Assembly (NCBI GenBank): GCA_000320545.1
Contig: ADNK01000540.1
Location: 1-42,166, forward strand
DNA from: Bigelowiella natans CCMP2755
Lineage: Eukaryota; Protista; Cercozoa
Length of the DNA: 42,166 nucleotides
Reading direction: 5' to 3'
The notes under the pieces were generated by a model. That model was not told where the DNA came from and ran no database searches. It saw only the letters and a program-made list of their open reading frames with translations. The position numbers and the translations under genes are program-made. Shown here in pieces: positions 1-42,166 of the stretch; the stretch's first letter is position 1, and each line of letters starts with the position of its first letter.

Positions 1-8
1 CTACTACC

Positions 9-835
9 TGTAGTATAGCGTCCGTTTAAACATAGCGCTTCGCGATCGTCCAGTTCGACCTGCGCCATCCCATACAACAACAACAAGAAGAAGAAGAAGA
101 AGGAGAAGAAGAACACGCCAATGCTTCCGTTCAGGCCTAGATCTCGAAGGCATCTAAACTTCCACAGGAGCGCCAGCTAAGTCATCACTATATAGGTACC
201 TCTCTTGACAATCCGGAGTAGTCGATCTTGTAGATATTTCCCTGGCCGTCATGCGTGTAGTTCGTAGCAATGGTGGATCCTCCTGCAAGTACCCCTCCCT
301 GTGCGTCAAGCTCACCCGGGCTGACGGTGCCTCCCCAGAAAGTCTTCCCCTCTACCTTGTCCTCTGTGCTGGCGTATACTCGACTACTCAAAAACCCACC
401 GTCGGGTGCGAGCAGTGTGCGAAAGTCAGTGATCTTGCCGTTACGGGACTCAGTGCCTCGGAGAATGAGGTCGTGTTGGAGGATTGGCCCCCCCCCCTGC
501 ATTGCCCCTCCAAACACGGTCTTTTGAGCCATTGCAATTATCTCTTCGGCGCTCGAGGCCTTAGACTCAGAGGCGCGAGTGGCGGTGGAGCGAGGCCGTA
601 AGGCGGGGGAGGGGGAGGCCTCGTGATACCGTCGGAGGATTCGACGCGTCGCCAAGGAAGAATGGTGGCTGTTTCGCCATCTCTGCTGTCGAGGCGAAGA
701 CAGCGGCCTCCCCGCTATCGATCTGGTACTGCGTGGTATTGCTGTACGAGCCGATAATGCGTCGGGTATGACACTTAACGCGGTAAGACAGGACAGAAGG
801 AGGGAGGGAGAGGGCGCGGGCATGGTCGCCGCCAT
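9..835 (-). CDS. Putative plastid-targeted protein of unknown function (spliced; continues off the left edge)
   Basis: ORF 188..835 begins with a hydrophobic signal-like segment (SLLLSCLTALSVIPDALSA), then a long Arg/Ser-rich transit-like stretch and a globular region. A GT donor at ~197 follows ...GLSRE. A further AG/GT-bounded exon at ~9-60 reads VELDDREALCLNGRYTT. Confidence 0.6.
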
Positions 836-3652
836 ACCGAGCTCTTATTTATTCTTGGTTGCTGTCAGCACGGAAGTGGGGCAATTATATACCCGGGATA
901 TATCGTAGATGTGTACGCTCATTTTGGGAGACAGAATTTCACAAAAGTACCCCTGGTTTACGACTGCGACGTGGCTATTTTCGAGTATTTGGTCTTTTTT
1001 AGCCACGAACGGAAGCGATTCTGTCACATGCCCTTGATCCCCGACTTGCGACATGGTGGGCAGGCGTCACACACATCTTCTTCTGTCAAAATCGACGTTT
1101 TTTCGTTGGAGAAACTTCTGGGAAAGCTCCCCAATGAAAAATCTCGGCAAATCCTTCTCCTTCTCCTTTGGAGCCGAGCTCCAGCTCGGCACAGATCGGG
1201 TAGCGAGGTAGCGACCGCTTTCAAAACTGAGCGCCCCGAGCTTCCCGTCTGCAGCATTTTTTCCTCCCCATTCGGTGCAACGAGCTTCGACCAGCAGCAG
1301 TGAGCGCTATTCGCCAAAGAGGCTGAGCGAAGCTATGAGGTTCGACTCCTCATGGGATCATGCACGACGGTTTGCCTACCCCCTCCCTGCAATGCCCCAG
1401 GGCGCGCTCTCAACTTGGGTAGGGCTTCAAAGGATGTTTCCAACGAATGGGATCCACGCCGATACTACCTTGTGAGGGATGCTGCTGCTGCTTAGAGCAA
1501 GGGCCATGTGAGGAGGGGCTAATCACCTCGACGAATAAGATAGGAGACGTATTGATCCACTTCTAACTTTTTTGGCTTCGGCTATTCGCATTTGTTTTCT
1601 TGGTGCAGCATGGCCTGTAGAATATCTATCTATAACAAGACCTTCAAACAAGCTAAGTCAAAATGAATATAGCATCTCGCCGATGTTCCACCTTCCACAT
1701 AAGGGCTCATTCCGTGTGGTTCCCAGGGCCAAAGTTCAGCACAAAGAGTTCGCGTCAAGGATAAACATGTGAGCTCAGTTCCTTACAAGCTCTGATGAGA
1801 TGGTTGGCTAGTATGGTCACGTGTATAGTGAGTGTATTAATCTCAGATATGAGAGAGAGAAGGTGTGCCAATGAGATGTTCGTGTTCTGATGTGAGAGGT
1901 CACATTCAGTGCCTTCTCGCAATGCTCCACAGTGAGGGATCACGTCACCACTTTCTTACTTTTGATTCATGATGAAGGATATTCTCCACAGCTTTTATGC
2001 TAGAATTCTCCGACATTTTTCATTCCCCCCCCCCCCCTCCCCCCTCTCTCGCTCGCTCGTGCGAGATCATGCGCTGGTGTTACTTTGCAATAGTTTCGGA
2101 GGAAGCAGGCGCCCGATTGAGAGATTATGGCATCTGAAGCTTCCGGAGGAAAGGAATGAGTAGAATCCATGATACCGTTTTTGATGAAAATCTGCGAGAC
2201 TTGTGTACAGTAGGGTCGAGTCCCAGGGACGAATCACAAGATAAGGAGGCCAAAAGGGTAAGAAACATCGACAGCTGCCGGAGCATTCATTTGGAAGCTA
2301 CCACCAACCAGAACGCGTAATAAGAGACTGGAAGAAGTGAAGAGCGAATAGAACGATGAGAATGATGAGTGAGCGTAATCAGTAAGGATGCTCACAACAA
2401 TGATGGGGACGGGCTCTTGTGTAAGTAGGCTATATTCCACCTACCATTACCACAATCTATTTCTCCTGCTTTTCTGATTGCACATATCCACTTCAGGGGT
2501 CGCTGCGGAGAGACGAACCCAATGGCAAGAGCTTGGTCGAGGAAGCTGACAAGGCCATACCATATTTGATGTGTGATGCTGAATGAGTGAGTATAGTGCG
2601 TGTGTGTTTGTAAATTGCACCTTTCTTGTTCATCCGTAAAGCAAAAGAAGACGCAGGAGCTACTGCGGGATGGAAGGATTTTGATAAAAACTACCGAAAG
2701 AAATTACGAACAAAAAAAACGACTTTTCTCAAAACGTAGCCAATAAAATTTCATTTGAAGCGTAAACCTAAATCAAATTCAGTGGATATTATTAGAAATG
2801 ATATTATCAGAAAATACTTTTGTTTCACTTCGAAATTTATTATTTTTTGTAAAGTAAACTTCGAAGTAAGCTTCCGTTGATCTTCGAATTCCATGCCCAC
2901 AACACACGCCAAGCAGTAATATATCTATCCCCTTCTACCTATTTACTAGGCAGCATATCCATAAAGTCCTTGGAGTCATTGGCCGTATTAATAGCTGTGT
3001 TAAGCTGTTCGGGTACTTAATCTACTCATTTTACGAATACACAATAGTCATCAGAGATACATCTTCATGCATGAAATTTATTTCCAATTTATTAAAAATA
3101 CTTTTTACAAGCTATCAATCGGCATGAATGATTGCGCCTCGTTGCACATGAACAGAGCAAACAATGCATATGCCTATGTGCATGTGATACCGTGATTATT
3201 GATACGCAATATGCTTGCCGCACTGAATTCAGCAAGCATCAAACTTCATAAATAAGTAAATAAGCGCGTATTATAAAGCGCGTCTGCATCAAATTTGAAG
3301 CTTCCTGCTTTATAGTCAGCATATAATTTAACTACTAATACTACACTTATACACCCCCCCCCTCCACACACACACACACACGCACACACACGTTATATAA
3401 ATAGCAACGCGTATAGCTAGTCAAATATCTTTGGCTTTACGCTGGTGTGGGCACATTGCTAGATTAGCTCAATGCATCGTTTCACGATAAAACACGTGCG
3501 TATCTAGGACTATGAAGCTGTTTCGTACGCATGCATGCGTATTTCGCCATGTAGAGATTTAAATGCGATGAGAAGCGTCAACGTTGATTCTTATCATCAT
3601 CACAGCAAACTTTTTCGTCGAATCTCGAGGAGGCGGCCGCTCGCTGCCGTCG

Positions 3653-4252
3653 CTATTTTGCTCCGTCATTCCGAGCTGCAAAGAGCTTGTACTTCGCCCA
3701 TGTATTCATGCGCTCGGAAAGCACCGGAACATAGAACGCCCTGTCGAAGAAGAGGAACTCTCAATGGATGACTAACAACGGTTTTTTTGGTGTTGTCGCT
3801 GTGCAACAAAAGGAGAGGAAAGGTGTGTTTTGATTCTCTCCCCCATGCTCAAAGAGCCGAAAACGCACCGAGCCGAGCACGACTCAAGAGTATACATCTA
3901 ACAAGCGGAAATGATGATGATAACAGCGCTACCTTGTGTACGTTGGCGATTGTGAGGCGTCCAGGAAGGGGAGCGACTCGATTTCCTCCCATTTTTTCGA
4001 GAATCCGCTGCTGCTGTAGCGTATGCCGTCATCGCCATCAAGCTCAAGATCCACGATGTAGCTGCACATATCTGCCTCGACGTAGCGGCTCGTTTCCTCC
4101 CTGATTGTTGGCATCGAGGTTCATCGTCATTGTCAGGTGAATGGCTATAATATCCTTGTTGGCGGTGCTAACAACTGCCTCCCAAATACGATGAAAATCT
4201 CAACGACGAATGAGGTAGATCGTTGTGCGAGTTGGATCTCATTCCCTCCTCT

Positions 4253-4288
<36 letters not shown>

Positions 4289-4524
4289 TCTCACTTTCTT
4301 TCTTTTATCGGCGTTTTACTGTATGATTGTTGGGGTTTTAGGGGGGGGGGAGAGGGAAGACTGTAGTGTTCTCCTCGCCATTTATTCTTCCTTTCTTCTC
4401 TCACTTGTTCAGATCGTTGAACCCCTCGCGACGGAGCGACGTAGCCCTGGGGAGAGGGGCATCCTCGACGAAGGGCTGTGGCAGCTGGCCTGTGAAGCCG
4501 GACTATACATAGAACAGAAATATT

Positions 4525-4575
<51 letters not shown>

Positions 4576-5329
4576 TGTAGGCATTCGAATTGCTTTCCTG
4601 AGAGTCTCTCTCTGCGGAGGAGTGAGCTGCTGCATGCACGCACGCACGCACGCACTGAGATAACCTTGAGATAGGCCAGGCGAAGGTCGTCGTGCCCCAG
4701 TATGAAGTGGGATGGGAAGCGGTACCTGGACGACAACAGCAACAACAGCCACAACAACCACAACAATCAACAACAGCCACAACAACAACAAGCAACAAGC
4801 AACAACAGCCACAACAACAACAATCAACAACAGCCACAACAACAACAAGCAACAAGCAACAACAGCCACAACAACAACAATCAACAACAGCCACAACAAC
4901 AACAAGCAACAAGCAACAACAGCCACAACAACAACAATCAACAACAGCCACAACAACAACAACAATCAACAACAGCAACGACAATCTCCCATGCAGCAGC
5001 TGATGATGATGATGATGATGGTGATGATGGTGATGACGATGACGGTATCATAGTAGTATCGTGAAGGACGATGGAAGCTTTGAGCTCTTACCACTCTTTG
5101 CCGACACATACGAGACTGGGCCGACCGTTTGTTCCCCGTCCCCACCCTCCTCCTCCTCCTCCTCTTCCTTTCCGTAGTGCGTGGTGCTCGCTGAGCATGC
5201 TGTAGATTCTGGACAACACACGAGTACATCGTGAGGTGAGACGATGATGAGGAGGAGGAGGAGGAAGAGGAGGAAAGAATTAGCTGCTGACAATGCTGTA
5301 TTTATGAGACCAACGTACAGCTTTCTTGC

Positions 5330-5365
<36 letters not shown>

Positions 5366-5901
5366 GTCTTATCCTCACTTTAACGGTGCGCCGTAGTAAC
5401 GAACCATCGCTGCTGCTCGGGAGACGTTCAGAAGCGAGACCAAACCTGATGGAGGAGAAGGATGATGAAGGAGGAGGAGGGGGAGGAGAGGAAGAGAAGA
5501 AAGCAACATCAAGTTCGCCTCGAGGAGCGGCTTCCAACTTAGCGAGTAGCAATTGTTCAGTATCTGCAAGGAGAAGAGGGGGGGGGGATGACCACTACCT
5601 AGCTGGAGGAAGAAGGATACGAGGAAGAGAGAAGAGCTAGTTCTCGCTTGTCGCGTCGCCGTTTTCTTGCCTTCTCCCCTCTTGTTTCCGCTGGCGCAAC
5701 AGAATGAAAGCACAGCTGTGGGGGTCGAAGCCAACGCCGTAAGTCCAATGGCACTGATGATCACAAATCAGAGGGGGGAGAGGGGGGGGGGGGATTGGGC
5801 AGTGAAGTCGTCTACAAACAACGGTCTTCTTTTCATGTTAAGCAGGATCGGAAGGAAGGAAGGAAGCGCCACAGAACGCAAAGGGAGAGAGAGATAGAGA
5901 T

Positions 5902-5946
<45 letters not shown>

Positions 5947-6586
5947 TAGGTAGGGAGGGGTAGAGAGAAGCTGAGCTTGGCGAAAAAAGGGTTGATACGA
6001 ACACAGGGTAATCTAGGGGAGGACGCGCGGGTGAAGGAAAAGAAAGATGACAACCCGAAGGCACGGTAGAAGTTGAGGAAGAGATACGAACGCAATGCAT
6101 ACGTGGGATCGTACTCCCAGGTCTGCATACCGTGGCCGTACATCAGAAAATGCAACGGCTCCTAAGAGGGTCAGGGGTTTTCAGTTAGCACGGGCACAAA
6201 ACCAAACGATCGAAGCAAGTACTACCCAGTAGTTGAATGTCTCGTCACAGTCAGCTATAGGGTTGATCATTGCAGACACTAATCGAGCCTGAGCATAATA
6301 AGCGCAATCATGGGGAACCCACTTTTTAAAGGAGGCCAGAGACGTTACCGTAAATATCAAGCAGAAGGCCGTGGAGAACGAAACGCCGCCCCCTTGGCTC
6401 TCCTTCTTGAGCGCATCCTCTGTCCGAACACAAAATTAAAAAAAGAAGAATGAATACGCCTCAACAACAACAGCGTCGTAATTCGAATAGCCGCCCAGCA
6501 CCTTGCGGTCGGAGATCCGAAGAGGGCGGGGATGGTGTTTGTTGCTGCGGCCTCTTGCGACGCCGGAGGGTCGTGTCGTCAGCCAT
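3653..6586 (-). CDS. ALG9: Alpha-1,2-mannosyltransferase ALG9 (GT22 family), multi-exon; central exons missing from this sequence
   Basis: Spliced reading: MADDTTLRRRK... ARLVSAMINPIADCDETFNYW / EPLHFLMYGHGMQTWEYDPTYALRSY (~6060-6290); SRAAAMVRYYGAPL (~5380-5430); LVCVGKEW / YRFPSHFILG (5090-5120, 4665-4727); SGFTGQLPQPF..GFNDLN / EETSRYVEADMCSYIVDL..PFLDASQSP / RAFYVPVLS, with stop at 3653-3655. These match hallmark ALG9 motifs. Confidence 0.92.
4731..4980. repeat. ~57-bp minisatellite (CAA-rich), ~4 copies, inside an ALG9 intron
   Basis: The unit caacaacagccacaacaacaacaatcaacaacagccacaacaacaacaagcaacaag is repeated in tandem. It produces 19-aa periodic ORFs in all frames. Confidence 0.9.
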
Positions 6587-6814
6587 TTCTACCTACCCGA
6601 GTCCCGGTTATTTCCAGTAAAATCTCGCTAAATACCGGTAGTTTCCGGGTATTCCTCTCTTGTCAGGAGAGCCCGCCTTTACTGTTGTCGCAGAGGTTGA
6701 AACCCCTCGATTCTGACAGCCGCCATTCCGAAGATGCCTCAAAAAGTGCTTGCACTATAGGACATTTAACCTATGCGACAGGTACAATTCCGTGTCGCAG
6801 GACGGAAATACGCA

Positions 6815-8544
6815 ATGGCCGGTGCTCCCGCGACTAATATCTCGGAAGGCAACGGGGAAGGACGATGTGTGGACAGGTGGGAGGGGGGGGAGAGGGAGCA
6901 GGGCAGAGAAGGAGTGGGGGGAATGAAGAAAGGGAGATATGGAGGGGGTGAGGAAAGCAAAGTACGGACAACAACAAAAGTGAGAAGGAGGGGGAGAGAA
7001 AAGGCTTCGTTTAATACGGATGATGTCCACAATTCAGCTTTAATCGATGGAAGCATAACTATTGGAGAGGAAATCGAGGTTCCCAGCACCCTTTCCCTAT
7101 CAACAGAGAACGATGCGATATTGCAACAAGTAACTCAGTACAGGCACATCGTAATCTCCCGGCTTTTTACTCACTCAATAATCCATTCCAGGGGCGTGCC
7201 GATTACCAAGATGATTAAGCTTGGCGGGAAGAAAAACGGGCTGAAAATTGGTGTGCACAACTCCCTAACGAGACATCTGGGAGCTATACCTACGTGGGCT
7301 CTGCCTAAGGAACGATGGAAAAAGCTGCCGAAACGGTGCGTTTGGATGGATGCGACTTCGTGCACACATCTCACAGTCTAATGAACAATTTTTACTAACC
7401 CTCCTTCCGCCCCCCCCCCTTTTAAGGGACGCAAAGGAGCAGAAATCCCGGATCCCTTCTATCCCATGGGACCACAATATGGAGTTTAAGCGACCAACGA
7501 AGATCGAAGTGTTGATGCGGGTTGGTTGCCTATACAAACAAATATTTATAGGATGGGTAGTGTTGTTTGTCGTATCGTCCGCCTCCGCCATCGTGGAGGG
7601 CACAGAACTTTATTTATACACGGTCCATTCGAATAACTGCTGCCTTCTTCCAAATTTGTACTGCCGTGAATTGGAACGTGTATATATAATGTATATTTAC
7701 TTCTGTGACCGCCACGATCGAGTTTCTCGTCTTTCCCCCTCCCTCCCCACTACTACTACTACTGCTACAATCACCATTCCATCCTTGCTCAGCAATTTGA
7801 ATTAACGCGTCGTGTTGGAGCGAAGATACGGAGTGAGATGCTTTCGCCTCGGAACAAGATCGGGCTCTCCATTTCATTCACAGGTAAATTAGAGGGGGGG
7901 GGGGGAGCTCGCAGGAAGTAGGAGCGCAGCATAGGGTGAATGCGATAGCCATGCGGGTGATTCTGCAGCAGCTAATGCTATTACTATTACTCAAACGTGC
8001 GACGCAGGGGTAATGATGCTGGGAATGCTCGAGAGCAGCTTGATGATAAAGCCAGGTGGTGACTCATCATCATGGGGACGATGACGACAACTATTACAAT
8101 TACAGAAAGAGAGGAGAGTATAATGACGAACAAGCACAGCTCTCTCAACCCCCCCTCCTTCTCTCCCATACGCATTCACACACACACACACACATCGAGA
8201 GATTACCTACGCGAGTGGCTCGTTACGTGCACATGAGGATAATATTCTCTCTCCTCCTCCTCCTCCTCCACCTCTTTTCCCCAGATGTGTTGGGAACATT
8301 CCAGCAGCTGACGCTAATGGCTCAGTATAGCACTTACAACCTCATACCCTCTATGATATGGGACACGATCCCGCTCGATCAGGTAGTGGATGGAGCTGCT
8401 TTACTTGCCTTTATTGATTGCGTTTGTACATATATTAATTTATCGTAATTATCATATGTCTAAGTGGATGAAGTACTGAGAGTGTCGATTCTAATTCTTT
8501 TCGAAATCGCCACACATACACACACGCATACACGCACGCGCGCG

Positions 8545-8588
<44 letters not shown>

Positions 8589-9066
8589 CACACATTGGCC
8601 AGGTGGCGCGAGCATGCGGATACGAGCCCGAGATCATCTGCAGAAGCTTCGACCTAGAATCTCTGGAAGGAAAACGGGTAGTTGCAGCAGCAGTAAGTAG
8701 CAGTAGCAAGCTCCTCCAACAACGACGATGACGCATAACGATGATGACGACGATGATGATGGTGGCCGTGATGGCGACGGTGGTGGTTTTGAATCTAGGC
8801 AGCGAGCGTTCTTGCGACTCGGACGAGGCTGCTCTGCGACATTCGCAGCATCATAGCATCGTTCATGACGTTGACGCAAATCATCCGCATGATTCAGATC
8901 GGTCGGTGGGGAGTAGCAGTAGCAGTAGTAGTACTAGTAGTGGTAGTGGTAGTAGTAGTGGTAGAAGTAGTAGGAGGAGGAGTATGAGTAGACACTGAGG
9001 CAGAGGATATGGGGGAAGAGGAGGAGGAGGAGGATGAGGAGGAAGAAGAAGAAGACCAAGGACAAG

Positions 9067-9102
<36 letters not shown>

Positions 9103-9391
9103 ATTTTAAATACGTAACAAAGACGATTGTCATGAGGAGTACAACGACGGCAGAGCTGACTATGAGCCTGAGCCTTTCCCGCCCCCTCTCCCCATATCTC
9201 CTCCCCCCCCCCCCCCCTCAAACTCTTCTTCTACCATCTATCTTCTTCGTGTAGTAATGATGATACGTGAGCTCGCGCACATATATGCTAACACATGTCA
9301 CACAACCACGTGTGTAGGTGGAGGAGGCCCTTGCGCTGGGGAAACCAGCGTCGGACCTTAGCATCTCTCAGGCATCACAGGTGAGGAGTAC

Positions 9392-9430
<39 letters not shown>

Positions 9431-10065
9431 ATATACATATATATCCAACAGACAAACAGTTGCTGCTCCCTTCTTCTTCCTTGTTTCTTCTCTCTGTCGA
9501 TACGACGGCTGCTACTACTACTACTACTACTACTTCCACTACTACTTCTAACTACTACTACAACAACACCACTCGTGCACACAAATGAATACAAGCAAAC
9601 ATGCATATAACAGGCGTTCCGTGTGCTCGAAATGGTCGCCAATACCCAGATCACCCAGCCTCCTGATCATATCGTGAGAGTCTTCCTCGCTGATACGAAA
9701 CAGGTCAATGCTGCTCTTCTCCCCCCCCCTCCCCCTCCTCTCTGGGGTCAGCCATTGTGTCAATACGCTGTAATTTCCAATCGGAATGGGGCTATGTAGC
9801 GCTCATCATTGTCGTCAACAGCTGTTTCTTTCTCAATAACCGTCGTCGTTGTCTTCATATCGTGCTCGGTCGTATTCTATCATCGTCGTTTCTTCTTCTT
9901 CTTCTTCTTCCTCCCCCCCCTCCTGCTTTAGAGGGTTGAACTAGGAGGAGACAACAAGATCGATCTGGTCATATTTCCTTTATGCATTGGTGCTATTGCT
10001 TGTACGCTGCATTTATTGATTGATTCATGTATATGCGCTTGTGTTGTGGCGATTTCGTCACCACC

Positions 10066-10098
<33 letters not shown>

Positions 10099-10970
10099 TT
10101 CTTCTTCTTCTTCTTCGTCATTTGCACCGTCATCATCTTCATCATCATCACCATCGCCGTCAGGGTCGTTACGTGTGGCAGACGAAGGAGGCTGATATCA
10201 TAATAGATGCGACTGCACCTCTCTTACACCAGGTATTACTACTAGTAGTAGTAGTACTAATAGTCGTCATCGTAATCGTGATAGCTTCGTTGCCTCTCAA
10301 TAGAGTATACCAGGCGATTAGACGGACCCCCCCCCCCCCCCCCCCGTCTCGTAATGCTACCCTTAAAAGACCGACTAATGGAAAGGGGGGGCGGGACGTG
10401 ATAAATACAACAATAGGTACTGGAATGGTGCGAAAGGGTCCAGACGTCACTCGAAGCCGAAGGTAACAGCGGCATGATTTCAGCTTTTTCCTTCTTATTC
10501 TTCTTCTTCTTCTTCTTCTCCTCCTCCTCTTCTCCCTTCTCCTTCTCCACCTCATCACCACCAACATCTTCTTACGGACGCTGATTACTCATCAGACTAT
10601 GATGTGCGAGGAGCATCCATCATCGACGAATCATCATCGTCATCAACGTCGTCGTTGTCGTCGTCATCGTGGTTCACCTCGCTTGCCCCATACCTTCCTG
10701 CCGCTAGCGAAGGCGCCGCTGAAGGCGGGGCGGGGGAGGGAGGGGAGGGAGAAGATGACAAAGTGAAGCGAGCGAAGAAAACCATCCTCTTCGATACGTC
10801 CAACAAGGACTACTACCATGTAGGGAGAATAGCACAAAACCCAGCTCTCCCCTCTCCTCCCCCCCTCCCCCCCCTCGCCTTCTCCCTCTTCAGGATGACG
10901 CTGTTGGTGGTGTTGTCGTTGTTGTCGTCCTCGTCGTTGTTGTTATTGTTGTTCGCCATTTCCATCGATC

Positions 10971-11005
<35 letters not shown>

Positions 11006-11078
11006 GCAGATCATTGGGGTGCTGCTTTCCAGGCACGGTAGTAGTCCTAGTAGTAGTAGTAGCAGTAGTAGTAGTAGC

Positions 11079-11110
<32 letters not shown>

Positions 11111-11115
11111 CAGTG

Positions 11116-11149
<34 letters not shown>

Positions 11150-12261
11150 CAGTAGTAGCAGTAGTAGCAGTAGTAGTAGTAGTAGTAGTAGTACTTTAAT
11201 GGTACGCACACAGTCGTAATGCTTCTCGAAAGACATGCAAGTATTCGCCAAAACAACGTTAAATCGCGGCCAGATATATTGGGTGTGGGCCCTTTCCCCT
11301 CCCCCCCCCTCCCCACCCTACCCCTCTGAAGGAGCTTATGATCTGGTGATATTGATATTCCCGGCAGGTTACAGAGTGCTCGATCGTGGGAGCGTAGATC
11401 CGCGAAAATCCTACCATTTTCCAAGACTTATATACAGAGAAACTTCAGCAGGTGGGTGATGCTTAAACCTCCCCCCCCCCCCCCCTTCTCCCTTTCACTC
11501 TCTTTCCCTCTCACTCGTTTTCTCAAACCATTTTCACGCTCTCTCCGTCTGATGGGGAGTGTAGACACGGTGAGCCTGTTTCATGCGCTGATGACGCGAC
11601 GACTAGCCGAGCCCTCTAAGTGCTGCATCCTCATCGACTCCACTAGCGTCAGACAGGTAGATGGGGAGGGGGAGGAGTAGGAGAAAACATGGCGGACAAG
11701 TAGAAAGAAGAGTTGGTGGTGGTGGGGGGGGGGGGGAGCACATATGTGCATGTGTCTCTCTCTTTCTCTGTGTGTCTTTTGTCTTTTGTCGCTGTGTGTG
11801 TGTGTGTGCGTGTGTGTGTGTGTGTGCGTGTGTGGGTGTGCGCGTGCGTGTGTGAGAGCGTAAACTTGCTTCGTTTTGTTTTAACGATTGCAGAGATCTC
11901 CTCAGTATATGTCTATTCGTGACTCCCTCTCTTCCTACCTCTTGCGGATGGTGTCGTTATTCTCCTCCTATTCCTCTTATTCCTCCTCCTCCTCCTTCCC
12001 CCCCCCCCCCTCCCCCCCTCCTAGGAATTAGAGTACATCGTTCGGACTTACCAGGCCTCATCGGCGCCAATGGGGACTCCCACGAGCGATCTACCGGAGA
12101 AGCCAAAGATTCTACGGACGGCATCAATCGGTCACTGACTTATCATAATAGTTGCCGTTCTTGCTACTGCTGCTGCTCGATTCATTAGATTTCTACCAGA
12201 GGACAGAGAATGTGCCGTCGTAGTCGTCGTTTGCTGATACAATAAATACCAAAAAAAATAT

Positions 12262-12303
<42 letters not shown>

Positions 12304-12561
12304 TTTATAAATTATCTTTCCTCCTCCTCCTCCCTTTACGGCTGCTCTTATGATCTCTTTGTCGCTCCCTTTAGTTGAGGCGGAGGGGGAGGCTGACAAC
12401 GGAAGCAGCCTTACCGGGAGCACTCTGAGCTCCTCGTCAAGCAGCGACGGGTCACCGTTTACGACAATTTGCTCCGCGGAGATCTACGATGACCTTTTCA
12501 GACAGGTAGTGCGCCAGTTATCATTCAAATGAGGACTTTCCCAATCCCCTCCCCCCTTATA

Positions 12562-12607
<46 letters not shown>

Positions 12608-12914
12608 TCCTTATCACTAATATCAGGTGCGCATCTGGACTAGGATGGGGTACAAGCCAGTCGAAATCCAGCGAGAGCTCTCTGCACGGTTCCACCCCCT
12701 GTACGAGATCCAAGACGACTTGAAGGAGGAGGCGGAGGAAAGCGAGGAGAAGGACCCCAACAAGCAGCTCCGAAAGCAGCGAGAAGCTACCACCGATCAC
12801 GACGCTGCCGCTGAGAAATCCAATGCCGTCCAAGAGCACAATGATGACGGTCCGAGCGATGGAAAGCAGGCTTCAACGGATGAAGAGCCTCGACGAGACG
12901 ATCGTGCTGCGTAG
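6815..12914 (+). CDS. Unidentified multi-exon gene (possibly two genes), divergent from ALG9
   Basis: A series of AG/GT-bounded, non-repetitive exon-like segments separated by microsatellite introns: DVLGTFQQLTLMAQYSTYNLIPSMIWDTIPLDQ (~8285-8383), VARACGYEPEIICRSFDLESLEGK (~8603-8677), VEEALALGKPASDLSISQASQ (~9318-9380), AFRVLEMVANTQITQPPDHIVRVFLADTKQ (~9614-9703), GRYVWQTKEADIIIDATAPLLHQ (~10164-10232), GYRVLDRGSVDPRKSYHFPRLIYRETSA (~11368-11451), and a last exon VRIWTRMGYKP...RAA* (12627-12914). Family not recognised. Confidence 0.5.
11039..11193. repeat. Long (AGT)n/(AGC) trinucleotide microsatellite, intronic
   Basis: About 150 bp of agt repeats with occasional agc/ggt interruptions. One of many intronic SSRs, e.g. 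(GA)n 14174-14241 and (TA)n ~31729-31792. Confidence 0.95.
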
Positions 12915-13979
12915 TGAAAGGAAGATGTGGCGGTGATATCAGCCGCATTTTCGTATGATGAGGATGTATGAGGACGCCACGGCGATGAAGCTCTGGTTCG
13001 CGTGTCATTGTGATGATACAGCGCAGAGTTACTCACTCGTCATTGTCAGTGTAATAGCAGGAAAGTAGATCCAATCTACGCACGCACACGCTTGACCGAG
13101 CGAGCGAGGTGGCTCTCATTTCCATTGTGTTTGCTGGCCCTGATATGCAATGGAAATGCTGCTGTGGCTTATGAGACGGATTTAATCGCTCCATTACATC
13201 CATATCATACATAATGCATCATGTAGCCATGTTAGCATGCGCAGCCACGTTTATTTGACATACACCTCACTAGCTAGCTAGCCTGTGGGCGATGTGTAGT
13301 CACAGCTGAATAACAGCTACACAGTTAAGCTAGTAAGTACGTAGACAATCTGCCAATAACAGCGGCGTCATATACTAGATATAGCTGCTGCAGGAATCAT
13401 CATTGTAATTTAAAACTGTGATGTATGCACAGCGCATGCACGACCGGCTATCTATAGCTATGATGCGTACACGTACAGAGTTGCATTTTTTTTTTTTCAC
13501 ATTGTGAGGCTGGGAAACAACGTACACCAATTACTAGGTCAAAAAGTATCGGGTATAATCGACAAGTGGCACAGTAATTTTTATTCGTTTCATAGCATAA
13601 TAATCGTACGCTGCTTATCGGCGCTTGGCTCGCAATGCGTTGCGTGTAAAATAATTTTGCGACAATGCATGCGTACGTACATGGCGACAAGAAAATTCAT
13701 TCTTAACACTTGCAAGCAGCAGCCTAGCGATACCTCTGCTGCTAGTGCAACGCACGGGAGAGAGATCGCCTTATGCTTTGTGTAGTCTCGCTTACGAGGT
13801 GGCTAGCAAAAGCTTTCCATCACCTTTTGTCCTCGAATCTTGGGTGAAAATTCAGCGCATCATCTATCTCCTTCCGACTGTGTACATATGTGTAGACAAG
13901 CATTATTCTCTCGGTATATGATTGAGACGGATGCAATGAATGGTCATCCTGGCAATGTAGCTGTGCAAAGCGATGGCTA

Positions 13980-14048
<69 letters not shown>

Positions 14049-14082
14049 GTTTGCAAAAAAAGTATGGAAGGAATTGTTGAAG

Positions 14083-14193
14083 CTAGGGCGCTTCTTCCTT
14101 CTTCCAAACGATTTGATTTTTCCGTGCATTTACCTTGGAAACCGAAATTTGGGCGACTGATCCTGCGAGAAAGAAGAGAGAGAGTGAGAGAGA

Positions 14194-14246
<53 letters not shown>

Positions 14247-14830
14247 CACCAGAGACAACAACGAAGAGCTTTATCAGATCAAACGGTAGTAGCAGCCGCA
14301 AGGAGAAAATGGCGTCTTCTCTTCTCAGGCCCCTATTCGCTATTGTTATCACACTTGCAGTAGCACACCACCCACGACCGTCAGCATCTGCCGTCGCAAT
14401 AGCTGTTTGACATTTTTCTGTTGACTCGAATGTTGCAAGGTTGTTGTGGGGCATCCGCCGAGAAATTACCTCTTGTTTCTTCCCATTCGCGGCTGACGGC
14501 AGCATCGTCGTCGTCGTTGTTGTCGTCGTCAGCTTCTGTGGAGAGCTGTTGCTCTCAAAGGACGGCTTCTTTGATGAAGAAGAAGGCGATAACGACGACT
14601 GTGACGATGTCGAGTGCAGCCTTCGCTTCGAGTTATTGCTAGCTGAAGAGAATGAGAGCTGCTGCTGCTGTTGGCAATGTTGGTGGTCAGGATCCCCGCC
14701 TTCTATTTCCTGATCACGATCGAATTCCTCAGTATCTTCGTCGTAGTCATTCTCCACTCTCTGCCCCCTGTTCTCCGCCCTGGCAACGGCTTGCATCATC
14801 TAAATAGTGATGATGATGATTGATGATGAT

Positions 14831-14862
<32 letters not shown>

Positions 14863-15213
14863 TGAATGAAGATGGAGATGACAGGGCTGTGATTGATTGC
14901 GGCGAAAATACAGTAAGTGTGAGAGGATTGTATGGAATCGAAGAGAATTGGCGCTGGAGAGACTCAAATTGGTCGTCTGGCGAAAGGTGTGCACGGACAA
15001 CAAATACTTTGCATACATGCTCATCTAACCCCCCCCTCCCTCTTTCTCCCTTCTACTACCACCAGCATCTTAGCACCTGGATGTACTGCGGCTGCCATGT
15101 TGGAAGGTAATAGTTCATCATCACATATTGAAGATACCTACCATTGCGCCATACAGTAGTCGTTAAAGAAAGAACATTTATATTATACGTGGCCGAAGGT
15201 GATATTATTCAAT

Positions 15214-15252
<39 letters not shown>

Positions 15253-15355
15253 ATACACAAGTGGGATTATGAAGATTCAGTACCAATAAGGAATGTGTCC
15301 ATTGTTATTCGGAAGAAGTACAGGCTCAGGTGGTAGAGACGCCTGATAGACACAT

Positions 15356-15388
<33 letters not shown>

Positions 15389-15976
15389 CATTTTCAACTT
15401 ACACCCACTTTATGTATCACAGCATAAATAGATTATTCCCCGCAACATCCTCCTTTTCATTACTTATTTATTTATTTTTTGTCTAGATACACTCGTCAGC
15501 CAGCCCAGCTTCCACCGAATCATCGCATGAGATGGTGCTGCTCTTGTTGTTCTGCGACCACCTTTGTTTGATTCTGGACTTCAATGATTTCGTTGGCGGG
15601 GGAGCCCAGAAGCCGTCTCCACAATGAGAACAGCCAATCTGCATCAATAATCCAATCAAATGCGAGCTGTTTCACTCTATATAATGTATATTTTGCCTAA
15701 TGCGACTGCTGCTGTTTCTGCAATCAACTTCAATGAGCAGAAGCAACTAATATCTAATGAGCAAACAACAGCTGCGGCGGTTAAGTACCACACTCGCAAG
15801 AAAGTAATAGTATTCGGAAGGGAACAACATCGTTTCTCTTCAGTACCCTGAAAATGCTGGCCTTCATTCTTAGCAAAGGATCCTCCGGAAAACGAGAGGG
15901 AGGAGACTAACACTCCAAAGACGACGCACGCGTAAATTAAGACCAATGACGGCCGTCGCGCCCGATGACGATGCAT
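14083..15976 (-). CDS. Hypothetical multi-exon protein with N-terminal signal/anchor segment
   Basis: ATG 15976 gives MHRHRARRPSLVLIYACVVFGVLVSSLSFS (hydrophobic). Internal exon-like segment EHVCKVFVVRAHLSPDDQFESLQRQFSSIPYNPLTLT (~14912-15024). Long 3' ORF 14083..14799. Boundaries are uncertain. Confidence 0.45.
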
Positions 15977-15996
15977 CAATTCTTGATGGAAAAGCG

Positions 15997-16413
15997 GCAA
16001 AAAATGGATCGGAGGCTTCCAGGGGCTTCGTGGGCGACAGCGGTTCTCTTTCTAAACAAACGCAGCTGCCCTCCTCGTTTTATTCTTTCCCCCGATTTCT
16101 CCTCCTCCTCCTCCTCCTCCTCCACCACCACCACCTCCTTCGCCACCTCAGTCCTCCTCTCCAATTTGATCCGCCTGGGGCGACAATCTCCTTCCTATCC
16201 CGCTCCGCCAGCTTTTTGCAGTGATCCGGAGGGGGAATGGGGGGCGGTCAAGGTGCTATGGTGCTCTTCCGAGATATGCGCTGGAGATTCTCGAGGATTC
16301 TCTCAGAAACACGAGCGGTTACTACCGGTCGGGCCTGGAGAGGCGCGAATTCACCTAGAAACATCGGCGATTTTTTTCCTAGCTGCCCAAACGGAATTTT
16401 TAGGATTTTTAAG
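15997..16413 (+). repeat. Direct repeat copy 1 (~415 bp; probable duplicated promoter region)
   Basis: Aligns with 22263-22671. It starts gcaaaaaatggatcg and includes the (cct)n(cca)n tract. The core 16267-16413 differs from 22525-22671 at only ~4 positions. Confidence 0.92.
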
Positions 16414-17439
16414 GGGGCGTTAACTAATGAACAACGGTTACGGGATCGGATCGCATCACATCACCAAGCGCTTTCCCTTCCACCTGTAGTAGCTCTGAAG
16501 TTAATCAAGCGATGAGCAACAAAGGGAAGGTCGACCTAAACAACCTAGGTGATTATGTCATCGACACCAGCGCACTCGAGGTATGTAGCCACTAAGAAAT
16601 CAGTGAACGATAAAGACATTTCGTCGTTGAGGTTAGACCTCGTTGCATGGGGGAGAGAAGGAGCACAGCGCTGCTTTAATTACAGCCCGAACAAAGAAAA
16701 ACACACAGCCCTTTACACACTGCTTATATACCTCATTCATACAATTTAGGATGTCAGTGACACAAGTGATGCGAAGTCATCGGTAATTCCATGGCCACAA
16801 TGCTGAAAGGTGTTCGTAGTGGTACACTGATACTGGATTCTTTCTTTCAACTGATTCAGAGTCAGGTAGCCATGCCAAGTCTGGAGCCTGATCCTAGCTC
16901 TGCCGTGAAACCCGGTACGGCTGCAGTGATATCGGCGCAACAATGGCCTACTACGTCGACTGGAGGACAAGAGAGTTCTCAGCAACAGCGACAGCTACAA
17001 GCTAGTAGAAAACGTCAAAAGGTAGATCCACAACCTGCTGGGCGAAATACTACTCGAAATAGAAGCCTCACGTCCACAGCTTCATCAGGTTACATCATCG
17101 AACAAAAATATGATGATTGCCCTATGTGATTACTCGCTCACATCTGTTCTCGTTTCGCAGGGAGGGGGGCAGCAGGACCTTCTAGTTCAATGGAGGCTGC
17201 CTTGGTGTTACCACCGCATTTATTCTATTGATAATTTAAAGATCTTGGCAAGTTCTCTAAACCAATGTTATCTGATGAATAAATATACTCTTTTTTACAG
17301 AAATTCTTGTTCGATTACTCGCAATTACGTATCGACGCCCGATACAAAGAATACATGAAGAAAACATCGTCCGTAATCAGGAACAGCCTCCCGAGTAATG
17401 TCCTAGCATGCGTTGCTATTGCTACCCACATTTTTATTT

Positions 17440-17486
<47 letters not shown>

Positions 17487-17540
17487 GCCAAGCAGACTCG
17501 TTGTTAATATTATTGCTAATTAGGAACCCAGAGGGAAATC

Positions 17541-20500
17541 ATGTGGCGGAAACAAAGTAGAGCGAAGCCAAAAACTGAGCTTGGCAGCACCTCTCTTATT
17601 TCAGCAAGTCAGAACGGCCAAACCGACATGGCAAATCTCCTGGTCAAGAAGGGGGTTGAACTTGAGGCAAAAATCAAGGAGGGCTGGACTTTAATGATGG
17701 CAAGTCGTCATGGCCACACCGACATCGCAAAGCTCTTGCTCGAGAAGGGGGCTAAACTTGAGGCCAAAAACAAGAATGGCTGGACCCCTCTAATTTGCGC
17801 AAGTCATCATGGCCGCACCGATGTTGCAAAGCTCTTGATCGAGAGGGGGGCCAAACTTGAGGCTAACAACAAGGATGGCTACACCCCTCTAATGTTGGCG
17901 AGTCGTCATGGCCACACCGACATCGCAAAGCTCTTGCTCGAGAAGGGGGCTAAACTTGAGGCTAACAATAAGGATGGCTGGACCCCTCTAATTTACGCAA
18001 GTCATCATGGCCGCACCGATGTTGCAAAGCTCTTGATCGAGAAGGGGGCTGAACTTGAGGCAAAACACAAGAATGGCTTCACGCCTCTAATGTCAGCAAG
18101 TCGGTATGGCCACACCGATGTTGCAAAGCTCTTGATCGAGAAGGGGGCTGAACTTGAGGCAAAATGCAAGGATGGCTTCACGCCTCTAATGTCAGCAAGT
18201 CGGTATGGCCACACCGATGTTGCAAAGCTCTTGATCGAGAAGGGGGCTGAACTTGAGGCAAAATGCAAGAATGGCTTCACGCCTCTAAAGTCAGCAAGTC
18301 GGTATGGCCACACCGATGTTGCAAAGCTCTTGATCGAGAAGGAGGCAAAATGCAAGAATGGCTTCACGCCTCTAATGTCAGCAAGTCGGTATGGCCACAC
18401 CGATGTTGCAAAGCTCTTGATCGAGAAGGGGGCTGAACTTGAGGCAAAATGCAAGGATGGCTTCACGCCTCTAATGTCAGCAAGTCAGTGTGGCCACATC
18501 GATGTTGCAAAGCTCTTGATCGAGAAGGGGGCTGAACTTGAGGCCAAATCCAAGGATGGCATCACGTCTCTAATGCTAGCAAGTTGTCATGGACGCACGA
18601 ACACTGCAAAGCTCTTGATCGAGAAGGGGGCTGAACTTGAGGCAAAATGCAAGAATGGCTTCACGCCTCTAATGACAGCAAGTCGGTGTGGCCACACCGA
18701 TGTTGCAAAGCTCTTGATCGAGAAGGGGGCTGAACTTGAGGCAAAATGCAAGAATGGCTTCACGCCTCTAATGTCAGCAAGTCGGCATGGCCACACCGAT
18801 GTTGCAAAGCTCTTGATCGAGAAGGGGGCTAAACTTGAGGCAAAACACAAGGATGGCTGGACCCCTCTGATGTTGGCAAGTCGGTATGGCCACACCGATG
18901 TTGCAAAGCTCTTGATCGAGAAGGGGGCTGAACTTGAGGCAAAATGCAAGGATGGCTTCACGCCTCTAATGTCAGCAAGTCGGCATGGCCGCACCGATGT
19001 TGCAAGGCTCTTAATCGAGAAGGGGGCTAAACCTGGGGCGAGATGTTCTGCAGCAAAGACAGCCTTGAATTGGGCACAGGAATCCCGCAATCAAGACATG
19101 GTGAAACTTTTGGAACAGCATGTCGCCGTTTGTGAATCAATGGAGTCGGATTCCAAGCAACATCCTAAAAAGGAGATTGCACACAGACCAAAGTCAATGC
19201 CACCAAAGTCTGGTAAAAAGAGAGCAGAAGCACGTACAGCTGGAGAGTCTCTCGTTGCTAGACCCAGCAAAAAGGTCATTATTTCGAATGGTGCTTGCAA
19301 AATTTGCGAACAAATGGGATCATAAATGTGCTACTGCTGCTGTGTCAGGCAAAATTCGGATCAGGTGAAGAGAGCAAGGGGAAGAAATATGAGGAATTTG
19401 AACAGTTTCTCAAAAATGCCCATCTCTCTGAATACTCCCAAACGTTGCGTCGCGATGGTTATGAGTTCCTCCAGGACTTAATCGACATGGTAATATTTAT
19501 GGTCTAGGTATGTAGGGTAGTTCTGGATGTAATATTTAGCATTCTTCCTATTGTTGTAACATCTTAGGAGAGTGACGAAATTGAGAAATACTTTCCGAAA
19601 AAACCGCACCGTAGAAGGTTCAAAAAGGCGATCAAGGAAAAGAAAAAGACCACCTCAACGAAACCCAGCAAAATGCCGAAGCCTGTCGTTGACCACAAGT
19701 TTGCATTAATTATTGGTAATGGAAACTATAGTACTGGTCCATTGGGATTAAACCCTATCAATGATGCCCAAGTTGTAAGAGAAAAATTTGAAAGTGAGTA
19801 CGGCTACAAGGTCTTCTATCATGAAAACCTGGAATGTAAAGAAATGAATGAGGCTCTTAATGAATTTGAAGATGCTCTCTCCCAAGAGACAGGCAAATCC
19901 CTGGCAGTTGTATTTTTCGCCGGCCATGGGGTCCAAATAACAACTAATAAGGGCGTGGTCGAGAATTTGCTACTGGGCATTGATAACGTCTACAAGAATG
20001 AAACTGAAAGGTAGAGAGGTTACTGGCTCTTCGATTGTCATTCAAGTAACTTCATCTTCTTGTTGCAGGCAAATGCAAAGGAAAGAAATAAGTACCAAAA
20101 AAGTAGTCGAAGCCTTAGAGGCAGCAGACGTCTCGATAAAAATCATGTTACTGGATTGTTGTCGTAATGTTTCAGGTATTCCAATCCATGAGTCATCAAA
20201 CACCTGTCTAACAACACAGCCACAATTTGCTATTACATTAGGACTGCCACGTTTCATGGCAAGTAAGACTCGTTCAATAACGAGAAGTGGTTTCGCAAGA
20301 GAAGAGTTAGAAGGATGCATGATACTCTACGCTTGTCAACCAGGTGAATTCATATTTGAGAACGCAAAAAGATTCTTCGGGCCAAAGAACACATTTGATC
20401 TGTGTGTGTCATTCAAATGTCAGGCGAGGAAGCTCTAAATGGGGACAGCAAGAACGGACTGTTCACCAAGTCGTTGATGGAAGCCTTTGAAAGCCAGAGG

Positions 20501-20665
20501 AATGAGAGGAATTCTCCAAGATTCAGCGATCTCGTCAAAGAAGCTGAGAAAATCATGAAAGATCGAAATCAGCATCCTGCTGTTGAAATTCCGTGCATGG
20601 GCGATTGCAATGACATCTGCATCGATGGAACCCTCTTCAAACACTGGTATCAGACTCTGCTGTAG
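17541..20665 (+). CDS. Ankyrin-repeat / SAM / caspase-family (peptidase C14, para/orthocaspase-like) fusion protein, spliced
   Basis: Exons joined in frame by GT-AG introns: 17541-~19274 (15 ankyrin repeats + cap); 19349-19489 (FEQFLKNAHLSEYSQTLRRDGYEFLQDLIDM); 19568-20010 (ESDEIEKYFPKKPHRRRFKKAI completing a SAM-like domain, then KFALIIGNGNY..NPINDA..VVFFAGHG); 20069-20175 (KIMLLDCCR); 20242-20343 (MILYACQP); 20424-20665 (GEEALNGDSKNGLFTKSLM..QHP). Possible extra 5' exons from ~16513 could not be joined cleanly. Confidence 0.88.
17680..19036 (+). repeat. 99-bp coding tandem repeat array (ankyrin), high internal DNA identity
   Basis: The unit ...ggcttcacgcctctaatgtcagcaagtcggtatggccacaccgatgttgcaaagctcttgatcgagaagggggctgaacttgaggcaaaatgcaag.. 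recurs with few substitutions. One unit has an in-frame 12-bp deletion at ~18341. Confidence 0.97.
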
Positions 20666-21169
20666 CTGAAACGGAAGTGATGTAAGAGCCTTCAACATTG
20701 TCTTGTTGACGCGCGAAAGAAACAAGTCACGGACGCATTCTGATTCATTCTGTTCGCGAGAAAACAATGGACAAATTCATCGAATGTCTCGAATGTGAAA
20801 AGAGTTTTCATGGTGTGCACATCTGCATGCACACACATGTGAATTGACAGACACAGTGCGGTGTGCAGCTACGTCATGGCGTCTCATCTCACGTCGCATG
20901 AAGGCATACTAGCGTGCGCGCCACATGGCAACGGTGATGGCATAGGGACACATGTGTCCCGCCCTGCAATGAAGCGGGTAGCAGTGATGCTGACATGGCA
21001 GCAACATGGTTTTCGCAGTGGTTGCCTTGCATTCAGCGTGGTTGCAACAGTCTAGCAGTGCTGGTTTCTCCATTCCCAGCAACACAGCAATGATCATCCA
21101 CAATTGTTGTGGTTGCCACAGAGTGATCATTTGCAATTGTTGCGAGGCGGCAGCCATGCATGTGCATCA

Positions 21170-21316
21170 CACATGAGGGAATGGAAACAGACTCACTGTG
21201 CAAGTTCGAAAGACGGAAATCTCGAACCACATCCAGATGCACCTTTCACGATGAAGGATGTCGTTGTGATGTTTTTCCGCGTTGCTTCCGATCTCCTCAT
21301 CCTCAAGTTGGCGCAT
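21170..21316 (-). pseudogene. Degenerate inverted copy of part of the downstream coiled-coil gene (23098-23231)
   Basis: Reverse complement atgcgccaacttgaggatgaggagatcggaag...cacaacgacatccttcatcgtgaaaggtgcat...ccgtctttcga...gtgagtctgtttccattccctcatgtg aligns to atacgccaacttgaggataaggagatcggaag...tacaacgacttcctctatcgtgaaaggtgcat...ccgtctttcga...gtaaatctgtttctattccttatgtg, with indels. Confidence 0.85.
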
Positions 21317-22262
21317 GAACTTCACCAGTTCACACGTGCACGCTAATCACATGAATGTCGAGTCTTTTGTTCACATCAAAAATGTCAGCAGCAGCGTGTT
21401 CTCCTTTTTCTCTCCAAAGGTAGCGTCCTTGCTACCATCGTGAAAAACTGCGTTGAACGCGTTCATTGTCCACTTCAGGCAGCCAGTCACAGTCCGCAAC
21501 GTGCGTGGGAGCACACACAGCTAGACAACAAACACTCGCACCTCGTGATGTGTGGATGGAGCGCACTAGCGCATGAGAAAAGCGAAGATCTGCAGCTGCG
21601 TTCCGCTCGTTCTCCAATTTCCTTTTTTTTGTTCGGATGTGCCAGCAAAGGAAGTCTGATGAGCATTTTTCGCAATGTCTGCTCATGCTGCGCGTTTTGC
21701 AGGGTGAATGTGCACCTGCACTCCCTCCTGCCGGCCGAATGTCTTCAATCAAAGTGACTCGCGGGTCTTCATCACCATCAGACAATGAAACTAGGAACGG
21801 AGGAGTGGCTTGAATGCCACTCTTGATTCCTCATGGTTTCACTGGTTGGACCTCACTGAAGTCAGTTCGAGGCACTGCATTTCGCACACTGCAAATGTCT
21901 TGTTGCACTTTGGAAACGCAGTTCATCATCATTGTTCATTTCATCAGCAGCAGCTTCGTTGGACAGCAACCTCAGCACAATCGAGCGCCAGCCGCAGCTG
22001 AGTCCCACCTCAGGGCCATGAGCTCTGGGGCATTTCATGGGTTTTTGCCACACCACGGTCAATTTTGGCAACATGAATAGACATGGAACATCAGGTGAGA
22101 TTCCTTGTTCAAGTGAGCCGAAGCGCGTGCACGCTGCTGGGTCATTCTGCCAGTCTGCAAGTCTGGGTTGGCCAATCATGTGGTCGCATGGCACGCATGC
22201 GCTAGCACAGCATTCACCATTTGACATGTCTACGATGTGATGTGTTTTGCAGGCACAATGCA

Positions 22263-22671
22263 GCAAAAAATGGATCGAAGGCTCACAGGGGCTCACGTTG
22301 CTTTCCAAACGCTAGCAGCTGAGCCTCCAATTGCTGCCCTCACATCTGGACATCCTCGTTCCATTCTTTCCCCCCGATTCCTCCTCCTCCTCCACCACCA
22401 CCACCATCTCCTTCGTGACCTAAATCCTCCTCTCCATGTTGTTCCGCTTGGGGGTGACAATCTGCTTTCCATCCCGCTTCACCAGCTTTTTGCAATGATC
22501 CAGAGGGGACAGGGTGCTGCAGTGTTCCGAGATGTGCGCTGGAGATTCTCGAGGATTCTCTAAGAAACACGAGCGGTTGCTACCGGTCGGGCCTGGAGAG
22601 GCGCGAATTCACCTAGAAACATCGGCGATTTTTTTCCTAGCTGCCCAAACGGAATTTTTAGGAATTTTAAG
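22263..22671 (+). repeat. Direct repeat copy 2
   Basis: See copy 1. It lies ~100 bp upstream of the ATG at 22768. Confidence 0.92.
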
Positions 22672-22767
22672 CAGCGTTACTGGGATCCTACACGGTAGTA
22701 ATAACAGCCCTGGAGTCGCTTTGTGGCTGACTTCGAACACCATATCTTCAGCGCCTCCCCCACCACC

Positions 22768-23505
22768 ATGCCAAAGAAATCTCCTCGGTCCTCTCCGACG
22801 ACTAGGAAACGCCAAAGAGCCTCGATGGAAACCGATTTCGGCTCCATCATGAGCAAGGTGAAGAAGCTTCGACGAAAGTACATCAACGAGCAGAAACGTC
22901 TCGAGGAAGAACGGCTCGAACTCCAGCGACGACATGTTAGCGCTTCTAGGGATTACAGCCTGGCGAAGAAGCAGCATCAGGAAAAGAGCGAAAACCATGT
23001 GATGGAACAGAGACTCGCAGCGGCTAAATCCAAGCAAAAGCGCGCGGAGGAAAAGTATGAAGCAAATCTAAAGGAGTTAAAGGACAAGACGAAGATGATA
23101 CGCCAACTTGAGGATAAGGAGATCGGAAGAGAGGCAAAGAGGCACTACAACGACTTCCTCTATCGTGAAAGGTGCATAGTTCGCGATTCCCGTCTTTCGA
23201 CCTTGGTAAATCTGTTTCTATTCCTTATGTGCATTGTCCTACCCATCGTGCTCCGGTCATACGCGTCTCTATTCGTGTTGGTTGTTTCACTTGGCACCCT
23301 CATCGCGAGGGCAATTGTTAAAGATGAGGAATTTGAAGATAATCCATACGTCGTTTCGGCAGCTTCGCTGCCTGGAGCCGTCCACAAGATGATAAAGGAC
23401 TTGGCGTACTACTTGATCGTGACGATGAACTGTTTCATCCCTGGAAAGCGGAGATCGTTTTTACTTCCCAGCAAGGAAGAGATGGAGACCATGCTACGAC
23501 TTTAA
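22768..23505 (+). CDS. Hypothetical coiled-coil protein, possibly with two C-terminal hydrophobic segments
   Basis: Open frame from caccATG at 22768. Basic N-terminus (RKRQR), K/E/R-rich heptad region, then LVNLFLFLMCIVLPIVL and SLFVLVVSLGTLIA. The hydrophobic part could instead be an in-frame intron. Confidence 0.7.
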   Translation: MPKKSPRSSPTTRKRQRASMETDFGSIMSKVKKLRRKYINEQKRLEEERLELQRRHVSASRDYSLAKKQHQEKSENHVMEQRLAAAKSKQKRAEEKYEANLKELKDKTKMIRQLEDKEIGREAKRHYNDFLYRERCIVRDSRLSTLVNLFLFLMCIVLPIVLRSYASLFVLVVSLGTLIARAIVKDEEFEDNPYVVSAASLPGAVHKMIKDLAYYLIVTMNCFIPGKRRSFLLPSKEEMETMLRL

Positions 23506-24069
23506 TAATGATCATCGCACCTGAGACCGCGCCTAATGCTAGAATGGGGAAAAAAACAATTATGTGTAGAATGTCTGTCTTATACGTGGTGTGATGTGCG
23601 TGTACACTACTGCATGGCAACCGAGCACGCCAGCATTCATCATGAGATGCAACGCTATCTAGCTATGGAGTAGCTGCATTGTAGCACTGTTATATCTGAC
23701 ATATTACATGTGAATCGCTGGTCATGGCACATAGTCACTCCATGTGTGCGCTAGTTGTAGCTAGCATTCGCCACATTGCCTGGGTACGATGCGTTGTGCA
23801 TGGCAGTATGTATGCAGACGCTGTGGGCTGAGTAGACGCCGCGAAACCGTGAGCGCCTACTGCTAGCGCTGCGACTGAATTAGAGTTTCACCATGTAGAT
23901 CATCACATGTGGTGAGAGCGCAATAACAACACGATGCCGACTCAGGATTGGACCATGTCATTGAGATTGCTTGTTCTGAACAACTTATCAATTTTGCAAA
24001 ACACTATTGCATGCTCGTACATCTTAATGCTACGCCGCACTGCTCCTCATTCGATTGATCCTCTTCAAG

Positions 24070-26797
24070 CTACCTTCTGTCAGCCCTTGTCGCGTTCGGC
24101 CTTGCCTTACCTCTCTCATGATCGCGCGATAATAGCATAAGCATCTCGAAATGGAGTGTTTGAGGGAACAGATCGAATGGCCGCGTTCTGATAACCTTGA
24201 AGGGAACACCGATTAGTTTTTTAGTGCAAGGTTGAACCATCTTTTTCACGTCCTCCATCATTGATTTCGCGTTGCAGGAGACGTAGACCAGATACTTCAC
24301 TCTTTCGCAATTCCGAAGAGCTTCGATTACCTTGGGATGTAACCCCCCCCGTGGCGGGTCTACGACGGCGATGATGTCCCCCTCCGTCTGCTTAGACACA
24401 GACTCCATCACTTCCTTGATCGTCTCCTCACCTTCCCGACATAATATTTCACATTGTCAATTTTATTGATCTCAGCGTTCCGTTTCGCATCCTCGATCGC
24501 TTCTGCCACGATCTCCAACCCGTAGATCATTTTAGCACTCTTGGCGAGCAACAAGCCGATGGCACCTGTCCCGCAACAAACGTCTAGTATCACAGGCGGC
24601 GAGGAAGCCATTGTACTACTTCCCGTGGAGGAGTCTTTCGCATCGCTCTTCAAGGTGGGAACGGGTTGTTCAGTTTCAACAACTTCACCGTCCGCTCCTT
24701 CCTCCTCTTTTTTCTCGTCGGGATAGGGGACGGGGTTAGAAACCCAATCTCTCACTGTTTCGAATAGGCATTCCGCTGCCTTCGCGTTGATTTGGAAGAA
24801 GGCCTCAGGAGAGACGCAAAACCGGACGCCAAGCAGAGATTCATGGAAATTTCCAGGACCAAAAATAACTTCGGTCTTCGAGTCACAATTCACCTCAAAT
24901 CTAGTTTCGTTGTACTGGATGAGAGCCGAAACTATGCGATAACACGATCTGCTGCTCTCCTCATCGCCGCCATTGCTGCTGGCTGTACCGCTGCTTTGTT
25001 CAATCTCTTTATCATTACTACCACCGTCATCATTACCCTTCTTTGTAGCAGCAGCAGCCCACCCTTCGTTGAGCTGCTCACATACCTGAAGCAACCCGTT
25101 CCGTATTGCATCCAGCTCACTTTTCTGCAAACCCTCAGATTTTATTTGCACGACAACAAGAGCCTCTTTGGTGCTCTGCGAGTTGCGGACCATGACCTGC
25201 CTGAAAACCCCCTCGCCTATGATGCGATCGTAGCACTTGTGCTTTAGAGACGTCGAGCGCATGAATGCCGTCATTCTTTCCGCAACCTCGATTGCCACCC
25301 TCGGGACATGTGTGCACAAGGATGGATCGGCGACATTGGCGCAGCCGCTACCGATTTCACCCAGCTTTTCATCCCCATCCTTCACTCTCTCCCTGATCGA
25401 GCCGACCGTGAATCCAAACATAGGCTGCCCGGTGAGGACGTCCGTTCCTGCAGTGAACTCGCACTTGTTTCGATAGCCCTCCAACGCAGGGGAGGGACAT
25501 ATCTTTTCTACCACGGAGAGTCTCCCTCCCCCCATAGGCCTTTTCCCTCCGTCGAATTTCCAGTACCTTCACACAAAATACCAGAAAAGGAAGTGTTGGG
25601 GTTGTTTTTACTTGCTCTAAGCCCAGTCACTCTATTTTGTTACTACTTACAGTTTTGTCAGTTGCCGAGCCAGTCTCTTAATATGACTGCGGGCTTCGAT
25701 GTCCTTGAGTCTCAGCTGCTCTTCATACGGAACGCGCCAGTACGGGGTTGTGACGTTCCTTGCATTTCGAGCGCGTCTGAGCTTAGTTTGGATAACTTCA
25801 TCCGATGACTTCTTCTCAGTTGATTCTGCAGCTGAGACTGTTGCCAGAGAAGGCCTCTCCCCCCCCTCTTTTTTGTTGAGGGCTACCAGGAGCTCTCCAG
25901 CAGACTGGGCAAAAACTGTGCCGAGGCGCCTTTGCCGTGAACCTGTACCGTTGTTCTGGAAAAAGTCAATCTCTGCTGCCATCCTGCTGTTTTCCATCGA
26001 CGGCCGGAAAAGGCAGTCACCCGAGGTCACAGTTCCAGATGTAGAGTACAGTATCCACCGTTTCCCCTTATCCTACAGAGAATAATAACATCTTCAGAAC
26101 CAACTTGTGTGTTGTCGTCAGTCTAGTTGGAAATAATATATGAAAAGAAAGAAACTCTGCGGAACCTTGACTTGGACGAGAGCATCCTTGCAGCCTGTGA
26201 GACTACATGTTCCTCCTCCGCTGATACGGCCAACGTTCTCCCAAAAGCCCTCGACGTTTAGCGTTTGACTTCTCCTCTTGACAGCTCGCCCGTCATCTTG
26301 CTCACGTTTTCTCTTTCGCTGCAAATCTTTCGCATTGATCTGGCGACATTGCATTCGGCCTCGTTCGTACTTTTTACCATCCAATGCTTCGAAAGCAGCT
26401 TCTTTCGACTCTCGATCCTACGTTGGTGTTCAAAAAATATCGCCGACACGAATAATACTGAGGGTTTTTCGCAACACATTTGGTAAGAGTTCAGACCTTG
26501 AACGTGAAAATTCCCCACGTCTGATTCTTGTGCTTTGTGATTTGGGAGATTCCAGCAATTTTCAAAGTGCCCACCATGTAAGCTTGAACCTAGGTAAAGA
26601 CAAGTTGCATCGAATCACACAAGAATTCACAACGATCCAACGAATCGACGGGCTGGCTGAACAACCCGCTTGGAGTTGTAGAACTTTGGCAAATTCTCAA
26701 CGACGAACGAAACAGGCTGCACATCCTTCACTTCCGCATCATTGTTCTGCGGCGTGGTAGAGCCACTGGCAGCCCCTGCATTAAGAGTCGTCGTCAT
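24070..26797 (-). CDS. TRMT2A: tRNA (uracil-5-)-methyltransferase TRM2/TRMT2A homologue, spliced
   Basis: N-terminal RRM-like FVVENLPKF; VTTPYWRVPYEEQLRLK; GYRNKCEFT; FCVSPEAFFQIN; SAM-binding ILDVCCGTGAIGL; AVVDPPRGGLH; LVYVSCN; PFDLFPQTLHFEM. Confidence 0.93.
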
Positions 26798-27291
26798 ATC
26801 ACGTCTCCATAAACGTGTGCGCCAAGGGGCCGAGACGCTTCGTTTTCCAGCAAGTTGATTCAGCTTATGAAATTCCATAATAAAGGAAGCCCAGTCCTTT
26901 TTAACACTTAAATACGATTATCACAAGTCGCATTCGACTACTATTCGTATTGGACACGATGACGACACACCCCTACGTCTGAAAGTTGCCCGCGAATTTG
27001 CGACTGCCGGGAATTAGTAAATTACGACATAAATGGAGGCTATTTCCATGCGATTTCAGCCTGTTTTGTGCAAAATAGGGCACGTAATAAGAGATCTGAA
27101 GAATCAGGCGAGACACAAGGGCGGGCGCCACGCCGTTCAGCAAGGCGTGAAAGCTCTGTGGAATCGTCCGTGGGATCTCTGATCTTGAGGAGGAGAACGT
27201 CCTGATAAGAAATCGAGCCTGGTCGTTGCGAAACGATAATCCCCGAGCGAAGCGTGGAGCTCATCGCCATTCCTGAAGAAGAAAGGCGGCT

Positions 27292-28637
27292 ATGAGCCAC
27301 GTTCGTGTCAATGGGTTCCAGCGTCCAGCAACAACACAGCAGATCCTGGCGTTTGCTCTAGTTTTAAGTTCTACAGTTATTGCATGCGGTCTAGTGTTCC
27401 CTTTTGCACCTGAAGGTTTTGAGCAGGACTTCATCACCACCATATATTTTGGTTTATTTGGGGTCGGATTCGCCTGTATGCTCTACACGGAGATGGTGGA
27501 CCCCGTCCGCGAGCAAGCACAGAACGTGTCCACTCTAGATAGCAATAGGCTTGTATGTCAATACTGCGACAATGAGAAGGAAATGAAGAATACAACAAAG
27601 GTAGTAGTAGTAGTAGTAGTAGTAGTAAATAGTAAATGGCAGTAGGAATCTTGTTGTCTGAGCTCATTATTTCCGATTTTTTGGTTTTTCTCTACCCTTC
27701 TCAGCACTGCCACCTTTGTAACAAGTGCGTCTCCCACTTCGACCACCACTGCATCTACCTCAACACCTGCATCGGGGCACGGAATTACTGGACGTTCTTC
27801 GGTCTCATCACATCGATAGTCGTCCTGCAGATCATTCATATCGTCTACCAAATATCATTAATCGTCCGTGTGGCAAACGACAACGACGGTGTGATTGACC
27901 GTGTTGATAGCTCCGCCCTGTCAAACACGGCCTACATGGTTGTGTCGGGAATATCGCTGTTATTTCCCGTTGTCGTGCTGGCAGCAGTCGGTTCACTGCT
28001 AGGCTTTCATATATACATCAAAGTCATAGGTAAAGATGCTGTGCTCCGCCCCGCCCCTATCTTTTTCTCTCTCTTCTTCTTTTTCCTTCTCTTCCTGCTC
28101 TTGTTCCTTTTCTTCTTCTTCTTCTTCTTCTTCTTCTTCACATCCCCTCAGTCTCGTACCCTAACCACCTGACGTAACCCCCCACACAATCTACACATAT
28201 CTGAAGAGAGGGCATCATCCTGCCGTGTGCGCTTGGCATTGATGACAATATACAGGGACCACAACCTTCCTCTGGATCAAAGCAAAGAGGAGAATGCGGC
28301 TGGAGCGCCAAAAGCAGGAGAACGAGGTGAAGAGGCAGCAGGAGCAAACGGCGGCGGAAGAGCGCAACAAGATCGCCTCGGAGCGAGAGAGGAGTGAAGA
28401 AAAGAAGAATCTTGCAGAGCGATACGTTACGGACGTTACCAAAGTTTCTGAGGGAACGACGAAGGTTTCTTTCTCTATGCACCTGTCATCGTCGTGCGTG
28501 TTGTTCTCTGTGCGTTAGGAGCTAGCAAAACTGAATCATGATGCTATTCCTTTCACTTCCGGCTTTCTAGACCGGCACCTTCACAAAGCTTACCGATTCT
28601 TGTTTTATTGTTTTTTAATTGCAGCCGATCCAGAAAG

Positions 28638-28681
<44 letters not shown>

Positions 28682-28736
28682 CTCTGATCGGGAGTCGTCG
28701 GATAACGATGCGGTTTCGAACATGAAGCCGATGTAG
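27292..28736 (+). CDS. DHHC palmitoyltransferase (ZDHHC1/11-like), spliced; 3' end uncertain
   Basis: [18 protein letters not shown]-terminus, TM helices, CQYC..TTK / [28 protein letters not shown] (intron 27601-27704), LLGFHIY, TTFLWI, then a coiled-coil tail. Confidence 0.93.
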
Positions 28737-29740
28737 GAGTGAAGGCAGGCACAATTGCGAAAATTTTAATGAGGTCCATAAGGCCTCCTGAACGTCCAGT
28801 TCTACGATTTGTGCTTGCGCATGTATGATTAAAGTTTAACAGATGTAATAATCCTGGGAATCGATAGCATACGTATTATTGTGTATTTGTACATGTATTT
28901 ATGTATTTATCCACATACATAATATGATATATGATATTATGTCTGTGGATAAATACATATAAGCATAGCTGTATATATAGCAGAGGCTAGGTAGGCAATA
29001 TATACAACGCACTACATGATGCACATATCTAAACATACAGCATAGCTAGATAGATAAAAAGATGTGTCATATGATAAGCACATACGTACAAGCTCTAGAG
29101 CACGACAGCGTGGCCGCATGGACCCTTTGTTCACGTCGTCCAGATGCATCTGCCATTGTCTGTTGTAAGCCAGAGCACACATACGTTCGATACATGAAAT
29201 ACGCGACCTAATTCGTGTGCTATCTAGCTATGCACGATTCTAGGATTGCTAGATTGCTACTAGCTCATGCATGTTATTTATTCTAAATTCTACAAACTGC
29301 TGTACGTGGCTGCACAACTAGCTAGCTAGGCAACTGGCTTCCAGTACGTTGCCGCGTTGCATACAGCATGTCAGAGCTGCGGTACGTGTTAGTATGAGCG
29401 TGTAATACGTGGTGCGTGCTTTATAGCAGCTGCATCATGTCACAAAGCTGAGGCTAGTGCAGTAGATTTTCAATTTTCAATCTAACAAATACAGTGATGG
29501 ATGGCGGGTATCGGGGCACCATCATCATTATCATCATCATAAATGTTAAGATACATTTTCAATGCAATCAGCAAGTCTAGCAGCCCTCACCTCGCGAAAT
29601 AATAAACGAAGCTTGATGAAATAATGCAAAGCTTTTCCAGACTATGCAACACGCACTCCAGAAATCCGATCATCAATCTGTAATATACCAAATGAAACAG
29701 CAGAGCTCCTATCACACCGGTGAATCATTCTTCTTCCACA

Positions 29741-31244
29741 TCAGAAACAGAACACGTTGGCCATCGCCACCTGTCTCTGCGCGGTTTCGACACAATGTAT
29801 AGAGTTCATCAAAGGAGTCACGATGTCGTACAACTGAACATTGCCGCTCCCTCTCTTCAGGTTTAGCTTCTGGGTCCGGTATCTAGGCGCGAAGAAGCAG
29901 CAGCAGCAGCACAAAGAATGGTCAGGACAGGCATTTTTACCCTGAAGACAATGGGGGGCTTCGCAGCCAAACTTACTCTGTGAGACGCAGAAGCTCAGTT
30001 CCAAGATCCTTGCTCACCTTTTTCATTCGGCTATACGCCATCCCATTTTTGGGGGGGTACATGGACCAGTAGTACCTTTCGATTCAATGCGTGCATGGTT
30101 CAGCCGCCAAGCCAATCAAAGAAATCTCTCGAAACACGACAGAGAGCCCATTCGTATCGCTGCAACTACTATTAACAACTACTACTACTACCACTACTAC
30201 TTACTACTACTACCACCTTAAGAACACCGCCACTCTGCTGCTAATTTCTTTGAGATCCTTCAGGATGGGCCTTGGAATCTACGGGGAAAGAAGAGGCATC
30301 GGGGAGGGGAAAAGAAGGTCACTTCGGAGCTGAAAGACTCTCTAGCTTTGCTATGAATGTTCATTATAAATACACATAGATTGAAAACATAGAGGTAGGA
30401 CGAGAACAACCGACAACACAAGAGGCAACACCACCTCGGTGTCTCGTAGATGGGGATCCTCACTGAAGACTTTGAATCGCTTTCGCGATTTACCCGCCGA
30501 GGCACCACCACTTCCAAGATCTTCCTCCGCCGCGTACTGTCTGCTCTCATCTCCGTAAAATAGCGCACTGGGCGGCGCAATGGCCGCCGCCTCCTCACAC
30601 GTGAATTTCCTGCCTTGCAAGCGCTTCCTTGTTCCCTCGACGATGGCGTGGTACTGCTGGAAGATTCTATCTTCATTCTGCATGGATGATGATGCCGTCG
30701 AGGAAGGAGGCAGGTGAGGAGGAGGAGCACTCTCGCCGCCGTACTGTGACGCCATTGCCCCCCTACGCTTGTTGAGCTTCAATGGAACGTACTTGCTCTC
30801 CGCCCCCTCTCCTTGCTCCTTCTGAACAATCAGGCAGATCAATCCAAAAAACGGATTCCACGAGTCACTCAAAGGCTGGGGGGCGGGGCGGGGGGGGCAC
30901 TGTCAATATATGCAAGGAATATGAAGCATTGCTGTACTTACAAATTTCAAATCGGCACTGGCCAAATCGCCGTCTTGATGATCGCTGGGATAAGAAGAGG
31001 ATATTCTCCCATTTTCCTTCTCATCGCCTTCAATCTTCCTGCGGACGGCTGCTCTTTTTCTCTTATTCTGAGAAGCAATCCCATCAAACGCTTGGTCCCT
31101 GATCTCAGCCGCTGCGAGTATCAATCCCGCCCCCACGTTCATGCTCGATAAACATTGCCTAACAGGAGAAGGAGGACGAGGAGGAGGGCATGTCAAATAC
31201 TTTAATATTAATACCAACAATCACGCACGCACACACACACACAC

Positions 31245-31275
<31 letters not shown>

Positions 31276-31723
31276 TCTTTATAAATTCCGCATGACGTTG
31301 TGGCAGTCCTACCGAGGATCTACCCACCCCCCTCCCAGGCCCCCACACCACCTTTTCTTGCGTATCGACGCCAAATACTTGAGCTTCTCGCTCCGTTTTC
31401 TCGGAAGCTGCCTCCTCAGTAGCACCTGCAGGCCCTCCTCGGTGTAGTGCTCGCTCCTACCAATAATCGAAAGAAGCAGCATTCTCATTTTCCCATGTAG
31501 TAGCACCCATCATATGGGTATGTCGCTCTGGTAAGTCTCCTCCGCCCTCCTCCTATCCTCCTTCATCATACTCATCACCACCATCACCACCATCATCGTT
31601 GTTATCATCATCGTGTTCGGCGTCCTGCTGCTGCTACCATACCCGTCGCTCCTCCGAATATCGAATCTAGGGTCCAGGGGCTGAAGATCATCATATCAGA
31701 AAGATTAGTATAACACTAATATA

Positions 31724-31793
<70 letters not shown>

Positions 31794-32258
31794 CTGTACC
31801 TTGGGGGTGCTGCGTTGCTCTCTTTGCTCAAGCAGCGCGTTCTTAAGCTGTTCCTGCCCCTCGTTTTGAGATTTGAGGTACCTTTCGAAAAGCTTGGCGT
31901 CCTCGTCTTTCATCAGCAGCATCGAGGAGGCACCCATCATCATTGGGCGGCCTGATGACCTGCTGTGTGCAGCCCCCTCGGCTCGGAAATACCTATTATT
32001 TCATTGTAATAGTAGAAGCTGTCATTGTTGTTGTTGTTGTTGTTGTGATGATGACGATGATGATGGTGGTGTGCAGTAGCGACCTGTTCCAGAATTCGAC
32101 TTCGGTCATGCGAGACGGAACCATCTCCCTGAACGCCGTGTACACCTTTGATGATGGTGGTGGACATTTCGTATGATCAATGTCGTATCCGTTTCGATTG
32201 CGACGACGACGACGACGATGATGATGATGATGGTTATGCCATGATTTATATTGAAGTT

Positions 32259-32299
<41 letters not shown>

Positions 32300-32800
32300 T
32301 ATATTTCCATGGTGATTACATGAGGGCCTTTGAGAAACATCTTGGCCTTCTCCCCGCATGTGAGGTTTCTAAAGCTGAGCTTTCCAGAGAACCTGCCGAC
32401 CGACGGACAGGGAGAAAGAGAGGAAAAAAACTGTCTGGCTGCTGCTGTTGTTTCTTGCATACAACCCACAATAAAAATGATGACTGCGCGTATTCTATCA
32501 TTTAATAAAAATAACAAACAATGCTGGCAATTGAATTCTCCCCGGCCTCTCGCCTCCTTTTCCTACTCACCCTTTCTTCAAGGCCTGGCACGCGGCGTAG
32601 AACACATTAACCTGACATATTCAATATGCAGCATGTTTGATCCTATGCATTGCTGTGCGTGGAAGTGAGGTGTGCGCGTGGAGAGGAGACTATGATGGTT
32701 TGGTAAATCTTCTACAACAGCGTACATATTGGTGATCATCGAAGAGATCCCCGCTCCTCACTGTTACGTTCAAAGCCCTGAGAGTACGACCGACGGCAAC

Positions 32801-32845
<45 letters not shown>

Positions 32846-33283
32846 TGACTTCTCTTTCAGCGCTTGGCAGAGACCGGCGTACATTACTTCGGGCCCTTGG
32901 AAGAGGATACTAGCAGCTCCTAGTTGTGTGGGTAAGATTCATAACAACAATACGAAATGCTTAGTTTCGGGGGGGGGGGGGGGGAGGTACTGCAGCCAAA
33001 ACCACTACGATTTATTGCGACATATTTGTTGCGGTATTTATCTTACTAATGACGATGATGAACATGCATTTAGATCTTCCTCCTCCTCCTCCTCCTCCTC
33101 CTCCTCCTCCTCCTCCTCTCACTCATCATATTCGCATGGCTCTCAAGGAGGCATGAAAGCAGTGCGTTTCTGTTACCGGAAGAAGTAACATCCACGCAAC
33201 TCATGCTGACGTCAAGTCTGTACAGACAATAAATGAGACAATAAATGAGACAATAAATGGCATGATTACCCATTGTTTGAGTG

Positions 33284-33319
<36 letters not shown>

Positions 33320-33652
33320 TTGAGCATCTGGACTAGATCACTACCTATTCAAAGATCTTTCCAGAGAAGATAGGATTCCGTTTAACTGAATGGATAAAGC
33401 AAGCATATCATCATCATCATCATCGTCATCGTGATCATCATCATTATCATCATCATCATCATTCGTGTTGATGATTCTGTCGCTGCGTCGTCGATGTCGA
33501 GCATTTACGTCAACCACAACAACACCAACAATAACTTCCTCTTCACCTTATCCCGAATCACATGTGCCCCATCAACGCCGTTCTAAAAATCATCAGCCAT
33601 ACGTTAGTAGGTGGTGGAGGTGCCAGCGACAACATCATCGAGCGACGGGAAG

Positions 33653-33693
<41 letters not shown>

Positions 33694-33776
33694 AACACAG
33701 CTTGTGGGTTGCGGAGCATCATGATGATCACCAGATTTCAATCATGCCAGAGTCACCTCCCTCTTTGAAATTATAT

Positions 33777-33816
<40 letters not shown>

Positions 33817-34123
33817 TTGCATACATATATATGGATGAAGGATGTTTGTCGTAGCGGTCTAATTGCCTGGTTCGAAGTACTCTCTGCTTTCTCATCATCA
33901 TCTGCTGCTTCCGAGCCGCCGCGGGGCTTCTCATCGTTGAGAAAGGTCGCATCAGCATGCTTTTTCTTCTTCCCGTACACCTGCTCTGTAGTGACTCCCA
34001 GAACCTTCAAGGAGGAGGCAGGGAAATGTCAGCTTCTTGCGGTTATACATAATGTAATGTCCCCCTCCCCACCCCCCTCCCCCCTGGCGCGCGCAAACAC
34101 GCACACACACTCACTCACTCACA

Positions 34124-34179
<56 letters not shown>

Positions 34180-34617
34180 ATCTCTCCTCACATATTCCCC
34201 CCTCCCCTCCCTCTGACCCTCGCTCGCTATTACTTGACTAAGCTCAGTCGTCTTCTGTATAGCAAGTGCCTTCGCCCGAGATGACCTGGAAATCGTGGAT
34301 TAGGTAAGAGGAGGGCGGTGCAAAGTGTTTGTAAGCAGTGATCTTTGGAAAGTGTCAGCAGAACCCTGCCCCAGTGTGATGATGAACTACTTTCACCTTA
34401 GCTCTCACTTTGATAATAACAACAACCCTCTACCAGCAGCAGCGCAAGAGCTCAGATGAAGATGGCCGAAAGATACAGGAGGACTAGAAGAGTAGCAGTA
34501 CTAGCAGCAGCAGCAGCAGTAGTGGTAGTAGTAGCAGTACCAGAACTCTTTTGGAGACACCAACTTTTCGGAGCTCTCCACAAGCTAATGGACGATGATG
34601 AGGAACCCATAATAATC

Positions 34618-34651
<34 letters not shown>

Positions 34652-35142
34652 ACGAATATTACTACTGATTATTCATCGAAAGCTTTTCTTACTTACTACC
34701 TCGGTAAACTCCTTCCTCAACTTTCGATCGAAGGCCAGCAGAGTAGCACGATGTCTGGCCATGCTCTTAATCCACGCCTCACGACGGAGTTTGTCTGGAT
34801 CCTCCCTCAGCTCCTGTCTGTGTTTCCTAGCCTTTTCCTGAGCAAAGTGTGGTGAGAGCGTTGTGAGCGCTGTAAATAGGAGTTGCCAGAGAAGAATGGA
34901 GCACAGAGCAAGCTGTTCAAACTGAGCTTTCTGACGACGCGAAGGTCGTTATCACCTCCTGTTCGCGCTTCAGTCTCTCGGCCTCCTCATCCTCAGCGCT
35001 TATTTTTCTGGTGCATTTCCACCACACAGCTCTCCATTTGTCCAGTTGAAGCTTTTTGGAGACTTGTCCCTGCGACTGCAGCTGGTAGAGGGTGTACGAT
35101 AGTGTCTTCAAGCGTTTCCTGCCCATCACCTGAGATCATGCA

Positions 35143-35176
<34 letters not shown>

Positions 35177-35519
35177 GCACACGCATCAGCAATCAGCAGC
35201 AACTCAATAAGATAGATCGACGCCGCCTCTTCTGCACTATTGTCTGTATCGAATATATCAGCTCACTTTGATCTCGATTTTAGGCGGATCATCGATCACT
35301 TCGAGATTCCTGATTTCGCCGATTGGAAAGTACTCTGGAAAAAACAAAACAAAACAACTTAAAGATGCACGCACACTCCTATTATCATCCATGCCGAGTG
35401 GCACAGAGCCGCGCTTGCAAGCAAGAAGATATCGCTGGGTGCGAAACAATGAGGATCGAACCAAGACCACACGCATAACAAAGCGCAAGAACAGAGTGTT
35501 CTTTAGATGTGTAGTGTGT

Positions 35520-35571
<52 letters not shown>

Positions 35572-35814
35572 ATGTTGTGCACAGTAGCTTGACGCGCGTG
35601 GTTAGTGTGAGCGTATGACGGTATTCTCCAGGCATGCATGAAGACCTAATATAACAACTACTACTTCTAGGCTATGCTCTGTACCATCGTTTCCTTGTGA
35701 GTTTGAGAGCCTGAGCTCTTTCCGTGTGAGAGTCAGTGGTCCAGACTTTTCCTTTCTGCTAGCAGCAGAAGATACGAGAACCTTCTCTGGCGTATCATCT
35801 TTTGACGACCCCAT
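29741..35814 (-). CDS. GTF2H1: General transcription factor IIH subunit 1 (p62/TFB1), multi-exon
   Basis: PH-like N-terminus (MGSSKDD..KSGPLTLTRKELRL; EYFPIGEIRNLEV), BSD motif VYTAFREMVPSRMTEVEFWNR / YFRAE (~32080-32145, ~31990), C-terminal VAVFLR / YYWSMYPP..RMKK resembling p62 LLRHFWSCFP, and a last exon ending ..VAMANVFCF* at 29741. Confidence 0.72.
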
Positions 35815-36521
35815 CTAGCTACTGCCGTGAGTGTCGGAGCGGGTCTCGTTTCTGAATCGTCGTGGATTATCCGTCTCTGTGCGCTTTCTCCGCCGCTCCT
35901 GATGATGATACAAGGCTTCTCATTGATTGAATGCATAAAAATCGTTAGCTATGACATATTCGTTTATTTGATGCATACTATCCTGCAAGAACCACCTGTC
36001 ACAGAAAAATTCTTTCCAGTTCGAGGTGTGGAGGGGGGAAGGCGCCTTTCCGTCACACCGTTTAGAGGGGGGAAGCACCGGGCAGCTGGTGCCCGTCTAG
36101 GAATGTGCTCTTTGGTCTTTTTTTAATACAGAAAACTTCCAATCGTGCCACTAAATATTGCGGCAACAACACCAACATCAGCTATCCAGCTTCCTCGATT
36201 TGAAAAAAAGATCCGATAGATATATTCGGCTCAAATGCATTAGTCAAATTGCCATCATTGGCAGAGGCAGATTCCGAGGTTTAAAGAGAAAACAGCGACG
36301 ATTTCTGACGGTGCGACGCATATAATATTGTTATCGTAAGGTGAAATCCCCTTTGTTTTTTATCCGAAAAGTGGCTCGCTCCCTCCCTCAGTATCGGGTG
36401 TTCGACTACTGCAACACAACCGGATAAGCATAGGACGAGGGTGGGGGCTTCCTGCGCCAGAGAGAACACACATCCGAGAGAGACGTCGGGTATCAAAACA
36501 CAGAACTAGAAGCAGGGTGAG

Positions 36522-38669
36522 ATGGCCGACATTTGGCGCAATGGGGACCGCTTTGAGCTGCCTGATGAGGATCCCAACGAAGAGCTAGCCAAACGACGAT
36601 CTTCCCAGGCAGCTAGCCGTGCGACACTACACCAAAATGGTAGCCGTGACGAAGAAAACGACCAAGGGTGCGTTGTGTGGAAGGCTGAGATGATGACGCT
36701 GATGATGATGATGATGATTGAGAGGATGAATGAATGGGCAGAGAGTTCAAAACCATACTGTGCAGCACCGCACGTGTAGGCGGGGAACCTGCTATGCATG
36801 TGAATTTTATCTCCGCCTTCTCCACCCCCCCCCCCCCCGCCCCTTTCTTACACACATGCAAACACGCAGCATAAACTGCTACGGAAGATAAATGGCGTCA
36901 GCCGCCTTTCTGTGACAATAATATTAAAACGTGCGTTGATCCTCTTCACAGGGATTTGCAGCGAGAAGACGATGTCTCTCTAAAGTTGCAAGAGTTTCGG
37001 CGACTGTGCAGCAGGCTCCAACTTCTCATGGACATGTCATCCTTGTCTAAGCAGCACGACGCTGTTGTCCCAGATCGTGGATTTATCCCGCATTTCGCTG
37101 CTTCGATGGAATGGATGAACCGCAATATTCAAACGCTTCCCAACGGCATTCTATACAGACAAGTAACTTTATTCTTCTTATGCCTCCCGGTGTTCAGCGA
37201 CACGCCGTTTGTTCATGAGTGCTCGTCTCTATTGCAAGTTGCATGAGTGCTGATAATGGTGATGGCGATGATCCATACGTCACATGTCTACCTTTCGAAT
37301 CGCCGCAGCTATTGTGGCCATCTAAACGAGTTCTCTTCCCTGCCTTTTTGTGGAACAGATCCCGCTGCTTTTGCGGTTTATTGAGAGGGTGCTTCTGTTT
37401 CTTGAGCGGATTACTACAGTCCAAGATAAGACTTCTCCTCCAGCGTTGGAATTTGCAGATAAATCTTGGGAAAATACCGACTTGTCATTGCCCCTGTTGC
37501 GATCCTCCTCCTCCTCGTCGTCGTCCCCCCCCCCTTCCTCCTCACCCGCTTTACCATCAAACACGCTACTAGCGACAATCACATCATCCCATCCAACCCT
37601 CGTATTGAATGCTATAGCCGCCCTTAAAGAAGCTATGGATGTGGTAGCAAAGAGGATACTGTCGCTAGGATGGGAGAATGCTTCAAGGCAATTCTTAGGA
37701 GGAGGAGAAGGAAGCAAAACCTCCTCGGAAAGACCATCACTATCGATTTTATTGTTGTCAAAACTGAAGAGTACACAGCAGCTCGCACTGAGGCTACTAG
37801 ATCTGGTAGAAAAGTGCCTCTGTTGCGGCTAATAGATAGTAGTTTACAGTAGCAATATTCACCATCTTTGGCGTTTCTCTCCTTTCCCCCTTCAGTCTAT
37901 AGCGTGCATCATCCTTGTTCTTCTTCGTCTTCTTCTTCTTTGGCTCTATCCTGTGTGAAAATCCAATATTCATAATAGTAATAATGGCGTAATACCCGCT
38001 AAGCGAAGGAATATGGTCGAATGACGGACATTGCTCATTGCTCATTGCTCCCTTTGTAGAGTCGTGAGAGACGAGTAAGGCGATCTGCTGCTGTCACCAC
38101 CTTGGCCCTGCAGCTCTACATTGTTTCCAGCTGCCCTTTTGAGGCAATCACGACACAGAAGGAGGAGGAGGAGAAGAAGAAGACAACAGCGACTAAAGAA
38201 GCGACAACATTGCCATCTACTGCAGATGCAGGAAGCCAGGAGGAGGAGGAGAAGGAGGAGGAGGACCGGAGTCTGAAGGTTCGTGTGTGTGGTACACACC
38301 GCAGCACCTTGGCTACATCTAATACCTCTTATAAGAAATATACACAAGGATGAATTCATCGTGGTGATGGGGTGTGGCGTTTCGAGGCTTGGCCATATAT
38401 CCACGTGCCTTGACCAACGATGTATTTTTATTTTGCTTTGCTTGCTTCACAAAGAGCGCGACGGCTGGAGCTCCCTGGAACAAGTTCATGGATGTGATGA
38501 ATGGCGGGTGCTCTCGCTTGATGGGCGGGGAGGAGGAGGAAGGGGAGGACGCTCGAGTAGGAGGAGCAGCACGTAGCCGGCTTCATGATGACGACAAGCA
38601 TCTTGCGGCGTTATTTGATACCGCGGGCACTTACTTGGGACCTTTGGCCGCCGCCGCCGCTGCTGCAGA

Positions 38670-38703
<34 letters not shown>

Positions 38704-39104
38704 ATAGTAGCAGTGGTAGTGGTAGTGAGATGATGAGTCACAACTGCGGTGATGATGAATGTGATGGAGAAGAAGAAGATGATGATCACACCGCTATCAT
38801 TACTCGTCGTCGCCTCAACGCCTAATTTACTGATTATTTCCACCATCGTGTCGTTTTGGCTCATCGCTTGTTTGTTGTCGAAGGAGGGGGAGGCCGTCGT
38901 GCGGGCTTGTTTGCAGGCAGTTCTATCTCTGTGCAGCTCCATCAGCAGCACACCTGATGATGCTGATGAGGATGATTGTCACGGCGCCTCGACGAGGAAG
39001 AGTGGGAGGAGGAGGAAGAGGAGGAAGAAGAGGAAAAGTGCCGATATTGGTGATAGTCGTTCTTAGCTAGCATGGAACAGTATGTATTTGTATCTGTGTG
39101 TGTA

Positions 39105-39172
<68 letters not shown>

Positions 39173-40706
39173 GCAAGTATCTTCGCCTTGTGGCGATTAT
39201 CGTTGTCATCCTCCTCCTCCTCATCATCCTTCCTCCTCACCTTCATGATCATCACCACCGTCACCACCACCGCTGCCCTCACTGCCCATCATGGTTCTAG
39301 CACAAGAAACCTCTCACCACATTCCCATGATCAACCCACTCCCTCCTCCCACCGTGCAGGCGAGCTCAGCTTGATGGCGATCCTGAACATGTTTCGCGCA
39401 ACAGCAGAAGCAATGCGACAGAGTAGGAGCAGAAAAGGTAGTAGTAATGCTGCGAGACACGACGAACAGCGTAAGCCGACAGCGCAAGCGACGTTTGATG
39501 ACTGGGCGATTGGTACGAGCCGTAAAGCATGGAGGCGATGCGAAGCTGTACTTGGCAAGGCATCCAGAGACAGAAGAGGCGGCAACGATGGAGAAGGGGA
39601 GGACACGGAAATGATCAATTTCCAAGCAGCCCAAGCAATACCCTTGTACTACCAACATAATTTTATAACAACACTTGATATCCCCCCTTCCCCCCTCTCC
39701 CACCTTCTTGCTCATTATTTTCTCCAGCAATCGGTATCAGAGAACATCGGAGAAATCTTCGAACCATATATTAGATGAATAATTATTGCCCCCCCCCCCC
39801 TTCCCCTCTAACCAGGTTCGCTTGCGTTGGAATCATATGTAGTAGTAGTAGTAGTAGTAGTAGTTGTAGTACCCGTCCAAGCCCGTCTCCAGAACTCACG
39901 GTGGCACAAGAGCAGAAGATGATTTCTTCACCTTCTACCACATCTTCCTCCTCCTCCTCCTCCTCCTCCTCCTCCTCCTTGTCGCCGTCGTTCTCATCGT
40001 CAGCACCGCAGCGCTCAGGCCCCCATGAGCTTGTGCGAGGCATCATCCGTAGCTTAATGGGCCGATACGCAATGACTTCAGCAGTAGTAGCAGCAGCAGC
40101 AGCAGCAGCGACGACGACGAGATCTATAACAACACCAGCACGAGCACGAGGGGCCCTCCCCCCCATTCCAGCAGTAGGAGGGGCACCGCCTTCAAGAGTG
40201 CTCCGGCTAGTAGCCTTGGCGTACGTCCATCTCGAGACATCGCAGAACCCCTCTCGAGATCTGATGGCGGTACCGATCCTGACCTCGATGGTCACAGGCG
40301 CTATTGACCTGTCGCTGCTGCAAAAGGCCCAAGACCACCACCAGCAGCAAGAGGATGCTTCAGAGAAGGATGATGATGATGATGACGACGCAAGCCAACT
40401 CTGGGTCTCTGCAGCTTCCTTCATCACGCTGCCGCAAGCTGCACGTGCTCTTAGCTCGTGTCTGAGCCATCACTATTATCTTCCGCCTCCTCCACCCCAC
40501 GACGATCATGCGATGGTCATGGCCACGCTCACAAGCCTGAGGGACACCGGCGTTCGGGCTGCTACAGCCGCACAGAATGGCGATGAGAAGGAAAATCATC
40601 GGGAGGAGAAGATGCAGCAGTCTTCGGTTGCTGCGGAAGGAAAGAGATCGCGTCGTAATTTTCGGAAAGTTCAGGTAGATGAAAGGCGACATGGAGAAGG
40701 GGGGGC

Positions 40707-40747
<41 letters not shown>

Positions 40748-42067
40748 GGGGGGGTGGGAGAGAAATCAGCCCTCTTATCTGCAATGGTCGATTCATTATA
40801 TTCGATCATGTATATTAGTCATCATCATCATCATCATCTTCCATCTAATATCTACTCTCCATCGTTTTCGAATCAAGCCTGTCTCTAAAACTGATATGCC
40901 TGCATTATCGTCCATCCCACCACTCACAGAGAGCCCTCCACATGACGATGACACTGCTCCTTGACGCAATATCAACCCCACGAGAATCGACGGCGACCAT
41001 CGCTGCCGCCGAGTCTCCCCGCCAAACTTCCTCTGCCGCCTTCGCCGCGGAAGGGAGGGCGGAGGGGGGGGGGCAACGACGACGACCAGCTGCACCAATC
41101 GACGGCGACGATGAGAACAGCAGGATCCACGGCGATAAGAAGGACACTGATGCAACGAGGGAAGATGACACTCCTCCTCCTCCTCCTCCTCCTCGTGCTG
41201 CTGCTACAGTTGTTGGATTGAAGCAGAAAAGCTCCTTAGGATCTCACGTAGTATCACCAGCAGCACCGCCACTGCTAGCTTCGCCGGAAATCAAGGCTAT
41301 GGCCCTTGACGTGCTTGCAAGGATGTATGTTGTGATGACGAGTGTGTTGGCAGATTGTTGTGCCTCATTTCTGCATTCTGGTTATTTTGTGCGTTGCTCT
41401 CCCTCTTTCTCCCCGCTCATTCTCCTCTTCCCTCTCCCCCCCCTCCTTCATCCTCCTCTTCGTTATCATCAGTGAGTTTGCGCGAATACCGTATGAGATG
41501 TACTACACCCTACTGGAACGGCTACTAGCCGAAGACAAAAGCGGGAGCTCCTTATCATCATCATCATCATCGTCACCGCTATCGTCGTCATCACCAGCAC
41601 CGCTCTGCCACGTCTTCATTGCGGATCACCTGGAAGGAATGGCCCCGCACCCAGCTATAAACGTCTTATTATCCCAACTCGGTGTGCCGACGACGCCTCC
41701 GCAGCGCGATGACAATGGCGTGGTTCCACGCGAAAGTAGCCCCGGCCACCTCGCCCGCGCGTTCTTTATAATGTATTTGTTGTTGAGGTGGCTCGACAGC
41801 AGCGAGCAAACGGCGCTGCGATTCGTCCAGGAACCGCAGCAGAAACGACAGAGCGCTGGAGGCGAGGAGGGATCTTCTTCTTCTTCTTCTTCATCTATTG
41901 AGCAGCGTGGGAAAGCGTCGTCATCGTCATCTTCCTCGTCGGCATCTTCACTACAACAAGAGCTACTGCCACTACTGCTCTCCGATGAGCAAGCCCTTGT
42001 GCATGGTGTCGGGCTGTCGCTCAGATTTCTCTCTTGCTCAAACAAGAATGTAGTATACGAGCATTAG
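36522..42067 (+). CDS. Large unidentified multi-exon, helix-rich protein (probably continues past the right edge)
   Basis: ATG 36522 (MADIWRNGDRFELPDEDPNEELAKRR) followed by successive exon-like ORFs at 36954-37160, 37339-37815, 39360-39630, 39880-40675, 40940-41325 and 41472-42035, with Leu-rich helical segments. No family recognised. Confidence 0.55.
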
Positions 42068-42117
42068 GGAGGGGGGGGGGCGGTGAGCGAGAGAGAGAGA
42101 GAGATAAAAGAGATAAA

Positions 42118-42165
<48 letters not shown>

Positions 42166-42166
42166 A

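What the first reader, a model, noticed from the sequence alone, without database searches (positions are those of the whole stretch)
17541..20665. ANK-SAM-caspase fusion: candidate protist innate-immune / regulated-cell-death receptor
Seen: five short GT-AG introns join, in one frame, an ankyrin array, a SAM-like domain (split across exons 19349-19489 and 19568-~19635) and a complete caspase-fold domain with both catalytic motifs (FAGHG, LLDCCR) and the C-terminal YACQPG..A...NGLFT motifs. The ORF track shows these only as unrelated fragments. Known: the ALIIGN.NY / NP.NDA / FAGHG / D.CR pattern is typical of bacterial orthocaspases and paracaspases rather than type I/II metacaspases, SAM domains oligomerise, and repeat-SAM-effector is the logic of SARM1 (ARM-SAM-TIR). 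Inference: ankyrins bind a ligand, SAM assembly clusters the protease domains, and proximity activates proteolysis or cell death. I do not recall this architecture being characterised.
Basis: partly seen in the sequence, partly recalled or inferred. Interest (0 to 1): 0.9.

Follow-up and report, generated by a model that had tools for sequence, protein, structure and literature searches.

The report
Ankyrin-SAM-caspase fusion gene in an alga
The alga Bigelowiella natans transcribes a six-exon gene that joins a long ankyrin-repeat array, a SAM domain and a bacterial-type caspase-like protease in one protein, a domain combination I found described nowhere, whose role in defence or cell death is still only a guess.

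Summary
Window 17541-20665 (+), from Bigelowiella natans, carries a six-exon, 922-codon gene. It encodes about 15 ankyrin repeats, a SAM domain split by intron 2, and a complete C14 caspase-fold domain with its His and Cys intact.

- **Splicing:** all five GT-AG introns are spliced out in cDNA contigs. Introns 3-5 are seen in three studies, introns 1-2 in one. A poly(A) tail starts near 20784.
- **Annotation:** the public JGI model (Bigna1 69701, 298 aa) holds only exons 3-6.
- **SAM:** supported by profile hits to solved SAM domains and by a paralogue model that matches only SAM domains.
- **Protease:** the nearest solved structure is the MALT1 paracaspase. The nearest sequences are bacterial "caspase family" proteins (30-40% identity), none with ANK or SAM.
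- **Family:** six paralogues form one clade and share intron positions. One paralogue's cDNA contig joins ANK exons to SAM-caspase.

The proposed mechanism is inference: ANK targeting, SAM clustering, an Arg/Lys-specific protease, and a role in immunity or cell death. Tankyrase (ANK-SAM-PARP) is a closer architectural analogue than SARM1.

I rate it a new variant of a known kind. The scan had earlier noted a different SAM-CHAT-NB-ARC protein elsewhere in this genome, not this family.

The parts
17541..19274 (+). Exon 1: start codon, ankyrin array and a basic low-complexity tail (578 codons, ends in phase 0)
   Evidence: ORF. Pfam Ank_2 2e-137 and Ank 1e-133 with 15 stretches. In-frame TAA at 17517 upstream.
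17593..19039 (+). Ankyrin array: 14.8 tandem units of 99 nt at 86% match. One unit is 87 nt (12-nt deletion near 18271).
   Evidence: Variable residues sit at repeat positions 4, 7, 8, 13, 23, 28, 30 and 32. pN/pS is 1.10 there against 0.28 in the framework.
19275..19348 (+). Intron 1 (74 nt, GT..AG). It holds the TAA at 19323-19325 that ends the ANK-only ORF if the intron is retained.
   Evidence: Skipped in a cDNA contig of run X1, 22 nt on the short side.
19349..19489 (+). Exon 2: N-terminal half of the SAM domain (47 codons)
   Evidence: A profile of 8 paralogous copies hits the SAMSN1 SAM domain (1v38_A) at 5.4e-6.
19490..19567 (+). Intron 2 (78 nt, GT..AG), splitting the SAM domain
   Evidence: Skipped in X1. 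Same position in the paralogues.
19568..20010 (+). Exon 3: C-terminal SAM helices (to about 19642), a basic linker, and the first half of the C14 domain with ALIIGNGNY, NPINDA and FAGHG
   Evidence: Pfam Peptidase_C14 1.5e-15, model positions 2-101. Motif coordinates. Full SAM profile A3 hits SAM domains in the PDB.
19925..19927 (+). Codon of the predicted catalytic histidine (H of FAGHG)
   Evidence: Aligns with the His of YAGHG in MALT1. Nearly invariant in alignment A2.
20011..20068 (+). Intron 3 (58 nt, GT..AG)
   Evidence: Skipped in contigs of X1, X5 and X14.
20069..20175 (+). Exon 4: strand and loop with LLDCCR
   Evidence: Present in P0001 residues 150-184.
20160..20162 (+). Codon of the predicted catalytic cysteine (second C of DCCR)
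   Evidence: Aligns with the Cys of LLDMCR in MALT1. D, C and R are nearly invariant in A2.
20176..20241 (+). Intron 4 (66 nt, GT..AG). It is in frame and has no stop, so retention would add 22 residues just after the catalytic Cys.
   Evidence: Skipped in X1, X5 and X14.
20242..20343 (+). Exon 5: Arg/Lys-rich loop and strand with YACQPG
   Evidence: The equivalent loop in the paralogue model has low confidence (pLDDT 49-67).
20344..20423 (+). Intron 5 (80 nt, GT..AG)
   Evidence: Skipped in X1, X5 and X14.
20424..20665 (+). Exon 6: C-terminal part of the caspase fold (NGLFT helix to the end) and stop codon
   Evidence: Weak alone (C14 E 0.13, model positions 173-224). In P0001 the whole domain scores 2e-27 over model positions 2-223 of 233.
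20666..20854 (+). 3' untranslated region. One contig carries a poly(A) run after 20784; others reach 20848-20854.
   Evidence: tables 7 and 8. Raw RNA-seq reads of X21 pile up at 20454-20850 with the first mate on the + strand.

Best explanation
This is a nuclear gene of the chlorarachniophyte alga Bigelowiella natans. It encodes a cytosolic protein of about 922 residues in this order: roughly 15 ankyrin repeats, a basic linker, a SAM domain, a second basic linker, and a complete C14 (caspase-haemoglobinase fold) cysteine protease of the bacterial orthocaspase / paracaspase-like kind.

Shown:
- the exon structure and its splicing in RNA;
- the three domains;
- an intact His-Cys dyad;
- membership of a Bigelowiella-specific family of six paralogues that share the SAM-protease core and its intron positions, and that carry ankyrin exons upstream.

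Inferred:
- The ankyrin solenoid, whose few variable residues lie mostly on the usual binding face, selects protein partners or substrates.
- The SAM domain brings several copies together, or docks them on a partner.
- The resulting proximity dimerises and activates the protease, as in MALT1 and the initiator caspases.
- The protease cuts after Arg/Lys, because two of the acidic S1-pocket residues of MALT1 are conserved.
- The fast-evolving, recently expanded family fits stress, defence or cell-death signalling better than housekeeping.

My odds: architecture 0.9, active Arg/Lys protease 0.6, SAM-driven clustering as the switch 0.4, immune or cell-death role 0.3.
For: - **Gene model and RNA:**
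- **Organism and public fragment model:** Bigna1 69701.
- **ANK:**. Array homogeneity. Variable positions with pN/pS 1.10 against 0.28 in the framework.
- **SAM:** the exon-2 profile hits the SAMSN1 SAM at 5.4e-6. The full-domain profile hits SAMSN1, SHIP2/EphA2, Caskin-1 and SAMD5 SAM domains. The AF2 model of the paralogue SAM has five helices and pLDDT 84. Every listed Foldseek PDB hit is a SAM domain, with TM 0.62-0.77.
- **Protease:** Peptidase_C14 at 2e-27 over nearly the full model on P0001. phmmer against the PDB finds only MALT1, with the catalytic His and Cys and the NDA and LLD aspartates aligned. The paralogue model has pLDDT 82, and its best Foldseek hit is MALT1 at 9e-13. The ESM Atlas neighbours are all bacterial caspase family proteins at rmsd 2.4-3.4 A.
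- **Family:** the six strongest Peptidase_C14 loci in the genome are these paralogues. Exon order is the same. They form one clade with SH-aLRT 100. dS is 0.2-0.6 and dN/dS 0.35-0.99.
- **Independent paralogue evidence:** cDNA contig L018 of paralogue C1996 runs from ANK exons through SAM to the caspase end. The genome copy is in frame there.
Against: - The exon 1 to exon 2 join in this gene rests on one run with a 22-nt overhang, and the 5' end was not observed.
- Pfam's own SAM models stay below their cut-offs: 17-18 bits against 23-25 on paralogues, and nothing on exon 2 alone.
- The SAM and caspase structure models are of paralogue P0003, not of this gene.
- The third acidic S1 position is Asn in all six paralogues. 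It is Asp in most bacterial relatives, so specificity is uncertain.
- Nothing here tests binding, oligomerisation, activity or phenotype.
- dN/dS near 1 in exon 6 for some pairs could equally mean relaxed constraint.
- One paralogue (C2601, P0152) has Asn at the catalytic Cys position.
Confidence: 0.6

Rival explanations
1. Tankyrase-like logic without any death or immune role. The ankyrins recruit particular substrates, the SAM builds a polymeric scaffold, and the protease carries out limited, regulatory cleavage in ordinary signalling or protein turnover.
For: The domain order ANK-SAM-enzyme is that of tankyrase, where the ankyrin clusters bind substrates and SAM polymerisation activates catalysis (PMC4980433, PMC9712121; found). 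MALT1, the nearest solved structure, is a signalling protease rather than an executioner. The gene is expressed in many ordinary culture transcriptomes at even, moderate depth. Its neighbours are ordinary genes.
Against: Lineage-specific expansion, swapping of the N-terminal modules and high dN/dS are unusual for a conserved regulatory enzyme. No orthologue was found outside Bigelowiella in 1.8 billion representatives.
Confidence: 0.3
2. The SAM domain is not a self-assembly module. It docks on a different partner (a heterotypic SAM, RNA or lipid), and activation of the protease does not depend on clustering.
For: The best SAM matches are adaptor-type SAMs that form dimers or heterodimers (SAMSN1, SLy1, EphA2/SHIP2). 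The last SAM helix and the linker after it are strongly basic. From my own knowledge, RNA-binding SAM domains of the Smaug/Vts1 type use such a basic surface.
Against: This SAM subtype occurs in the genome only next to this protease family, with no separate partner protein carrying it apart from a truncated tandem copy on C1688. That favours homotypic use.
Confidence: 0.2
3. The locus mainly makes separate products, and the fusion is a minor form. The products would be an ANK-only protein (intron 1 retained, stop at 19323-19325) and a caspase-only protein like the JGI model.
For: The JGI model Bigna1 69701 starts at the last codon of exon 2. Runs X5 and X14 show no contig over exon 2. The joins of introns 1 and 2 are seen in one run only.
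Against: - In X1 the depth is even (about 38-43) from the exon-1 tail through exon 2 to the 3' end, and both joins sit at the predicted GT..AG sites.
- Holes in contig data prove nothing (stated).
- An independent cDNA contig of paralogue C1996 carries ANK, SAM and caspase together.
- The tail-SAM-protease exon order is conserved in four paralogues.
Confidence: 0.1
4. The family consists of recently duplicated, decaying genes under little constraint. This copy is transcribed but has no maintained function.
For: dN/dS reaches 0.8-1.0 for some exon-6 pairs. There are partial copies on C1432 and C1688. One paralogue has lost the catalytic Cys.
Against: This copy keeps an open 922-codon frame across six exons, both catalytic residues and correct splicing. 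Exon-3 dN/dS is 0.35-0.54 in most pairs. The ankyrin framework positions have pN/pS 0.28.
Confidence: 0.07

Closest known systems
MALT1 paracaspase (human and mouse; PDB 3v4o, 8v4x and others)
   Same: It is the nearest solved structure by both sequence (E 4.6e-4) and fold (Foldseek 9e-13, TM 0.75 on the caspase-only chain). The catalytic His and Cys align. So do the aspartates that I recall as D365 and D462 of the Arg-binding S1 pocket. From the literature as I recall it, MALT1 is activated by dimerisation on an oligomeric scaffold.
   Different: Only about 19% identity. There is no death domain and no flanking Ig domains. Here the N-terminal part is ANK plus SAM. The third S1 acidic position is Asn.
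Bacterial orthocaspases / 'caspase family proteins', and the 'metacaspase-like proteases' of phytoplankton (Choi and Berges 2013, PMC3734836)
   Same: These are the closest sequence relatives (30-40% identity) and the closest predicted structures (all bacterial). They share the motif set (GN..Y, NP.NDA, AGHG, D.CR). They also share a single-chain caspase fold without a metacaspase-type p10 or prodomain. Like them, the protease is fused to repeat modules.
   Different: This is a eukaryotic gene with five spliceosomal introns. Among the relatives whose partner domains I looked at, the partners were TPR, Sel1, MORN, WD40, PEGA, FGE-sulfatase, PG-binding and GUN4, never ANK or SAM. Many of those relatives carry signal peptides, and this protein has none. 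The nearest curated bacterial model (caspase, EACC1-associated type) scores 52 bits against a cut-off of 140.
Tankyrase 1/2 (ANK clusters - SAM - PARP)
   Same: The domain order is the same: ankyrin array, SAM, C-terminal enzyme. In tankyrase the ankyrins recruit substrates and SAM polymerisation activates the enzyme (PMC4980433, PMC9712121).
   Different: The enzyme here is a cysteine protease, not a PARP. There is no sequence relationship beyond the generic domains. Polymerisation of this SAM is untested.
SARM1 (ARM - tandem SAM - TIR)
   Same: SARM1 SAM domains appear among the structural matches (ranks 29 and 48).
   Different: SARM1 has ARM rather than ANK repeats, two SAMs that form an octameric ring, and a TIR NADase effector. 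The SARM1 SAMs rank well below adaptor-type SAMs as matches.
Type I/II/III metacaspases
   Same: Same C14 superfamily and fold. AtMC4, AtMC9 and GSU0716 appear further down the Foldseek list.
   Different: No metacaspase appears in the sequence search of the PDB at E 0.01 or below. Pfam finds no prodomain, zinc finger or metacaspase p10. Choi and Berges (PMC3734836) reported that B. natans has neither type I nor type III metacaspases.

Membership tests
Peptidase C14 (caspase-haemoglobinase fold) | Match to Pfam PF00656 above the gathering score | tested here: met
   Exon 3 alone scores 57.9 bits against 21.4. The public spliced model P0001 scores 96.8 bits over model positions 2-223 of 233.
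Peptidase C14 (caspase-haemoglobinase fold) | Catalytic His-Cys dyad in the conserved motifs | tested here: met
   FAGHG at 19916-19930 and LLDCCR at 20148-20165. Both align with the MALT1 dyad and are nearly invariant in A2.
Peptidase C14 (caspase-haemoglobinase fold) | Caspase fold in three dimensions | tested here: met
   Tested on paralogue P0003 (72% identical in exon 3). pLDDT above 90 over most of the domain. Foldseek gives MALT1 9e-13, caspase-9 and CED-3.
Orthocaspase (prokaryotic p10-less caspase homologue) | Closest relatives are bacterial caspase family proteins | tested here: met
   The named hits are Bradyrhizobium, Mesorhizobium, Caulobacteraceae and Electrothrix. All Atlas neighbour clusters are 100% Bacteria.
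Orthocaspase (prokaryotic p10-less caspase homologue) | Encoded by a prokaryote | tested here: not met
   It is a nuclear gene with five spliced GT-AG introns in Bigelowiella natans. For a eukaryote the fitting label is 'metacaspase-like protease' in the sense of PMC3734836.
Orthocaspase (prokaryotic p10-less caspase homologue) | Cleavage after Arg/Lys | not testable with these tools
   Only indirect evidence. Two of three acidic S1 positions are conserved, and the third is Asn.
Paracaspase (MALT1 type) | Death domain and Ig domains around the protease (type I paracaspase) | tested here: not met
   Pfam finds only Ank families and Peptidase_C14 in the exons and in P0001.
Paracaspase (MALT1 type) | Groups with paracaspases in a C14 phylogeny | not tested
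   No reference paracaspase, caspase or metacaspase sequences were available by id for the tree. The tree holds only this family and its nearest hits.
Metacaspase types I-III | Metacaspase p10 region, with a prodomain (type I), a long linker (type II) or an N-terminal p10 (type III) | tested here: not met
   No such domain in Pfam. No metacaspase in the PDB sequence search. Metacaspases rank below MALT1 and the caspases by fold.
SAM domain | Match to Pfam SAM_1 / SAM_2 above the gathering score | tested here: not met
   Exon 2 alone gives no hit. Paralogues score 17-18 bits for SAM_1 or SAM_TNK against cut-offs of 23-25, though over the full model length.
SAM domain | Profile similarity to solved SAM domains | tested here: met
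   Exon-2 profile: SAMSN1 at 5.4e-6. Full profile: SAMSN1 at 2.4e-5, then SHIP2/EphA2, Caskin-1, SAMD5 and EphA2 SAMs.
SAM domain | Five-helix SAM fold | tested here: met
   Tested on the paralogue segment P0003:36-108. It has five helices and pLDDT 84. All listed Foldseek hits are SAM domains, with TM 0.62-0.77 and rmsd 1.1-2.8 A over the single-domain matches.
SAM domain | Homotypic oligomerisation | not testable with these tools
   Needs solution biophysics on the expressed domain.
Ankyrin repeat proteins | Tandem 33-residue repeats matching the Pfam Ank families | tested here: met
   Ank_2 2e-137 and Ank 1e-133 in 15 stretches. Tandem period of 99 nt, 14.8 copies.
NLR / STAND immune receptors | Central NB-ARC or NACHT NTPase | tested here: not met
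   No NTPase domain in any exon or paralogue protein.
EACC1-associated caspase (bacterial conflict system, NCBIfam NF047832) | Score above the curated cut-off | tested here: not met
   It is the best NCBIfam hit but scores 52.5 bits against a cut-off of 140.

The most novel reading that the evidence does not exclude
Bigelowiella natans, which has no type I or III metacaspases, built a small innate-defence or regulated-death receptor family of its own. It used a protease domain of bacterial type. Variable ankyrin arrays would recognise a pathogen or danger protein. A family-specific SAM domain would polymerise the bound receptors. The clustered orthocaspase-like domains would activate each other and cut cellular targets. 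That would be an NTPase-free route to a caspase-type response in a rhizarian alga.
Probability: 0.2. Interest if true: 0.8.

Novelty: new variant of a known kind. Interest (0 to 1): 0.55.

Why it matters
Caspase-fold proteases drive cell death and immune signalling in animals, plants and fungi. Little is known about how they are controlled in most protist lineages. The six members of this family are the strongest Peptidase_C14 matches in the B. natans genome. The alga was reported to have neither type I nor type III metacaspases (PMC3734836).

The family couples a bacterial-type protease to two classic eukaryotic interaction modules, in an order known from tankyrase but not from any protease I could find. 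That gives a concrete, testable model for proximity-controlled proteolysis outside animals. It is also an example of a protease of bacterial type being rewired with eukaryotic adaptor domains.

On the practical side, the public gene model is a fragment. Surveys of domain architecture would therefore have missed the fusion.

Tried and rejected
**Joined protein not used.** Exons were searched one by one by reference. The public model P0001, returned by a search, happens to equal spliced exons 3-6 and was used by its id.

**Searches and jobs that gave nothing:**
- The search for homologous proteins with the exon-1 tail (residues 495-578) found nothing. No database protein of 318-1011 aa carries that tail.
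- The search for related loci on alignment A2 failed for lack of a conserved stretch. No named prokaryotic loci were fetched.
- The listing of cluster members on the ten nearest non-Bigelowiella hits gave only unnamed metagenomic records.
- Complex prediction on two copies of the paralogue SAM segment gave no verdict. That is not evidence either way.
- Rfam found nothing in the window.
- The language-model Atlas search gave only generic caspase clusters.
- Literature searches for ankyrin or SAM together with orthocaspase, metacaspase, paracaspase or Peptidase_C14 found no description of this architecture. The 'SAM domain' hits in PMC7159879 are radical-SAM enzymes.

**Ideas considered and rejected:**
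- A viral or transposon cassette. The neighbours are a methyltransferase and a DHHC palmitoyltransferase. The flanking direct repeat has only these two copies in the genome. The gene has spliceosomal introns.
- An NLR-type receptor. There is no NTPase domain.
- A type I/II/III metacaspase. See the membership test.
Full report
**What is in the sequence.** Reading 17000-21200 with the ORF list gives one frame-consistent gene on the + strand. Its exons are 17541-19274, 19349-19489, 19568-20010, 20069-20175, 20242-20343 and 20424-20665. The five introns are 74, 78, 58, 66 and 80 nt long. All are GT..AG and lower in GC (32-41%) than the window's bulk composition (43-55%). The exon phases fit, and the coding length is 2769 nt, or 922 codons plus the TAG. 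An in-frame TAA at 17517 lies just upstream of the ATG. Every search used single exons by reference, or public proteins returned by the searches.

**RNA evidence.** The sequencing-run index returned 20 runs that hold all or part of 19040-20900, four of them with half or more of its sampled words. I laid four runs on 18900-21100.
- Contigs of 801-849 nt from three studies (X1, X5, X14) skip exactly introns 3, 4 and 5.
- A 172-nt contig in X1 carries all of exon 2, with 22 nt of exon 1 on one side. It therefore skips intron 1.
- A second X1 contig shows the intron 2 join, again with 22 nt on the short side.
- Depth in X1 is even (38-43) from the exon-1 tail to the 3' end.
- One contig ends in a poly(A) run after 20784.
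- Raw RNA-seq reads of X21 lie at the 3' end with the first mate on the + strand.

The weak points are that the exon 1 to exon 2 join rests on one run with a short overhang, and that the 5' end was not seen.

**Organism and public annotation.** The exhaustive protein search with exon 3 and the word-based search show the source to be Bigelowiella natans (JGI Bigna1). The 100% hit P0001 is model Bigna1 69701, 298 aa long. It contains the translations of exons 3, 4, 5 and 6 in order, with the split codons read as predicted. It starts at the Met that ends exon 2. The public catalogue therefore holds only the protease part. No database protein of 318-1011 aa carries the exon-1 tail.

**The three domains.**
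- **Ankyrin.** Pfam Ank_2 scores 2e-137 with 15 Ank stretches. At DNA level the array is 14.8 units of 99 nt at 86% match, with one 87-nt unit. Across 12 in-register repeats, 25 of 33 positions are almost fixed. The variable ones are positions 4, 7, 8, 13, 23, 28, 30 and 32. pN/pS is 1.10 at these positions against 0.28 in the framework. As I recall designed ankyrin proteins, positions 7, 8, 30 and 32 correspond to randomised target-binding positions. That agrees with a binding surface but does not prove one.
- **SAM.** Exon 2 alone has no Pfam hit. A profile of the eight paralogous exon-2 copies hits the SAM domain of SAMSN1 at 5.4e-6. A profile of the whole domain from five paralogue proteins hits SAMSN1, SHIP2/EphA2, Caskin-1, SAMD5 and EphA2 SAM domains. 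The AlphaFold model of the paralogue segment P0003:36-108 has five helices and pLDDT 84. Every listed Foldseek match in the PDB is a SAM domain, with TM 0.62-0.77. Pfam SAM_1 and SAM_TNK align end to end on the paralogues but stay below their cut-offs.
- **Protease.** P0001 scores 2e-27 for Peptidase_C14 over model positions 2-223 of 233. The catalytic His (codon 19925-19927) and Cys (codon 20160-20162) are present.

**What kind of caspase homologue.** By sequence, the only solved relatives at E 0.01 or below are MALT1 paracaspase chains. The alignment pairs the His and Cys, the Asp of NPINDA and the Asp of LLDCCR with MALT1 residues. I recall those two aspartates as D365 and D462 of the Arg-binding pocket.

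The model of paralogue P0003 (pLDDT 82) matches MALT1 best (9e-13). Next come caspase-9, CED-3, caspase-7 and caspase-3, then GSU0716 and the Arabidopsis metacaspases. In the ESM Atlas, all neighbouring clusters are bacterial caspase family proteins at rmsd 2.4-3.4 A.

The nearest sequences outside Bigelowiella are 30-40% identical. Most are unnamed metagenomic proteins; the named ones are bacterial. Several have signal peptides or tandem protease domains. Their partner domains are TPR, Sel1, MORN, PEGA, WD40, GUN4, PG-binding and FGE-sulfatase, never Ank or SAM. The best NCBIfam model, the EACC1-associated caspase of bacterial conflict systems, scores far below its cut-off.

Because the gene is eukaryotic, the fitting label is 'metacaspase-like protease' in the sense of Choi and Berges (PMC3734836). 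They also reported that B. natans lacks type I and type III metacaspases.

**The family.** Exon 3 finds five further complete loci in the 91-Mb assembly (C1331, C1996, C891, C2601, C2135), plus partial copies on C1432 and C1688. The six strongest Peptidase_C14 matches in the genome are these loci.
- Four paralogues keep the order tail, SAM exon, and exons 3 to 6 with similar spacing. C2135 lacks a detectable tail, and C2601 lacks both the tail and the SAM exon.
- This SAM subtype occurs only beside this protease family.
- Ankyrin exons lie upstream on the same strand. C1996 has one repeat per exon and C2601 has a long array; single repeat-coding frames were seen in C1331 and C891. None was found upstream of C2135.
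- An independent transcriptome contig (L018, JGI sample 3300017095) of paralogue C1996 runs through spliced ankyrin exons, a Rho_N/SAP-like segment, the tail, the SAM and the whole protease. It differs from the genome by one extra T, and the genome copy is in frame there.
- In a tree of 238 C14 domains, the six Bigelowiella domains form one clade (SH-aLRT 100). Its sister group is unresolved.
- Between paralogues, dS is 0.2-0.6 and dN/dS is 0.35-0.99. The family is young and evolving fast.
- Paralogue C2601 (P0152) has Asn at the catalytic Cys position.

**How it most likely works.** What is shown is one mRNA and one reading frame, three domains, and an intact catalytic dyad. The rest is inference.
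- The ankyrin solenoid probably selects protein partners.
- The SAM probably brings copies together or docks them on a partner.
- Proximity probably activates the protease by dimerisation, as in MALT1 and the initiator caspases.
- Cleavage is probably after Arg/Lys. The third pocket position is Asn in the whole family, which leaves this open.
- The Arg/Lys-rich, poorly modelled loop after the catalytic Cys (exon 5; pLDDT 49-67) is a candidate self-cleavage site.
- Intron 4, which is 66 nt, in frame and stop-free, would lengthen that loop by 22 residues if retained.

The closest architectural analogue is tankyrase (ANK-SAM-PARP). There the ankyrins recruit substrates and SAM polymerisation activates catalysis (PMC4980433, PMC9712121). 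This makes a substrate-recruiting, non-immune reading a serious rival. An immune or cell-death role is suggested only by the lineage-specific expansion, the swapping of N-terminal modules, the fast evolution and the bacterial affinities of the domain.

**Novelty and verdict.** I found no paper or database protein with ANK-SAM-C14. Each domain is ordinary, and fusions of repeat modules to orthocaspases are common in bacteria. I therefore rate this a new variant of a known kind, with moderate to high interest. That hints that SAM may be a recurring adaptor next to caspase-fold proteases in this alga, but I did not test it.

Noticed in passing
window 16000-16420 and 22353-22671: A direct repeat of about 340-410 nt brackets the gene 6.3 kb apart. 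It is 84% identical overall, and the last 147 nt are 97% identical. These are the only two copies in the genome, so it is a local duplication and not a transposon family.
   Followed up: partly
window 17446-17483: A perfect (TC)19 microsatellite lies about 60 nt upstream of the start codon.
   Followed up: no
window 18271-18369: One ankyrin unit is 87 nt instead of 99 nt. It has lost four residues of the loop (LIEK-EAKC), which shortens one repeat in the middle of the array.
   Followed up: no
window 20176-20241: Intron 4 is 66 nt, in frame and free of stops. If retained it would insert 22 residues right after the catalytic Cys. All three runs show it spliced out.
   Followed up: partly
G000:C2601 (L014 6304-7388; protein P0152): This paralogue reads DCNR where the others read DCCR, so the catalytic Cys position is Asn. 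It also lacks the family's SAM exon and carries an unrelated stretch of about 300 residues before the protease. It may be a pseudo-protease.
   Followed up: no
G000:C1688 (L017 4312-5107, minus strand): The tail exon is followed by two tandem copies of the SAM exon pair (exon 2 plus the start of exon 3, intron start included). No protease exons follow. This looks like a truncated or rearranged family member.
   Followed up: no
L018 position about 505 against L012 about 4130: The transcriptome contig of paralogue C1996 has one extra T relative to the genome. That splits its reading frame, while the genome copy is in frame. It is either a strain difference or an assembly error.
   Followed up: yes
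Paralogue proteins P0002, P0004, P0151, P0153 (N-terminal parts): A short Rho_N/SAP-like segment (Pfam Rho_N E 3.5e-4 to 1e-3, below the cut-off) sits before the SAM in several paralogues. The window's gene does not have it.
   Followed up: no
L012 6127-8965 and L013 5353-5622: In paralogue C1996 the ankyrin repeats are coded one per exon, with introns of a few hundred nt between them; one such frame was also seen in C891. The window's array is a single intron-less, homogenised block.
   Followed up: partly
window 24408-25532 (-) and 27636-28169 (+): Nearby ORFs encode a SAM-dependent methyltransferase domain and a DHHC palmitoyltransferase domain. These are ordinary eukaryotic genes with no viral hallmarks.
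   Followed up: partly
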